From an uncultured Nitrososphaerota archaeon (GTDB lineage: Archaea; Thermoproteota; Nitrososphaeria; Nitrososphaerales; Gagatemarchaeaceae): DNA of 64,000 nt. Numbering within the stretch: the first letter of the stretch is position 1; every line of letters starts with the position of its first letter. The stretch lies in the NCBI GenBank assembly GCA_963718895.1, contig CAVRAG010000008.1:448001-512000 (forward strand). The letters are read 5' to 3'. The position numbers and the translations under genes were made by a program. The notes beneath the pieces are model-generated. The model worked only from the letters and a program-made list of their open reading frames with translations, was not told where the DNA came from and searched no databases. Below are positions 1-64,000 of this stretch, in pieces.

Positions 1-491
1 CTGCCCACGCTGTGGACCTCTGCCCCGAGGAGGCGCATCCGGAAGACATTGAGCTTCTGTCGCTCGATATCCTCCGACCCCATGTAGACCTCGGACTTGA
101 GCCCCAGGACGGCACACGCCATTGCCGTGGCGACGCCGTGCTGCCCGGCCCCCGTCTCTGCGATGACCCTGGGCTTCCCCATCCTCTTTGCGAGGAGTGC
201 CTGCCCGAGAGTGTTGTTGATTTTGTGAGCGCCGCTGTGGAGGAGGTCCTCACGCTTGAGGTAGATTTTCGCCCCTCCAGCGAGCTTGGTGAGGTTCTTC
301 GCGAGGTAGAGAGGTGTGGGCCTCCCGGCGTAGTCGGAGAGCAGGCCAGCGAGCTCGGCCTTGAAACCTGGGTCGTTTCTCAGCGAGAGGTACTCGCGCT
401 CCAGCTCCTTCACGGCCGGCACCAGCGTCTCGGGGATGAACTGGCCCCCGTAGCTCCCGAACCGACCATTTCTTGGATAATCCTTGCTCAT
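1..491 (-). CDS. trpB: Tryptophan synthase beta chain, 5' part (runs off window)
   Basis: Manual translation [23 protein letters not shown]...[12 protein letters not shown]; ATG at 491 overlaps trpF stop (ATGA). Confidence 0.93.
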
Positions 492-1129
492 CCTAAGTCC
501 GCCTCCTTCGCTCTGCGGATGAAATCCGCAACCCTTCCGTGGTCCTTCACCCCCGGCGATCTCTCGACCCCGGACGAGACATCGACCGCGTACGGCCTGA
601 CGGTCGCGACCGCCTCCGCGACGTTCTCCGGTCTGAGACCGCCGGAGAGCACGAGTGGCACCGGGAGTATCCCGTCCCTGATGCGACGGCAGAGGCCCCA
701 GTCAGATGCGGAGCCTGAGCCGCCCTGCATCCCTGGTACGAACGTGTCGGTGAGGAGCGCGTCGAACCCCTCGGCCTCGGCCTTTGCTAGCAAGACGTCG
801 TCAGACCTGAGGATGTACGGCCGGATGACGCGGACGCCCAGGGCCTTGCGGACGTGGTCCGGGTCGAGGTCGTCGCCGTAGAGCTGTACGGTATCGATCC
901 GCGTCTCCTTCAGCCCGGACCCCCAGCCTTCCAACGCCTCGCTCGTCGTTACGAGCACCGCTGAGACGAACGGAGGGACGACCTCCGCGAGCTCCGCGGC
1001 CCTTTGAAGCGAGATGTTCCTCGGCGAGGCGGGGAATCCGCTGATGAAACCCACGGCGTCGGCGCCCGCGGCGACGGCGGACGCGACGTCAGACTCGCGC
1101 GTGTTCCCGCATATCTTGACCCTTACCAC
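488..1129 (-). CDS. trpF: Phosphoribosylanthranilate isomerase
   Basis: [33 protein letters not shown] motifs; trp operon context. Confidence 0.95.
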
Positions 1130-1915
1130 CTAGAGGGCACCAACCAGTCCGCGGACGGCTCCCTCAATGTCGCCCGACTTCATGAGGGCTGAGCCCACCA
1201 GAAACCCGTCTGCTCCCATCGAGCGCAGCTCGGAGAGCTCAGAGGCCTTGGAGAAGCCGCTCTCGCAGATCACCGTCTTCGAGTGGGCATGGTTCCTGAG
1301 CAGCTCGCGCGATGTCTCGAGAGAGACCGCAAGAGTCTTCAGGTTCCTATTGTTTATTCCGACGATATCGGCCCGGCTCTGGAGAGATTCGAGATACTCC
1401 GCCTCCGTGTGGGCCTCGAGGAGCACCTCGAGACCTCTGCCATGCGCCGTCTCTATCATCTCAGCCAGGCCGAAGTTGGAGAGTCTCGCCCGGTAGATGA
1501 CGTCCATGAGGAGGACTGCATCCGCCCCTATCTTCGCAGCGGCGTCTATCTGTACGGGGTCGATGACGATATCCTTCATCAGGACCGGGAGGTCCACGCT
1601 CCTCTTGACAGCGGTGAGAAACTCGAGCCTACCGTCGAAGTGCTTGGGTTCTGTTAGCACCGAGATGCCCGCGGCGCCACCCCGCTGGTACTTCTGCGCG
1701 ATTTCGCGGACGTCTGAGCTCTTCTTGAGCTGTCCCTCGGAGGGCGAGCGGAACTTCACCTCCGTGATCAGCGGGATTCCGTGGGCTGCTGCGAGCGAGC
1801 CGCGGAGGCTCCTGCGCGGGAGGCCCGCGTCCTTCACGATGTAGTATCCTTCCGAGATGGTCTTCCGAGCCGACTCGGCCAGGGTGCCGATGAAATCGTC
1901 GTTCGCTCTCAGCAT
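1130..1915 (-). CDS. trpC: Indole-3-glycerol phosphate synthase
   Basis: EVKFRSPSEG, ISVLTEP..F.G, PVLMKD, GINNRNL, ESG, GFLVGSALM. Confidence 0.95.
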   Translation of the reverse strand: MLRANDDFIGTLAESARKTISEGYYIVKDAGLPRRSLRGSLAAAHGIPLITEVKFRSPSEGQLKKSSDVREIAQKYQRGGAAGISVLTEPKHFDGRLEFLTAVKRSVDLPVLMKDIVIDPVQIDAAAKIGADAVLLMDVIYRARLSNFGLAEMIETAHGRGLEVLLEAHTEAEYLESLQSRADIVGINNRNLKTLAVSLETSRELLRNHAHSKTVICESGFSKASELSELRSMGADGFLVGSALMKSGDIEGAVRGLVGAL

Positions 1916-1919
1916 GGTC

Positions 1920-2958
1920 CTAGGACCTCCTCAATTCACCGCCGCTGAACCTAATCAATCCTTCGAGCTTCTTGTAGGCGGCGCCGCTCTCGACCGAGAG
2001 GCGGGCGGCGGAGAGCGCACTCGGGAAGTCGTCCGCCATGCCGGAGACGACTATCGCTGCGGCAGAGTTCACAAGGACAAGATCCCTCCTCCCGGAGGAG
2101 GTCTCTGACCCGTCGAGTATCCGCAAGGCGGCCTCGGCGCTCTCTTCGAGCGAGGTGACGGTCATCGTCTCGGCCGGATATGAAGGCACTCCGAGGTCCT
2201 TTGGGGAGTACTCGTGCTCGGTTATCCTTCCTCCCTTCAACCATGCGATGTAGGACTTGCCGGCGACCGAGATCTCATCCATCCCCTCGGCGGCATGGAT
2301 TACCATCGCTTCCGTGCTGCCCAGCTTCTCCAGCGCGCGGGCGACCTTGAGCGCGAGCGGCTGGGAGTACACCCCGATGACCTGGGAATCGGCGCCGGCC
2401 GGGTTCATGAGCGGCCCCATCAGGTTGAAGATCGTCCTTATCCCGAGCTCGGCCCTTACCGGGGCAACCTGCTTCATTGCTGGGTGGAACGAAGGGGCGA
2501 ACATGAAGCCGATGCCAAGCTGCTCGATCGACTCCTTCACCCGATCGGGACTCATCGCCAGGTTGAACCCCAGCCGCTCGAGGAGGTCGGCGCTTCCGCA
2601 CTTGCTCGTCACCGACCGGTTCCCGTGCTTCGCTACCGTGACGCCCGCCCCGGCCGCTACCACGGCCGCGACCGTGCTGACGTTGAACGTCTTGACAGCT
2701 GTCCCCGCCCGTACCGCAGGTATCCACGAGCCGTCCGCTCGACCTTCGGCCTGAATCTTGACCCCGTATCCCCTGAAGGTCGAGGCAAAGGCGGCAAGCT
2801 CGTCCGGGCTCTCACCCTTGCCCCTGAGCGCGACCAGGAATCCGGAGATCTAGCGTCGGGGATGCCTTTCCGGAGATTATCTCCTCTAGGACTCCGCCGA
2901 CCTCAAGGGGGGAGAGGTCACGTCCCTCGACCAGGCCCGCGATTGCCTGTTGGATCAA
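1920..2958 (-). pseudogene. trpD: Anthranilate phosphoribosyltransferase, frameshifted in the 5' third (real lesion or sequencing error)
   Basis: TTG start at 2958 overlaps trpG stop. Segments LIQQAIAGLVEGRDLS, ISGFLVALRGKGES, VDTCGTGGD and KTFNVST...AKHGNRS lie in different frames; 1920-2663 is intact. Confidence 0.88.
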
Positions 2959-3545
2959 TGCTGAACCCCGCTCCTTAGGAAGTTCGCTACTATCTTCTTG
3001 CCTTCCGGGGTCATTATGGACTCCGGGTGGTACTGGACGCCCTCGATAGGGTACTCGACGTGGCGGACGCCCATTATCTCGGCGTCTTCCATGGAGAGCG
3101 CGGTCACCTTCAGGCAGTCCGGGATGTCATCCTTCTCGATCGCCAGGGAGTGGTAGCGGGTGGCCTGGAACGGGTTCCCGACGCCTTCGAGGACCCCCTT
3201 GCCGTCGTGGACGATCATGCTCGTCTTGCCGTGCATCAGCCGGGACGCGCGCACGACCTTCCCTCCGAAGACGGCGCCGATCCCCTGGTGGCCCAGGCAG
3301 ACGCCCAGCGTCGGAATCTCCCTGCTCATCGTCTTGAGGACGGCCGTGCAGACCCCGAAGTAGTGCTCGTCCTCCGGGTTCCCGGGGCCCGGAGAGATGA
3401 TTATCCTGTCGGGTTCCAGACCCTGAGCCTGCTTGAGGGTGAGCTTGTCGTTCCTGAAGACCTGGGGGTGGGCTCCGAGCTCGCCCACATACTGTGCCAG
3501 GTTGTAGACGAACGAGTCGTAGTTGTCGATGATGAGGACCTTCAT
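2955..3545 (-). CDS. trpG: Anthranilate synthase component II (glutamine amidotransferase)
   Basis: MKVLIIDNYDSFVYNL, ISPGPG, LGVCLGHQ, RYHSL, GVQYHPES; start at ATG 3545. Confidence 0.95.
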   Translation of the reverse strand: MKVLIIDNYDSFVYNLAQYVGELGAHPQVFRNDKLTLKQAQGLEPDRIIISPGPGNPEDEHYFGVCTAVLKTMSREIPTLGVCLGHQGIGAVFGGKVVRASRLMHGKTSMIVHDGKGVLEGVGNPFQATRYHSLAIEKDDIPDCLKVTALSMEDAEIMGVRHVEYPIEGVQYHPESIMTPEGKKIVANFLRSGVQH

Positions 3546-4915
3546 CTCTTGCCACCCGATGCCTCGACGGCCCGGAAGAGCCCCGCCGCCTTGTTCTCGG
3601 TCTCCTCCCACTCCTTCGAAGGGACAGAGTCGGCGACCACGCCCCCACCCGCCTGGATGCTGCAGCGTTTCCCGTTCGCGAAGAGCGTGCGTATGGTGAT
3701 GGCGAAGTCGGCGTTCCCGTTGAAGGAGAAGTACCCTATCGCCCCGCCGTAGGGGCCCCTCCGCGTGGGCTCCAGCTCCTCGATTATCTCCATGGCTCTC
3801 GGCTTGGGAGCGCCGGAGAGCGTCCCTGCGGGGAAGAGGGCGCGTATCCCGTCGAAAGAGTCGAACTCGTCCCTGAGGTCGCCCACCACCCTCGAGACGA
3901 TGTGCTGGACGTGGCTGTACTGCTGGATGGTGAGGAACTCGGGGACCTTGACGCTCCCATACTTCGCCACCCGGCCGACGTCGTTCCTCCCGAGGTCGAC
4001 GAGCATGACGTGCTCTGCCCTCTCCTTGGGGTCGGCCAGCAGCTCCTTGGTCAGCCGGTCGTTCTCCTTCTGGTCAGGGACCCGGGGCGCCGTCCCGGCG
4101 ATGGGAAATGTCTCGATCCGCCTGTCCTCCACCCTCAGCAGCATCTCTGGGCTGGAGCCGACTATGCGCCGGTCCCCGAACTTCAGGAAGTACATGTAGG
4201 GGGAGGGGTTGATTCGGCTGAGCTCCGAGTAGAACCTCGCAAGGTCGCCGGTGGCCTCGAAGTCCTGCCGCTTCGATGGGACGACCTGGAAGATGTCGCC
4301 GGCGGCGATGTACTCCTTCGCCCTCTCGACCATCTTCTCGTACCGCCCTTGGTCGATGTTCGGCTTCCTCGGCCCGTGGTCGAGAGAGCCCATCTCCGCC
4401 CTCCGCCTCAGCAGCCGATCCACCAGCCCCGACCGGTCCTCGCCGAGGGAGCAGTAGCCGACTTCTCCGTTCGCGTGGTCGAAGGCTATTCCGTCGGTGT
4501 AGATGCCGAACTCCATGTCAGGGGCTGCGAGGTCGTCCTTCGCGGTGCTCGGGAGCCTCTCCCAGTAGCGGACCGAGTCGTAGGAGATGTAGCCCACAGC
4601 GCCGCCTATGAACCGGTATGGACCCCTTCCTCTCGTCGAGCCCACCAGGGCGCGCAGGTTCTCGAGCGGGTCGGCGGTCCGCACACGCTCGCGTCTTCCG
4701 CTGACCCTGTCGGTAACCTCGAGTTCGCCGTTCTTGACACGGAAGAGGGCCGCCGGCTCGAATCCGATGAAGGAGTACTCGGCGAGCCTGCTCGCCCCCT
4801 TGGCAGACTCGAGGAGGAACGCCTCTTCGTATTCTTGCTGGACCTTCAGGAAGAGTTGCTGGGGTGTGTCGGAGACCTTGAGCTTACTCGTCTTGAGACG
4901 AAGAAGTCTGGACCG
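3542..4915 (-). CDS. trpE: Anthranilate synthase component I (start codon unresolved)
   Basis: AFLLES...YSFIG upstream of the called ORF, GDIFQVV, NPSPYM, KERAEHVMLVDLGRND, FPAGTLSGAPK; frame open to 4915. Confidence 0.92.
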   Translation of the reverse strand, partial: RSRLLRLKTSKLKVSDTPQQLFLKVQQEYEEAFLLESAKGASRLAEYSFIGFEPAALFRVKNGELEVTDRVSGRRERVRTADPLENLRALVGSTRGRGPYRFIGGAVGYISYDSVRYWERLPSTAKDDLAAPDMEFGIYTDGIAFDHANGEVGYCSLGEDRSGLVDRLLRRRAEMGSLDHGPRKPNIDQGRYEKMVERAKEYIAAGDIFQVVPSKRQDFEATGDLARFYSELSRINPSPYMYFLKFGDRRIVGSSPEMLLRVEDRRIETFPIAGTAPRVPDQKENDRLTKELLADPKERAEHVMLVDLGRNDVGRVAKYGSVKVPEFLTIQQYSHVQHIVSRVVGDLRDEFDSFDGIRALFPAGTLSGAPKPRAMEIIEELEPTRRGPYGGAIGYFSFNGNADFAITIRTLFANGKRCSIQAGGGVVADSVPSKEWEETENKAAGLFRAVEASGGKR

Positions 4916-5198
4916 CTAGCGCAGCGCCAAAGATAGCCACCCAAGTTGTTCGCCGGATGCCGTCTGGATAGCCGCTTAATATGTATGTTGTCTGGCGTAC
5001 AATAACGCACTGATATGCGCGGTCTCCTCGCGCATATTCTGGCAATTCTTACTATTCATAGGGTGAACGGTGAATGTTGACTCGGGCCTCTGTCTCGTTA
5101 TTGGGTGATTTGAAGCGGTGTCCCGCGTTGGGTGATAGTTCAAGCTGACCGTGAACTCGGTGGCGCCCTTTTTCCACTTTGGCACGGGCCACACCAAT

Positions 5199-5579
5199 TT
5201 ACGGGTCTTCGAGAGTGAATGATTGAGCTTTTCCGTCTGCATACATCTTGAAATTGTTAAGGATGTCCAATCCAATAAGAAGATAGTCACGATCTGTTGC
5301 CACCACTCTCCTAGGCCATTCGATGCCTTCAAATTTGATGCGGGCGTAGAATGTTTGCCTCTTGGCTGCGGGACCATTGAATCCGCCCAATTCCTTCTCA
5401 CCGCCCGGTAGAAGCCCAAGCCTCTTTACAATCGAATTAGGGACAGTCGTAATATCCGCGCCGGTATCTATCTTTGCTCTGGCATATTGATGCGACGAAT
5501 TGAGAGGATGGATTACATCCACATCTCGCATCAATCGGGGTAGGCTCTTGCTCGTGTCGTAACGGTATTGCTGGCTCAT
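5199..5579 (-). CDS. Retropepsin-like (clan AA) aspartyl protease
   Basis: IDTGADIT catalytic motif and C-terminal LIGLDIL motif, 126 aa. Confidence 0.8.
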   Translation of the reverse strand: MSQQYRYDTSKSLPRLMRDVDVIHPLNSSHQYARAKIDTGADITTVPNSIVKRLGLLPGGEKELGGFNGPAAKRQTFYARIKFEGIEWPRRVVATDRDYLLIGLDILNNFKMYADGKAQSFTLEDP

Positions 5580-6067
5580 ATGAGTTCAGGGGATGGTATT
5601 TCGAGAACCTCTTCTTCGGATTCTATTTTCTCGACATATATTGGAACATAGCCATATTTCCCGTATACCCTCCATGCCAAGATATTCTCGTCCGCGTCTG
5701 AATCGACAACTGTGCCGCCTACCACAGCAACGAATTTGCCGACGAAGTCAGGGTCACGAACAAGCCCGCCTTTCATTTGAAAGAATGCTGTCTTCTCTCT
5801 TTCGAATACTTGCTCTGGCGCGGGAGTGAGGTGGCGCGGATGATATCTTGTATGTTTCAACTCATACAATATGATTGGCTCGAATCGAGCGAGGTCAATG
5901 TCGCCCGTTGTCTCGGATTGCCATTTCTTCGATGCCACATCTTTCACTACGGCTTCGACAGTCCGATTCCTTCTTTCGAGCTTACTTGTTGGGTAGTTAG
6001 TCTTCCGCGTAGGGTTTGCCTTTGAAGGAGGCGGTGAATAACTTAGAATAGTTCGCGGTTCCAACAA
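5576..6067 (-). CDS. DUF5678-like protein
   Basis: C-terminal GKFVAVVGGTVVDSDAD...VYGKYGYVPIYVEKI; 4-nt overlap with the protease gene. Confidence 0.65.
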   Translation of the reverse strand: MLEPRTILSYSPPPSKANPTRKTNYPTSKLERRNRTVEAVVKDVASKKWQSETTGDIDLARFEPIILYELKHTRYHPRHLTPAPEQVFEREKTAFFQMKGGLVRDPDFVGKFVAVVGGTVVDSDADENILAWRVYGKYGYVPIYVEKIESEEEVLEIPSPELI

Positions 6068-6745
6068 TCAACCCTCTGGTACGAACAATTCCGAGCGTAA
6101 GTCTTTCTTAAGTATTCTGGTGCTCTCTTTTGCCGAGTCAACCGCCTGTCTGACAGCCAGAGCGATTTCTTCAACTTGAGTTATCGGAACAGCGATGTCT
6201 ACCGTTTTTCCTTCGTCGTCCTTCTCAAGGAGGAGACGAAGTCTCATGACGGGGATTAATGCTCGACGTCCTTCGGCCTCACCTGTGACCCTGTAGATCA
6301 TTGATGAGCCAAGACCCTGGATGTGGAAATAGTCATCAACCGTACCAGACGCAAAATAGAGAATTTCCCCCAAAAGCTTTGTTTTCTCATCAACGTCTGA
6401 CAACATCTTGACAAATGTCTCAACCTTGCTCTTGTCACACCCCGCCTCTACAAGGTCAGTTCCGATTGATTCCAGGGATGGCATGTGCTCAAGATTCATG
6501 TGAATTGTGTGAAGAAAGAAGGAATAAAGATTATAGGCCTCCGCGACTTCAATGTTGAGCTTCTTCGCGACTTTGCCCGATGTGAAGGTTTCAGGAGAAA
6601 CTCTTAGCTGGTCGAAAAAGAACTTGATATCTTCGTCAGAAAGCTGGAAGAAGGCAATTGCATCAGCCTTCACGGACTCGGCCGTTTCCTCGTCAGTATC
6701 CTCTGAAGGTTTGAAGAGGTTGGTGGTCAACGACCTATACCTCAT
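6068..6745 (-). CDS. Hypothetical protein, possible COMMD-like fold
   Basis: 225-aa ORF abutting the next gene; helical N-terminus, then three predicted beta strands and a long helix. Confidence 0.55.
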   Translation of the reverse strand: MRYRSLTTNLFKPSEDTDEETAESVKADAIAFFQLSDEDIKFFFDQLRVSPETFTSGKVAKKLNIEVAEAYNLYSFFLHTIHMNLEHMPSLESIGTDLVEAGCDKSKVETFVKMLSDVDEKTKLLGEILYFASGTVDDYFHIQGLGSSMIYRVTGEAEGRRALIPVMRLRLLLEKDDEGKTVDIAVPITQVEEIALAVRQAVDSAKESTRILKKDLRSELFVPEG

Positions 6746-6861
6746 CTGGCTACTTAAGCGGCAATAAAAGAGTTCTATACCTGATATCTACAGGAAGGAG
6801 GTACCCAATCCTAAGGCAATTCAGGTCCAGCTCGGCGTGTCCCTCAATCGTTTAGAACCAT

Positions 6862-9513
6862 CTAGAGAATTTCTTTCTGGGACGACTTGGGTAAGTAACT
6901 TGGACCGGACAGAGATTGCGTTTGATGCGTCCGCCCTCGTGTTCTCATTCCGTAGAGGACAGCCACAGCCGCGACCGCGATGATGACGCCCAGCAGTCCT
7001 CCGATGGTCACCAGATTGTATGAGAAGGTTGCTTCTGTCGTCGTAGGTGCATCGACGGCGATCACTGTCGTCGGGATGGTACCGGTTTGTGAGGCGGCCC
7101 ACCCTCCGAAAGAGTAGAGGAGGGAGGATGGATTGGCGACGAGGGTGACGCTTGTGCCCGGCGGAACGTAGAGGACCCGCTGACCCGGCGAGGCCTGTCC
7201 CAAGGTTGAACCATAACTGTATGTCACGGAACCGCCCGACTCTACGCTCAGGTCGAGGCCCGGATAGAACACAGCCGTCTCGTTTATCGGCGCCTTGACC
7301 TCGAGGCTGGTGGCTGTTGCCTCTCCGGAGTACGATCCCGGTCCGCTTCCAACCCAGGTACCGAGAGTCCAGCCAGGGGAGGGTGAGGCAACAAGTCTCA
7401 GAGTGCTCGCCGCGTCGCACCACTGACCATCCGGTGAAACCGACCCTCCGCCCGTCTGCGCGCTCTCGACATCCACGTAATACTGGTGCTGGTACTCAGC
7501 GGCGTCTGTTACGGCCGATCGGACTACCAGGGAGAGGGTCGCGTTGGTCGCCCACCTCTCGGAGCCGCTTGAAGGGAGCAAGGATGCGGGGAGATTCAGG
7601 ACGGACCCGGAGTCCAGCCATGAGGACGAAGGCGAGGACGTCAATGCGTCCGAGGTCGTCCTTCCAAGCGCCGTCTCGTTGACGACCGGCGCGCTGGGCG
7701 AGCCTCCACCAACGATTGAGTAGCTGAGCGTCACCAGGAACTGGTGGAAGTACTCAGGGTCGACCGTCCCGCCCGGTGAAGATTGCCCGGACGTGCCGGA
7801 GATAGAGTCCCACTTTTCTGTCGAGGTCGACCCTGTCAGCGGGTTGGCAGTCACAGACCACGTCGTGCCGTAGTCGAGCCAGACCGCTGTCGGAGTCGTC
7901 GTCATCGGGTAGGTTGCCGAGGAAGAGCCGACGCTAGAGTAGTCGAGAGTCGGAGACGAGTATCCCGAGCCACTGTCCGATATCGAGTAGGAGACGCTCT
8001 CGATGACTTGCTTGTAGTAGTCGACGCTCACCGCAGATGCGGAGCTGATCGTGGCCGCGGACGAGGAACCGGCTGCGTTCTGCCACCGCGTGTGTGCTGG
8101 TGCGCTGCCCAGGAATTGGGCTAAGGTCAGGAACTGGGGGAAGGTCATCGAACCGCCGCTGTCGACCCAGGCCTGGCAGCTGGCCGTCGCTGCCGAGGTC
8201 GTGGTTATGGTGCAGAGCGAGACGCCCGCTGTCCCGAACTGGGTGCCCCTCAGGACGAGCGTAGTGCCTGAATCGAAGGCGGTCTGCGCCTCGGCAGCGG
8301 TCTGGAGAGTCGGCTGGTACTGGTTGTAGTAGACGTAAGCGACTGTCTGCGGTACCGACGCCGTCCCCGAGGCGATCTGATTAGTCTCCCATCTCTCGCT
8401 CGAGCTGCTGCCGCCGAGCGTGGGCTGGACCGACCAGCTACTACCCGGGTCGCAATTGAAGGTCGACGGCGATGAGCCGAGGGTTGCAGTCTTTGTCACA
8501 CCACCGGTGACGTAAGTCAGGACCGGCGGCGAGTAGCCAGTGCCACCTCCCTGGACGGAATAGCTCACGGTCAGAGAAACTTGGCTCAACGCGCCTGTTA
8601 TGAACTCGTACGCGTCGCTGTACTCTGTGGCGCCGTTCGATGAGAACGTCTGCAATTGTGTTGGGTTGGCATACGAGAGTGGGGTTTGCGTATAAGAGGA
8701 AAACAGGAGAGTCCTGGTAGTACAGGACAAATCGGAACACTCGAACTCGTCGATCCATGCAATTGCCGAGGTCAGCGCGAATGTCTTGTCGGTGTAGACC
8801 ACTTCCTTTTCGTTATCGTAGTAAGCGGTAGGATGATACCATTCGGTCATCAATCCGGTGAAGAAGCCGTTGGAGCTTGAGGTTGATGAGAGGCCAACAA
8901 AGTTCGTGGCGGCTTCCGCACTATACGTGACAGAAGCCTGTGCGTTCGTCTCCAAATCCCTGGAAAGCATGATCACGTTTCCGCTCGAGAAGTACAGGCT
9001 CAGGGAGACCGTGTCGCCAGGATTGATTGAGCCAGAATACTTCATGAGACCGCCGCCTCCGCTCGCGGGGAGGACGATATTGCCACTCGAGTCGAAGACA
9101 TTGTAGCCCATGTTGAACCCTGTAATGTAACCAATTCCTGAAGAATTACCCTCCCAATTGTAAGCTAGGCCGACCTGGTACCAGTATCCTTTGTCGGACA
9201 GTCCGTTCAGCAGATAATCGGGTCCGTATCCTGAGCTGGCGTCCTGCTGCTCAACTGCCGTCACGTTGTAGTTTAGAGACGTGAAGGACTGTGTGAATGT
9301 AATGCCGAGTTGCTCATCGTCGCTGTATGGAGCGCTGCTAGGCGTTTCGGTCGCTGGCGGGATGACAAACTTACCACTTGGTTCAACTGGCTTGCACGCG
9401 CTACAGACCTGCGTGGACGGTCCGCTGATGTGCACCGACTGTCCATGAGCGCTGGTAAGAGCTGGCGCGAGCATGAAGAGGACGAGTAACAGCAGGACGT
9501 AGCTTCTCGACAA
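6862..9513 (-). CDS. Large secreted, membrane-anchored surface protein with repeated Ig-like units; possible glutamic-peptidase-like N-terminal domain
   Basis: Signal peptide, Ser/Thr/Gly-rich, repeated SYS..GGG..P / ERW / YY.QY units, C-terminal TM plus basic tail. Confidence 0.75.
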   Translation of the reverse strand: MSRSYVLLLLVLFMLAPALTSAHGQSVHISGPSTQVCSACKPVEPSGKFVIPPATETPSSAPYSDDEQLGITFTQSFTSLNYNVTAVEQQDASSGYGPDYLLNGLSDKGYWYQVGLAYNWEGNSSGIGYITGFNMGYNVFDSSGNIVLPASGGGGLMKYSGSINPGDTVSLSLYFSSGNVIMLSRDLETNAQASVTYSAEAATNFVGLSSTSSSNGFFTGLMTEWYHPTAYYDNEKEVVYTDKTFALTSAIAWIDEFECSDLSCTTRTLLFSSYTQTPLSYANPTQLQTFSSNGATEYSDAYEFITGALSQVSLTVSYSVQGGGTGYSPPVLTYVTGGVTKTATLGSSPSTFNCDPGSSWSVQPTLGGSSSSERWETNQIASGTASVPQTVAYVYYNQYQPTLQTAAEAQTAFDSGTTLVLRGTQFGTAGVSLCTITTTSAATASCQAWVDSGGSMTFPQFLTLAQFLGSAPAHTRWQNAAGSSSAATISSASAVSVDYYKQVIESVSYSISDSGSGYSSPTLDYSSVGSSSATYPMTTTPTAVWLDYGTTWSVTANPLTGSTSTEKWDSISGTSGQSSPGGTVDPEYFHQFLVTLSYSIVGGGSPSAPVVNETALGRTTSDALTSSPSSSWLDSGSVLNLPASLLPSSGSERWATNATLSLVVRSAVTDAAEYQHQYYVDVESAQTGGGSVSPDGQWCDAASTLRLVASPSPGWTLGTWVGSGPGSYSGEATATSLEVKAPINETAVFYPGLDLSVESGGSVTYSYGSTLGQASPGQRVLYVPPGTSVTLVANPSSLLYSFGGWAASQTGTIPTTVIAVDAPTTTEATFSYNLVTIGGLLGVIIAVAAVAVLYGMRTRGRTHQTQSLSGPSYLPKSSQKEIL

Positions 9514-9991
9514 TTCATGCCCACATCAGGGCCAGACATGACAGGGCATTTACGTCCTTGTTATGCCGACCCCCTATCGCGGAGCCATTCGCCGGCCCTC
9601 TCACCTTTCGTTGGTGGTCAAGATCCGGGAACACCTCGGCGCGGTCTTCCTGCGACGCGCGAGGATTACGTCGCCCGTTATATGGCCTGAAAGGCGGCTG
9701 CGCTTGCAAATGCCAAACGCTCCCGATTACCTTGTCGTCCCTGGCCCGCAATCTCGGACCAAAGTCATCCGTCACTCTTGCCGCTTACGCTAAGGTTCTG
9801 TTAACTCAGGTATGGAGTCAGTTACAAGATAACGACCGCCGATTCTTCGGTGATGATTGGGTTCTAGACGCACTGAACTTTGCACCCCTGTTCAGACTCT
9901 AAGGAGCCTCATGGTGAGACGGGCCATTGGACAGGGTGAGTACGAAAGGAATAGTCATCCTTGCTGTTCTTGGATGGAACCGCTTGCACTG

Positions 9992-10645
9992 TCATGAACG
10001 AGACCTCGCAAGTACTTCAACGCGGATCGAGCGATTTGCCTCTAGTCCGGACGACCCAAGCCTCCTCTTCCTCCGCGGTATTTCAATCCGCGTCCCCAGG
10101 ACCTTCCTGAGGCGCTTGCACTGCTTCCTGACCGTCGCCTCTCTTACTCCGGCCGCCTCCGCCGCTTCGATCTGGGTCAGCGCCTCGCCGTCCAGCAGCG
10201 ACGCCAGGTAGAGGGCCGCAGCCGCCAGTCCCTGGGGGAACACGCCTGCCGTGATCCCCGCCTTCTCGGCTGCCGATAGTATCTCTCGAGCGTCTGCCTC
10301 CACCTTTGGGCTCGTCTTCGCTCGGGATGCGACGTTAGCCAGGCATTCCGCGGGGTCGGCGACGGGGATCTTCAGGTTCAGTTCCTCGACTAGCAACCGG
10401 TAGCAGCTAGCCACAACTATCCTGTCCAAGCCGCTGGCCGCGGCCACCTCTGCCAACGTCGCGGGGACCTCGTTCTCCCTGCAGGCGGCGTAGAGCGACG
10501 AGGCCGCGATCTGGACGAGCGGCCTCCTCTTGTTGACGCCCCTTTCCAGACTTCTCCTGTATATGCGAGCGGCCTCGTCAGTCACCGTGCGCGGGATTGG
10601 GAGTCTCTCAGAGAACTCAATCAGTTCTCCGAGAGCAAGCTTCAC
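9992..10645 (-). CDS. TFIIB/TFB family protein, cyclin repeats only (no Zn ribbon)
   Basis: AARIYR, AASSLYAACR...PATLAEVA, PQGLAAAALY, TQIEAAEAAGVREATVRK. Confidence 0.8.
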   Translation of the reverse strand: MKLALGELIEFSERLPIPRTVTDEAARIYRRSLERGVNKRRPLVQIAASSLYAACRENEVPATLAEVAAASGLDRIVVASCYRLLVEELNLKIPVADPAECLANVASRAKTSPKVEADAREILSAAEKAGITAGVFPQGLAAAALYLASLLDGEALTQIEAAEAAGVREATVRKQCKRLRKVLGTRIEIPRRKRRLGSSGLEANRSIRVEVLARSRS

Positions 10646-10646
10646 C

Positions 10647-12254
10647 TCAGCCCTGTCGGGTCGGGGGTCTCTTGACGACGTAGCCTATCGCCAGCCCAGC
10701 CAGCAGAAGGACGACCATCACTGCGTATGCCCAGTCCGGTATGGAGGATGTTGTCTGGGTCATGGTGCTGGTCGTGGTCTGGGTCGTCGTGGCCGTGTTG
10801 GTCAGGGTGGTGGTTGGCCCGGTAACCGTGCTCGTTGGTCCACTAACTGTGGTGGTTGGCCCGGTAACCGTGCTCGTTGGTCCACTAACTGTGGTGGTTG
10901 GCCCGGTAACCGTGCTCGTTGGTCCACTAACTGTGGTGGTTTTAGTGGTCGTTGTGGTCGTGGTTGTCGTGGACAACGGACCCGTGGATGAGGTCGTCGT
11001 TGTCGTAGTCGTAGCGGTGTTGGGGATGTAGGAGAACCTGTAGATGCTCGTGAAGAAGGACGGCGTCCCACTGACGATTGTGAAGTAGGTCGCTGTCAGC
11101 GTATATGTCCCCGGAAGGGCCCAGGACAGACTAGGAGTGAACTTACCGCTGAATGCCCCATTCGCTGAAATGGTGACCGTCTGGGTGAACACTGTCGCGT
11201 TTACTGGATTCGTGATTTGGAGCGAGAGCGTACTCCCAGCAGCGGACGGCGACCCTGTAACTGTTCCCGAAATGGTACCCGTCGCGTTTCCCACATAACT
11301 GTTGGAGTTTGTGGCCGCATTGACAGCGTACGCCGGGGGGGTTGTAGCCGTGGTCGAGGTGGATGTGCTCGTCGTCGTGCTTGATGTCGAGGTTGTTGTG
11401 CTCGAGGATGTGGTAGAACTTGTGCTTGATGTCGTCGTCCTTGATGTGCTCGTCGTCGTGCTTGATGTCGAGGTTGTTGTGCTCGAGGATGTGGTAGAAC
11501 TCGTGCTTGATGTCGAGCTGCTGCTCGAAGCGGAGGAAGTTGTGGAGGACGTGCTTGAGGATGAACCATACGTCTGGCCGCTGAAGGTCAGTGTGTACGT
11601 GCTCATGTCAGTCACCATGTGGTCCCCTGGCGACGAGAACTCGCCGACCCCAAATCCAATCTCAATCGTGGAACCCACCCCCAGCTTCAAGTCGTACGGA
11701 GAGGCTCCGGACAGAACGAACGGTCGGTAGCACTCCACGGTATACTGCCCGTTGGATACTATGCCTGTAAGGGTCAGACCGCACACCGACTGCACCTTGT
11801 AACCTAGGGAGTCTACCGTGGACGGGGTCACCGTATCCGTTGATACGAATTCGTCAACGTTGCTCTTGAACGATGTACTGGCGAGTATCATCATCGTGGG
11901 CGTGCTCGAGCTCCCCATGACCTGGGTATTATTCAGGTAACCGAGCTCTATGCCGCCGAAGCAGGCCGCGTCTGTGCAGATGAACGCAGACGTGTGCCAG
12001 ATCATCAAGAAGAGCCAGCCCGTCCCGTTCTGCTTGGCCGCAAAGGTAATTCCTGATTGAGGCTCATTTATGGTTTGTGTGTCAGCCCACTGGGAAGATT
12101 GGTATGGGCTCTTGACGTTGACCGCAATCGTAGACTTGTATGCGGTGATCGTGGTGGGTGCCCCTTTTGCCGTGCCAATGGCGACCCCGGAGGCCAGAAT
12201 CATCAGAACGACGACAGTAAGAGCCAGAGCACTGTTGAATTTCGTCCCATTCAT
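10647..12254 (-). CDS. Secreted Ser/Thr-rich membrane-anchored protein with N-terminal DOMON-like domain
   Basis: Likely start MNGTKFNS at 12254, signal peptide, beta-rich domain with MG...GDH, long S/T linkers, C-terminal TM. Confidence 0.7.
   Translation of the reverse strand: MNGTKFNSALALTVVVLMILASGVAIGTAKGAPTTITAYKSTIAVNVKSPYQSSQWADTQTINEPQSGITFAAKQNGTGWLFLMIWHTSAFICTDAACFGGIELGYLNNTQVMGSSSTPTMMILASTSFKSNVDEFVSTDTVTPSTVDSLGYKVQSVCGLTLTGIVSNGQYTVECYRPFVLSGASPYDLKLGVGSTIEIGFGVGEFSSPGDHMVTDMSTYTLTFSGQTYGSSSSTSSTTSSASSSSSTSSTSSTTSSSTTTSTSSTTTSTSRTTTSSTSSTTSSSTTTSTSSTTTSTSTSTTATTPPAYAVNAATNSNSYVGNATGTISGTVTGSPSAAGSTLSLQITNPVNATVFTQTVTISANGAFSGKFTPSLSWALPGTYTLTATYFTIVSGTPSFFTSIYRFSYIPNTATTTTTTTSSTGPLSTTTTTTTTTKTTTVSGPTSTVTGPTTTVSGPTSTVTGPTTTVSGPTSTVTGPTTTLTNTATTTQTTTSTMTQTTSSIPDWAYAVMVVLLLAGLAIGYVVKRPPTRQG
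10807..10941. repeat. 42-bp tandem repeat, three copies plus a partial copy (encodes TTTVSGPTSTVTGP)
   Basis: Identical units gtggtggttggcccggtaaccgtgctcgttggtccactaact at 10807, 10849 and 10891. Confidence 0.9.
11362..11515. repeat. Tandem duplication with 81-bp period, encoding a Ser/Thr linker
   Basis: gatgtgctcgtcgtcgtgcttgatgtcgaggttgttgtgctcgaggatgtggtagaac... at 11362 and 11443. Confidence 0.8.
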
Positions 12255-12342
12255 CAATTTCACTCTTGCCAATTGCACTCTCGCCAGCTTCACTCTTGGT
12301 GATTCGGGTTCCTCGAAGTACGCAGGTTCCGGCGCCTGACGA

Positions 12343-14218
12343 TCAGGCGGGAATCTGCGTGTGGTTTGGCAGGGAGGCTGCGTGCGCGCCGGCGTACTGC
12401 CCCATGACCATAGCCTCGGGGAAGTTCCCACCGCTGTGGTACAGGTAGCCGAAGATTGAACCAAGCTCGCCTACGGAGTATAGCCTGGGGATTGGGTTGC
12501 TGTACACGTCGATGGTTCGGCCGTACTGGTCGTGCACTGGGCCTCCGTTCGTGTTCAGACTACCGATGCACAGCTCCAGCGCGTAGAATGGTGGTTTGCT
12601 GATGGCCCCCATTCCAGCGGCCGGCCTGCCGAAGTCCGAGTCGACTCCGGAACCGGCGTAGCTGTTGAAGTTGGTCAGGGTTGTGGCGAGATTGGTGGTG
12701 TTCATGTTACGTCCGTCCGAAGTAGTCGTAAGCTGACGATGCTGTTGCCGAGCGTTGTTATGTCTGGGGCCGAGATAAACCATCCCTTCGCCAGCTCCAC
12801 GCTGTTGTCGCTGCTCCACGTGTAGTGTGCCGTCTGATGTAGTGCCTTACAGCGCCACCCCACGACCCGGAGGCCAGAGCGCCCGCAGACATGAGTTGGC
12901 TGTCGAAGATCAGCCAGAATGGAGTGTTGGGATAGTCGACGTAATCGGTAGTCACCGACTCGGCTAGCGCCGAAGCCGGTAGGTTCGATGGCAATCCGGC
13001 ATACTGGGGGCTGTAAGGAGCTACATTCGCTGACAACCCGTTGAGCTCCACGAAGTTGATCGGTCGGCAGAAGCTGTGCGGTGTGGCTGCTGACAATCCA
13101 CTCGTTCATGAATCTCTTGCCGTACCTGTTCACGATGAAGGCTACCTTGCTGCTTGCGCTCTTGCTGCACTGGAATCCAAATCCGAGCTCTTTGCACGCG
13201 GCCTTGCCCCATAGCCAGATCCGGTCCACTCCTTGTTGTTCATGTGCCAGAGCGCGGCTCCCACACTCTGAGCCATGGTTATCCCGTCTCCGGTGTTGTA
13301 CGGCGTACCCCAGAATGAGAGGAAAGGCGCGTTCGAATGCGCCCATGGCTCGAATTGGTTCCTCATCGCGTTGTTGTTCTCGAACCCGCCGCAGGCAAGG
13401 ATTACCCCCTTGTTGGCCTGGATGTTTAGCGTCGCACCCATCCAGTTTACTGCCTGGACGCCCAGTATTTCCTTGGTGTTGGGGTCCTGAATCAGCCTCT
13501 CCGCCGGCGTTGACTGCAGCACAGGGATTTTCCTCGAAGCAACGCAGCTCTCCAGGAAGACCATTGTGTCGAGGCCCTTGCCCTGCCCTCCGGTGGGGGT
13601 TTGGATGAAGCAGTAGCTCTGCCAATTCGCCTTCGACTGGAAGCTGGGGTTGACGAAGCCTGTCACAAGGGATCTCGGCACTGCTGATGTGGTTGCAACG
13701 TAGATGGTCTTGCCTCCGAGGCCCGCGATCCAGGAAGGCCAATTGGCGATGCCTTGGCAGAGGGCAGCAATCAATTCGTCATCGTCCACTGTGCCATAGT
13801 GGATCATCTTGTGGTAAGTTATGAAATCCTGTACGGAGCCGCCATTCGATGCGAGCACGGGAGAGAACACTTGGCCTCCACAAACGCCGCTATTGCCGCA
13901 GTCGGCGGTCGGTGCCTTGTCAAGTACGATGACGCTCGCTCCGGCATCATGCGCCGTTATGGCAGCGGCGCAACCTGCCGCTCCTTGCCCTACTACCACC
14001 ACGTCAGCGGTGTAGTCCCAACTTGACGGAACAGAAGCTGGTTGTGCTCTCCTGGTTGAGCTGGCTTCGAGCGCCTTCGCGCCTGCTGTTGCTGGTGCAC
14101 CTGCGACGTGAGGGATGAGCGTCGTTGCTCCTGCCACAACTCCCAGCGCTGCGGCGCCTACGGCCGCAGTTCCCACGAACTGTCGTCTTGATATCTTAGC
14201 TGTTGACTCAGACGCCAT
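12343..14218 (-). pseudogene. Tat-exported FAD-binding oxidoreductase (fumarate reductase/3-ketosteroid dehydrogenase flavoprotein family), frameshifted
   Basis: SRRQFV Tat motif, DVVVVGQGAAG, GVILACGGFE, NTGDGI, VNRYGKRFMNE, NTNGGP...IPRLYSVGELG spread over at least 3 frames. Confidence 0.8.
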
Positions 14219-14279
14219 ATCTAATCTTGGAGTTAAAGCGCTTCAATCAGTACTTAGGCGAGACGTAACATGTGCACTC

Positions 14280-14600
14280 AAGCCGACGTCCTTTGCACAC
14301 AAGTGCGGGGCGGAAGGAGATGTCCGAAAACGAACCTCACGCCCGAACACCACAAGGTGCAAGACCCTCCTGAAGGATTCACTACGGGAAGAGTGGTTGA
14401 AAGCGAAGAACATCCCACATGAAGACTGGGATCTACTTCATCGGGTACAGCCGGTCACCAAGCACCACCGAGGAGATGCTACAAAACATGTTCGTGGGTA
14501 AGCCTCCGGGCAACTATAACAGGCTTCTGGACTTCAGCCGGGCCGTCGCTGGGGTCTGTTCTTCGTGCCATCCGCGACATTTCTGGAGGGAGTCGGTGCT
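14280..14600 (+). pseudogene. Remnant of a dye-decolorizing (DyP-type) peroxidase C-terminus
   Basis: GIYFIGYSRSPSTTEEMLQNMFVGKPPGNYNRLLDFSRAV.G resembles DyP C-termini; N-terminal half absent. Confidence 0.6.
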
Positions 14601-14683
14601 ACCAACGCCAAGTCTCTTAGAGGTAACCGTCTCGATTAAGCACGATTGAAACTGAGTGATCTCACCAGGTCACCATGGTAGGT

Positions 14684-14709
14684 TTGATGGGACAAGTGAG
14701 ATTTGAACC
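14684..14709. repeat. Degenerate tRNA-3'-end-like repeat (candidate att site), copy 1
   Basis: ttgatgggacaagtgagatttgaacc resembles 34515-34539 and the reverse complement of a T-arm/acceptor end. Confidence 0.4.
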
Positions 14710-15356
14710 TAAAGTCGGACTCCCGCCCGGGACACTTGAGCCCACAGGTCGAGTTCCCGCGTGGCCCTTCATGGGGTTTCTTGTTTTTTGCATTTTGAAC
14801 TCGAGAAGGGATGAACGGGTCCTGGTTGACTTTCCTCTCCTAAACCAAACTGAGAACTGGATGTGTGTACGGTCCTGTTGGAAGATGATGCTGGACTATG
14901 CTAACAAACACATGTTGACAGAACCGAAACCATCTCTTGACGAAGAGGTAATCTCCGAGATAGTCAACACAACTAGGAGTGGCGCATGTTTGATGAATGT
15001 TGCTTACTAAACAAAGAAAAATCTATTGTGTCGGCCGTGCCTTCCTTCAAGGCGGGGCCTCACAGGATGGCAATAAGCTCTGCCGTGCTATGGGACAAGC
15101 GTCGAAGCCATGGGTCAGCGCTCGTTCTTGGCCGAGTCTATCGCGGGACTCGACGGTCTTCCTTGGGGATTAACGCGCGCACGGCTAGCGCTTCCCGCCG
15201 CCTCTGGAAGGGTGGCGAAGTAGACATCTAGGATGTCCTTGTAGCAGTTCAATCCCCTTGTTCCTCCGAAAAACGTCCCGGGGGGTTAGTCAAGAGACTG
15301 ATGCCCTCCCCCTAGGGTCCCGGAGCGATCACTCTCCATGACCACACATTCTCAAG

Positions 15357-16688
15357 CTAGATGCTCGTGACGATCAGATACGTGTTGAATATGAGGATCA
15401 GGGTGACGCTGACCAACGCGGCGAGCGTCGTGGCGTGACTGTTCACGAACTCCCCCATGAACTTCTTCTTGGAGGTGTAATAGACGAGGGGAATCATCGG
15501 CAGGGGGATCATCAGGCTCAGGACTACCTGACTGTAGACAAGCAGGTGGAGGGGATCGATTCCCAGCAGGACCGCGATGGTGGTGGGGAAGACGTTCACG
15601 AATCTCGTCACTATTCTCCTCGCCCAGATGTTCCAATGCTTGCCGATGAGCCCTTCCATTATCACCTGGCCCGCGATCGTCCCGAGGGTCGACGACGAGA
15701 GGCCCGATGCGAGAAGGGTCACGACGAAGACGGTGCCGACCACCGGCGCGAATATCGTCCCGAGCTGCGTCACAGCCTGCCCTATGGTGATGTTCACGTT
15801 AGGGTAGAGGGGAATCGCGACGAGCAGTATGCCTACGTTTACGATCCCGGCGATCGTCAGCATCACCACCGTCTCCCACTTATGGAGGTTCAGCGTCCTG
15901 TGTCTCTCCTCCGGTGTGAACTGATTGTCGCCCTCCTTCGCCCCGGGGATCTTCCTACCCGTGAGGTCCATCTTGTTCTTCGCCAGCCAGGAGTGAACGA
16001 ACAGGGCGTGGGGCATCACTGTCGCCCCGATTATTCCTACCACCAGAAGGAGAGCGTCGCTGCCCAGAGGGGCGATCGTGACCGAGTGGATTGCGACCTG
16101 GCCCAGATCGGGCTTGACGACGGCCAGCTGCCAGAGGAACCCGACGACGAGGACGCTGACGAGGAGCATGAACATCCGTTCTATGATGTGGTATCTCCGA
16201 GTCATCAATGTCATTATCAGCAGCACGTCCAGGGCGCCGAAGATGGCTGCGTACAGGAGAGGCACCCCGAAGAGCAGGTTCAGGGCTATCACGGTCCCGA
16301 GATACTCTGCTAGGTCGGTCGCAGTCGCGGCTGCCTCCGCGGCCAACCAATAGGGCACCACGAAAGCCTTTCGCACCAGCGAGCTCTTGACGAGTTCGGG
16401 CAGGGATCGGTCGGTGGCTATCCCGAGCTTGCCGGACAGGTACTGGAGAATCATGGCCATCGCCGAAGCGAGCCAGACCGCCCAGATGAGGTCGTACTTG
16501 AAACCGGCCCCGCCGGCCAGGTCTGTGCCGTAGTTGCCGGGGTCCATGTACGCTATTGACACCATCAGAGCTGGGCCTAGGTAGACGAGGAAATCGTGAA
16601 GACGACGGCGGGCCTCAGTCGGAGGCCGGATGGTTCCCTTGATGATGTCCTCCGGCGGTTCAAGTGTCCTCCTCTTGGGTCCACGCAT
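15357..16688 (-). CDS. mntH: Nramp family Mn2+/Fe2+ transporter
   Basis: AYMDPGNY and GATVMPH signature motifs, about 11 TM. Confidence 0.92.
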   Translation of the reverse strand: MRGPKRRTLEPPEDIIKGTIRPPTEARRRLHDFLVYLGPALMVSIAYMDPGNYGTDLAGGAGFKYDLIWAVWLASAMAMILQYLSGKLGIATDRSLPELVKSSLVRKAFVVPYWLAAEAAATATDLAEYLGTVIALNLLFGVPLLYAAIFGALDVLLIMTLMTRRYHIIERMFMLLVSVLVVGFLWQLAVVKPDLGQVAIHSVTIAPLGSDALLLVVGIIGATVMPHALFVHSWLAKNKMDLTGRKIPGAKEGDNQFTPEERHRTLNLHKWETVVMLTIAGIVNVGILLVAIPLYPNVNITIGQAVTQLGTIFAPVVGTVFVVTLLASGLSSSTLGTIAGQVIMEGLIGKHWNIWARRIVTRFVNVFPTTIAVLLGIDPLHLLVYSQVVLSLMIPLPMIPLVYYTSKKKFMGEFVNSHATTLAALVSVTLILIFNTYLIVTSI

Positions 16689-16721
16689 CTACTCATGGAG
16701 ACGATAACATATGTATTTAAC

Positions 16722-16773
16722 TTAGATGTATCTAACACTTATCGAGATATCTAATTTATTTAGACTGACATAA
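16722..16773. promoter_or_regulatory. Three phased DtxR/MntR-type boxes (TTAG-N6-CTAA) next to the mntH TATA box
   Basis: TTAGATGTATCTAA (16722), ATCGAGATATCTAA (16741), TTAGACTGACATAA (16760); 19-bp period. Confidence 0.7.
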
Positions 16774-16841
16774 ACCTCTTTGGCGGTCCTAATCCCTTCG
16801 AGGTCTGGGTGGAGGCTGCGAAGAGAGTGTTGTTCGTCAGG

Positions 16842-16970
16842 TCAGTCCTCACAGGTCCCGCACAGCTTCGGCGGGAGGAAGTGCATTACGCCGTTGCTGT
16901 CGCGGTAGACCTCGTAGTCCTCGGTTTTGAGCTTGCGTGCGGGTTCTTTCTCTTTCTTCGTCTCGGTCAT
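16842..16970 (-). CDS. 42-aa small protein with C-terminal CGTC
   Basis: Manual translation MTETKKEKEPARKLKTEDYEVYRDSNGVMHFLPPKLCGTCED; TTATA about 25 nt upstream. Confidence 0.55.
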   Translation of the reverse strand: MTETKKEKEPARKLKTEDYEVYRDSNGVMHFLPPKLCGTCED

Positions 16971-17480
16971 GGAGGCTCGGGAGCGCGGCCGAGGCTATAA
17001 TGACCGGATTGCAGTGTAGTAGCTAGCTCGAGAGATAGCTGAAAGTGGGCGAGCGGGAACGTAACTTAGTCTGCCCTCTGTTCGAGAGACCTTATCCAAT
17101 TTCCGTCGTTTTCGGGTAAGGTATGTCGGTCATTGCAACCGTTGACGTCGGCTATCATCACCAGTCAGGCCGGACCCAAGTCCACAACAACGTTCTGAAC
17201 CCCGAAAACCGGTTCTCTACCTCCATTTGTTCAAGCACGGTTTGTCGTTTCGCAATTCCTCCTTAAACGCGTCCGCCCGCTCTGTTGATGGATTCAGCCG
17301 GTCCCCCGTTCTTCCTTCCAGGATCGGACGCTATTCCCTGACTGAGGATCTATCCCCGCGGCGGCGCTCGTCTCCAACGGGCGGATAGTCAATAACCTCT
17401 GTAGTCCAACATGTGACTTGAAAATCAATCAGACCAGAGGTGAGAGTTCGACGGTGAACCCAGGAAAGCCAATCGCCCTC

Positions 17481-17921
17481 TCACGTTTCCAGCTTTTCTG
17501 CCATCGCAGCCAAGTAAGTCTGATTTTTCCGAAGAAAGTCCACCATCCGCTCTATCTTGTGAATTGTCATTGGGTGCAGGTAATGTTCGATTCCTTCAGC
17601 ATCTTCGTCCGCCACCCGTTTCTCCACGTCGATCATGGATAGAAACTCTGAGATTATTGCATGTCTTGAGATTACCGATTTTGCGATCTTCGCGCCCTCG
17701 TCCGTCAACCTGATGCTTCGGTAGGGCTCGTGCACCAGGTAATCCTTTGCGGCCAGTCTCCGCAGCATAATAGAGACCGTTGGGGGTCTGACTCGAAGCT
17801 TCTCTGCGATTTCTGCCGTGCTTGCATAGCCCTTTTCTTGGATCAGATGGTAGATTACCTCGAGGTAGTCTTCCAGCCTCGAATTCCCTCCTCGCTGCTC
17901 AGCCTGGTTAGCTCCCGCCAA
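17481..17921 (-). CDS. mntR: DtxR/MntR family metal-dependent repressor
   Basis: EDYLEVIY, IAEKL.V.PPTVS, LT..G...A....RH, DAEGIEH. Confidence 0.9.
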   Translation of the reverse strand: MAGANQAEQRGGNSRLEDYLEVIYHLIQEKGYASTAEIAEKLRVRPPTVSIMLRRLAAKDYLVHEPYRSIRLTDEGAKIAKSVISRHAIISEFLSMIDVEKRVADEDAEGIEHYLHPMTIHKIERMVDFLRKNQTYLAAMAEKLET

Positions 17922-17978
17922 TTCATCCCTCGCTTGCAGAGAAGCAGGTAGCCGCGCATTAAAAGGGTTTTTGAAAAG

Positions 17979-18039
17979 TTAGGCGCACCTACAAAATGAT
18001 GAGTACTATAATCATGTTAGAGTCATCTAAGTTTAAATA
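17979..18039. promoter_or_regulatory. DtxR/MntR-type boxes and TATA box in the mntR/mntH2 divergent promoter
   Basis: TTAGGCGCACCTAC (17979) and TTAGAGTCATCTAA (18017), followed by TTTAAATA. Confidence 0.7.
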
Positions 18040-18065
18040 ACTGATGTAACTCTCTCTCAAGAGCC

Positions 18066-19360
18066 ATGCGTGCGCCTTGGAGTCGGTCTCTGAAATCACC
18101 AGAGGAACTCGAGGCAGAGAAGGAGGAAAGGGTTCGCAACCACATTTCTCCGCGCGCCGTGCTCGTCTATCTCGGTCCCGCCCTGATTGTCAGCATGGCC
18201 TACATGGATCCGGGGAACTATGGGACAGACATCCAGAGCGGCGCTTCATTCGCGTACGACCTTCTGTGGGCGGTCTGGATGGCCAACCTGATGGCCATGG
18301 CGTTGCAGTACCTTTCCGGGAAGCTGGGAATTGCGACTGGGAAGGACCTCGCCCAGGCTAGGTCCGCGGATCCCTCAAGACGAGGAAGCTAATCATTCCC
18401 TATTGGCTGGCTGCAGAGGCAGCGGCGGCGGCGACGGACCTCGCCGAGTACCTGGGTACCGTCATCGCGCTCAACCTGCTCTTCGGGGTGCCCCTCCTGT
18501 ACGCAGCCATCTTCGGCGCGGGCGACGTGATTATCCTCCTGGCGCTGACGTCAAAACGCTTTCGGGTCATCGAATACTTCTTCATGCTCTTCGTTTCCAT
18601 GATAACCATAGGTTTTCTCTATCAGGTAATCCTGATAGGGCCGAACCTGTCTAACATCATGTACCACTCCGTTGCCGTGTCAATCAGCGGCAAGACCGTC
18701 CTGCTGGTGGTCGGGATAGTGGGCGCAACAGTGATGCCGCATGCGCTCTTCGTCCACTCCACGCTCACAAGGAACAAACTGACCACGGCGAGCATTGAGG
18801 AGAAGAGGAGGCACCGGAGGCTACACCTCAGGGAGGTCGTCGGTACCCTCACCATCGCCGGTCTCGTCAACGTCGCAATCCTCGTCTCGGCCGCGGCCGC
18901 TTTTCATGCCAACTACAGCGGTGTATCCACGATCAACCAGGCCTACGAAGTGATGGTGCCTCTGTACGGCTACCTTGCAGGTACCGTATTCGCACTGACG
19001 CTGCTCGCTTCGGGCCTCGCTTCTTCCACCACGGGCACGCTGGCGGGCATGGCCATGATGGATGGGCTGTTGGGGACTCATGTAAACAAGAACCTCCGTA
19101 GGATCGTGACGAGATTGATCAACGTCTTTCCCACCACGATCGCCGTCTTGATAGGGCTCAATCCTCTGTCACTGCTGATTTACAGCCAAGTGATTCTGAG
19201 CCTGATGATACCACTACCGATGATTCCTTTGATTATCTACACGAATAGTAGAAAGGTGATGGGCGAGTTCGTGAACAGGAAGATCACCACGATTCTTGGG
19301 ATTCTCTGTGCCGTCACCATCATCTCCCTGAACATCGCGCTGCTCTACAACGCGCTTTAG
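18066..19360 (+). pseudogene. mntH: Second Nramp transporter, split by a frameshift near 18360-18390
   Basis: AYMDPGNY in ORF 18066-18392; IPYWLAAEAA...GATVMPH continues in another frame to 19360. Confidence 0.85.
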
Positions 19361-19690
19361 GGCGTTGATCGGGCAGCAGGTCACAGGTACCCTCAAGGCG
19401 CTGCTCCTATGGGGACGTCGGAAGCGGGTGGTAAGAGTGATCGAGTTCTTTCCCACCCGCGAAGACTATGCGAAGAAGTTCGGCACCTGACCTTTACGAG
19501 AAAACCTTCCAGGGTTCCCTGATGGGATTCCCACCTTCGCGCAGAACTCTCGAAAGCGAGGGTCCTTTCGCAGCTCTTCGAAGAATGGGAGGTATCTGAT
19601 CAGATAGTGCCAAGAGTGTGTCTCGGTCTGGTCCACTTGGACTCGGCGGTTCTGGCGACTGCCGATCGGTGCTTCAGGTTCGGACGGGTT

Positions 19691-20188
19691 CTAGGTCTTC
19701 ACCACTATTTCGCCTTGGTGGCTGGGGTGGTAGGAGCAGTAGTATGGGTAGACCCCAGGCTGAGTGAACGTGAAGGTGTACACTTGGTTATGGGACAAGT
19801 CTCCACCGGAGAATGTTCCGTTCACCGAGACCACATCGTGAACGATCGTATCCTGATTGACCCAGACCACAGTGTTGTTGACTCCAATCATGACCGTCAC
19901 GTTCCCGGGCTCGAACTGAGCGTAGGGATATCCCCACCCGTACGGTATGTAGACATAGGTCGCGTTGGGCGGAGGGACAGCCACAGAAGTCGTGGTCGTG
20001 CTGATTGAGGTAATGCTGCCATAGTTTGTGAAAGAGTACATCTGACTCGATATCGTCACCGTTCGTGAAGAGAGAGGATTGACGTAGACGAATGCGATCG
20101 TGGCGATGATTAGAATCAGAGCAACAAGAGGTCCTCCGTCGCGTTTGAGCGTTCGATTCCTTGTCTCGCGAGAGGTTTCCAAGTTCAC
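19691..20188 (-). CDS. Membrane-anchored cupredoxin (amicyanin/plastocyanin-like) with variant ligand loop
   Basis: N-terminal TM, W.N.D...HDV, YYCSYHPSHQG. Confidence 0.85.
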   Translation of the reverse strand: MNLETSRETRNRTLKRDGGPLVALILIIATIAFVYVNPLSSRTVTISSQMYSFTNYGSITSISTTTTSVAVPPPNATYVYIPYGWGYPYAQFEPGNVTVMIGVNNTVVWVNQDTIVHDVVSVNGTFSGGDLSHNQVYTFTFTQPGVYPYYCSYHPSHQGEIVVKT

Positions 20189-20407
20189 ATCTCACATTCC
20201 GATAGACTCGGTGTCCGTATTCCAGAAAGCGGTTTGATTCCGCATCGCTGCGTTGGGAGGTGTGGCTATTCCTCCGACTCCCGATCCTGCCTCGCCGCCG
20301 AGCGCGGAGAAGGATTTGTCTTTGCCTGGGCGAGCCAGATATCTAGTAAGGGAAGACAAGAGCTCCAATCACACTTCGGCGAGGCTGTTTGTCTATTTAA
20401 TCGGGAC

Positions 20408-20422
20408 GTTTACTTTTGTAAT
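20408..20422 (-). promoter_or_regulatory. ATTAC-N4-GTAAAC box upstream of a TATA-like ATTAAATA
   Basis: Minus strand reads ATTACAAAAGTAAAC; same motif at 25626, 26060, 29889 and 31603. Confidence 0.65.
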
Positions 20423-20566
20423 TCACGAAGCCCTGATGCAAGGTACACTGGCCAGTGATGCTTCGGGTACATGGGCGCTGCGCGATTCTCTTTGCTAATC
20501 TAACGGGGAAGTGAAACAACAGGATTGTGGTTGGACGAACTCATCGCGTATGCGTCGAGAGTGAAC

Positions 20567-21316
20567 TCAACTGTCCAGCGCTAAAGTGTGCGAGTGTTCT
20601 CTGAAGATTTCGATAAAACGCGGTATCAGTTCCGAGTTTCTTTCAATTGAGATAAGATACCGCGGGAGCCGCGATTCCTTGCCCTCCGTCGACGTACGCT
20701 CCATCATGAATGGCTCACCCCACACTGATAGAAGGCCCTCTTTGGATCTATCACCATTTGTGATTAACCCGAATGAGATATTTCCCAAGTCTTCTGCAAA
20801 GATAGGCTCCCCTAACTTCTCGCGCCCAGCATGATTCTCTAATTTTGGGGTGACAAACTTTTGCCAAAGGATTTTCTCAGAATTCCTCAGTACTATTCTG
20901 ATTCGAGTAGTTTTCGGATTAGATAATACGTCGCCCATGAAAGCATCAAAGAGAGTTTGAGATCTGAACATATCCACGCAAATGTTAAACCACCATAGTT
21001 CCCCCACGTTCTTTGCTGTGAATTGGCTGGTGAATGCAACGAGCTGATTTGAGGGGACTAACTTCAAGTCTGAGCTACCTACCGATACTTTGATAGCGCG
21101 AATGTCGTCGATCATCCCCAGTAGCGCTTCATGCTCCTTTCGTGCCTTTGCACCTTCAGCCGAACTTTCGAGCGCGAACACAGCAACTATCAGGAGCGTG
21201 AGTGAAATTATTTCCTGAATAGAAAGAACGCCTAGAGTTTCGAGAACTATGCCTACGACTGCAGCTATGACGAGAGCAATCCTATGCCATTCCAGATCCA
21301 TTCCGAGTCCTCTCAT
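20567..21316 (-). CDS. Hypothetical protein with two N-terminal TM helices
   Basis: 249-aa low-GC ORF, hydrophobic N-terminus. Confidence 0.65.
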   Translation of the reverse strand: MRGLGMDLEWHRIALVIAAVVGIVLETLGVLSIQEIISLTLLIVAVFALESSAEGAKARKEHEALLGMIDDIRAIKVSVGSSDLKLVPSNQLVAFTSQFTAKNVGELWWFNICVDMFRSQTLFDAFMGDVLSNPKTTRIRIVLRNSEKILWQKFVTPKLENHAGREKLGEPIFAEDLGNISFGLITNGDRSKEGLLSVWGEPFMMERTSTEGKESRLPRYLISIERNSELIPRFIEIFREHSHTLALDS

Positions 21317-21677
21317 CCGAATCCTTCGATAGTCGATTCTTGTGAGATATGTAAAACTACCGAAAGGTGTCTTCGATTTGCCTTGGGATCCACTGCATTC
21401 TAATTGGTTTTGAAATCCAAGAGATCGATTGTCATCAGATGCCTAGGATTTAGGTTCCTTCCCCCTCTGGTACTTCTTGTTAACTAGTTCAGGTGGGAAT
21501 TCTCTTTTAGCGTTTCGGTTCAGACCCATGGATAGCCTTGACAGGTAAGACAATGTAGAGATACTCCAACGCCTTGTCTACTTCCACTCCACCGCGGCGC
21601 TGTTTGACGTCATGATGAGGAATCCCCAAACGATTTGGGCCAATTCTTAAACGCACTATCAGAAACTAGGACAAGTA

Positions 21678-22172
21678 ATGAACTTGACCGAACTTCTGGA
21701 GGCGGAACATGCTTCTTTGCGCGTGTATTTCAGGCATCTTCGTTATCTGAATTCTGACTTTCTCTTTGAACTCGACGATTTCGTCACTAATTGCCATGCG
21801 AAAATCGAAGACGAAGTGGTCTTTCCGGAAATGAGGATGGCCCATGGGACCGAGGATAAGAATATTGAGAACATCACAAAGAGAATGGAAGAGGAGCACA
21901 AACTGCTTCAGATGCTCGGGAATAATCTGCGAACAATCGTCGCGGAAGGAAATGAGGAGCTTGACAAGAACAAGGTGCTGCTCTACGCGGATACCCTGGA
22001 ATCGCACAACTCAAGCGAAGAAACGCTTCTCTTCCCAAGTTGGGATAAGGTCAGTATTGAGAAGGAAAGTGAAGCGGCTTCTCGGGCTAGGGGAATCATC
22101 GACGGTTACGGGTTTGAACGTTATCTCAGGGTGACGGGGTTTTCACAGGAGTTCATGAACTTGCTGGAGTGA
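21678..22172 (+). CDS. Hemerythrin-like (HHE) domain protein
   Basis: L..EH, H...EDEVVFP, EEH, H...EE.LLFP. Confidence 0.85.
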   Translation: MNLTELLEAEHASLRVYFRHLRYLNSDFLFELDDFVTNCHAKIEDEVVFPEMRMAHGTEDKNIENITKRMEEEHKLLQMLGNNLRTIVAEGNEELDKNKVLLYADTLESHNSSEETLLFPSWDKVSIEKESEAASRARGIIDGYGFERYLRVTGFSQEFMNLLE

Positions 22173-22749
22173 CGTTCATTCGGAGATACCGCGTGGCTTG
22201 AGGACCCACGTCAGGCGGGCTTCATGGCGCCGTCCGGGGGCGCCGCACAATTCTGCCTCTTCGAACGGGGCTGGTGCAGGGCGAGGAAGCTCCCGACCAT
22301 GTGCGAGGCTCCTTTCATCGCGACAATCGGCGACAACACATCGACAGACGTCCAGCTCAAGACTCCCTACCTTCTCTTGGTGCCAAAGGCAGGCCGGGAG
22401 TGAAGAAACCAGGGACTTTGGCAACACCGCGCAAGCACTGCTGGCGCAACTCACCGGACCTTCGAAGGGCCAGTCCATAGAGGCGCCTAGGGTGGACGGA
22501 GTTGGCCCGGCGGAGCATCTCCTGCACGAACTCGTCTTTCTTTCCCCAATCCATCGAGGTCATCTGTGGCTGCTACGGCGTGGCTCGCTCCATACTTCAG
22601 GACACCCCCCGGGGCATTAACCCCGCCGAAGGTCGCTGCTTGTCAGCACCCATACGCGTGGGGCAAGATCTCATCGGCCCCACTCATTCTCGCGATTTCA
22701 GGCGTCTAATCCCAACGGCTAGAGAGAAGGAGGTCAGCCAGGGAAGGGG

Positions 22750-23352
22750 TCATAGCGCGTACCCTTTCTCTATCAGCAGGTCCCTGAATTCGTCCGATTC
22801 GGTGATGAATGGGTCAAGCGCAGCAAGAATGACTGCATAGACGAACTCCGTCGCCTCGTGGTTCCTCCTGCAAATCGGGCAGATCCTTTCCTCCCCCGCC
22901 TCGGGAAGATAGGAGCGGAGCTTGCTCCTCGACTTGAACTCTTCGAACAGGTCTGAGAGCTCCTTCAGCAACGGAGCCTTCAGCTTGTCCGTGAGGTCTT
23001 TCGTTATTCCCTCGTAGGCGAGGACGTTCATGAAAGGAACGTCTATCCTGTATTTTCCCCAAGTGGTCCTCTCGCACAGGTACCGCTTCTTCCTCTCCTT
23101 CGCTCGCCTCAGGTCACGAGGAAGGATAGAGACGAACTCTAAGCGCCGCAGTTCTTTGAGCGTAGAGTAGACCGCGGATGCTGGTAGTCTAAGCTTCTTC
23201 GCAATCTCGTCGGCCGAGGCACCCCCCGCGCCCGCGATTCTCACATAGTCGAGGATATTCCAGGTGCTCTCCTTCGAAAGGATATCGGCCTCCAGATAGG
23301 ACCGGACCGGGATGTGCGTGAGGTAGGTCTTCGAATTCTCTTTGGCTTCCAA
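22750..23352 (-). CDS. Winged-HTH transcriptional regulator with C-terminal CxxC-x3-H motif
   Basis: SADEIAKKL.L..SAVYSTLKEL.RL; CPICRRNHE. Confidence 0.7.
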   Translation of the reverse strand: MEAKENSKTYLTHIPVRSYLEADILSKESTWNILDYVRIAGAGGASADEIAKKLRLPASAVYSTLKELRRLEFVSILPRDLRRAKERKKRYLCERTTWGKYRIDVPFMNVLAYEGITKDLTDKLKAPLLKELSDLFEEFKSRSKLRSYLPEAGEERICPICRRNHEATEFVYAVILAALDPFITESDEFRDLLIEKGYAL

Positions 23353-23455
23353 GTTGCTCAGAATCCTGAATTTCCAGTGATTTTAGTTTTTCGGAACCTA
23401 AGACGTATATCTGGTCGGCCCTGCAACTCGTTGTGTGATACTAGGGTGAGCGCAG

Positions 23456-23704
23456 TTGTCAATCGGCATTAGCACGCGTCAGGAAGCAGAGATTCTGGAC
23501 ATCTCGGGTCGGATCGTCAAGGATATCATGCTCGACAACCCGCTCGTCATTCCGGCCGAGGGGATGCTTTTCACTGCGGCAGAGCTAATGGATCGAAGGA
23601 ACTGCAATGCACTCCTTGTGGAGGAGCAGGGAAGAATCGTTGGAGTAATCACGAGGAGAGATATTGAGAAGGCATACCTGAACTGGTTGAAATCCCACTT
23701 TTAA
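23456..23704 (+). CDS. Single CBS-domain protein
   Basis: VKDIM...AAELM...LLVEE.GRIVGVITRRDI. Confidence 0.75.
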   Translation: MSIGISTRQEAEILDISGRIVKDIMLDNPLVIPAEGMLFTAAELMDRRNCNALLVEEQGRIVGVITRRDIEKAYLNWLKSHF

Positions 23705-23983
23705 TGAGCAGTAGTAACCAATCTACACGCTCGGGCCGGGCAGGATTGAAATCCTGGTGTATTCAAGGCTCGTCCGATCTGAGCAGAGAAATCAATGGAT
23801 GGGATAAGAGGAGAACAAGTCCGTCTCGGCGAGGGCTTGGTTCCCCCTAGTCACATGGGGTTGAATCGGGGAAGTCGTTCGTGAGGATACGGTCCAAGGG
23901 CTGTGGGGGACGTCTGAGGCAGCCTTAACTTCCTCCATCAAGAAGGACGTGATGAAAAGAGGTACCGGATTGGAGGGACCAAC

Positions 23984-24571
23984 ATGACGTACAAGAACCA
24001 ACCGTCGGAGGCATCGACGAGCAGCACCGAGGTGAGAGCGATAAGAATCCCGAAGAGCATGGGGGAGATTCTAGAGACGGAAGCTCACGCTCGTGAAGTC
24101 AGCGTCAATGCACTGATAACAGAGATACTGAAGAAGTTTGTCGAGTTCGACAGGCACACAAACAGGTTCGAGTACATCTCAATCAGCCGCGAGGCCTTCG
24201 AGATTATCGTGGGCAAACTGGATGAGGAGAGCGCATTGAAGGCTGGAACCGAGGTAGGCGAAAGGATGCCGAAGGAGATAACCCAGTTCTGGTTCAAGAC
24301 ACTGAACCTCGAGACATTCCTATCGTTCCTCTCCAACTTCTCCAAGTACGCCAAACTCGCTCGGTACGACATCAAGGTCGACGGGAGGACGTATGTCATC
24401 TCGCTTTACCACGCGATGGGAATCAAATGGTCAATTTTCCTGCGCGGCTATTTCGAGAAATCGATTCCTGCAATCCTGGGCGTGCAAGGAAAGTTTGAGG
24501 TATCCCGCGATATGCTACTACTGAGATTCACGCTTCCTGAGGGCGTAAACCACTCAGTCCCGCGGTTCTGA
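23984..24571 (+). CDS. Ribbon-helix-helix plus ligand-binding-like domain protein (archaeal hypothetical regulator)
   Basis: RAIRIP...L..EA...VSVNALI..IL N-terminus; H.MG.KWS.F C-terminal domain. Confidence 0.65.
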   Translation: MTYKNQPSEASTSSTEVRAIRIPKSMGEILETEAHAREVSVNALITEILKKFVEFDRHTNRFEYISISREAFEIIVGKLDEESALKAGTEVGERMPKEITQFWFKTLNLETFLSFLSNFSKYAKLARYDIKVDGRTYVISLYHAMGIKWSIFLRGYFEKSIPAILGVQGKFEVSRDMLLLRFTLPEGVNHSVPRF

Positions 24572-24597
24572 GCAATAGTGAGACCGCGCTGTCGTCC

Positions 24598-25164
24598 TCA
24601 GTCGCCCCCTATGTTGCCGTGTCCACACCATCCAAACTCGTCCTGTCTGTTGTCACAAACGGGACATAGCTCGTCTAGGAACTTGACGTCAGCAGCTCGC
24701 TTGCCGAACCTTGCGAGGTGCGCGTCCACCAAATCTTCCACGCTCATGCTCCACCTGAAGCTGCTCTCTCCCTTCTCGAGCCGAATCATCGTTCCGACCA
24801 GGTAGGCGGCCGATTCTGACTTGGCTAGCAGGGGGGCGAGCCTTTCCTTGTACCAAGGCTCCAGTCCGGTCATATCCCCGGGGTTTTTGATCTCTTCAAG
24901 CGATGCTGCAGCTGAGGCCATCTGAGTAGTGAGGAGGTCTGCCATTGGAGAGCTTGCAATTCTCACGTAACTGGCAATCGCTTCGCAGTTCTTCAGGGCC
25001 GCTTCGGCGAGCCTGAGTCTTGTCGCGACCCGAACCGGCGCATCTGTCCGGTACCCGAGACAGTACTCGTGGAACGCTATCCCAATCTCAGACTTGGACC
25101 TCAGGACATCCTGTTCGAGCTCCTCGATCTGACCAAGTCGGCCCAATGTGTTCTCTCGCCTCAT
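24598..25164 (-). CDS. Hypothetical protein with C-terminal Zn-ribbon (CPVC...CGH), coupled to the ferredoxin gene
   Basis: ATGA overlap with ferredoxin stop; CPVCDNRQDEFGWCGH. Confidence 0.65.
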   Translation of the reverse strand: MRRENTLGRLGQIEELEQDVLRSKSEIGIAFHEYCLGYRTDAPVRVATRLRLAEAALKNCEAIASYVRIASSPMADLLTTQMASAAASLEEIKNPGDMTGLEPWYKERLAPLLAKSESAAYLVGTMIRLEKGESSFRWSMSVEDLVDAHLARFGKRAADVKFLDELCPVCDNRQDEFGWCGHGNIGGD

Positions 25165-25586
25165 GGTTGAGTTATCTTAATGCAGCTTGTGGGACAACTC
25201 ACCTCACAAGCCATGCAGAAGATGCAATCAGTTTCCCGGACGGGGTCAGACTTGTCGCAGCGATAGGCGACCCATTCGGCACTCCCCTGCGATACCTCCT
25301 TGTTCTTTCCAGTGCCTGCCTGACCGGGGTTGAGAGCCCACTCAAAGACGAAGACCGGGCACACGTCCATGCACACGCCGTCGGCTATGCAGTTCTCCCA
25401 GTCGACGCCAACGGCGGTGCCATGGATTCCACCGTTCGTCGGATACGCCTTGCCGTCACCGTCGTCCCTATGCATCCCGCCTGCTCGTATCTTGTGACCG
25501 AAGTGCTCGCCGCTGATGGGATACGCATCGGGTTTCTGCAAGAAACCAGGGTCTATTGGGTGGGTCTTGTAGTCCAGAGAGACCAA
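25161..25586 (-). CDS. zfx: Zinc-containing 7Fe ([3Fe-4S]/[4Fe-4S]) ferredoxin
   Basis: PIDP.F, GEH.GH, GIHGT.VGVDW, CIADGVCMDVCP, CIFCMACEVSCP; probable TTG start at 25586. Confidence 0.85.
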   Translation of the reverse strand: MVSLDYKTHPIDPGFLQKPDAYPISGEHFGHKIRAGGMHRDDGDGKAYPTNGGIHGTAVGVDWENCIADGVCMDVCPVFVFEWALNPGQAGTGKNKEVSQGSAEWVAYRCDKSDPVRETDCIFCMACEVSCPTSCIKITQP

Positions 25587-25625
25587 TACAAAATCATCGC
25601 GTGTTAGCGATGGTTTAACGTTGTG

Positions 25626-25640
25626 ATTACGTATGTATAC
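25626..25640. promoter_or_regulatory. Variant ATTAC-N4-GTA(T)AC box between the ferredoxin and DUF488 genes
   Basis: ATTACGTATGTATAC. Confidence 0.5.
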
Positions 25641-25670
25641 AGGTGTCGAGTTCATCCGTAAATAGCACGG

Positions 25671-26036
25671 ATGAGAGGATTGGTCATCCTGATCAAGATA
25701 GATAAGACCGTCTACGACCCTCCAGACCCATCTGACGGTAAGAGGATTCTCGTCATGCGGCTCTGGCCCCGAGGCATCGCAAAGAAGAAGATAGACGTCT
25801 GGATGAAAGACCTCGGGACCCCAAAGGAGGTCATCACCAAGTGGAAGGGACGAAAGATTACTTGGAAAACCTTCTCGACTGAATACGAGAAGAGTCTGAA
25901 GGGGAAGGAGGCGATTCTAAAAGAGCTGGCTGACGAGTCGCGCAAGAGTACGATCACCCTCCTTTGCACAGAAAAGGATGCGACTACCTGCCATCGATCT
26001 CTTCTCAAGGCTGCGATAGAGAAGCAGCTGCGATAA
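25671..26036 (+). CDS. DUF488/YeaO family protein
   Basis: VYDP...DG.RILVMRLWPRGI.K, W.KDLG, ITLLC...CHR. Confidence 0.85.
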   Translation: MRGLVILIKIDKTVYDPPDPSDGKRILVMRLWPRGIAKKKIDVWMKDLGTPKEVITKWKGRKITWKTFSTEYEKSLKGKEAILKELADESRKSTITLLCTEKDATTCHRSLLKAAIEKQLR

Positions 26037-26057
26037 TGGTCGCCGCAAGGCCGCAAT

Positions 26058-26087
26058 CAATTACAGGAGTAAACATACTCAATATAT
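26058..26087 (+). promoter_or_regulatory. Conserved promoter: ATTAC-N4-GTAAAC box plus TATA
   Basis: CAATTACAGGAGTAAACATACTCAATATAT, nearly identical to the minus-strand promoter at 29876-29905. Confidence 0.75.
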
Positions 26088-26112
26088 CGAAAGGACCTGA
26101 CGTTGCACTGGA

Positions 26113-26562
26113 TTGGTCAAGCGGCGCTACATCGGCATCATAGAGGTTGCTGTTGTCGTGTTCGTCATCGGCTCATTCTTCGCGTTCGCTAATCAGGCTC
26201 AACCCTCAACTGTTCACACTTCGACCAGTGTGGGAGAGATAATCGAGCCTGTGGGCGCTGGTCAGCCCCCCTCTAACTGGAGCTCTTCGACTGGTCCAAT
26301 CTACGCAGACACATCGTACTCACCAGATACCGTAGTAGTCGTGATAGGAGTCAACAACACGATTACTTGGGTGAACCAGGACTCGGCCCCGCATACTGTC
26401 ACCTTCACGGTTGTCCCTTCGGGGGTGACGGCGACGATAGATTCTGGGGAAATGGTGCACGGGGCCGCCTTCACCTATACCTTCCAGGTTCCGGGGACCT
26501 ACCTGTACGGCTGCACATACCATCCCTGGATGGGCGGCAAGGTCATAGTGAAGAACGCGTGA
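26113..26562 (+). CDS. Membrane-anchored type-1 copper cupredoxin
   Basis: N-terminal TM, WVNQDSAPHTVT, YGCTYHPWM. Confidence 0.88.
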   Translation: MVKRRYIGIIEVAVVVFVIGSFFAFANQAQPSTVHTSTSVGEIIEPVGAGQPPSNWSSSTGPIYADTSYSPDTVVVVIGVNNTITWVNQDSAPHTVTFTVVPSGVTATIDSGEMVHGAAFTYTFQVPGTYLYGCTYHPWMGGKVIVKNA

Positions 26563-26563
26563 G

Positions 26564-27601
26564 ATGTGTCAAAGACCCGTGCGCAGGCCAACCTTCCCAT
26601 CGCTTGTCAAATCGCCCGTGCTTCTAGGAATCGTCGTCTTCGCTTTCTCGATTGGATTCCCCCCGTTAGATGATCTCACGACAATCTACCTCACTCTTCA
26701 CATGCTCCAGCACACGGTGATTGTGGTCGCGGGAATCCTGATCGGGTACTACCTGTTCAGACGAGGGATCTTCTCCCGCCTTCGGGGGACGAGGGCACCC
26801 TCGATGGCTGTAGTCGGGATGGTCGCGCTCGTCATCTTCTGGCACCTTCCAATCTCCTGGGATGCCGCTATCCTCAATCCGGTCATTCACGCTCTCGAGC
26901 ACTTCTCATTTCTTCTGGTCGGCGTGCTGATCGGCTCGGTAGTTCTGATGGCCTCTGATCGCTCGAAGATTGGGCTCCTCATATTGGGTGCGGTCGGGCA
27001 GTTCGGTTACGGGTGGGCGCTCGTGTCCAATGTTCACGTCTATCCGCTGTATTCGCTATCTCAGCAGGCAGACTTGGGCGTGGCGATGCTGCTGGCCGGT
27101 CCCTTCTATTCAGCGGGAGCGCTGTACCTGGTTGCGAGGAACCAGGGATGGTTTGAGGAGAACCGACCAGGGTCCGTCACAAGGCTAGATGTCGCTCACT
27201 CATCAAAGCGGCGAGGGCTCGGCGTGGTAAGCGCTTCTCTGACCATTCTTCTGATAGCTACTCTGGTCGTTTACTACGGTGCCACCGCGACGGCCATAGG
27301 TTCCTCTCCTCGACAAGGATTGCCGGGCACATCCACCGTCTACATAGTCGAGACCCCACTTTCCTGGGGCTATTCCCCGCAAGACCTCAAGGTTGTGATA
27401 GGTGTTAACAATACGGTGACCTGGATCAGCCACTCGATCTCTTACGACACAATCACCAGCACAGGCGGTAACTTCTCCTCTGGACCCATAGCGCCGGGGC
27501 AGACGTTCACCTTCACGTTCTCAACACCAGGCGAGTACGGATACAAGTGCATCTACCACCCCTGGATGACGGGGGGAGTGGACGTTCTCGCCGGCCCTTA
27601 A
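26564..27601 (+). CDS. CtaG/DUF1404-like copper-insertion membrane protein fused to a C-terminal cupredoxin
   Basis: HMLQH, FWHLP, HALEHFSF motifs; C-terminal YKCIYHPWM. Confidence 0.8.
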   Translation: MCQRPVRRPTFPSLVKSPVLLGIVVFAFSIGFPPLDDLTTIYLTLHMLQHTVIVVAGILIGYYLFRRGIFSRLRGTRAPSMAVVGMVALVIFWHLPISWDAAILNPVIHALEHFSFLLVGVLIGSVVLMASDRSKIGLLILGAVGQFGYGWALVSNVHVYPLYSLSQQADLGVAMLLAGPFYSAGALYLVARNQGWFEENRPGSVTRLDVAHSSKRRGLGVVSASLTILLIATLVVYYGATATAIGSSPRQGLPGTSTVYIVETPLSWGYSPQDLKVVIGVNNTVTWISHSISYDTITSTGGNFSSGPIAPGQTFTFTFSTPGEYGYKCIYHPWMTGGVDVLAGP

Positions 27602-27650
27602 GGCGGTTTTTGCCTACCTTCACCTCGGAAATCCAGAGCCTGTGCCGACC

Positions 27651-29231
27651 CTAACCGTCATGAAGCTCGGATGTGGTCTTCGAACCTACTTGAGCAGCCG
27701 ACACAACTGGAACTTTCGGGCTTGTCGCTGGATCCACACTCAGCGACCCTCCCATCAACCCCTGGAAGGTGCCTCGCCATGCAGGCCCAAGCCCCGCCAA
27801 GATCTCTAACGCAAGCCAACCGGCCCCGATACCCAGGAGAACTATGAACGGGAACGAGACGAGAGAGTAGCCCTGCCACTGTGGGAGCCACGCGCTGTAT
27901 CGCCTCGGTATGCTCACAGCGCCGGCGACGAAGAAGCTGAGCACCATGCCCGTGCCTCCTACCACGTAAAACCACACTGCTATTCTGCTCATGCGGGACT
28001 CCACGATGCCCCCTATGTCCTTCACAAGGTAGTACAGGTAACCCAGCGTGAATATGGCGCTGCCCAGTATCATGTATGTGTGGAAATGAGCGGGCACCCA
28101 CATCGTGTTGTGCATTATCTGGTTGATGGGGATGACAGAATCCAGAATCCCGCCTATGCCTCCGAATGCCCAGCCCCAGAGGCCGACGAAGAGCATCAGC
28201 GCGGGGACGGTCCACTTGATTCCGGCGCGGTAGACCAGCGTGAGCCCGCCAAGGATGGTCACCAGCAGCGAAGGCAGGACCGAAAGGTCCGTGACGGCCT
28301 GGCCCAGCAGATTAGCCGCGGCGGGATTCACAAAAGCCTCGTAGGTGTGGTGCAGATATGCCCCGAGCACGAAGAACGTGATTAAGTTCCAGGCAAGGGC
28401 CGTGGGCCACGAAAGGTGCCATTTTCTGCCGACCAGCAAGGGAAGCACGGCGTAGACGACTCCCGCCGCCAGGTAGATCTGCAGGTTCACGTAATCGTGG
28501 GCGAACGAGTAGAGCAGGTTGTACATGGCCAGCGAGTTGAGCCCAACCACTAGGCCTCCAGCCTGAGCGTAGATAGCCAGCACGTAGATGGCTCCCTCGA
28601 GCGCACATGCTATCCCGATCACTGAGACCGTTGGTGCCACTATGTCAGCTGGTGTGACCTCAGGTTCGGGTTTCACCTTTCCGCCAGAACGGAGGAACCT
28701 CCAAGCCAGGAGGTTTCGGAGGCCTCCGAACTGCTTCCTGGCGGACGTGAGTATGTGGACCGAGTAGATCAGAAGGCCCACAGCGATAGCGGCGTAGCCC
28801 GCCAAGAAGGCCAGGGCAGACCAGAGCGTCCATGCACCTTGGGAGGAGAGTGGCAGCGGGTAAAGAACGGTGTATCCTGCAGCGAATCCTCCGAAGACGA
28901 CAGCGATTATCACGAAACCATCCCCGAGGGTGTAAATCAGGACTGCGCCCCAGAGCGTCCTCGCGCTGAGCTTGACTCTCTTGCTTGAGACGGCGGCGTA
29001 GGCGCCCATGCACAGGAGGAGGATTGAGCTTGTCATTCCTGCACCGTGTAGGGTCATGACCTGATAGTACAGCTCAGAGTTTAGCGTCAGTAGGCCGCCC
29101 TGGTCGAGCCGCATCACAACGCCGAGGAGCCCCATGAACAGGAAGACCAGGACGCTGACGACCATCGAGAATAGCGCCACCCTTACCACTGGCCCGTTCG
29201 ATCCATTCAGACTCTCGGGTTTTGCTTCCAA
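27651..29231 (-). CDS. Heme-copper oxidase superfamily subunit I, sNOR-type nitric oxide reductase (NorY-like)
   Basis: All six His ligands present (TLHG, AHDYVNLQIY, YLHH, PAHFH); Asn in place of the cross-link Tyr; probable TTG start at 29231. Confidence 0.82.
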   Translation of the reverse strand: MEAKPESLNGSNGPVVRVALFSMVVSVLVFLFMGLLGVVMRLDQGGLLTLNSELYYQVMTLHGAGMTSSILLLCMGAYAAVSSKRVKLSARTLWGAVLIYTLGDGFVIIAVVFGGFAAGYTVLYPLPLSSQGAWTLWSALAFLAGYAAIAVGLLIYSVHILTSARKQFGGLRNLLAWRFLRSGGKVKPEPEVTPADIVAPTVSVIGIACALEGAIYVLAIYAQAGGLVVGLNSLAMYNLLYSFAHDYVNLQIYLAAGVVYAVLPLLVGRKWHLSWPTALAWNLITFFVLGAYLHHTYEAFVNPAAANLLGQAVTDLSVLPSLLVTILGGLTLVYRAGIKWTVPALMLFVGLWGWAFGGIGGILDSVIPINQIMHNTMWVPAHFHTYMILGSAIFTLGYLYYLVKDIGGIVESRMSRIAVWFYVVGGTGMVLSFFVAGAVSIPRRYSAWLPQWQGYSLVSFPFIVLLGIGAGWLALEILAGLGPAWRGTFQGLMGGSLSVDPATSPKVPVVSAAQVGSKTTSELHDG

Positions 29232-29242
29232 ATCAGATCGCC

Positions 29243-29788
29243 CTACTGTGTAACCGTGAACGTGGTGATCATGAACGCGTGCCCTATGCCGCAATAGTCG
29301 AGGCATCGTACCGTGTAGGTACCAGTTTGATTGAAGTTCATGATGAGCTGATTCGTATAACCGGGGAGCACCTCCACTTGGCCGATGAGCACACCCTGGG
29401 CGTTGTAGACTGCGAAGTCGTGAACCACATCTTTGGAGGTGACATTGAACTCCACCGAAGTGTTCGCAGGTACCTGCCTGGTGCTCATCGTCCAGGACCA
29501 CTGTTGCCCAATCACGTTCACAACCTGCGTGGGCGGGCCGAGGGCCTCCGCCCTTTGAGGGGGATAGGGGAGAGAGACAAGGGTGAATATGAAAACGATT
29601 GCTGTCAGCGATATCAGGACGACTAGGACGTATCGTCGGTACGAACCCACCTTCTTGTAAGTGTTGTCGAAGGAATCCGTGGGCTTCTTCGCGCTCACCG
29701 CTATCCAGATGCAGAGCCCGCTCCAGATGGCGGCCATCACGGTGAATACGAGCAAGACCTCGATTTGGGGGGTCACCACAAATGTCAC
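29243..29788 (-). CDS. CuA-containing subunit II (NorS-like)
   Basis: Two TM helices, QQWSW, DVVHDF, CLDYCGIGHAFM CuA motif. Confidence 0.88.
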   Translation of the reverse strand: MTFVVTPQIEVLLVFTVMAAIWSGLCIWIAVSAKKPTDSFDNTYKKVGSYRRYVLVVLISLTAIVFIFTLVSLPYPPQRAEALGPPTQVVNVIGQQWSWTMSTRQVPANTSVEFNVTSKDVVHDFAVYNAQGVLIGQVEVLPGYTNQLIMNFNQTGTYTVRCLDYCGIGHAFMITTFTVTQ

Positions 29789-29875
29789 TTCACTCCCTCC
29801 TGTCTTGGAACTTCAGTCGAAGACAAGTGTCGCGTCTCCGGCGCAGGCCATCAATAGCGATTTTGAGTGCTGCGC

Positions 29876-29905
29876 ATATATTGAGAACGTTTACATCTGT
29901 AATTG
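29876..29905 (-). promoter_or_regulatory. Promoter of the subunit II/I operon, with ATTAC-N4-GTAAAC box plus TATA
   Basis: Minus strand CAATTACAGATGTAAACGTTCTCAATATAT. Confidence 0.75.
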
Positions 29906-30001
29906 CGTGTTACCTGTGCAATCTCCACAATCACATTCGATGGAGTGCGGAATTGGGCATTATTCGAAAGTCCGTCCTCACGATGTGGCGGAACGGTGTA
30001 C

Positions 30002-30397
30002 TCAAGTGCCTGACGGTGAGATTCCTTTTGGTCGTCCTTTCGCCACGTCGGTCTGCTCTGCTCTTCGCACGACCACCAAGCTGATTAGTGCAGCAGTCGC
30101 GACTACCTCGCCGCCATCCACCTTTGTCCCGTAGGTCTTGAGGGAGAGGAGCGCTGGTGGATTGAGGGCCTCACCCGTCTCCAGCCTGAACTGGGAAAGG
30201 TGCGCCGGACAAACTATGGAGTCGTCCATGAGGAATCCATCCACAAGTTCGACATGCTCATGTGTGCAGATATTGGAGACAGCGTAGAACGCGGCTGTAT
30301 AGTTGACGACGAGGATGCTTTCACCCCAGATATTCACAGCGACCTTCTCGCCCGGAGACAAGTCTGAAACACTGCAGACTCTTGCTAACCTTGTCAT
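30002..30397 (-). CDS. Rieske-type [2Fe-2S] ferredoxin
   Basis: CTHE...CPAH...F.L.TG motifs; the last ~25 aa may be read-through. Confidence 0.88.
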   Translation of the reverse strand: MTRLARVCSVSDLSPGEKVAVNIWGESILVVNYTAAFYAVSNICTHEHVELVDGFLMDDSIVCPAHLSQFRLETGEALNPPALLSLKTYGTKVDGGEVVATAALISLVVVRRAEQTDVAKGRPKGISPSGT

Positions 30398-30618
30398 CGC
30401 CCATCACTCCGGGCGGTCATCCGTTGCATCTCCTCCTGTGTTGGAAGTGAGGTGACGAAGCCGTTCCGTTCGGAAGAATTCACATAGACATCTAGCGGGA
30501 AGAAGAGCCTTCCCCTCATCGACCAGTAGTGGAAGGTGCAGAATTCAAGTGGGCTCTTACGGTATTTCTCTACAGCAACGCTGAAGCCGAATTTGGAACA
30601 CTCTGAGCATGGCTTCAC
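30394..30618 (-). CDS. Small CxxC/CxxH zinc-finger-like protein
   Basis: CSEC...CTFH; sits between the hemerythrin and Rieske genes (2-nt gap, 4-nt overlap). Confidence 0.55.
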   Translation of the reverse strand: MKPCSECSKFGFSVAVEKYRKSPLEFCTFHYWSMRGRLFFPLDVYVNSSERNGFVTSLPTQEEMQRMTARSDGR

Positions 30619-30620
30619 GT

Positions 30621-31091
30621 CTACCGCGCTTTAATCCCGGTCTTGAGCTTGAGATACTTCCCGACCAGCAGAGCAGCGGGATAGAGGATCTCTTCCTCGT
30701 TCTTGGCATGAAGGGCGAGTTGCTCCGCGAAGCGAACGTATTCGGAACCGTCAGATCGCTCAGCCGCGACCTTAAGGGAATCAAGCGCTGTGATTATCTG
30801 CTTATGTTCCAGGAGCATCTGTGGAAGCTCTTTCTGGAGCCTGTCCGTCATTGAAATCACAGCCCGAATATCAGGCTCGGACTCGCCTTCCGCCAAAGCG
30901 GGCAGCAGAGCCAAGGGTGGTAAAGCGTACTCTTCCTCCTTGGCGAAGTGGGGGTGTAAGATCTTCGCCACATTCCTGGCTGCCTCCCCGACGTCGCCGG
31001 GAGCTCTTGAGGCCCTCCGAAGCTCCCGATGCAACTCTTCATGCTCCATCTCGACCGAGTCAGGTACCTTCCAAGATTTCTTGTGCGTCAT
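30621..31091 (-). CDS. Hemerythrin-like (HHE) domain protein
   Basis: EHEELH, HFAKEEE, EHKQI, HAKNEEEILYP. Confidence 0.85.
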   Translation of the reverse strand: MTHKKSWKVPDSVEMEHEELHRELRRASRAPGDVGEAARNVAKILHPHFAKEEEYALPPLALLPALAEGESEPDIRAVISMTDRLQKELPQMLLEHKQIITALDSLKVAAERSDGSEYVRFAEQLALHAKNEEEILYPAALLVGKYLKLKTGIKAR

Positions 31092-31558
31092 TCTGTCACT
31101 TTCGCTTGGGGTCCTTGTGCACTCTTCTTGTTAAGGGCATCAGCCTTCAGGGCAAGGGGGAAGGTTATCCTTTCCTCTTCGGCATGGTGCTTCCTGAGGT
31201 CGTTGACGAAGATCTGAATCTCTCTCCGGGCAACAGAATCAGGTAGGGTTGGCATGCTTGGTAGGGTGCTCTTGAAGAAACTAGCCAGCTCCCTGTGCCA
31301 ACGCATGATGCTGATGCTCGGCTGAGACTCCTCCTCTAGCTCCCACACTATTGTTCGCATCAGTCTTGCCTCTTCCTCGACTGCGTGCCGAAGCATGACC
31401 TCCCTGATGGAGCTTAGCAGGCTCTCGGCGACTTTCAGGTCGCCGTTCTTGCTCTCCTCGTAAATCTTGGCGAGTTTGGGTTCGATCTCCTTGTGTTCAT
31501 TCTCTAGCCTCTTCACTACCTTCTCGAGAGGCTCGTCGTAGTCCAGCGTGTAGCTCAT
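31088..31558 (-). CDS. Hemerythrin-like (HHE) domain protein
   Basis: ENEH, HAVEEE, RWH, HHAEEERITFP. Confidence 0.82.
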   Translation of the reverse strand: MSYTLDYDEPLEKVVKRLENEHKEIEPKLAKIYEESKNGDLKVAESLLSSIREVMLRHAVEEEARLMRTIVWELEEESQPSISIMRWHRELASFFKSTLPSMPTLPDSVARREIQIFVNDLRKHHAEEERITFPLALKADALNKKSAQGPQAKVTE

Positions 31559-31602
31559 ATCGCTCCTCGACTTTTCCCGAAGGCGTGCACATAAGATGTG
31601 TG

Positions 31603-31617
31603 ATTACAAACGTAAAC
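31603..31617. promoter_or_regulatory. ATTAC-N4-GTAAAC box upstream of the hemerythrin-Rieske operon
   Basis: ATTACAAACGTAAAC, 45 nt upstream of the ATG at 31558. Confidence 0.65.
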
Positions 31618-31859
31618 ACTCACACAGGTTCTCTTGAATTATCTGGGAGATGATCAATTCTCAAGTGTCATGTCTAACCAAATCGCCACAGCAGATGCCA
31701 ATGACCTATTCATCATGAATGATTCAAATCCGTCCAACGGAAACATACTGGTCGAAGCTCACCGGTCCCACTAAGAATCAACTTGAATATTGCTCCGTTT
31801 GTCATTTCGAGTGCTTCATAGACTAATTCTGTCAAAACTCCCCAGAACCTTCGGTGGCT

Positions 31860-32350
31860 CTACGTACACTATCTAAGTCCGGTCACACGGGCGAAAGGCG
31901 TAAGCCTATGCAGCTTGCCGGGTTTTCCACTCGAGATATGGACGGCTCTTATTTCCCTCACCGTGAGAGCATCCGCGACGAGCGAGCGGTGGCACCTGTA
32001 CGGGCTTCCCCTCTGCGCACATCATTGCCACAGCGCCATCTCTGGAGAGAGCGGATCAGCTTCTCCAATCCGGCCTTGAACTCTTCCGTCTGCAAGTAGT
32101 CTGCATAACCCCGAAAGCCCGGGTTCCTCCACCCGGTGTTCTCGGAGTCCCTCAAAGGACGTCTGAGACCTCCGAGCTCTTTCAGGTGGATGTACCTGAT
32201 TCCGGTTTCAGTGACTCTTCGAGCGCCTCAGAGTTGAACTGAGGATTGTGGCTGGAAGGGGGAATCTTCCGTATGTCAACAAGTATCGTGATTGTGCGCA
32301 AGGAGGATTCTGACGAACCTTTCGACAGATAGGGTCGAATGGCCGATTAG
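31860..32350 (-). pseudogene. Degraded DUF488 (long type) gene
   Basis: IGHST...LVDIR..P.S.HNPQFN, LGGLR, WRNPGFRGYADY across broken frames. Confidence 0.7.
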
Positions 32351-32634
32351 ACAGATGGTGACTTTGCTCAAAGTAATCAACGGTTAATCCGTACATGGCA
32401 GATATAGCACTTGAATTGAGGTCATCACTTCGTCAGGACATCCCTCGTTATGGTCAGCGCCAACCTTAACGCCGCACTTGGGACACAGTATCGTGGGGAT
32501 CAGGCACTCCTTTCCTTTTCAATCTACTTCGGAACACAGCATTCGAGGAATCTGACAGGAGATCCGGCTGCAACTCGAAAACTGTTGAGTCTTGATAAAG
32601 CAGCCCAGCAAGAGTCGAACCTTAGTGTCTTGTG

Positions 32635-33561
32635 TTACGGATGAACGTAACCTGAATCTTCGAGCTGGTTGAGACGCAGGTGGAAGTACAGCAAACCTCC
32701 GTATCCCTTCCATTCGCCAATAACCTGTTTCACTCCGTCGTAGTCTAGGTCACCCTTTAGTTTCAAGAGACGCTTTAGACCATTCCTTGCGCCAACATCG
32801 TCTCCGGGGAAGATGTTCGTCCGGCCAAGCCCTCGGAGAAGTACGTACTCGGAGGACCAACGACCTATCCCCGGAATCTCGTCAAGATATGACAGCGCTC
32901 GGTCTTCGCTCACTTGTCCGAGACCATCCAGGTCCAAGGCTCCGCTGACAACCCTCTGAGAGAGTTCAATCAGAGCGCGCGATTTTCTGGAGCTAAACCC
33001 GAGTTGTCTGAGTTCACTCTCTCGAAGGTTCGACAGGTCGCCAGGCCTCGGGAATGCATAGTGCAACGTCTCCGTCTGCTCGATTCTTCCCCCGTACCGC
33101 TGGGACAACCTGTTTAGCAGCTGCAGGCCGGCACTCATCGAGAGTTGTTGACATGCGACAGCGTTCACCAGCGCCTCAAAGACCGAAGGGAATCGCGGGG
33201 GCTTCACTCCTCTGAACCTCCTGACCAAATCCCCCAACTCACCATCTTCCTTTCTTGCGCGGTCATAGAACGCGCCCAAGTCCACTCGGGTGCCCAGCAT
33301 GCCCTCAATCACTGTTCTGACCTCAGCCGGAGACACGCGGTGGGGTGCAGTTGCGCTGACCATCAGCCGAGGCGTCTCAAACGAGCCGCGCTGGATTACC
33401 ACGACGTCCACAGGCGCGCCGTCAAGCATTAACACGCGAGCATACACGCCGTCGTCAAGTCGGTCGACGATGTTGGTTGGTCGGCGACGCAGCGCCCAAG
33501 CCGTGAGGTCCAGCCTGAAGGGTGGCAGCGGCTTCACCTGAAACGTTACTGTATCCAACAT
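32635..33561 (-). CDS. alkA: DNA-3-methyladenine glycosylase II (AlkA, HhH-GPD)
   Basis: FEAL..AV..QQLS, IPGIGRWSSEY, FPGDD. Confidence 0.88.
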   Translation of the reverse strand: MLDTVTFQVKPLPPFRLDLTAWALRRRPTNIVDRLDDGVYARVLMLDGAPVDVVVIQRGSFETPRLMVSATAPHRVSPAEVRTVIEGMLGTRVDLGAFYDRARKEDGELGDLVRRFRGVKPPRFPSVFEALVNAVACQQLSMSAGLQLLNRLSQRYGGRIEQTETLHYAFPRPGDLSNLRESELRQLGFSSRKSRALIELSQRVVSGALDLDGLGQVSEDRALSYLDEIPGIGRWSSEYVLLRGLGRTNIFPGDDVGARNGLKRLLKLKGDLDYDGVKQVIGEWKGYGGLLYFHLRLNQLEDSGYVHP

Positions 33562-33660
33562 TCGAGAGTTGCCAGGAACGAAGTCCCCCTTACATGGCTA
33601 TCGGACAGTTGATTCGTTTCAGTATCCCCAAATATGATTTGTTGAATTGAGGTACGCAAG

Positions 33661-33891
33661 ATGCCAAAGAAGTTCAAGCGCGGCGATCACGTTGAATGGA
33701 ACTCAGAAGCTGGGAGGGTTCGCGGCGTAATCATAAGGAAGATCACTTCTGATGTACGGGTCGAAGGGTATGTACATCATGCCTCCGAAGACGAACCACA
33801 GTACTTCATCAAGAGCGACACGACCGAGCACGTGGCAATTCACAAAGGCGAGACGCTAAAACTTCTAAAGGCAACGAAGAAGAATCACTGA
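33661..33891 (+). CDS. DUF2945 (Hva1 Tudor-like) protein
   Basis: FK.GDHVEWNSEAG...HASEDEPQY.IKSD.T.H.A.HK. Confidence 0.82.
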   Translation: MPKKFKRGDHVEWNSEAGRVRGVIIRKITSDVRVEGYVHHASEDEPQYFIKSDTTEHVAIHKGETLKLLKATKKNH

Positions 33892-34089
33892 CAGAGTGAA
33901 AGGGGATTACGCGAAGGGGACAAAGGTGGAAGTATGGTTGCCAAAAGCATCTTGATCGTTCGACAGGTCTACCCACCAGTTCCGCTCCTTGGACAAATTC
34001 GACCAGAGATTCTTCAGGAAAACAAATCGGATAGGACGGAACACCTGTCTTTCAAATGACCAACGCGAGATAGGCAAGCAGGACAGCGA

Positions 34090-34340
34090 GAGCATAGCGA
34101 TTGTGGATGATGAGGAGTAGCTGTGCTCGTTGTTTGCAATACTGGTTAGGAGTAGGGGATATCATTCGGAGTGTGTGCCACTGACTGGGATGAGATTGTT
34201 CAGCTTGAGCTGGAAGATACCACCCATCCGGACCTGATACTTATGGACCACCGCATGCCTACGATGAACGGCATGCAGGCAGCTGAGAGGATTCTGCGCG
34301 TCAGGCCTGAGATGAAGATAGTCATCGCCACGGGGACGGG
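34090..34340 (+). pseudogene. Response-regulator receiver domain, interrupted
   Basis: IAIVDDEE followed by an in-frame TAG, then PDLILMDHRMPTMNG. Confidence 0.7.
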
Positions 34341-34514
34341 ACGGTCAGGCCTTATTCGTGTGGCTTCCTTAGGTCTTCGACCGCCTGCATCAGTTCTTTC
34401 CGCCCATGTTCCTGGGGGTTTTCTCCCATTTACCAGCTGGCATCGGACTCAGGGGAGGCGGGCCCGACGGGAACCGCCCGGTTTACTTTCTGATCTGGAA
34501 TTGAATTGTAACTC

Positions 34515-34539
34515 TTGATGGGGCCAGTGAGCTTCGACC
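34515..34539. repeat. Degenerate tRNA-3'-end-like repeat (candidate att site), copy 2
   Basis: ttgatggggccagtgagcttcgacc, similar to 14684-14709. Confidence 0.4.
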
Positions 34540-34607
34540 AATACACCTTCGATCGATGGATTTGAGTGAACTCGGCAATCGGCATCCGAGCCTTAGAGAC
34601 CAACTAT

Positions 34608-34976
34608 TCAGGGTACGAATTCCACGCCGGGCAATTCCTTGAATGCCTCATCCCCTGTGAGGAATTTCAGACCTTCTTTCTTAGAAATGTAATACCCCAA
34701 TGCATCAGCGTAGGACAACTCAAGATTTTTCAGTTCATGTCGCAGCTTCATGGCAGCTTCAATGTCGGAAAACGAAAAGTCGATTTCGTATACCGAATAG
34801 GCTTCTACGACTTCGTGAGCCGCGCTCTCTCCATGGGTCCTCAAAATGGCGTAACATATCTCCATCAAGTTCAATCTGGTGAGGACGCCTGTGTTCTTCT
34901 CGAAGTAGCCGGCATATCCGCGTCTGTCGCTTAGATAGGCGAGTACGCTGTAGCTGTCGTAGAAGTACCTAGCCAC
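34608..34976 (-). CDS. vapC: PIN-domain VapC toxin
   Basis: YFYDSY, E, LSYADALG, LTGD..F. Confidence 0.85.
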   Translation of the reverse strand: MARYFYDSYSVLAYLSDRRGYAGYFEKNTGVLTRLNLMEICYAILRTHGESAAHEVVEAYSVYEIDFSFSDIEAAMKLRHELKNLELSYADALGYYISKKEGLKFLTGDEAFKELPGVEFVP

Positions 34977-35184
34977 GCCAACCCTTCCTCATCTCTTCCT
35001 TGGCGGCTTGAAGATTCTCGACTGGGTATTTCCCCTTGAGCTCCGTAACATCACTCAGCTTTGTAAGCCGTAACTCAACCTCCTCTCCCACGTGCAACCC
35101 GTTTTTTTCCGCAGCCTCCTTCGGGATGACTACTCCGAGCGAGTTTCCCCACTTCTTGAGCCGAGCTTTTGCCTGCACGACCAT
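34969..35184 (-). CDS. vapB: AbrB/MazE/SpoVT antitoxin (VapB)
   Basis: KKWGNSLGVVIPKE...L..GEEV; overlaps vapC; palindrome TTATACATGTATAA just upstream. Confidence 0.85.
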   Translation of the reverse strand: MVVQAKARLKKWGNSLGVVIPKEAAEKNGLHVGEEVELRLTKLSDVTELKGKYPVENLQAAKEEMRKGWRG

Positions 35185-35239
35185 AGTTATACATGTATAA
35201 TTCAACTAGTTAAGGTTTCCGATGTAAGTGCTCTTAATC

Positions 35240-35262
35240 GGTGGGGCCGGCGGGATTTGAAC
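35240..35262 (-). other. Isolated tRNA 3'-end fragment (att-like)
   Basis: Minus strand GTTCAAATCCCGCCGGCCCCACC; no tRNA 5' half found nearby. Confidence 0.6.
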
Positions 35263-35391
35263 ATTCAATCGCCCCAAGATAACTGGACTTTCGCGGATGC
35301 GCGGGTCTCAACTGCGAGGGAATCTTTCGGGATGGCTTGTCGAGCCCCGGAAGGAAAAGGGAAGGGCGAGAAGATCGCCGTGCTGGGGTGG

Positions 35392-35536
35392 CTACTTCCC
35401 CAGTATCTTGAAGAGCTTGGCGCCGCACGAGGGGCACGTCCCCTGCATGACCCTCCGGCCGTTCTTAAGCCGCACTTCCGGGGGCGAGATCATTCTCCCT
35501 CTTTGTCCTCTCCTTCGCGCAGAATGCTTCGGTCAT
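35392..35536 (-). pseudogene. DUF5679-like small Zn-ribbon protein with a +1 frameshift
   Basis: MTEAFCAKERTKRE / EVRLKNGRRVMQGTCPSCGAKLFKILGK; length 145 nt (3n+1). Confidence 0.65.
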
Positions 35537-35693
35537 GCGCCAGAGGTCTTCCATGATGAATAGACGTCAGTGGGGCGAACTGATTCCACTCATGCCTCAC
35601 CACGGATTGGCTGAGTGAGAGGAGGGGGACCAAGAGGGGGGAGTGAACGACGAACCACTCGCAACAAACGGATAAAGCGAAGCCGACAGGCGC

Positions 35694-37574
35694 ATGCGTG
35701 AGCCAATGTCAGCTACAGGTCTGTCGCCATCAGGGGCAACGATGGAGCGTGGCGATTTACTCGAGCTTGCTGCTCGCCTCGGAATCAACCTCCAGACCCT
35801 CTCCGAAGAGAAGGTCCGGGATCTGCTGGGGAGAGTCAGGGTTGCCGATATCGACGGCTTCGCCGAGATAGCTGCGACAGAGAAGAAGAAGGCGTACCTG
35901 CTCATCCGCGCTTATGCCGAAAAGGCATCGGGTGTCCAGGAGAGGAAGGCTCTCAGGACGCCGGACGCGAGAAAACTCGCCCGGGACATACTCTCGCTCT
36001 TTTCGGAGCACACCTCGTCCAAGCTTGCCAGGAACAGATTCTCACTCCGTACACCGGCCCTTGACAGGGAGACGATCCAGGGCAGGCTGAGTGCATGCCT
36101 GACGGGAATGGATATCCTGAGGGAACTGAGGCAGCGAGGAAAGCGAGATGAGCTGGGGAAGGTGCTCGCGGAGGTTTCCTTTGACGTTCCCTCTGGAAAG
36201 AAACCGTCTTCGAGGACGGAGTCTGACACCTTGGATTACTTCATGTCACGGAGGCGCATGATCAAGGCGGCTCATTCGATTCTTGCAAACTTCGATGAGG
36301 TTCGGACGCTGAGCTCGTTCTTCAAGAACACGGATAGGAAGGTTCTGGAGAACGTGATGAAGACGCTTGAGGAACGTGACAGCGAGGAGGTTCAGGATGC
36401 GGATGGAGTCCTCTCCGACGCGGAGATTCTGATCAACGAGAAGTTCCGGAAGGGAGGGGTTGACGAGGAGAGGGCGAGAAGGATAGTCGAAGAGCAGCTC
36501 GAGGAGGTAGTCAGTACGCTCAGGATGAATTCGGAGGAGGAGAACGAGGTCAGAAGGGCGGCGCTGGAGGGGCTGTCGATTCCCTTCGAGTTCGAGAGGA
36601 TCGGGAGGCGAAGGGTCATCGAGGAATGGGAGGGAAGGCAGGAGAAGGAGAGAGCAGCCAAGCTGGCCAGGACAGAGTCGCTTCTGAAGCAGCACTGGGC
36701 CGCGGTGGATGATGCTGTTGAGAGGGCAATCTCTCTAGACCAGTTGCTGGCGATAGCGTCACTGATGGAAGAGTACGGCCTCACGATCCCCACGATTGGG
36801 AGCGAGGGCATAGCCTTCGTAAACGGCCGCGGCCTCTTCCTGATGAAGGACCGGCTGGAAGGCGGAAGCGGGGCGGTCGTCCAGCCCGTCAGCTACGCGC
36901 TTGGCAGGACGAGGTCGACGAAGGTGGTGGTAGCGGCCAAGCCCAGGAACGTCGTCATGCTAACGGGAGCGAACAGCGGTGGGAAGACTACCCTTCTCAC
37001 GACCCTCGCCTCGATTCACATCCTCACGCTCCTCGGCCTGCCGGTTCCCTGCGAAAGGGCCGAGGTCGTCCCAGTTCCCATCTATCTGTTCAGGAGGAGG
37101 GTGACGCGGAAGATAGGGAGCCTCGAGCAGGCCCTGAGCTCGCTCATCCCTATCTTCGCCGACAGGCACCGAAAGCTCGTGCTCATGGACGAGTTCGAGG
37201 CCCTGACCGAGCCCGGAGCTGCCGGCAGGATCCTGGCGGGGATAATCAACGCGGTGGCGACGGGCAGCAGCCTCCTTCTTCTCGTGACGCACCTTGCCCG
37301 GGAGACTCTTCCTCATGTGAGGCTTCCCATCAGGGTCGACGGGATAGAGGCGGAGGGCCTTGACAAAGACGGAGAGCTCATCGTCGACAGGCAGCCAAAG
37401 TTCAACCACATCGGGTCGAGCACGCCGAAGCTGATCATCATGAAGCTCTCGAAGAGTGCGAAGACGGGTGACAAGGCGCTGTATGGCGATATTCTGAACT
37501 CGCTTGAGGGTGAGTCGAGCATGCCGGTGCAAACGCCGTTGAACTTGCCTTGGCTCTCCAAAGAGGACGCTTAG
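35694..37574 (+). CDS. Archaeal MutS-family ATPase (MutS2/MutS5-like; no mismatch-binding or Smr domain)
   Basis: MLTGANSGGKTTLL, LMDEFEALTEPGAA, VTHL, R.DGIEA; start may be 35742. Confidence 0.85.
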   Translation: MREPMSATGLSPSGATMERGDLLELAARLGINLQTLSEEKVRDLLGRVRVADIDGFAEIAATEKKKAYLLIRAYAEKASGVQERKALRTPDARKLARDILSLFSEHTSSKLARNRFSLRTPALDRETIQGRLSACLTGMDILRELRQRGKRDELGKVLAEVSFDVPSGKKPSSRTESDTLDYFMSRRRMIKAAHSILANFDEVRTLSSFFKNTDRKVLENVMKTLEERDSEEVQDADGVLSDAEILINEKFRKGGVDEERARRIVEEQLEEVVSTLRMNSEEENEVRRAALEGLSIPFEFERIGRRRVIEEWEGRQEKERAAKLARTESLLKQHWAAVDDAVERAISLDQLLAIASLMEEYGLTIPTIGSEGIAFVNGRGLFLMKDRLEGGSGAVVQPVSYALGRTRSTKVVVAAKPRNVVMLTGANSGGKTTLLTTLASIHILTLLGLPVPCERAEVVPVPIYLFRRRVTRKIGSLEQALSSLIPIFADRHRKLVLMDEFEALTEPGAAGRILAGIINAVATGSSLLLLVTHLARETLPHVRLPIRVDGIEAEGLDKDGELIVDRQPKFNHIGSSTPKLIIMKLSKSAKTGDKALYGDILNSLEGESSMPVQTPLNLPWLSKEDA

Positions 37575-37752
37575 AAATGGGAGTTCTGACTGCTCCAGCT
37601 TCAGGCGGCGGTAGTTCAGCAGATTGATGGCACTGGTTGACCATACGCGAATTCTCTTGCCTTCCTTACGAATTCGCCTATCTCCTTGTTCCTGCCATTC
37701 TCGTAGTCGCGCGGTCGCAACCACGACGCAGCTGTTCTAGGTCGCGCCCGCC

Positions 37753-37902
37753 TTACTTCGGATGGCCGTACTTGTGCGGGTCCTTGTCGAAGGCTGTCTT
37801 GCAGCTCGCCGAGCAGAAGTAGAAGGTCTTGCCCTCGTGCTCCGACTTCAGCTTCGTCTTCTTCTCGTCCACCGTCATTCCACACACAGGGTCTTTCATC
37901 AT
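37753..37902 (-). CDS. copT: YHS/TRASH-domain copper chaperone
   Basis: MKDPVCGM.V...YFCS..CK..F..DP.KY; divergent from the regulator. Confidence 0.85.
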   Translation of the reverse strand: MMKDPVCGMTVDEKKTKLKSEHEGKTFYFCSASCKTAFDKDPHKYGHPK

Positions 37903-37948
37903 TGTTTTCTCAACGGAGTGTAGGATTCCTTCCTTTATCAAAACTCCT

Positions 37949-37964
37949 CTTTACGAATGTCAAG
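37949..37964 (-). promoter_or_regulatory. Candidate CopR box (CTTRACRTTCGTAAAG)
   Basis: Minus strand CTTGACATTCGTAAAG; matches 38627-38642 at 14 of 16 positions. Confidence 0.65.
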
Positions 37965-38622
37965 CTTTTTATTCCTGCGGTCTCTCGTACATCACCTGAA
38001 ACCCGACGCTATCGATACCAGGATACTCGAGGTTCTGATGGATGACGGGCGAGCCTCGTTCAGGCAGATAGCTCAGAGGACCTCCCTCACCACCCCGACA
38101 GTCTCGTCCCGAGTCGCAAGAATGACTAGGGCCGGTCTAATCAAGAAATTCATCCCCTTACTCTCGGGAGATTCGGTCAACCGCGGGGTCACGACCCTGT
38201 TGACGCTGAAGGTAGGTTCCGCTTCGGTTCAGAGGCTCGCCGAGGACCTGGCGAAGATACGAGAGGTGGAGGCTGTCTACATGACGACGGGACAAAGCAT
38301 CACGCTGAAGGTTACCCTGGACAGCGTCCAGAGTCTGCAGTCCTTCCTAGCTCAGAACGTCTTGAAGAAGCGGGGCGTCGAGGTGACATCGAGCCAGATA
38401 ATCACGAGCACGGTGAAGGAAGAGCCTCCTTCTTTCCTTCCGAGCACGCTTGTCATGAACCTGAAGTGCGACTACTGCGGAGGAGACGTGACGAGCAGCC
38501 GCCCCTACACCATCTCGGTGGGCCCCTCACACTACTACTTCTGCTGCAAGACATGCAGGAAGGACTATCTCGGGGAGCACAGTAAGAGGCTTGCGAAGAT
38601 TACACGCAAGCTCGAGTCATGA
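37957..38622 (+). CDS. copR: Lrp/AsnC-type regulator with C-terminal TRASH domain
   Basis: D.ID..IL..L..DGRAS...IA HTH; CDYCG...YYFCC..C; start uncertain. Confidence 0.85.
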   Translation: MSSFLFLRSLVHHLKPDAIDTRILEVLMDDGRASFRQIAQRTSLTTPTVSSRVARMTRAGLIKKFIPLLSGDSVNRGVTTLLTLKVGSASVQRLAEDLAKIREVEAVYMTTGQSITLKVTLDSVQSLQSFLAQNVLKKRGVEVTSSQIITSTVKEEPPSFLPSTLVMNLKCDYCGGDVTSSRPYTISVGPSHYYFCCKTCRKDYLGEHSKRLAKITRKLES

Positions 38623-38626
38623 TGGG

Positions 38627-38642
38627 CTTAACGTTCGTAAAG
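38627..38642 (+). promoter_or_regulatory. Candidate CopR box upstream of the copA TATA
   Basis: CTTAACGTTCGTAAAG, 7 nt before TTTAAGA. Confidence 0.65.
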
Positions 38643-38680
38643 ACGCGGGTTTAAGACAGCGGATCCGGTCGTGAAGTTTC

Positions 38681-40780
38681 ATGGCGTCGGACCCGATCTG
38701 CGGAATGTACGTCGACGAGGCCACCGCCGAGCTGAAGGCGGAGGTCAGGGGGGTCACGTACTACTTCTGCAGCGAGTCCTGCATGCACGAGTTCCTGGCC
38801 CCGGAGAAGGAGCTCCGGAAGCTCAAGATCGAAGTTCTCGCCTCGGCGCTTCTCTCTATCCCGATACTCCTCTTCACCTATGTCTCTCCCCTCTCAACGC
38901 AGTCCTCCAGTTACATCCTCTTCGCGCTCGACACACCCATCCAGTTCATCGTCGGATGGAGGTTCTACCGCGGAGTCTACGACAGCGTCAGGAGCAGGAT
39001 GGGGAACATGGACGTCCTGATCGCGCTAGGCACGTCTGCGGCGTGGGCCTACTCGACCGTTGTCACCTTCGGCCCCGGGTTCTTCCCCTCCTCCGGCGTC
39101 TACTTCGACACTTCCGCGATCATCATCACCCTGATTCTGACTGGCCGGTATCTCGAGCACGTGACGAAGAGCAGGGCCTCCGCAGCGGTGAGGAAGCTAG
39201 TCGACCTCCAACCGACCGTGGCTCACAGAATCGACGGGAGGGGTGCGGAGGTCGACGTTCCAATAGAGCAGGTCGAGGTCGGAGACGGTTTGGTCGTAAG
39301 ACCTGGGGAGAAGATCCCCGTGGACGCGATTATCGTAGAGGGAAGGTCGGCCATCGACGAGTCCATGATCACGGGCGAGAGCATACCCGCCGAGAAGTCG
39401 GCAGGAGACGAGGTCATAGGAGCGACGATCAACAGGTCTGGGCTGCTGAAGCTGAAAGCGGAGAAGGTGGGCCAGGACACCGCGCTATCTCAGATAGTCA
39501 AGCTCGTCGAGGAGGCTCAGGCCGGAAAAGCGCCCATTCAGAGGCTCGCAGATAGGATCGCTTCATATTTCGTTCCCGTAGTCGTAGCGGCCGCTACCGT
39601 CGCCAGCCTATCCTGGTACTTCTTCGGCCACATAGGGTTCGGCTTCTCCATGCTCGTCTTCGTCTCGGTCGTGGTGATATCTTGCCCGTGTGCACTCGGC
39701 ATCGCTACTCCAGCAGCTCTCCTAGTGGGTACGAGCAAGGGCGCGCAGAGCGGCGTTCTGATCAAAGGAGGCGAGTACCTAGAGCTCGCCAGCAAGGTCG
39801 ACATCGTCATATTCGACAAGACGGGGACGCTCACCGTTGGGAAACCCTCGGTCACCGATGTCATCCCCGTCGATACTCTCAGTTCGGACGAACTTCTGAG
39901 ATTTGCGGCCTCGGTCGAGAAGGGTTCCGAACACCCGCTGGGTCAGGCCATCGTCAACGAGGCGAAGAGCCGCTCCATCGGTCTGTCTGACCCGCAGGAC
40001 TTCGAGGCGGTCGCTGGAAAGGGTGTCAAGGCCAGGGTGGACGGCAGAGTAGTTCTGCTGGGAAACAGGCGACTCATCACAGAGAGCGGTGGAGACCTCT
40101 CGGCGGCGGAGTCGGAAATCAGCAAACTGGAAGATGAAGGAAAGACCGCCATGATTGTCTCTCTGGATGGGAAGGTCGAAGGGGTCGTCGCGGCCGCGGA
40201 TACGGTGAAGCCGTCGGCCAGGGCGACCGTGGACGCTCTGAAAGCCATGCGAGTTCAGGTCGTGATGCTGACTGGAGACAACTCCAGGACTGCGGCCGCA
40301 ATCTCGCAGAAGATTGGCATCGACAAGTTCGTCGCCGAGGTTCTTCCGCAGCAGAAGGAGGAGAAGATAGAGGTCCTGCAGAAGGAGGGGAGGGTGGTCG
40401 CCATGGTGGGGGACGGCATCAACGACGCGCCGGCGCTGGCCAGGGCTGACGTCGGGATAGCAATCGGCAGCGGAACCGACATCGCGAAGGAGACGGGCGG
40501 GATCGTGCTGATCAAGGACGACCTCCGGAACGTTGCGACCGCAATCAAACTCAGTCGGAAGACGCTCGCGAAGATCAAGCAGAACCTCTTCTGGGCCTTC
40601 GCGTACAACGTGGTCCTGATACCCGTGGCAGCGGGGGCGCTCGTGCCGGCCTTCGGGGCCCAGGTCTACACGGTCCTCCCCTTCCTGGCGGCGGGTGCGA
40701 TGGCAGTGAGCTCGGTAACGGTGCTAAGCAACTCGCTCCTGCTGTTCAGGTTCAAAGCGGATTTCGGTGAGAAAGCTTGA
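38681..40780 (+). CDS. copA: Cu+-exporting P1B-type ATPase with N-terminal YHS/TRASH domain
   Basis: [35 protein letters not shown]...P, MxxSS. Confidence 0.95.
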
Positions 40781-41034
40781 GCCAGGAGAAGGCGGGGAAA
40801 GGCAAGAGAGCCGTATTCGCGGTGAGAAACATGGACTGCGCGACCTGCGGCCTCGCCCTGGAGAAGAAGTTGAGAAAGGTGGACGGCATCGAAGGCGTGG
40901 CTAGCGCCATCATGCTGAACAAGGTCTTCGTCGACTACGACGGGTCGAAGCTCGGCGTCAACGAGATCAAGAAGGCAATCAAGGAAGCAGGGTATGCCGG
41001 TTACGTGACCAGCGATGGTAATAAAATGCGCTGA
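40777..41034 (+). CDS. HMA-domain metal chaperone (CopZ-like)
   Basis: MDCATC motif; overlaps the copA stop. Confidence 0.85.
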
Positions 41035-41198
41035 CTGCGACTGCACCCCTCAGGAGTGCAGAACCGCGAGGTCAGCGCGTGATTGTCCTCGCTGCACCCG
41101 CGAAGTCTGCTGTTGCTGGGTAGGTTAGCTCGCCCGGCCGCCCGAATTAGGCAACCCAAAAAGAACCGAAGGCAGCCTCGCTCGAGAGATCGAGGCTG

Positions 41199-42680
41199 TC
41201 ACGTCGTTACGATTGCTCCGTACATCCCGCTCTCGGCGTGCCCCGGATAGGTGCACAGGTACCAGAGGTTGGTGGCAGCGCTCGGGAGCGCGACCGTGTA
41301 GGAGTAGTAGGGCGCCCAACCCGCAGCGTAGTTCGCCGGGCTCAGCACGGGCATCATGTACAGGAAGTCACCGCCCCACATCATCCCCTGCATCATCATG
41401 TAGGGATATGGAGGGCTGAGTGTGGTCATGACCAGGTCGTGGTACATGTCGTCGTCGAGGTTGACCACGGTCATGTGGATGGTAGCTCCCTTGGGGACGT
41501 TGAGCGTGGGGTCGATAAGCCCGCCTATGACGAAGACGTCGTCCTTGGCGTAGGATGGCGGCTGCATGCCCGTCATGTTCGTCGCGTTGTCGGGCATTAT
41601 GGCGAACGCTGTTATGTTGATGTTGTGCGAGGTGAAGGTTATCGAGTTGCTGCTCTGAGATACGGTCGCGCCCTCCGGCGCCGTCTTCAGTAGCGCCTCT
41701 GCAGCTGCGATGGACATCGTCCCGGGTGGAAGGCTCGTCGAGGTGGAGGTGGTGTGGGTGCTGGATGTCGTGCTGGAGGCGGCAGAGGTCGTGGACGTGC
41801 TTGTCTGGCTCGTCTTGATTGTACTGGTGCTCGAGGTCGTAGTACTGGTAGTGGTTCCGGTCGTCACGATCTCACCATACATGCCCCCCATGCCGTGGCC
41901 AGGATACGTGCAGACGTACCAGAGGTTCGCGTAGCTCGGGATGGTTACTGTGTAGGAGTAGGTGAACGCCCATCCTGCGCCGTAGTTTGCGGGGCTGAGG
42001 ACGGACATCATGTACAGGAATCCCTGGAAGCCGCTGCCCCCCATCATCCCCGTTCCGTACCCGTTCCAAGTCATGTACTGGCTCATGTTGGAGGCGAAGG
42101 GCGGGCCCACCGTCGAGACCACTAGGTCGTTGTACACCGCGTTGTCCATGTTGACTATGGTGAAAGTCACCGCCGCGCCCGTCGGGATGTACAGCGTCGG
42201 GTCGATCAGGCCGCCCATGACGAATACGTCGCCCTGAGCATACGAGGGTGGATGCATCCCGGTCGTACGAGTGGCGTTCTCCTGCGTGGTGGCGAAGGCC
42301 GTGATGCTGATGCTAGACGAAGAGGTGAACGTTATCGAGTTGCTGCTCTGGGAGACGGCCGCGCCCGCGAGCGGAGACCCCATGAGCGCCATGGCCTCGC
42401 TGATGGAGATGGACCCGCTCGGAAGACCAGTGGAGGTGCTGGAGCTGCTGGTCGTTGTTCCCGGGCTCGTTGAAGCCGTGCTCGTGCCAGATTGGGTGCT
42501 GCTGCCGGTCACTGTCTTTGTGCCGGCTCCTCCCAGACCATATGCGCCGTAAGCGGCGACCGCTGCGACCGCTATGATGACTATGACCACTATGGCGAAG
42601 ATGGAGTTAGAAACTCCGGGCTTCCGCTTTTGCCTGAGAAGGCTCGGCCATGTCCTTGAGACTCCACTATTCAGGGCCAA
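41199..42680 (-). CDS. Membrane-anchored protein with two tandem sulfocyanin/rusticyanin-like domains
   Basis: Duplicated domains ending CTYPGH.xGM; S/T linkers; Met-rich loops. Confidence 0.82.
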   Translation of the reverse strand: MALNSGVSRTWPSLLRQKRKPGVSNSIFAIVVIVIIAVAAVAAYGAYGLGGAGTKTVTGSSTQSGTSTASTSPGTTTSSSSTSTGLPSGSISISEAMALMGSPLAGAAVSQSSNSITFTSSSSISITAFATTQENATRTTGMHPPSYAQGDVFVMGGLIDPTLYIPTGAAVTFTIVNMDNAVYNDLVVSTVGPPFASNMSQYMTWNGYGTGMMGGSGFQGFLYMMSVLSPANYGAGWAFTYSYTVTIPSYANLWYVCTYPGHGMGGMYGEIVTTGTTTSTTTSSTSTIKTSQTSTSTTSAASSTTSSTHTTSTSTSLPPGTMSIAAAEALLKTAPEGATVSQSSNSITFTSHNINITAFAIMPDNATNMTGMQPPSYAKDDVFVIGGLIDPTLNVPKGATIHMTVVNLDDDMYHDLVMTTLSPPYPYMMMQGMMWGGDFLYMMPVLSPANYAAGWAPYYSYTVALPSAATNLWYLCTYPGHAESGMYGAIVTT

Positions 42681-42850
42681 TTCCCCCTTCGCAGTCGTTG
42701 CTTACTTCCTCACCGGACATTTCAACTCGTCTATCGCCGTGCAAAAAGGGGAGCGTTAAAGGGATTCCAGTGGTTCTCAACGTTGAGGACCGGCCCTCGG
42801 ACGTAGCTGACGGACCCGATGTGTTGTCGACCACTCCGATCACTTCGCTT

Positions 42851-43228
42851 TCAGCTCGCCGTTCGGTTCGTCCCGATGCCGAAGTAGTTGGTCATGTACT
42901 GGACGCACCCCATGAAAAAGTTGCCCCCATTGGTCAACAGGCCTTGGTTCCCCATCATCCCCCACGGTCCTCCAGTGCCCCAAGAGCTTGCTCCCATCAT
43001 CCCGCCAAAGTGCGTCGGTGTCGAGGTTGCCCCCCCACTTGCGGATCCCACTACACCGGAGAAACCGCCCATCATGCCTCCTCCGCCGTAGCCCGACATC
43101 ATGCCCCCTCTTCCCTGCTGACCCGCTGAGGGCGTCTGTCCAACGAATCCGAACGCTGCCCCTGCAGCCAGTCCGACCGCCACCAGGAGCCCAAGTCCCA
43201 CGATGATTGCCTTTTCAGTTGTGTTCAT
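42851..43228 (-). CDS. Small Gly/Met-rich exported protein
   Basis: Signal/TM followed by repeated GGMM motifs. Confidence 0.65.
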   Translation of the reverse strand: MNTTEKAIIVGLGLLVAVGLAAGAAFGFVGQTPSAGQQGRGGMMSGYGGGGMMGGFSGVVGSASGGATSTPTHFGGMMGASSWGTGGPWGMMGNQGLLTNGGNFFMGCVQYMTNYFGIGTNRTAS

Positions 43229-43367
43229 TTTGATGCACGGCGTGTACTACGCATGGCGGGGTTATGGTAGTACGCTGAAACGAAACGGTGAAACCGTTTC
43301 ATCCGGCCTTAACTGAAAATCTCGCAGAAACGCAGCCCAAAAGACGCGTGATGTGCAATAATCTGCG

Positions 43368-43937
43368 CTAGGCCGAACGGCCTGGGCGGGGTCGCAGGGA
43401 CGGTGCCAGCGATATCTCATTGGTGTTCCCGCTGCTGACGGCCGTCACTATCCCTCTCTCGGCGAAGCGTGAGACTATCCTGTGCGTCTTGAGCTTGCTC
43501 AGACCCGAGTCCTTTACGATGAACTTCTGGAGGTACTTGCCATCATGCGCGGCGAGTACCTCTAGGACCTTGCGCTCGTCCGGCTTCGAGGTACTCAGGA
43601 GGAAGTCCCAGCTCTGTGCGGCTTCCGGCAGTTCTGGAACGGTTTCAGCCGTGGGTATCAGGAGCCGCTTCCTCGGGATCTGAGGGTAGGTCATGAAATA
43701 GACCAACCCGACGACGCCTACGACCGTCAGTCCTATGAACGCTGCTGCCAGGTACCAGACGTACGAGGGCATTTGGAGGTTCATCCCTGCTGAGTTCTCG
43801 CTCCCCATCATCTGTCCCATCATCCCTCCCAGACTCCCCGTCCCAGATTGGTAGTCCGAAAGGTACCAGATGATGATAAGGAGAAACGCGGCGAGGGACC
43901 CGACGATTAGGGCCGTGAACAGCCAAGTCCGTTTCAT
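43368..43937 (-). CDS. Membrane-anchored winged-HTH protein with Met-rich extracellular loop
   Basis: Two TM flanking GGMMGQMM; C-terminal DER.VL..L...G...Q..I...GLSK.K.HRIV.R...RG. Confidence 0.75.
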   Translation of the reverse strand: MKRTWLFTALIVGSLAAFLLIIIWYLSDYQSGTGSLGGMMGQMMGSENSAGMNLQMPSYVWYLAAAFIGLTVVGVVGLVYFMTYPQIPRKRLLIPTAETVPELPEAAQSWDFLLSTSKPDERKVLEVLAAHDGKYLQKFIVKDSGLSKLKTHRIVSRFAERGIVTAVSSGNTNEISLAPSLRPRPGRSA

Positions 43938-44218
43938 CGTCTTGTGCCTCCAGATTCCATTCGAGCGCCATGGTTGGGCATCGCCGCACCCTTCTAACGA
44001 CCCGACATCGCCCATGCTAATTAAGGATGGGTTGGAAAGGCGAGAGGAAAGACCACTCTAGGGGTCGTTTCAGCCGCCGTCGTTATCCCTACTCGCTCAT
44101 GCCACGGCAAGGGTCAGAAGAGAATTGGAGGTGTCGCCTTCGCTTAGGGGAGAAGGCTCAACTTAAACTGGCTCTTGCGTTGTCCGATCCGGAGGGACCG
44201 GGATCAGCGGTGTCTCCT

Positions 44219-44962
44219 CTATTCCGCCGCGTGGAGCTCACGGTATGATTCTGTAGCTTCTTTTGCGACGAAGATGAGTATCACTGCGGTGGCAAGATAG
44301 TCGACCCACCAGAGCCCAAGAAGATACTCGGCGAGAAGGCCGACCAGCAAGACCGTGGCCATCAGGAAGCACGTGACCGATTCGACGGCGTCCATCTTCA
44401 GGGGCAGACAACGGGTCTCTTCTCCGATCCTCCTCTTGCGGAAGTAGAGATAGGGCATTATGATGACGGCGCCTGCGGCCACGGCTACTCCCAGCGGCGA
44501 CCCTTCTGGCCGGAGCCCCGAGGCGTAGGAGTAGACAGCCCCCAAGCCTATGACGGGGATCAGGGTGAAGAGTAGCGCGCTCGTGATTTGCTCAGCCCTC
44601 CGGTTCTCCAGTTCCGAGTTGCTCGCATCCCTTCGCAGGTGGCCCAGGACCACAAAGCCCGAGATCAGTTCGATCACGCTGTCGCCTCCGAACGCCAGTA
44701 AGGCGAGGCTGCCCGCGATCAGGCCGAATCCGATCGAGGCGAGAGCCTCGACGGTCATCCACGCCGAGCTGAGGTACTCGACCCTGATTCCCATCTCTGC
44801 CCTAGCCTTCCTCCAGTGGCCGTGGGCGGCACTGCAGCAGCAGGAGGCGCAGTTGGAGCACTCGGCTCGAGCGTTGCAGGGCGCGCAGGAGTTCTCCACG
44901 CAGCCACAGGTCAGGCACGAGGAAGATGCTGGCGCTCCGAGTGGCATCGGGCAGGAATGCAC
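44219..44962 (-). CDS. CDF-family cation transporter (TM domain only) with Cys-rich N-terminus
   Basis: AGSLALLAFGGDSVIE, DAVES..C, WWVD; 11 Cys in the first 43 aa. Confidence 0.78.
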   Translation of the reverse strand: MHSCPMPLGAPASSSCLTCGCVENSCAPCNARAECSNCASCCCSAAHGHWRKARAEMGIRVEYLSSAWMTVEALASIGFGLIAGSLALLAFGGDSVIELISGFVVLGHLRRDASNSELENRRAEQITSALLFTLIPVIGLGAVYSYASGLRPEGSPLGVAVAAGAVIIMPYLYFRKRRIGEETRCLPLKMDAVESVTCFLMATVLLVGLLAEYLLGLWWVDYLATAVILIFVAKEATESYRELHAAE

Positions 44963-45097
44963 CTAGGGTCTATTATCTGTTTCACGACGTGGCCTCACAC
45001 CCGGCCGGCTGCTGGCGCAACCTGGGCTGCTGCTCATCGAGTACTTTCCTATGCTGCGCGGGATTCAGGCAATCTGCTCTCGTCGGCCGAACCGCGG

Positions 45098-45409
45098 TCA
45101 GCTCTGCCTTGCCGTGGGGCAAGCGTGGAAGAAAGGATCCACGTGCTGGACGCAGAAGCTCTTCATGCACAGTTGGCACTGGAAGACCTCCGCCTTGGGT
45201 CCCTTCACTGGGCCGCAAAGGTCGCAGATCACCACCGGTTCCGCCGTTTTGGGCGCGTCGGGAGCCGCATCCTCGAGGCCTTCCGTCGAGACACCGATGG
45301 GTGCGGTCGACTCCTCTTGGTCGGTCGGGGAAGATTCTGGCACTTCGACCTCGCCCGAATCTTCGGCAGATTCGGGTGCCGCATCTACCTGACTTTCCTG
45401 CATGCCCAA
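45098..45409 (-). CDS. AN1-like zinc-finger protein with acidic N-terminus
   Basis: CDLC...CQLC...FCVQH....HAC. Confidence 0.7.
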   Translation of the reverse strand: MGMQESQVDAAPESAEDSGEVEVPESSPTDQEESTAPIGVSTEGLEDAAPDAPKTAEPVVICDLCGPVKGPKAEVFQCQLCMKSFCVQHVDPFFHACPTARQS

Positions 45410-45493
45410 GGACGAATTCGCGTCCCATTAAAAAATCTCCGGTGAGGTGAGACTCTGCCCCTCCTAGGCCGCAATCTCGCTCAGGTGGTCGGC

Positions 45494-46030
45494 TCAGAGC
45501 TTGGCGGTGCCAGTCTTGGGGAGCCGGGCGAACTGCCACGCGGCACCCGCCAAGACCGCCGACGCGGCGAGGATGAGGACGATACCGGAGATCGTGACGG
45601 GGATGCCCCTCCCGGCGCCGATTACGTGCACAAGGATTAGCGACGCTCCGATCAGAGAGAGAAGACCGTGGTAGAACAGCGAAGACCCTAGGCCTTCCAT
45701 GAAAAGAAGGCCGGTCACCCAAACGACGAAGGCGGCGTAGGTCGCGAGGTAACCCAGGAGGACCGGCAAAGATACGGGGAAGAGAAGGAAGAAGGCCGCA
45801 TGGGCCAGCAGGAACCCCCCGCCTGACGCTGCTATCCAGACATGGATTCCCCTCAGGAGGTCAGGATTTCTGAACCTGCGCAGCAGACTTCGCCGGAAGA
45901 TCATCATCACCCCGGCCGCGCCAATCAGGAAGAACGCGAGAAATCCTGCGAGGTTTGCCAGGAAGGCGCCTCTGTAGAGGACGTCGACAGGGAGAGGATT
46001 GGCGAAGGCGAGCAAGACGGAGAGCAACAC
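45494..46030 (-). CDS. Polytopic membrane protein with TM histidines (possible cytochrome b-like)
   Basis: About 6 TM; His in IHVW, LAHA, FYHG and LVHV; the true start may lie further upstream. Confidence 0.6.
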   Translation of the reverse strand: MLLSVLLAFANPLPVDVLYRGAFLANLAGFLAFFLIGAAGVMMIFRRSLLRRFRNPDLLRGIHVWIAASGGGFLLAHAAFFLLFPVSLPVLLGYLATYAAFVVWVTGLLFMEGLGSSLFYHGLLSLIGASLILVHVIGAGRGIPVTISGIVLILAASAVLAGAAWQFARLPKTGTAKL

Positions 46031-46122
46031 GAAGGCCGTGAGTGTCAGGGTAGAGTAGAAGGCCAGCTTGCCCTGCAGCTTATCGCATCCCCTTGGTCAA
46101 CCTGCGTCTGGCTTGTCCCGGT

Positions 46123-46530
46123 CTATTTCTTGAGATAGGAGCGGCCGGTCCTCAAGTAAAGGTCCTTCCCGTTCAGCCAGTCCCGTCTCAGGGGTGAGAA
46201 GCAATCGTAGTCTTCAGTGTCTTCGAGCGCGACAGCCTCGTGCACCACGTTCGAAGGGATTATCAGGACCTCTCCCGATTTGACCGTGAAGTCCTCATCG
46301 TCTATCGTGAACTTGAGAGCGCCCTTCATTATGAAGGTTATCTGCTCGCTAAGGTGTTTGTGGGCTGGCACTATGGCACCCTTCTTCAACCAGATGTAAC
46401 CCAGCATCTCCCTCTTCCCGACGGCAAGACGCCGGGAGATCTTGGGGTTCAGCCACTCGGGCTCCATCTCTGCCCACCTAATGTGTCTGACTCTCCTCTC
46501 GGTGGTCGTTGCTGCTTTCTTCGGCTTCAT
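46123..46530 (-). CDS. Cupin-domain protein
   Basis: PAHKH.SEQ...G, IPSNVVH. Confidence 0.85.
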   Translation of the reverse strand: MKPKKAATTTERRVRHIRWAEMEPEWLNPKISRRLAVGKREMLGYIWLKKGAIVPAHKHLSEQITFIMKGALKFTIDDEDFTVKSGEVLIIPSNVVHEAVALEDTEDYDCFSPLRRDWLNGKDLYLRTGRSYLKK

Positions 46531-46625
46531 CGCTCCGTCATGAGACCCCGGCGGACTTCAATATAGGTTGTCGCATCGTGCCGCCGGGCCCGGCCCTCCG
46601 CGAACGGGGCAGGTCTTCTGGGCGG

Positions 46626-47186
46626 TCATCCAGACGTCTGTGACCCACACCGTCGGACGTAGGACCAGAATTCATCCCAGGCTATGGGTTTCCACTTGTC
46701 GACGCCTTCGGGCGTCTTGTACCACTCGATCAGGACCTTGCGCTTGCCGATGCGCAGGCCGAGTAGTGGCACACTCTGCATCGGCTCGGCGTTTATTTCG
46801 AACCACCTGTTCCCGACCTTGCACGACGTGCCGGGAGCTAACTTGGCGTTGAAGTGCTTGCGGATCTCGGCCTCAAAGAGCTTCGGCGAGGCGTAGCGGA
46901 CTATCTCCCTGTCAGCGAAGACGGTGAAGGCCAGTTTCCCGCTCGGCTGCTGGTCGGGGACTGCCTCGGGCTCGGCCACGCGTGGCCGTACTCGATAGCC
47001 CTGCGATATCATTATGGTGCTGTACGCCTCTGTGATCGCGTTGAACTTGGCCTCGGCCTCCGGTCCGCTGTTCCGGTCGGGATGGTACTCTAGGGCGAGC
47101 CTCCGGAAGGCCGACTTGACCTCGGAGAAGTCTGCGTCCGAGCGTATCCCGAGGATACGGTAGCACCTTTCGAGTTCCATGAGCAA
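46626..47186 (-). CDS. J-domain protein
   Basis: Y.ILG...VKSAFRRLA..YHPDRN. Confidence 0.85.
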   Translation of the reverse strand: MLMELERCYRILGIRSDADFSEVKSAFRRLALEYHPDRNSGPEAEAKFNAITEAYSTIMISQGYRVRPRVAEPEAVPDQQPSGKLAFTVFADREIVRYASPKLFEAEIRKHFNAKLAPGTSCKVGNRWFEINAEPMQSVPLLGLRIGKRKVLIEWYKTPEGVDKWKPIAWDEFWSYVRRCGSQTSG

Positions 47187-47292
47187 CTTCGCCCTGGCAC
47201 TAGCGGAGATGCGCCAGTCCGCTTAGCAATTCGTCAAGCCTAGCGAGGCGGACGTATGAAAGGTTATAGTTCCACGCCCTCTCGGACGGGCG

Positions 47293-47892
47293 TTGCTCGA
47301 GAGCTGGCAGGTCTTTCTTAGCGGCATGGCCCTGGGCGTCTCGATCGCAGCTCCTCCGGGGCCGGTCAACGCCGCAGCGACGTTTCAGGTGACGAAGTCG
47401 TGGATGGCGGGCTGGCTCACCCTCCTCGGAGCCACCGCGGCCGATGGAATCTTCTTTGTCCTGACCTACTTCGGGTTGACCACCCTGATAGCGAACGGGG
47501 AGGCGCGGGATCTGCTCTTCGTGGTCGGCGGGGCGTTCATGCTCTACCTCGCGTACTCGACTCTCAAACTCGCCAAGGACAAGCCCAAGTCTGGTCCCGT
47601 GAGAGGAGGTAGGTACCCTTTCTTCCTGGGCCTCACCATCGGAATCACCAACCCTTTCCAGCTGGCGTGGTGGATAGCGGTCGGAGTCGGGATGGTCTCC
47701 ACGTTTGGGCTTAGCATCGTCGCGGGGTTCTTCGCTGGGATCGTCGCCTGGACCCTCTTCTTCTCCACGCTCCTGAGGGCGGGCCTCACCAGATACCAGA
47801 GCGTCTACCCGGTCCTCGTCTACGTCTCCGGGGCCATCCTGTTGGGATTCGGGGTCTGGTTCCTCTACTCGGCTATCTCTTCGCTCGCCTGA
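47293..47892 (+). CDS. LysE family transporter
   Basis: G..LG.SIAAPPGPVN, G....NP. Confidence 0.85.
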   Translation: MLESWQVFLSGMALGVSIAAPPGPVNAAATFQVTKSWMAGWLTLLGATAADGIFFVLTYFGLTTLIANGEARDLLFVVGGAFMLYLAYSTLKLAKDKPKSGPVRGGRYPFFLGLTIGITNPFQLAWWIAVGVGMVSTFGLSIVAGFFAGIVAWTLFFSTLLRAGLTRYQSVYPVLVYVSGAILLGFGVWFLYSAISSLA

Positions 47893-48379
47893 CTCTCTGC
47901 TCGTACCCGCGGACCGCCGATTCCTGGGCGCCCTCCACGGAACCGGGCCGCATGGCTCGGAGCCGGGCGATCGCTTCGTCGGCCGTTCTGCCTTCGTACT
48001 CTATCATGTAGGCGGCTATCACGCTCCCGGTCCTTCCTACGCCGGCCAAGCAGTGGACCAGCACGGTCTTGCCGTCTTTGAGCTGAGACGAGATGTACCT
48101 GGTCGACTCCTCGAGCGCCTCGGGTGCCGGTGGCGCGTGGTCGAACATCTGGATGTGTTTGGACGACAGTTTGGTCGAATCGAACCATTCCTTCGGCAGC
48201 GGTGACTCCGTGAGCGTGAGCACGGAGTCAACCCCGTGACTCTCGAGCCACTGCAACTGCCTTCGAGACGAGGGGAGGCCCGAAGCGGCCAGCTGGCCTT
48301 CGATCACCCAGCTGAAGGAGGTGGGCCTGTCCGTGAACTTGGAGCGGACTCTCCGGTACGCCCTTCCGGTTCTTCCCAA
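47873..48379 (-). CDS. Dual-specificity protein phosphatase
   Basis: VHCLAGVGRTG (CX5R), FSWVI, RPGSVE. Confidence 0.9.
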   Translation of the reverse strand: MGRTGRAYRRVRSKFTDRPTSFSWVIEGQLAASGLPSSRRQLQWLESHGVDSVLTLTESPLPKEWFDSTKLSSKHIQMFDHAPPAPEALEESTRYISSQLKDGKTVLVHCLAGVGRTGSVIAAYMIEYEGRTADEAIARLRAMRPGSVEGAQESAVRGYEQRVRRAKR

Positions 48380-48456
48380 GCGGAAACGACTCTCGCAGTC
48401 TGAGAAGGAAAACGAAGATACGCTTTTCGGTTTGTCGCTTACGGGGCGGTGCTAGT

Positions 48457-48750
48457 TCAGCCTTCGACGATGTCGAGCTTGCCGTAGCGTCCGATATTCA
48501 ATTGCCGCTCGCCTCTGAAGGTGTTGATGTAGCCGTTGGAGACCTTGACCTTCGCGCCCTTGGTGACGGCATCGATTTGCGCGTCCCAGAGTGAGAGCTT
48601 GATGCTCCCGCTCTCGTCCCGCAGCGTGGCGTCTGCGACCCTGGCCTGGCCTCCGGTCCTCAGGCTCACTTCGCGGGGAGACGAAATGTCCACAACCTCT
48701 CCTTCCACTTCAACAGTTCGCATTCCGTCACGTAGATCCTTGATGTTCAT
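48457..48750 (-). CDS. ssb: Single-OB-fold ssDNA-binding protein (crenarchaeal-type SSB)
   Basis: I.DL..GM..V, VADA.L.DESG.IKLSLW, NGY...FRG..QLNIG.YG. Confidence 0.88.
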   Translation of the reverse strand: MNIKDLRDGMRTVEVEGEVVDISSPREVSLRTGGQARVADATLRDESGSIKLSLWDAQIDAVTKGAKVKVSNGYINTFRGERQLNIGRYGKLDIVEG

Positions 48751-48895
48751 CGGTAGCTAACTCGCTACCACCCATTCCATGGATATATTTAATCGTTGAT
48801 AAGGCGACCGCGGAGCATCTGGTCGAGGTCTCGTGGTGGTTGAGTAGACACTTCGTCGTCGAGCGCCGACAGCCCTCCTTCTCTGGGAGCGTACC

Positions 48896-49897
48896 ATGAG
48901 ATTCGGCATCGCAAGGTATGTCGCCGAACTCACCGAATCCGGGCTCATCTGGGTCATCGCGGTGTTCTTCTGTCTGATCGCGCTCAACCTCGCCACCCTC
49001 GGCATGGGGCGATCGGCAGTGCTCGCCACTCTCAACTCGAACCCGGCGGGGGCCCTGCTCGCTCCCTTCGTCTTTGACTCCTGGGGGACCATCGGGGGGC
49101 TTGGCGGGGTGGTGCTTCTCTTTGCGCCGGTCCTCTTTGGGACCCCCGTGTCGCAGAGGAGGCCGCTGTCCCTCTTCTTCGCTACGGCGAGCGTCGCGAT
49201 CGGGGTCCTTGCGGCGCTCCTGTGGGACGCCTTCTACGACGACACAGGGCTCTTCGGGTCGGGATCATCGTCCATAGCCATCGCGGCGCAGGGGCTCATA
49301 TTCGCCCTCTCGATCCTCGGGCTGGTCAGGCTGGCGAGACAGGACACGCGGGACCTCGGGCCTCTGAGCGGCCACTGGTGGTACTCGTTTGCGATAATCT
49401 ACTTCACGCTCATCCTGACCTCCCTCTGGTTCATCCTCTCGCTCGAGCCGATATTCGTCCCTACGACGCTCTACAACTGGAGGGTCCACGAATTCGGATT
49501 CCTCTTCGCGGCGGCCGCGGCCTTCGCCTACGCCGGCGTCAGGTGGCGGGGACTGGGCCTGGACGGCGTCGTGCGCATCGACGAGACGCTGATGAACTTC
49601 CATTTCGACGACCTCTGCGGAAGGTTCCCGTCGAGAATACCCAAGTACCACGTCGTGTTCGCGGAGGTTGGAGGCGCCGAGAAGTCCGAGCTGCATCCGG
49701 AGCGGGGGGAGGTCTGGGTGAGCGGGGAGTTCCGGAACAGGGCGTACGACGTCGCCGGCCCGGACTTCGAGAGGACGCTCCTCCGCGCAATGGTCCGCGC
49801 AGAGCTCCTAGCCGAAGGCATGGACCCAGAAGATGGGACCAGGGGTACCGCGAGTCGGTTCGACGAGGTCGCCCGACTGGTCGGCGCGCCCTCCTAG
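48896..49897 (+). CDS. Rhomboid-like intramembrane protease with C-terminal SprT-like domain
   Basis: 6-7 TM, GSGSS and VHEFG; C-terminal TLLRAMVRAEL. Confidence 0.55.
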   Translation: MRFGIARYVAELTESGLIWVIAVFFCLIALNLATLGMGRSAVLATLNSNPAGALLAPFVFDSWGTIGGLGGVVLLFAPVLFGTPVSQRRPLSLFFATASVAIGVLAALLWDAFYDDTGLFGSGSSSIAIAAQGLIFALSILGLVRLARQDTRDLGPLSGHWWYSFAIIYFTLILTSLWFILSLEPIFVPTTLYNWRVHEFGFLFAAAAAFAYAGVRWRGLGLDGVVRIDETLMNFHFDDLCGRFPSRIPKYHVVFAEVGGAEKSELHPERGEVWVSGEFRNRAYDVAGPDFERTLLRAMVRAELLAEGMDPEDGTRGTASRFDEVARLVGAPS

Positions 49898-50003
49898 GCG
49901 GGCCGCCGCGTCGGCTGCAGACAGGGTCCGCCCCTATCCTGCGTCCCGCTGGGCCTCCCTTTGGAATCCTTAAGACGAGGAATCCGACGGTGGTGCAAAC
50001 AAA

Positions 50004-51038
50004 TTGGTGCCGTCAGTCGAAGACCTGGTCATTTTCGCGGTGGCCTTCGCCGTCCCATGCGCCGTCATCTTCGGTCTGATGCCGAGCTACATGCGTCTTC
50101 TCGCTTCGAAGGGCAGACTGGTCAGCGACGTGCACAAGGCAGACGGGGTCAAGGTCCCCACGCCTGCGGGACCGCTCCTGATACTCGCAATCGTAGCTGG
50201 CGAGGCCGGGATATACCTTGTTGCGGAATCTTCGATACCCCTCGCGGCGATCTCCGTGACACTGGTCGCCGGAGCCGTGGGCCTCTACGACGACGTTCGA
50301 GGATTGGGGGGAATCGTGAAGCCCCTACTGCTTACCCTCGCCGCCGTGCCCCTTGTGCTCCTGGAGCAGGTGCACCAGAGCCTCTACAACGCCCAGCTCT
50401 TCTTCCCGCTGTTCGGGGGGACGGGCACCCACTTCATCATCTTCATCATCTTGATTGTAGCGGCGATGCCCGTGGCGTCCAACGCGTTCAACATGCTTGA
50501 CGCGTTCAACGGCGAGCTCGCCGGGTTCACCGTGATCGTCACGGTCGCCTTGATCGTCGCCATCATCTTCCGGGCCTCGGTCTCTGCCTCGTTCGACTAC
50601 ATCAGGCTCGCCGCCGCCCTCCCGCTCGCCGCGGCCGCCCTCTGCTTCTACTTCTACAACAGGTTTCCCTCGAGAGTCTTTGATGGAGACAGCGGCAGCT
50701 TGGTCTTCGGCGCCCTGTTCGCCACGCTCGCCATAGTGGGTGGAGTCGAAATCGCAGCCCTGGTCGCGGCGATACCCGCTGTCCTGAACTCGTACTACAT
50801 ACTCGCCAGCTTAAGAGGGTTGGTAGAGCACAAGAAGATGGTTGCCAGACCCACATATCTCGGCGAGGACGGCAAGCTCCACGCCTCGCAGACACCGGGA
50901 GCCCCTGCGACGCTCGTAAAGATGATCTTGGCGAGGGAACCGATGGGGGAGAGGGACCTGGTCAGGAGCATCCTGATGCTCACGACGTACGCCTGCGTCC
51001 TGTCCGTTCTGACATCCGCAATGACGTGGTTTACTTGA
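50004..51038 (+). CDS. MraY/WecA/GPT-family GlcNAc-1-P transferase (AglH-like)
   Basis: DVHK...VP..AG, GLYDD, NAFNMLDAFNG, YNRFPSRVF.GDSG. Confidence 0.88.
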   Translation: MVPSVEDLVIFAVAFAVPCAVIFGLMPSYMRLLASKGRLVSDVHKADGVKVPTPAGPLLILAIVAGEAGIYLVAESSIPLAAISVTLVAGAVGLYDDVRGLGGIVKPLLLTLAAVPLVLLEQVHQSLYNAQLFFPLFGGTGTHFIIFIILIVAAMPVASNAFNMLDAFNGELAGFTVIVTVALIVAIIFRASVSASFDYIRLAAALPLAAAALCFYFYNRFPSRVFDGDSGSLVFGALFATLAIVGGVEIAALVAAIPAVLNSYYILASLRGLVEHKKMVARPTYLGEDGKLHASQTPGAPATLVKMILAREPMGERDLVRSILMLTTYACVLSVLTSAMTWFT

Positions 51039-51283
51039 CCTTGAAGAGCATCTACGGCCTCGTTGTCATCGTGACCGTGGCCTGGTTGTTGATCCTCGGG
51101 GAGAGCTACTTCTTCATCTTCGTGGTCAGGCCCCTGGGACCACCCCTGCACCTTGCAGACCTCCCTTCCTACGTCCTGAAAGTAGTGCTTACCGCGGGAC
51201 TCGGAGTGCTATGGGTTGGGGTTATGTTCGTGATGGACTCGTTGCACTCGCGCCTCACGAAGTCTCCCACTTCAGCTTCTTAG
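51026..51283 (+). CDS. Small two-TM membrane protein
   Basis: 85 aa, two hydrophobic helices, overlaps the upstream gene. Confidence 0.55.
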   Translation: MVYLTLKSIYGLVVIVTVAWLLILGESYFFIFVVRPLGPPLHLADLPSYVLKVVLTAGLGVLWVGVMFVMDSLHSRLTKSPTSAS

Positions 51284-51746
51284 CGTCGTACTCCTTCCGA
51301 GTGTACGCGACCCTGGCCGGCACGCCCATCACCACGGTCTCCGGAGGTACGTCCTTCGTGACCACTGCGCCCATCCCGACGACGCTGTTCTTGCCTACGG
51401 TGACGCCGGCCCTTATGACGGACCCGCCGCAGATTATCGCGCCGTCCTCGATGGTCACGCCGACCATCTTCTTCCCCATCGGATAGGGGTCGTTGGTGAT
51501 GACCACTGCCGGTCCAATGAAGACGCCCTTCCCTATCTTCGTGAGGGGAGGGATATAGACCGACCCCTCCACCCTGGTGTTGTCTCCGATCGTTACCTTG
51601 TAGTCCACATGGGCCAGCGATCCAATCATCACGTTGTCGCCGATTACAGTCCCGGATCCAACATATGCGTAATGCCAGATCTTCACGTTCTTACCGAGCT
51701 TGGCGTCGTCCGCCACGAAATTGAGAGGTCCGCGCCTGGCTTCCAA
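51255..51746 (-). CDS. Hexapeptide-repeat acyltransferase (WbpD-like)
   Basis: KIWHY, IGDN repeats, FIGP.V..TND.YP, GAVVTKDVP. Confidence 0.88.
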   Translation of the reverse strand: MEARRGPLNFVADDAKLGKNVKIWHYAYVGSGTVIGDNVMIGSLAHVDYKVTIGDNTRVEGSVYIPPLTKIGKGVFIGPAVVITNDPYPMGKKMVGVTIEDGAIICGGSVIRAGVTVGKNSVVGMGAVVTKDVPPETVVMGVPARVAYTRKEYDAKKLKWETS

Positions 51747-51891
51747 GGTGGAACGAAGCTTGCACCCAGAGGGCTAGATAAACATCCTCTTCCGGACGCC
51801 GAAAGGAACTCGAAGGAGAATGTGGTAGAAGGTTCGGACTACTCCCCAGACTCAAGAAGGGGCCCTTTCATAATCTTAAATAGAATGAGCT

Positions 51892-53085
51892 TTGACATCG
51901 CGAGCCGTAATGGTCCATGAGCCTATCGGCAAGAGCGCGGGCACGGCACTGCCCGAGATGGCTCAACTGGCGAAACTCCTCATGAAGATGGGTCCGGACA
52001 TCGACCTTATCGCGAGAATCTCCGGACAGTACAAGGAGACGATTCGGTACAGGTACAAGGAGAAGATCCTCGGGAAGGGATTCGCGATACACGCTAGGGT
52101 GAACTTTGAGGGGCTCGGCATGCAGCGGGTGATCATGAAGGTCAGTTTGAGCGAGACATACTCCCGGTATGCCAGAGAGATGTTCCTGGCCATGAACAAG
52201 CTCTGCTATCTCGTATCGTTCAACCAGCTTCTCCCCGACGGCAACTACATGGTCCATGCGAGCGTCCCCAAGGAATACAGCCAGGGCCTGATGGACCTGA
52301 TGAATCAGCTGAAAGAGCTAGGAGTATTCGAGTCGGTCGAGTTCTTTACCTTCGACTGGTTCAGCAACACGCCGATGAGGGCCGAGTTCTTTGACTTCGA
52401 CCATGGGAACTGGGACTACGACTGGACCAAGAACGTGGAGCCCGGGAAGAACGAGGACCCTAGGCAGACCGAGAGGTTCGCGTTCGACAAGATCGACCTT
52501 CTCATCCTGAAGGAGCTTCAGGCCGACGCCAGCAGGTCGCTCAGCGAGATCAGGGACTCGATAAAGACAAACAACGGCCTGGACATCAACTACAAGACGC
52601 TCGCGTGGCACTGGGCGAGACACGTCAAGGAGAAGGGGATGATCAACGGCTACGCACTCAGATGGATGGGCACGACCTATGACTCGGTCGCTGACAAGGC
52701 CAAGCACCGGCAGCACAGGTACATCATGATCCCCGTCTTCGTGAGAGGAGTCAGCGACGCTGAGCGCGTCGCCCTGATTGGCGAGATGAACAAGCTCCCA
52801 TTCCTCTGGTGCGAGGCCGCTGGAAAGGACTACCACGCGCAACTCGCGTTCCCGGTCGAGATGGTCAACGACGCGTTCGAGTTCCTGAAGGAAGCGCTCG
52901 GGCCGTTCGGGCCGAGAGCCAGCTACAGCGTGCTCGACCAGACCAACGCGCTGAGCTTCACATTCTCCTACGGGCTCTTCGACGACGAGAAGAGGATGTG
53001 GACCTTCAATGGACCAGAGCTCACAGCCAGGTTCCAGAATCTGATCCTGAAAATAAGGGAAAGCTCCGGGGCCGCCCGGAACTAG
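51892..53085 (+). CDS. Duplicated Lrp/AsnC-like HTH-RAM protein
   Basis: IARISG..KET.RYR and FDKIDL.IL.ELQ.DA..SL.EI segments. Confidence 0.6.
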   Translation: MTSRAVMVHEPIGKSAGTALPEMAQLAKLLMKMGPDIDLIARISGQYKETIRYRYKEKILGKGFAIHARVNFEGLGMQRVIMKVSLSETYSRYAREMFLAMNKLCYLVSFNQLLPDGNYMVHASVPKEYSQGLMDLMNQLKELGVFESVEFFTFDWFSNTPMRAEFFDFDHGNWDYDWTKNVEPGKNEDPRQTERFAFDKIDLLILKELQADASRSLSEIRDSIKTNNGLDINYKTLAWHWARHVKEKGMINGYALRWMGTTYDSVADKAKHRQHRYIMIPVFVRGVSDAERVALIGEMNKLPFLWCEAAGKDYHAQLAFPVEMVNDAFEFLKEALGPFGPRASYSVLDQTNALSFTFSYGLFDDEKRMWTFNGPELTARFQNLILKIRESSGAARN

Positions 53086-53272
53086 GCCTCTCTACAGAGT
53101 GCCGGAGCCACCCACGATTTCCAAAGGGCCGATGTGGAGGCCCATCGCCGTCAGCACCAGGCTCGCCCCTCCCAGTGCCATCATCCCGTAACGGACTTTT
53201 TCGTCAATGGTCATGATGTGAAGAGAATCATAATTCGGATTTAAGCATATACTTAGCCTGAACTAGTGAAAT

Positions 53273-54184
53273 TTGTGCAACTTCCGGGGGACCCCCAGCG
53301 AGAACGATGGGGGTCATGCTTATCACACCCAGCCCGGTCGCCGAGGGCAAGGGACGATGGCGATGAAGGACGGTGTCCGGAGAGGGAGGAGGACCAAGGC
53401 TGCTGTTGTCTTGACATCAGTTGTCGTCATCATAGCCGCGGTGGCCTTGGGCAACGTCCTCGGCGGAGGAGGGGGGCCTCGTCTGAGCTCGACGGCGACC
53501 GTGGGCTCGCTAACGTCCGCAGGCGTCGCATGCACGGACCCATCTCTCTCAGCCACGGCCGCCCAGGCTGAGGGAGACCCGAGGTTCACCCAGCTCAGCG
53601 ACGGTCTCTGCTACAGCTTCGTCGGGACAGGTGATTCGGCCGTCGGAGGCTCCGATATCGCGGCCCTCTACACCTTCGACTACTACAACGGGTCCGTCAT
53701 CTATCCCTGCGGGACCTTCCCCCAGGCCCTCGTGGTGAGCCAGATCCAGGCCGAGGTCGTCGCGAACGGGTCCCGGTCAGTGGTCCAGTCGGCCGAGCTC
53801 GTGAACGACACGGCTTCGTTGAACTCGGCTACGGGTTGCGGGCCGGACAGACCCCCGGTCTCCGTGGTCAGCGCCCAGCTAGTCGAGGTCACGATCCCCG
53901 CAGTCCTGGAGGTGAACCTGACCCTCGACGCACCCTCTCCCCCGCAGCCGGTGACCGCACTGAAGGCCGTCATTCTGGTCCCGGGTGCGAACCAGACGAT
54001 CGAGTTCTCAGGAGTGACGCCTAGGAATCCTCTCTCGGCGGGGAGGTCTGCGTCTCAAATCAGCATAATAACAGGGCCGGCGGGTTTCACGGCCGGCGAG
54101 GTCTTCGAGATGGCGATTGAAGGGAAGTATCAGGGTGGGCAGTCGTTCGAGTACACCGTCGAGATCGCCCTGGTGAGCACCTGA
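53273..54184 (+). CDS. Hypothetical exported protein
   Basis: Basic region plus TM near the probable start (53357); beta-rich body with paired Cys. Confidence 0.6.
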   Translation: MCNFRGTPSENDGGHAYHTQPGRRGQGTMAMKDGVRRGRRTKAAVVLTSVVVIIAAVALGNVLGGGGGPRLSSTATVGSLTSAGVACTDPSLSATAAQAEGDPRFTQLSDGLCYSFVGTGDSAVGGSDIAALYTFDYYNGSVIYPCGTFPQALVVSQIQAEVVANGSRSVVQSAELVNDTASLNSATGCGPDRPPVSVVSAQLVEVTIPAVLEVNLTLDAPSPPQPVTALKAVILVPGANQTIEFSGVTPRNPLSAGRSASQISIITGPAGFTAGEVFEMAIEGKYQGGQSFEYTVEIALVST

Positions 54185-54693
54185 TGCCTACGCTCGAGTA
54201 CGTCGCGGCAGCGACATTCATCGCAGCCGTCGTCATCATAGGCGGGGTCGAGATCATAAGCTTCGTCATCAAGCGGGCGGCCAAGGCCGCAGGGGCAGGC
54301 AGCGTCACCCTGAGGGACTTGGGCGCCTTCGCAAGGATCTCGGAGGTTCTGCTCATCGCGGTCTCGATCGCTCAGATATCTGGAGTGAGCTCTATCTTCA
54401 CCACGCTGACCCTGTCAGGAATAGGTGCGCTGGCCCTCTCGCTGGCGCTGCAGACATCTCTCTCGAACATCATCTCGGGCATCCTCCTTCTGAGCGACGG
54501 GGTGATCCACCTCGGCGACGTCATCGAGTACAGCGGGGCGAAGGGGAAGATCGTGAGGATCGCGCTGAGGAACACCTGGATCATGGCCGAGGACGGCAGC
54601 ATCGCGGTCGTGAGCAACACATCCCTGTCCAACGGCCCGCTCCTCAACAGGACCGGGGCGGAACGACTAAAGAAGAAGTACGCGATCCAGTGA
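54184..54693 (+). CDS. MscS-family mechanosensitive channel (short form)
   Basis: LALQ..LSNIISG, GD.I...G..G.I..I.LR.T. Confidence 0.8.
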   Translation: MPTLEYVAAATFIAAVVIIGGVEIISFVIKRAAKAAGAGSVTLRDLGAFARISEVLLIAVSIAQISGVSSIFTTLTLSGIGALALSLALQTSLSNIISGILLLSDGVIHLGDVIEYSGAKGKIVRIALRNTWIMAEDGSIAVVSNTSLSNGPLLNRTGAERLKKKYAIQ

Positions 54694-54721
54694 CCAGAAC
54701 AGACCAGACGATAGCGGCCAA

Positions 54722-55144
54722 CTACGGTTTTGATCGGCCCAGGCCGTCGATCACTTCTAGATGGTCGCTCGCGATGTCGGCCCGAGGGAGCGCGCTCAGC
54801 CGGTAGTAGGAGGCCTCAACGTACGGGAGCCTCGCCGCGAGCTTTGGAATCCCGCCCTTGAAGTCGTAGACGAAGCACAGGTCCCAGTGTGATCCCAGGT
54901 AGGACTGGATCTCTCTGAACTTCGGCTCCAGCGCGTCAGCCCCTTCAAGCTGCGAGGCAACCGCCCTCTTGGCGGCCGCGGGAGGCCACTCCCCGAACTC
55001 CAGCATCACCGCAGGCAGCATCAGGTTTCCCCGCCTGAAGGAGAGCGGGTGCGCGTCGCCCGCCTTCAGCAGAAGTATCGAGCCCTCGCCGTCCCCCACG
55101 ATCGCAAAGGCGGAGATGTGGAGGTTCTCGTCGCTGATGCGCAT
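54722..55144 (-). CDS. Nudix-fold protein (degenerate Nudix box)
   Basis: Start MRISDEN at 55144; LP...LEFGE.P..AAKR. Confidence 0.6.
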   Translation of the reverse strand: MRISDENLHISAFAIVGDGEGSILLLKAGDAHPLSFRRGNLMLPAVMLEFGEWPPAAAKRAVASQLEGADALEPKFREIQSYLGSHWDLCFVYDFKGGIPKLAARLPYVEASYYRLSALPRADIASDHLEVIDGLGRSKP

Positions 55145-55327
55145 CCTTCGTCGCTGCCCGTGGCTGCTGCTGGTCGATGCTGCCAATCTCGAGTCTAGCG
55201 CCTGGTGGGACGGCCGGGTTAAAGCCGTTTTCCCCGGCCCGTGCCACATAGGGGAATCCAGGAGGTGCGAGGCACACCATGAGGAAAGGTCGCAAGAGAG
55301 ATATCGTTGTGCCGCGTGCCTCCTCTC

Positions 55328-56215
55328 ATGGGACCCGTCGAGGCCGCGGTCGTCGTCCTTGCTCTCGTCGCGGCGTGGTCCATGGGCCACCACTACTCAG
55401 GCGCGGTCGTGGGGACGGCCTTCGGCTCGAAGTCGATAACACTTGGAAGGGGACTCCTGATCTCCGGACTCCTCGTGATCCTCGGGGCGGCATTGAGCAC
55501 CGTCGTGCAGACCTACGCCAATCTTGCGAAGGTGGGTGGTGAGTACAGCGTGGTGGTGCTCATCTCCTTCGTCCTCATGAGCAACGTGACCACGTACCTG
55601 AAGATACCCACGTCCACGATACAGCTCTACACCTTCGGGATATTGGGGGCGGCGCTCGCCTCAGGTACCTTCATCAGCTATCCCACCCTGGCGGTCATCG
55701 TCCTGTCCTGGGCCATAGCGCCCACGCTCGGGTACGCGCTGGGCCGGGTTGTCTACCGCTACATACCCCAGTCCGAGCACCTGCGGTACCTCATCCTGGG
55801 CACGATGCTCTACTCCGCCCTCGTCCTCGGGCTCAACGACGTGAGCAACGCGGCCACGAGCCTCGTCGTCTCGGGGGTCGCCATCCTTCCGGCCAAGCTC
55901 GCGTGCGGGGTCGCCATGATGGTCGGCATGGTCACGTGGGGGTCGAGGCTCGCCAGGAGGGTGGGCGAGGACCTTGTAGAGATGGACGCCAGGAAGGCCG
56001 CAGCGGCTCAGCTGACCAAGTCGGTTGTGATTTCAGCTTTGAACTTGTTCGGCGTGAACGCGTCCATGAACCAGACCATCGTGGCCGCCCTCGCATCAAT
56101 GGGAGCGAGGAGGAAGGTCCTGAAGAGCATCGTCATGGGCTGGGTCTACAGTCCGGTCATCGGGTTCGCCGTGTCCTTCGGGCTTTCGTACGTGCTGGCG
56201 AAGGGCCTCCTCTAG
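55328..56215 (+). CDS. PiT-family inorganic phosphate transporter
   Basis: IPTST.Q, SWAIAP, GLNDVSNA, WVYSP. Confidence 0.8.
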   Translation: MGPVEAAVVVLALVAAWSMGHHYSGAVVGTAFGSKSITLGRGLLISGLLVILGAALSTVVQTYANLAKVGGEYSVVVLISFVLMSNVTTYLKIPTSTIQLYTFGILGAALASGTFISYPTLAVIVLSWAIAPTLGYALGRVVYRYIPQSEHLRYLILGTMLYSALVLGLNDVSNAATSLVVSGVAILPAKLACGVAMMVGMVTWGSRLARRVGEDLVEMDARKAAAAQLTKSVVISALNLFGVNASMNQTIVAALASMGARRKVLKSIVMGWVYSPVIGFAVSFGLSYVLAKGLL

Positions 56216-56756
56216 GCGATCGGGGAGGTCTGCGATGGAGGGCGATGGCCTTCGTGATTAGGTCCCTGGCGTGTCTCTCATCTTTCCAGCCGTCTATGGT
56301 GACGAACTTGCCCGGTTCCGACTCCTTGTAGTGTTGGAAGAAGTGTTCGATTTGCCTCCTGGTGAACTCCGGGAGCTGGTCGACGGAATCGACGTCGGAG
56401 TAGTTGGGGTCGACGTGGCGAGCTGGTACAGCTACAATCTTCGAGTCTGGGCCCTTTTCGTCCTCCATCAACAGTACACCGATTGGTCGGGAGCGGATGA
56501 CCGACATCGGGAAGACCGGCTCCTCGGTCACGACGAGCGCGTCGAGTGGGTCACCGTCCTCGCCCCTCGTCTGGGGGATGAATCCGTAGTTGAACGGGTA
56601 ATAGGTCGGCGTGTACAGGAAGCGGTCGACGAAGACGAAGCCCGTCGCCTCGTCTATCTCGTACTTCACGTTGCTACCCCTGGGAATCTCCACGACCACG
56701 TTCACCTGCTCGGGTGCGTCTGCTCCAACGGTCAGCTTTCTTGGCATCCAGCCCAC
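56157..56756 (-). CDS. ppa: Family I inorganic pyrophosphatase
   Basis: VEIP.GS.VKYE, DR, YPFNYGFIPQT, DGDPLD, MEDEKGPD.K, HFF.HYK. Confidence 0.93.
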   Translation of the reverse strand: MGWMPRKLTVGADAPEQVNVVVEIPRGSNVKYEIDEATGFVFVDRFLYTPTYYPFNYGFIPQTRGEDGDPLDALVVTEEPVFPMSVIRSRPIGVLLMEDEKGPDSKIVAVPARHVDPNYSDVDSVDQLPEFTRRQIEHFFQHYKESEPGKFVTIDGWKDERHARDLITKAIALHRRPPRSPRGGPSPARTKARRTRRTR

Positions 56757-56927
56757 GGCGCCGAGAGCGCGTTGGCTCTGGCTTTAAGCTGAAATCCCAT
56801 CGGCGTTGCTCCGGGTGGTCGAAAGTAATCGAAAGGAGAGGTTCTCCAGCACGTGCGGCCCCGAGCATCCGCGTCCGAGAGGCGCGACTCGGGTCTCTTA
56901 TATGGTCAAGAGTATCACGGTTCGTGG

Positions 56928-58283
56928 ATGACGGTCGAGATCACCTGCTACGGTGGAGTCAACGAGATCGGCGGGAACAAGATTCTGGTCTCAGACAAGG
57001 ACACCAAGGTCCTGCTCGACTTCGGGGCGGGGTTCTCGGAAGGGTTGGACTACTTCGGTTCCGGTATAGATCCGAGGCGGGTCAACGGGGCGGGCGACTA
57101 CTTCGAGTTCGGCCTTCTCCCAGAGCTCCCGGGCCTCTACTCAGAGGCATCACTTCACAACACCGGGCTGAAGCACACGCCTCCGGAGGTGGACGCAGTC
57201 ATACTGAGCCACTACCACTCCGACCACATGGGGAGGATCTCGCTCCTCGACAGGGAGATACCGGTCTACTGTGGAGCTACGACGGCCCTCATACACGAGG
57301 CTTCACACGAGTCGGGAGGGTCCTCCCTCGACGGGCGGGAGGTCAGGACGTTCCGCACAGGAGACCGGTTCAGGGTCGGGGGGATCGAGGTGACGCCAGT
57401 CCACGTCGACCATTCGATCCCGGGAGCCTACGGTTTCATCCTGCAGACCTCCGAAGGGCCGATAGCCTACACGGGAGATTTCAGGTTCCACGGTCCTATG
57501 GGCTCCATGACCGAGGACTTCATCATCGAGGCCCAGAGAGCGGGACCCGTCACGCTGATCACTGAGGGCACGAGGGTAGCGAGCGGTGACAAGAAGCAGG
57601 AGATGGGGGAGGCGAAGGTCGCCGACGAGACTGCCAAGCTCCTGAAGGCGAATCCTCACCTCGTCTTCTCTTCGTTCAGGGGCAACGACGTCGACAGGGT
57701 CCTCTCGTTCTACAGCGCCTGCCAAGCGACGGGCCGTCGGCTCGTGGTCTCGATGAAGGTCGCGCTCCTCCTCGACGGGCTCAAGAACGACAAGCACCTC
57801 AAGGTACCCCGGGTCGGGAAGGACGTCTCAGTGTATCTCCGGAGGAAGGGCAAGGGGGGCTACGACGATCGGGACTACTACAAGTGGGAGAGGAAGTTCA
57901 TCGACCAAGGCTTCACGGCCGAGGACGTGAAGAAGCAACAGTCCGGGGTCCTGCTCCACCTCGACCAGTGGTACCTTCCCGAGCTGATTGACATCCGGCC
58001 CGAGACGGGCGGCGCCTACATCCATGCGACCACGGAGGCTTTCAACGAGGAAGGCGAGCAGGACGAGCAGATGATCAGGAACTGGGTAAGCCACTTCGGG
58101 TTCGAGTACCACCAGATACACGCCTCGGGCCACGCGCCCATGGAGAAGGTCGCGAGCCTCGTGAACGACATAGGAGGGAGGAAGGTGATCCCCGTCCACA
58201 CCGAAAGCCCCGACCTCTTCCGCAAACTCGTGAAGAAGGGTCTTGTAGTGAAGCCGGTCAAGGGGAAGGCAATCTCGCTCTGA
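56928..58283 (+). CDS. MBL-fold/beta-CASP ribonuclease (RNase J-like)
   Basis: GGV.EIGGN, SHYHSDH, VDHSIPG, YTGDFR, HASGH, PVHT. Confidence 0.85.
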   Translation: MTVEITCYGGVNEIGGNKILVSDKDTKVLLDFGAGFSEGLDYFGSGIDPRRVNGAGDYFEFGLLPELPGLYSEASLHNTGLKHTPPEVDAVILSHYHSDHMGRISLLDREIPVYCGATTALIHEASHESGGSSLDGREVRTFRTGDRFRVGGIEVTPVHVDHSIPGAYGFILQTSEGPIAYTGDFRFHGPMGSMTEDFIIEAQRAGPVTLITEGTRVASGDKKQEMGEAKVADETAKLLKANPHLVFSSFRGNDVDRVLSFYSACQATGRRLVVSMKVALLLDGLKNDKHLKVPRVGKDVSVYLRRKGKGGYDDRDYYKWERKFIDQGFTAEDVKKQQSGVLLHLDQWYLPELIDIRPETGGAYIHATTEAFNEEGEQDEQMIRNWVSHFGFEYHQIHASGHAPMEKVASLVNDIGGRKVIPVHTESPDLFRKLVKKGLVVKPVKGKAISL

Positions 58284-58342
58284 CCCCGCACGGCCGGTCG
58301 AGCCTCCCAAACTTTAACTTCGTCAAGGGACATTGAGGGACG

Positions 58343-59617
58343 ATGGCTGTAGCGGGAGAAGAGCTCGTCCTCACTGCCTTCATCGTGCTAATGCTCATCG
58401 CCCAGCTCCTCTCGATCAAGGCGAAGGTCCCGTACACGCTGATCCTGGTCTTCATCGGGATAGGGGTGACCGCGCTGGTCTCTCTGCCCTCGCTTGGCTC
58501 GAACATCATCTCTGACGGGCTGCGGACCACAATCTCGCAGATGGGGAGCTTGTACACAGGACTGGTCCAGGGCGGACTCTTCGTGGGCCTGGTCGTCCCC
58601 CCGCTCATCTTCGAGGCGATGATGCACATACGCTCCAGCGACCTGAGGGCTGTGATCGCACCGTCCATCATCCTCGCGACCGTCGGGGTGATCATCGCGA
58701 CGCTCGTGGGAGGTCTCCTCCTCTGGCAGGTCGCCAGACTGTCCCCTACGGTCTCCTTCCTCTTTGCGGCGATAATCGCGCCGACGGACGTGGTCACGGT
58801 CCTCGAGGTCTTCCGGAGGACCAAGGTACCTCCTCGGCTCGGTGCCTTGATGGACACCGAGGCGGCCTTCAACGACGCGACGGCGATCATAGTATTCAGC
58901 ATCGTGCTCTCATCGATAGGCCTGCCGAGGGTCGCAATACTCTCGACTATCTCTAGTTTCGGCCTCACCACGCTGGGCGGCGCGGCCATCGGCTTTTTGG
59001 TCGCCTACGCCGCTGGAAGGATCAACGCGGCTGTGGAGGACAGCCTAGCCGGAATAACTCTCACAATCGCGGCGGTCTACGGCTCCTACGTCTTCGCCAC
59101 GGGTCTCGGCCTCTCGGGCCTGATCGCTGTTGCCGTGACCGGGCTGTACTTCGGTAACGTCACCATGAAGGCAACCGCGCGCCAGGATGCGAGAGACTCG
59201 ATCCTCACCTTCTGGAACGTGGCCGCCTTCGTCGGGAACTCGGTCGCCTTTCTCCTGATAGGCTTCGAGACGAACCTGACCGCGCTGGTGCAGTCGGCGG
59301 GCCTGATCCTGGCGGCCTACGTCGGTGTAACGCTCGCCAGAGCGGCTTCGGTCTATCCGATACTCGCCATCGTCGGCCAAGTGCGCAACAGGATCCCGAT
59401 CTCCTGGAGCAACACTGCGATGCTCGGAGGGATCAGGGGCGCGCTCTCGATAGCGCTCGCGGCCTCGCTCGGGGCATCGACGGTGGTCTCGGCCTCGGAT
59501 GTGCACACGATCACGACGATGGTCCTCGGGGTGGCGTTCCTCTCGATCGTCATACAGGCGCCTCTCCTCGCCAGCTACGTCAGGAGGAAGTTCGCGAACC
59601 AGGAGACATTGGTCTGA
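58343..59617 (+). CDS. CPA1-family Na+/H+ antiporter
   Basis: PPLIFEA, APTD.V.V, E..FNDATA, GGIRGALS. Confidence 0.9.
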   Translation: MAVAGEELVLTAFIVLMLIAQLLSIKAKVPYTLILVFIGIGVTALVSLPSLGSNIISDGLRTTISQMGSLYTGLVQGGLFVGLVVPPLIFEAMMHIRSSDLRAVIAPSIILATVGVIIATLVGGLLLWQVARLSPTVSFLFAAIIAPTDVVTVLEVFRRTKVPPRLGALMDTEAAFNDATAIIVFSIVLSSIGLPRVAILSTISSFGLTTLGGAAIGFLVAYAAGRINAAVEDSLAGITLTIAAVYGSYVFATGLGLSGLIAVAVTGLYFGNVTMKATARQDARDSILTFWNVAAFVGNSVAFLLIGFETNLTALVQSAGLILAAYVGVTLARAASVYPILAIVGQVRNRIPISWSNTAMLGGIRGALSIALAASLGASTVVSASDVHTITTMVLGVAFLSIVIQAPLLASYVRRKFANQETLV

Positions 59618-59746
59618 GGGTTCCCAGACCCCACGGGTTGAAAACCACGTTTCAGTCCCATTTCCACGCCTTCCCCGGGTCGATTGTCCTGTCGATAACT
59701 GTCGGTCGAGAAGTCACACTTGGACTCCGCTAGTTTGAACGAGAGG

Positions 59747-59819
59747 TAGCCCGGCCAGGATTCGGACCTGGGTCACCGGCTCCAAAGGCCAGTATGCTTG
59801 ACTACTACACCACCGGGCT
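59747..59819 (-). tRNA. tRNA-Gln (anticodon TTG)
   Basis: Acceptor stem AGCCCGG/CCGGGCT, anticodon arm CTGGC-CTTTGGA-GCCGG, T stem CCAGG/CCTGG. Confidence 0.9.
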
Positions 59820-59900
59820 AAGTCGTGCTCCGCCATCTTCGGATGAGCTAGATAAGTCTCACTGGACTCGGCCGAGGAAAGGAGGTTTCGGGAGAGAGAT

Positions 59901-60950
59901 TCATCGGGGAACCGTCAGGTAGTTCACGATCCTCTCGACGGGGTCTTCCATCGAGTCGAGCAGCTTCTTGGCCTTCCTCTTGCAGTGGTCGTGGTACTTC
60001 TTGGTCAGCGACTTGCGGACCAGGCGGGTCAGGGCGTCGAGGTTGTGCGTCTTCAGGAGGAGTCCCATCGAGAGGAGATACCTCTCGGTGTAGAGGCCGG
60101 ACCCCTGGTAGGCCGAGATCGTCGGGACCCCGATGAGGGCGGCCTCGGTGGTCATCGTGCCGCCCATCCCTATGAAGACGTCGGACCTCCTTATCAGGCC
60201 CGCGCCGTCCACGACCCTCTCCGGGACGTGGATGATCCTCCCGAACCTCTGCTTGACCATCTCGAGCTGGTCCGGGTATCTGCAGAGGGCGATTATGTTG
60301 GTCTCCTTGAACTCGTCGGCGAGCCGCTGGAGGACCTTGCTGGTCCACGACTCGTCTGTCCCTATCATGTAGGGCGCGTAGGACTCCTCCAGTCGCACGA
60401 GGATGGTCGGGATGCCCGGCTTGGTCTTCACTTCCTGCTGGCTCGGCCTCGGCTCCCTCTTCAGCCAGGCCGCGGGGTCCAGGGCCCTGTACTTCGTTAT
60501 CTCGCTCCGCTGAAGGCCGAAGCGGTACCAGGCGATGTAGGGGATGATCCACGGGGTGAGCAGATGGCTGGAGAACGGAAGCGAGAGCTTGCCTGCGATC
60601 ACGGAGTGCGGGGAATCGCTGACCGCTATGTGCTTCACCCTTATGCCGAAGGAGATCCGGGCACAGTCGGCCGAGGCCACAGAGACAGACGCATCAGGCT
60701 GGAATCCCGCGACCGTCGGCAGGAGGGAGTTCATTCGCTCCAGGCTCGACCTGAGCTGGTCGATGGTCTCCTTCCCGCCCCTGGAACCGACAAACTTCAG
60801 ATCCACCCCCAGCAGGGAAGCGAGCTGCTCGACCTCCCTGTAGTGCCTCGAGGTCGCCAGGACCTCGTGGCCTTTGACCCTCAATTCCTCCATGACAGGG
60901 TTGAAGAAGAGGAGCTGCTTTGGCGTCAGGACGTCGAACCAGAAGCGCAA
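59901..60950 (-). CDS. DUF354 family GT-B-like protein
   Basis: WFD.LTPKQLLFF, G.GGTMT.EAAL.GVPTIS. Confidence 0.85.
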   Translation of the reverse strand: MRFWFDVLTPKQLLFFNPVMEELRVKGHEVLATSRHYREVEQLASLLGVDLKFVGSRGGKETIDQLRSSLERMNSLLPTVAGFQPDASVSVASADCARISFGIRVKHIAVSDSPHSVIAGKLSLPFSSHLLTPWIIPYIAWYRFGLQRSEITKYRALDPAAWLKREPRPSQQEVKTKPGIPTILVRLEESYAPYMIGTDESWTSKVLQRLADEFKETNIIALCRYPDQLEMVKQRFGRIIHVPERVVDGAGLIRRSDVFIGMGGTMTTEAALIGVPTISAYQGSGLYTERYLLSMGLLLKTHNLDALTRLVRKSLTKKYHDHCKRKAKKLLDSMEDPVERIVNYLTVPR

Positions 60951-61102
60951 GGACGCATTCCTTAGAACCGGCGGTTAAAAATTATTCCTCGAGCGCTCGG
61001 CGACCCTGTTTCGCGCCCTGGAACCCCATCAGGCGTGCGGTCTTTTCGACTTGAAAGGCTATATGAGCTTCAGCCAACGATGGTGGTGCCGAGTTCATCG
61101 AG

Positions 61103-62227
61103 TTGCAGAAGATCAGGGTCGCGGTCTACGGCCTCACCACCGAGGGGTACGGCGTCGCATCGAGGTTGGTTGACAGGGCCTCGGTCACGATAGTGGACGA
61201 CACGCTCCAGATGGCAATGGACCTGGACCCGGCCGTTGTGAGGGGCAATCCGACCCTCCAGGAGCTCGTGGGCGGCGAGTCTCTGATGGGGCTCAAACCG
61301 GTCTCCCAGGTGCTCACCGATGCGCGGGTCGTCTTCTTCGCGCCGAAGCTCAGGAAGACCGGGGATGAGTCGATCATCGAGGCGAACACGAAGCTCCGCG
61401 AGGTCGCCAAGAACCTCACCAAGGGCACCATGGTGGTCAACGACCTCCCCACCGGGGTGGGCGGGAACAACGACTACATCGCTCTCATCGAGAAACAGAC
61501 CGGGTTGAAGGTCGGGGAGAGCCTCAACTACGGATACTGTCCTCTGAGGCCCGGGGCCGAGGCCGCGACGGTCGCGTGCTTCGCGAAGATGAAGGACGCC
61601 GGCAGCCTCGAAGGGCTAGGGATGCAGGCCAGCTATGGGGACATCACCGCGGCGGAGCTCGGCTACGCCTCTTCGATCCTGAACGAGAGCACCTCGATGG
61701 CGACGGAGGTCGAGCTCATGAGGAAGGCGAAGGGGCTGAAGCAGATCGCCGGGGGCACCACCGAGAGGTACATCGACGACCTAGCGGCCCACGTCTACGA
61801 CCTGACCGCCATCCAGGCGAGCGAGGACGTCGGGGAGCCCCTGACCTATCTGGCTGGGGCCTCTGTAAAGAGCCTCGAGAACCACGTCCGTTACATCGTC
61901 GACGAGACGAGAGAGCTGCTGAGGGAGCTGCAGCTCAAGGCGAGCAGGACACGCGTCCTCGTGGCCTGGACCGTGGACCGCTACGAGATGCGCGCGGACA
62001 GGATGAAGACAGCGGAGAGCCTTGTGGAGAGACTCAGGGACTACGTCACAGACGTGAAACTGGCCCAGGTGAGCGCCGGCCGTGACGACGTGATCGACTC
62101 GTACAAGCACAACGTCGCCATAGTCTGCTCCCCGAGGGACCTGGAATGGATCAAGAGCCTCAAGACCGGGTCGAGGTCGTCGGAGATTTCCATCCTCAGG
62201 GCCACCCCCGCGCTCCAGCGCGGCTAG
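61103..62227 (+). CDS. Degenerate nucleotide-sugar dehydrogenase-like (WbpA/WecC fold) protein
   Basis: Rossmann-like start (VAVYGL), LIEKQTGLK.G...YCP; canonical GxGxxG and catalytic GGxC not visible. Confidence 0.55.
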   Translation: MQKIRVAVYGLTTEGYGVASRLVDRASVTIVDDTLQMAMDLDPAVVRGNPTLQELVGGESLMGLKPVSQVLTDARVVFFAPKLRKTGDESIIEANTKLREVAKNLTKGTMVVNDLPTGVGGNNDYIALIEKQTGLKVGESLNYGYCPLRPGAEAATVACFAKMKDAGSLEGLGMQASYGDITAAELGYASSILNESTSMATEVELMRKAKGLKQIAGGTTERYIDDLAAHVYDLTAIQASEDVGEPLTYLAGASVKSLENHVRYIVDETRELLRELQLKASRTRVLVAWTVDRYEMRADRMKTAESLVERLRDYVTDVKLAQVSAGRDDVIDSYKHNVAIVCSPRDLEWIKSLKTGSRSSEISILRATPALQRG

Positions 62228-62237
62228 CGGCACCAAA

Positions 62238-63221
62238 GTGTTAAGAGGACTCATCCGAGGAGGAGCTCCGGTTCGTGATAGACGCTTGACAAGGATTGCG
62301 GCCATCGGCACAGGAGGTTGGGGGAAGAACCACGTTAGGGTGCTGAGCGAGCTCGGGGTTCTAGCAGCCATCTGCGACCTCGACAAGTCGAGGGCGGAAC
62401 TGTACTCGAAGAAGTTCGGGGTGAACGGATACAGCGACCTAGACGAGATGCTGAGGAGCGAGGCCCTCGACGGGGTGACAATAGCCACCCCGGCGACCAC
62501 CCACTTCTCGGTCGCGTCGAAGACCCTACGGGCGGGGATAAACTCGTTCGTCGAGAAGCCCATGACGAGCTCTGTGCGGGAGGGAGAGGAGCTGATCAAA
62601 GTGGCCGAGGAGTCCGGGAAGATACTGACAGTGGGCTTCATCGAGAGGTTCAACCCGGCAATCTCGGAGCTGAAGAAGATAACAAAGGAGGGGAGGCTCG
62701 GAAGGCCGATCCTCTTCGAGTATCACAGGGAGAACCGGAGGGGAGACAACATCACCGACGTCGGGGTCGTCAAGGACGCCTCCGTCCATGACATCGACAC
62801 CGCCAGGTGGCTCTTCGGCGAGGAGCCGAAGACGGTCTACGCCCGGGTGGGGAGCGTCCTCGGCAAGAACGAGGATTTCGCGACGATACTCCTAGGGTTC
62901 GGTGACGAGAGGACGGCGTTCATCACCACGAACTGGGTGACCCCCATGCGGGTCAGGGAGCTGAACGCTGTCTTCACCAAGGGAGTTGTCACGGTGGATT
63001 TCATAAGCCAGGAGATGCAGATACACGAGGAGGAGGGGACGAGGGTCCCCAAGCACGACTTCGTCGAACCCCTCGTCCTCGAGCTGAAGGAGTTCGTCTT
63101 GGCGATCGAGGAGAAGAGGCAGCCTCTGGTGACCGGGAAGGACGGGCTCATCGCGATCAGGATAGCCGAGGCGGTGCTCGCGTCCGGAAAGAGCGGAAGC
63201 CCGATCTACCTTCCTCTGTAG
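62238..63221 (+). CDS. Gfo/Idh/MocA oxidoreductase (WbpB-like)
   Basis: IGTGGWGKNH, ATP...H, VEKPM, VGFIERFNP, D..VHDID. Confidence 0.88.
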   Translation: MLRGLIRGGAPVRDRRLTRIAAIGTGGWGKNHVRVLSELGVLAAICDLDKSRAELYSKKFGVNGYSDLDEMLRSEALDGVTIATPATTHFSVASKTLRAGINSFVEKPMTSSVREGEELIKVAEESGKILTVGFIERFNPAISELKKITKEGRLGRPILFEYHRENRRGDNITDVGVVKDASVHDIDTARWLFGEEPKTVYARVGSVLGKNEDFATILLGFGDERTAFITTNWVTPMRVRELNAVFTKGVVTVDFISQEMQIHEEEGTRVPKHDFVEPLVLELKEFVLAIEEKRQPLVTGKDGLIAIRIAEAVLASGKSGSPIYLPL

Positions 63222-63227
63222 ACAGGG

Positions 63228-63506
63228 TCAGGATCCGAGCAGTTCCATAGCCTTGCTCGTCAGCCTGTTGTCCTTGCTCAGGTAGCCGTTGGCCCTCAGC
63301 GACTGGGACTCCTTCTCCACCTCCCCGGCATCCATGGAGAGAGACCTCCCCACATCCTTCGAGTTCTTGTAACCCTGCCTGTTGCACCTCAGGACGACGA
63401 ACTGGGATCGCGTGATGTCGGCAGGCAGCTCGGGGGGATTCCCCTGCTGGGCGCCCATGAGCCCCTGCATGTTCATCCGGCGCATCATCTCGTCAGGAGA
63501 GGACAT
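63228..63506 (-). CDS. Small winged-helix protein
   Basis: Met/Gln-rich N-terminus, then L..NGYL...RLT.KA. Confidence 0.6.
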   Translation of the reverse strand: MSSPDEMMRRMNMQGLMGAQQGNPPELPADITRSQFVVLRCNRQGYKNSKDVGRSLSMDAGEVEKESQSLRANGYLSKDNRLTSKAMELLGS

Positions 63507-63785
63507 GCTCGGTGTCCTTACGGTTCCCTTCCCGAGCCGAAAGGTCGCTCACAACAAGCTGATTTTGCGGCGAGGGAGAAAGGGCTGGCAGGTGAAGCTG
63601 TGAAGGGGAACGGGACGCTGACCCTAATCCTCAGAGTCGATGCCAGCAAGCTGAGCGGCGGGCATGGCCCGCCAACTTAGCAGAACCGTCGCCTCCCGTC
63701 TTCATTCGGATGGGCGAAGAGTCAAAGGCACGACGGAGGAGGGCATCCACAAGCCATAAAGGCGAGAATCGATTCGCAATGATTC

Positions 63786-64000
63786 ATGTCGGCCCAGACG
63801 TCCAAGCTGAGAGTCGCAACCGGGAGAGAAGCAGACCTCTTTGCCCCTCTGCCCAACGGGCGGGTCCAGTGCACAGCCTGCGCCCGGCGATGCCAGATCG
63901 GTGAGGGCCAGATCGGCCTGTGCGGAATCAGGGGCGTGGTCGGGGGCAAGCTCTATCTCCTGAACTACGGCAAGATCATCGCGGGGCAGGTCGACCCAAT
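63786..64000 (+). CDS. AmmeMemoRadiSam-system radical SAM enzyme, 5' part (runs off window)
   Basis: Manual translation ...VQCTACARRCQIGEGQIGLCGIR...GKLYLLNYG....VDP. Confidence 0.8.
   Translation, partial: MSAQTSKLRVATGREADLFAPLPNGRVQCTACARRCQIGEGQIGLCGIRGVVGGKLYLLNYGKIIAGQVDP

Follow-up and report, generated by a model that had tools for sequence, protein, structure and literature searches.

Gene content of the locus

The window, the whole 64,000-nucleotide stretch of contig that was analyzed, contains two adjacent genes on the minus strand for a CuA subunit II and a catalytic subunit I, as expected from the two-gene operon of the original prediction. These genes and their neighbors, with the supporting profile matches, are listed below.

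26113..26562, (+), membrane-anchored blue-copper protein, amicyanin/plastocyanin-like (PF13473, PF00127; TIGR02657 amicyanin, E 8e-15, below cut-off)
26564..27601, (+), fusion of a DUF1404/Caa3_CtaG-like membrane domain with a cupredoxin (PF07185, E 1e-13; PF09678, E 4e-6, just below cut-off; Cupredoxin_1)
27651..29231, (-), predicted sNOR subunit I (NorY-like catalytic heme-copper subunit), 526 amino acids, putative TTG start (PF00115, E 8e-42)
29243..29788, (-), predicted sNOR subunit II (NorS-like, CuA cupredoxin domain) (PF00116 COX2, E 1.4e-11; TIGR02866, E 1.3e-22, below cut-off)
30002..30397, (-), Rieske [2Fe-2S] ferredoxin, 213 nt upstream of subunit II (PF00355, E 3.5e-17)
30621..31091 and 31088..31558, (-), two overlapping upstream hemerythrin/HHE di-iron genes (PF01814, E 3e-9 and 7e-11)

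Subunit II starts with GTG 7 nt downstream of GGAGG, has two hydrophobic stretches at its N-terminus, and carries the CuA ligands H113 and C-x3-C-x3-H-x2-M, which aligned with their counterparts in subunit II of Thermus ba3. The longest open reading frame of subunit I (29501 to 27651) shares 259 nt with subunit II. The true start is most likely the TTG at 29231, 9 nt past the subunit II stop, and a 65%-identical homologue (locus L093) begins at the equivalent position; the start was placed near 29231 and not at 29501.

The blue-copper protein at 26113..26562 has a hydrophobic N-terminal stretch and the copper motif C-x2-H-x2-M, and its adjacency makes it a candidate for donating electrons to CuA. 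A search of the 80.5%-complete genome for cytochrome c (PF13442) gave no match, the control being positive in 7 of 14 genomes. With two cupredoxin genes adjacent to the operon, the proposed use of copper-protein donors rather than cytochrome c is plausible.

The CtaG-cupredoxin fusion is a candidate copper-center assembly factor and is 49 to 53% identical to genes in the congeners G009, G012, and G003. The G009 counterpart adjoins coxB-coxAC, and the 19-kb regions around the G012 and G003 counterparts gave no oxidase match. Among 12 bacterial sNOR loci examined, 6 have Caa3_CtaG after subunit I, and the gene order in bacterial relatives is [cytochrome c]-COX2-COX1-CtaG. The Rieske gene is absent from L093, the sole related locus with upstream sequence, and its link to the sNOR is uncertain. 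The hemerythrin genes matched the RIC/YtfE repair family weakly (E about 2e-3, far below cut-off); their position suggests a possible role in NO or O2 handling linked to the sNOR.

Active-site residues and family placement of subunit I

Subunit I retains, each in a conserved column, the six His that bind the hemes and the active-site metal (H62, H245, H294, H295, H374, and H384). Helix VI reads H245-D-Y-V-N249-L-Q-I-Y253, and phmmer paired N249 with Y237, the cross-linked Tyr of Thermus thermophilus ba3. These features confirm the predicted retention of the ligands and replacement of the cross-linked Tyr by Asn. Asn occupies this column in 151 of 171 full-length aligned homologues (cluster duplicates counted) and Tyr the N+4 position in 148 of the 171, so the Asn in helix VI is not due to chance. 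Y253 (N+4), Y260 (N+11), and the helix VIII Thr, T325, were invariant in a 24-sequence alignment. The sNOR residues given in Dataset S1 of Murali et al. 2024 (PMC11214002) are N243, Y247, Y254, and T319 in B. azotoformans numbering, and the six His together with N249, Y253, Y260, and T325 agree with that sNOR column. The motif H-x3-N-x3-Y combined with a CuA subunit, which had been named as the sNOR signature, is thus borne out by the published N243 and Y247.

Three other positions depart from the published description of sNOR or from the other Asn-bearing rows. The glutamate E255, which Murali et al. 2024 (PMC11214002) describe as conserved in sNOR and as possibly belonging to a proton channel, is replaced by A261. 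The residue is not common to the whole family: among 62 Asn-bearing rows, 26 have Glu or Asp in this column, and none of the 25 rows of the subclade to which the protein belongs has either; the sNOR reference OQY90785.1 itself has Gly. Since the loss is common to the whole subclade including the reference, it was treated as subclade-specific and as no ground for exclusion. Furthermore, K237 and D299, both invariant in 58/58 other Asn-bearing rows, are replaced in the archaeal clade by Tyr and by Ala or Asn, respectively; the properties of the archaeal enzymes may therefore differ, and this paired loss could reflect an altered handling of protons or heme propionates that is specific to the archaeal clade.

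Subunit I shares 42% identity (E 2.2e-117) with OQY90785.1 (P0050 in our alignments) from Anaerolineae bacterium UTCFX1, an accession that Dataset S4 of Murali et al. 2024 (PMC11214002) assigns to SNOR. In a 94-row quick IQ-TREE, the protein and P0003-5 formed one clade (SH-aLRT 100) within a 25-row clade (SH-aLRT 100) that includes OQY90785.1, and the enclosing 66-row clade (SH-aLRT 98), with Asn in 62 rows, was apart from the Tyr-bearing rows. The same grouping was obtained in a 60-row quick tree, and an LG+F+G4 tree with 1000 ultrafast bootstraps gave support of 100 to the query clade, to a 22-row subclade, and to the split between Asn and Tyr. The trees hold one published sNOR reference identified by accession (OQY90785.1) and were built without bNOR, eNOR, gNOR, nNOR, or AOB sNOR rows; within this scope, the phylogenetic check suggested for subunit I grouped it with the published sNOR and not with the Tyr-bearing oxidases. 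A B-family O2 reductase was rejected as an identity, as helix VI has Asn in place of the Tyr of H-x3-Y and the protein fell outside the B-family "GHPVVY" group in all three trees.

The AlphaFold2 model of subunit I (mean pLDDT 87.8) has the heme-copper oxidase fold, and a Foldseek comparison with the PDB returned A- and B-family oxidases alike (TM 0.66 to 0.78), a result that cannot place the family. Because of the 42% identity to OQY90785.1 and the nesting in the Asn-bearing clade in three trees, the protein is, as judged from sequence, a member of the sNOR family and not a B-family O2 reductase. As anticipated, automatic naming points elsewhere: homologues are publicly named "cytochrome c oxidase subunit 1" or "cbb3-type cytochrome c oxidase subunit I."

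Host, origin, and proposed function

The archaeal source of the operon was supported by genes for TFIIB, TrmB, and TRASH proteins within the window and by TrpE, with best named matches to "Thaumarchaeota archaeon" (88%) and "Nitrososphaerales archaeon" (87%). The host is an aerobe with A-type coxAC. AmoA occurred in 0 of 24 genomes of its family and was present in four other families of the same order; in the search of the genome itself for archaeal AmoA (PF12942) the control was silent, and the AmoA search was then validated on relatives. The gene content thus indicates a non-ammonia-oxidizing Nitrososphaerales archaeon with Group I.1c-like features.

No homologue of subunit I above 28% identity was found in 40 relatives searched, and the gene was absent in the 22 congeners searched. 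Beyond a small environmental clade (65 to 72% identity), the nearest kin belong to Chloroflexota and Gemmatimonadota at about 48%, with the best full-length matches among GTDB species genomes in Chloroflexi (49%) and Gemmatimonadaceae (48%). A bacterial origin of the operon via horizontal transfer is likely, because the gene is missing in all 40 relatives searched and its nearest outside kin are bacterial. In the synteny comparison with congeners, the CtaG-cupredoxin gene was the sole match; no insertion site of the operon was definable.

The genes nirK, nirS, narG, and Rrf2/NsrR were not found in the 80.5%-complete genome, which extends the earlier remark on nirK and nirS from the window to the whole genome; the nosZ propeller (PF18764) was not found either, in a search whose control was silent. 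Within the genome there is thus neither a source nor a sensor of NO to support a nitrogen-oxide role, and, with no nitrite, nitrate, or N2O reductase found, the enzyme most likely removes or respires external NO instead of closing a denitrification chain. In the Murali et al. 2024 text available (PMC11214002), sNOR is a "proposed" NO reductase and no purified or assayed sNOR is reported. The sNOR genes of Nitrosococcus oceani are induced by ammonium or hydroxylamine (PMC3772326).

Taken together, the locus probably encodes a two-subunit sNOR-type heme-copper oxidoreductase, acquired from bacteria by a non-ammonia-oxidizing Nitrososphaerales archaeon and predicted to reduce NO. Subunit II carries a CuA center and subunit I a low-spin heme and a binuclear center, with Asn in place of the His-cross-linked Tyr needed for O2 reduction. 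The analysis demonstrates the sequence features, the family placement, the identity of the host, the patchy distribution, and the gene context. In the scheme that we infer for the substrate, electron donor, active-site metal, and physiological role, electrons would pass from the neighboring membrane-anchored blue-copper protein to CuA, the low-spin heme, and the binuclear center, where two NO would be converted to N2O; Fe is the non-heme metal expected for an sNOR. The host-type CtaG-cupredoxin fusion probably aids the loading of the copper centers, and the NO would most likely come from neighboring organisms or chemistry. The wider scenario, in which a Group I.1c-type soil lineage gained a bacterial sNOR, rewired it to blue-copper carriers and a host-type copper-assembly factor, and consumes NO while emitting N2O, is tentative and put at somewhat below even.

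Of the other explanations, it is unlikely that the fold was kept while the chemistry became different or was lost, the protein acting on other small nitrogen or oxygen species or being a decaying acquisition. The replaced K237 and D299, the absent E255, the lack of partner nitrogen-cycle genes in the searched genome, and the absence of the gene from the 22 congeners searched would fit such a change. Both frames are nevertheless intact, all metal ligands are kept, and host-type assembly and donor genes adjoin the operon. In addition, the five sequences of the clade (from the window, P0003-5, and L093) have a mutual identity of 65 to 72%, and yet no active-site residue has changed among them, implying purifying selection.

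A working O2 reductase, that is, a divergent B-family terminal oxidase that dispenses with the helix VI Tyr and perhaps uses another aromatic residue, is improbable. In its favor, among solved structures the ba3 oxidase is nearest in sequence (E 1e-11), the host is aerobic with its own A-type coxAC, and a conserved Tyr297 lies just after the His pair (HH-x-Y297). The cross-link Tyr is nevertheless replaced by Asn, and the C-family Tyr, located six residues before the His pair, has no equivalent in subunit I, where Val occupies that position. A weak cross-reaction of O2 reductases and NORs has been published, but in the same work O2 reduction requires a redox-active Tyr (Murali et al. 2024, PMC11214002), and the protein nests with the published sNOR reference in the Asn-bearing clade, apart from every Tyr-bearing row.

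A bacterial operon misjoined to, or misbinned with, the archaeal genome would agree with the bacterial affinity of the nearest named relatives, the absence of the gene in 40 relatives, and a contamination estimate of 5.4%, but is very improbable, as the operon is embedded 475 kb deep in a 1.61-Mb contig and flanked on either side by archaeal genes, its composition is no outlier (GC of 0.59 and 0.55 for the two genes against 0.594 for the contig; tetranucleotide distance at the 80th percentile of 732 windows), near-identical unitigs from independent soil and peat runs (three studies) span the junctions between the CtaG-cupredoxin gene and subunit I (27540-27690) and upstream of subunit II (29721-29871), and the adjacent CtaG-cupredoxin gene is of congener type. 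After a transfer from bacteria, the sNOR gene would have taken on the base composition of the host. A different sNOR contig, L013, filed under Methanomicrobiales, looks like bacterial DNA misjoined to, or misbinned with, an archaeal genome.

Significance and comparison with known systems

The enzyme family is already published, and the Nitrososphaerales case is an unusual host for a known family. The carriage of sNOR by ammonia-oxidizing bacteria (AOB) and the lack of an NO reductase in ammonia-oxidizing archaea is a stressed difference in Murali et al. 2024 (PMC11214002), where sNOR is described as present but rare in Archaea; the word "Nitrososphaerales" does not appear in the available form of its Dataset S8, which covers GTDB genomes with NORs. 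Among the literature matches listed, no title or abstract linked sNOR to Thaumarchaeota. An intact sNOR in Nitrososphaerales, though in a non-ammonia-oxidizing member, widens the host range of the family and is a concrete candidate enzyme with which the abundant Thaumarchaeota of acid soils could consume NO or release N2O. The locus also suggests how a cytochrome c-fed bacterial enzyme can fit a copper-based archaeal electron chain. If the reading is true, non-ammonia-oxidizing Nitrososphaerales would act in acidic soils and peat as an unrecognized sink for NO and source of N2O, and the order to which the ammonia-oxidizing archaea belong would have its first heme-copper NOR.

The closest solved structure, Thermus thermophilus ba3 (1xme, 3s8f; E 1e-11 to 1e-9 for subunit I and about 3e-12 for subunit II), shares the fold and metal ligands at about 21% identity in structural alignment, but has the H233-Y237 cross-link pair where the archaeal protein has Asn. 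The bNOR (CuA-NOR) of Bacillus/Schinkia azotoformans, for which NO reductase activity and electrogenicity have been demonstrated, shares with sNOR the Asn in place of Tyr and the CuA subunit, is without common descent with sNOR, and is confined to Bacillales (PMC11214002). Its Tyr is at N+3 (N245/Y248), a position taken by Ile in the archaeal protein, whose Tyr comes one residue later, at N+4; this pattern does not fit a bNOR identity.

NorS-NorY-SenC of AOB (e.g., Nitrosococcus oceani Noc2971-2969) belongs to the same named family and shares the gene order, in which subunit II precedes subunit I, and a nearby copper-assembly gene (PMC3772326). The copper-assembly gene of the AOB loci is SenC/SCO, and these loci have been described as linked to cytochrome c (PMC3772326), whereas no SCO gene was seen beside the archaeal operon; the AOB carry sNOR as ammonia oxidizers and the archaeal host is without amoA. 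With the sNOR reference OQY90785.1 the archaeal enzyme has in common a CuA subunit II paired with subunit I, a well-supported clade, and 42% identity; in both, Asn stands where ba3 has Tyr237, Tyr residues follow at N+4 and N+11, and helix VIII carries the Thr. Bacterial sNOR loci have cytochrome c where the archaeal locus has cupredoxin genes. The archaeal locus also differs in its host, in the replacement of K237 and D299, and in its CtaG-like gene, which is of host type, forms a fusion with a cupredoxin, and runs convergently instead of lying downstream.

Gene pair and ligand residues

The locus consists of two adjacent genes on the minus strand (window 27651-29788):

29788-29243, minus strand: subunit II, the CuA partner (COX2 PF00116, E 1.4e-11)
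29231-27651, minus strand: subunit I, the heme-copper catalytic subunit, downstream of subunit II (COX1 PF00115, E 8e-42)

Subunit II opens with GTG, preceded at 7 nt by GGAGG, and its C-terminal domain carries the CuA ligand pattern H...C-x3-C-x3-H-x2-M, aligning one for one with the ligands of Thermus ba3 oxidase subunit II. The longest open reading frame of subunit I begins at 29501, within subunit II; its start is likely the TTG at 29231, 9 nt beyond the subunit II stop, and the homologue carried by metagenome contig L093 (65% identity) starts at the equivalent residues. Six canonical His residues were present, and helix VI reads H245-D-Y-V-N249-L-Q-I-Y253. The top match among PDB sequences was ba3 of T. 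thermophilus (phmmer, E 1e-11), in whose alignment N249 pairs with the cross-linked Tyr237. The original prediction of two genes, a CuA subunit II, six His and a helix VI Asn was borne out, and only its start of subunit I had to be revised.

Placement in the sNOR family

The sNORs were described as a B-family-related, CuA-containing heme-copper family lacking the active-site Tyr (Murali et al. 2024, PMC11214002). Dataset S1 of that paper gives N243, Y247, Y254, E255, and T319 for Bacillus azotoformans sNOR, and N245 and Y248 for bNOR. Subunit I likewise has Asn, Tyr at N+4 and N+11, and the helix VIII Thr, but Ala where E255 stands.

Among 7999 candidates scored in a word-indexed search (5.8 billion proteins), 102 matched with E <=0.001; an exhaustive HMMER search (1.84 billion representatives) yielded 608 such matches, including 58 at <=1e-30. 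Anaerolineae protein OQY90785.1 (E 2.2e-117, 42% identity) is an SNOR tree leaf in Dataset S4 of PMC11214002. In the full-length alignment of 171 sequences, cluster duplicates counted, the Tyr237 column held Asn in 151, Tyr in 15, Ser in 2, a gap in 2, and Ile in 1.

The query grouped with environmental homologues P0003-P0005 (SH-aLRT 100) in a quick IQ-TREE analysis of 94 rows (LG+C20 PMSF), nested in a 25-row clade (SH-aLRT 100) with OQY90785.1, Gemmatimonadota, Chloroflexota, and Thermomicrobium. This clade lay within a 66-row clade (SH-aLRT 98) with Asn (62), Ser (2), His (1), or Gln (1, a long-branch row) in the Tyr237 column, whose sister was a Tyr-bearing "GHPVVY" group. The topology recurred in a 60-row quick tree with long branches removed. 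It was also reproduced in an LG+F+G4 tree (1000 ultrafast bootstraps), whose newick values were 100 for the query clade, a 22-row subclade, and the separation of Asn-bearing from Tyr-bearing rows; monophyly was confirmed by a separate check. The trees were built without bNOR, eNOR, gNOR, and nNOR sequences, and one published reference was tied to rows by accession. Since the Asn-bearing clade separates from the Tyr-bearing rows, subunit I does not nest within the B-family O2 reductases, and the predicted sNOR placement was upheld in three trees by the grouping with OQY90785.1. The locus thus belongs to the published sNOR family.

In the 94-row table, 26 of the 62 Asn-bearing rows had Glu or Asp in the E255 column (query residue 261). 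Neither residue occurred there in the query's 25-row subclade, whose member OQY90785.1 has Gly. Judged from these sequences, the "conserved glutamate" of sNOR is subclade-specific, so its absence is no bar to membership. K237 and D299 (query numbering) were invariant in all 58 other Asn-bearing rows; the archaeal clade has Tyr at 237 (4/4) and Ala or Asn at 299, and the corresponding ba3 residues are Arg and Asp. An ion pair close to the active site may have been lost.

Host genome, distribution, and origin

Window genes include TFIIB, TrmB, and an archaeal TRASH-domain regulator, and the best named homologues of TrpE were from "Thaumarchaeota archaeon" (88%) and "Nitrososphaerales archaeon" (87%). 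The genome comprises 3.13 Mb in 11 contigs (80.5% complete; contig GC 0.57-0.61). Archaeal AmoA (PF12942) was found neither in this 80.5% complete genome nor in the 24 other genomes of the host's family; it was present in four other families of the order. The genome encodes one further heme-copper enzyme in an open frame of 792 codons, and this protein clusters with A-type oxidases from congeners. In GC, large genome, and fused coxAC, the host resembles the Gagatemarchaeaceae (Group I.1c) of PMC10640624, which nowhere mentions nitric oxide. According to PMC11214002, sNOR is present but rare in Archaea, and the word "Nitrososphaerales" is absent from its table of genomes with NORs (Dataset S8).

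No homologue above 28% identity was found in 40 relatives searched, 22 of the same genus. A pattern scan with one genome per GTDB species returned 565 relatives, the best full-length matches listed being a Chloroflexi MAG (49%) and Gemmatimonadaceae (48%). Among the 80 titles kept, one named an archaeon, a 5774-bp digester contig (L013) labeled "Methanomicrobiales archaeon" that carries a CtaG gene and an sNOR identical to P0137. This protein is encoded on 10 contigs, including a 2.7-Mb one, and we suspect misbinning behind the archaeal label. Relatives at 65-72% identity were environmental sequences only (P0003-P0005 and L093).

These data are best explained by transfer from bacteria to archaea, into a small thaumarchaeal lineage, followed by amelioration. 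An assembly artefact is unlikely: the operon sits 475 kb from the edge of a contig of 1.61 Mb, its composition is ordinary, and its junctions with the flanks are spanned by short, near-identical unitigs that come from soil and peat sequencing runs belonging to three studies. One bridging run may be the source sample.

L093 carries the same two-gene operon with a DUF488 gene upstream. A broken remnant matching this intact gene lies upstream of the window's hemerythrin genes (about 31890-32218, minus strand; two tblastn pieces), and an intact DUF488 gene occurs at 25671-26036.

Neighboring genes and proposed electron path

The surroundings contain the following genes:

15357-16688, minus strand: full Nramp
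17481-17921, minus strand: DtxR-type iron-dependent repressor
18488-19360, plus strand: second Nramp open reading frame (profile positions 89-356 only; start possibly truncated or miscalled)
19691-20188: third cupredoxin
21678-22172: third hemerythrin-domain gene
25161-25655: zinc-ferredoxin-like gene (NF041165, E 1e-64, below cut-off)
26113-26562, convergent on the operon: amicyanin-like cupredoxin with N-terminal anchor
26564-27601, convergent on the operon: DUF1404/CtaG-like domain fused to cupredoxin

The area is rich in small metal proteins (19691-22172 and 30621-31558). Upstream, on the operon strand, lie two hemerythrin-domain genes (30621-31558), a small open reading frame, and a Rieske ferredoxin, whose link to sNOR is positional only. 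The CtaG-cupredoxin fusion is a host-type paralogue outside the transferred DNA: it shares 49-53% identity with genes of three congeners, in one of which (G009) the counterpart adjoins coxB-coxAC. A second paralogue in the host genome (C7:235441-236441) gave separate matches to query residues 19-187 and 216-343, perhaps reflecting a split gene or a frameshift.

Searches of the 80.5% complete genome turned up no PF13442 cytochrome c domain and no nirK, nirS, narG, nosZ propeller (control silent), Rrf2, cNOR, or qNOR. From these absences and the cupredoxin neighbors, a cupredoxin-fed path is proposed, every functional step of which we infer: electrons would pass from cupredoxin via CuA and the low-spin heme to the binuclear center, where 2 NO would be reduced to N2O. 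In this scheme the enzyme would remove external NO or provide an auxiliary electron sink. The activity of sNOR is still termed "proposed" in PMC11214002, and expression data are known only from bacterial ammonia oxidizers (PMC3772326).

In 6 of 12 annotated bacterial loci (L003, L004, L014, L017, L020, and L024), a Caa3_CtaG gene stands at or just past the subunit I end, and in L003 a cytochrome c gene precedes COX2. A formate/nitrite transporter gene directly 3' of subunit I in Thermomicrobium (L020:9741-10598) and an Rrf2-family regulator near the planctomycetotal locus (L031:10498-11022) are consistent with a role of bacterial sNORs in nitrogen-oxide metabolism. The enzyme family being already published, what is notable in this locus is its archaeal host and the proposed copper rewiring.
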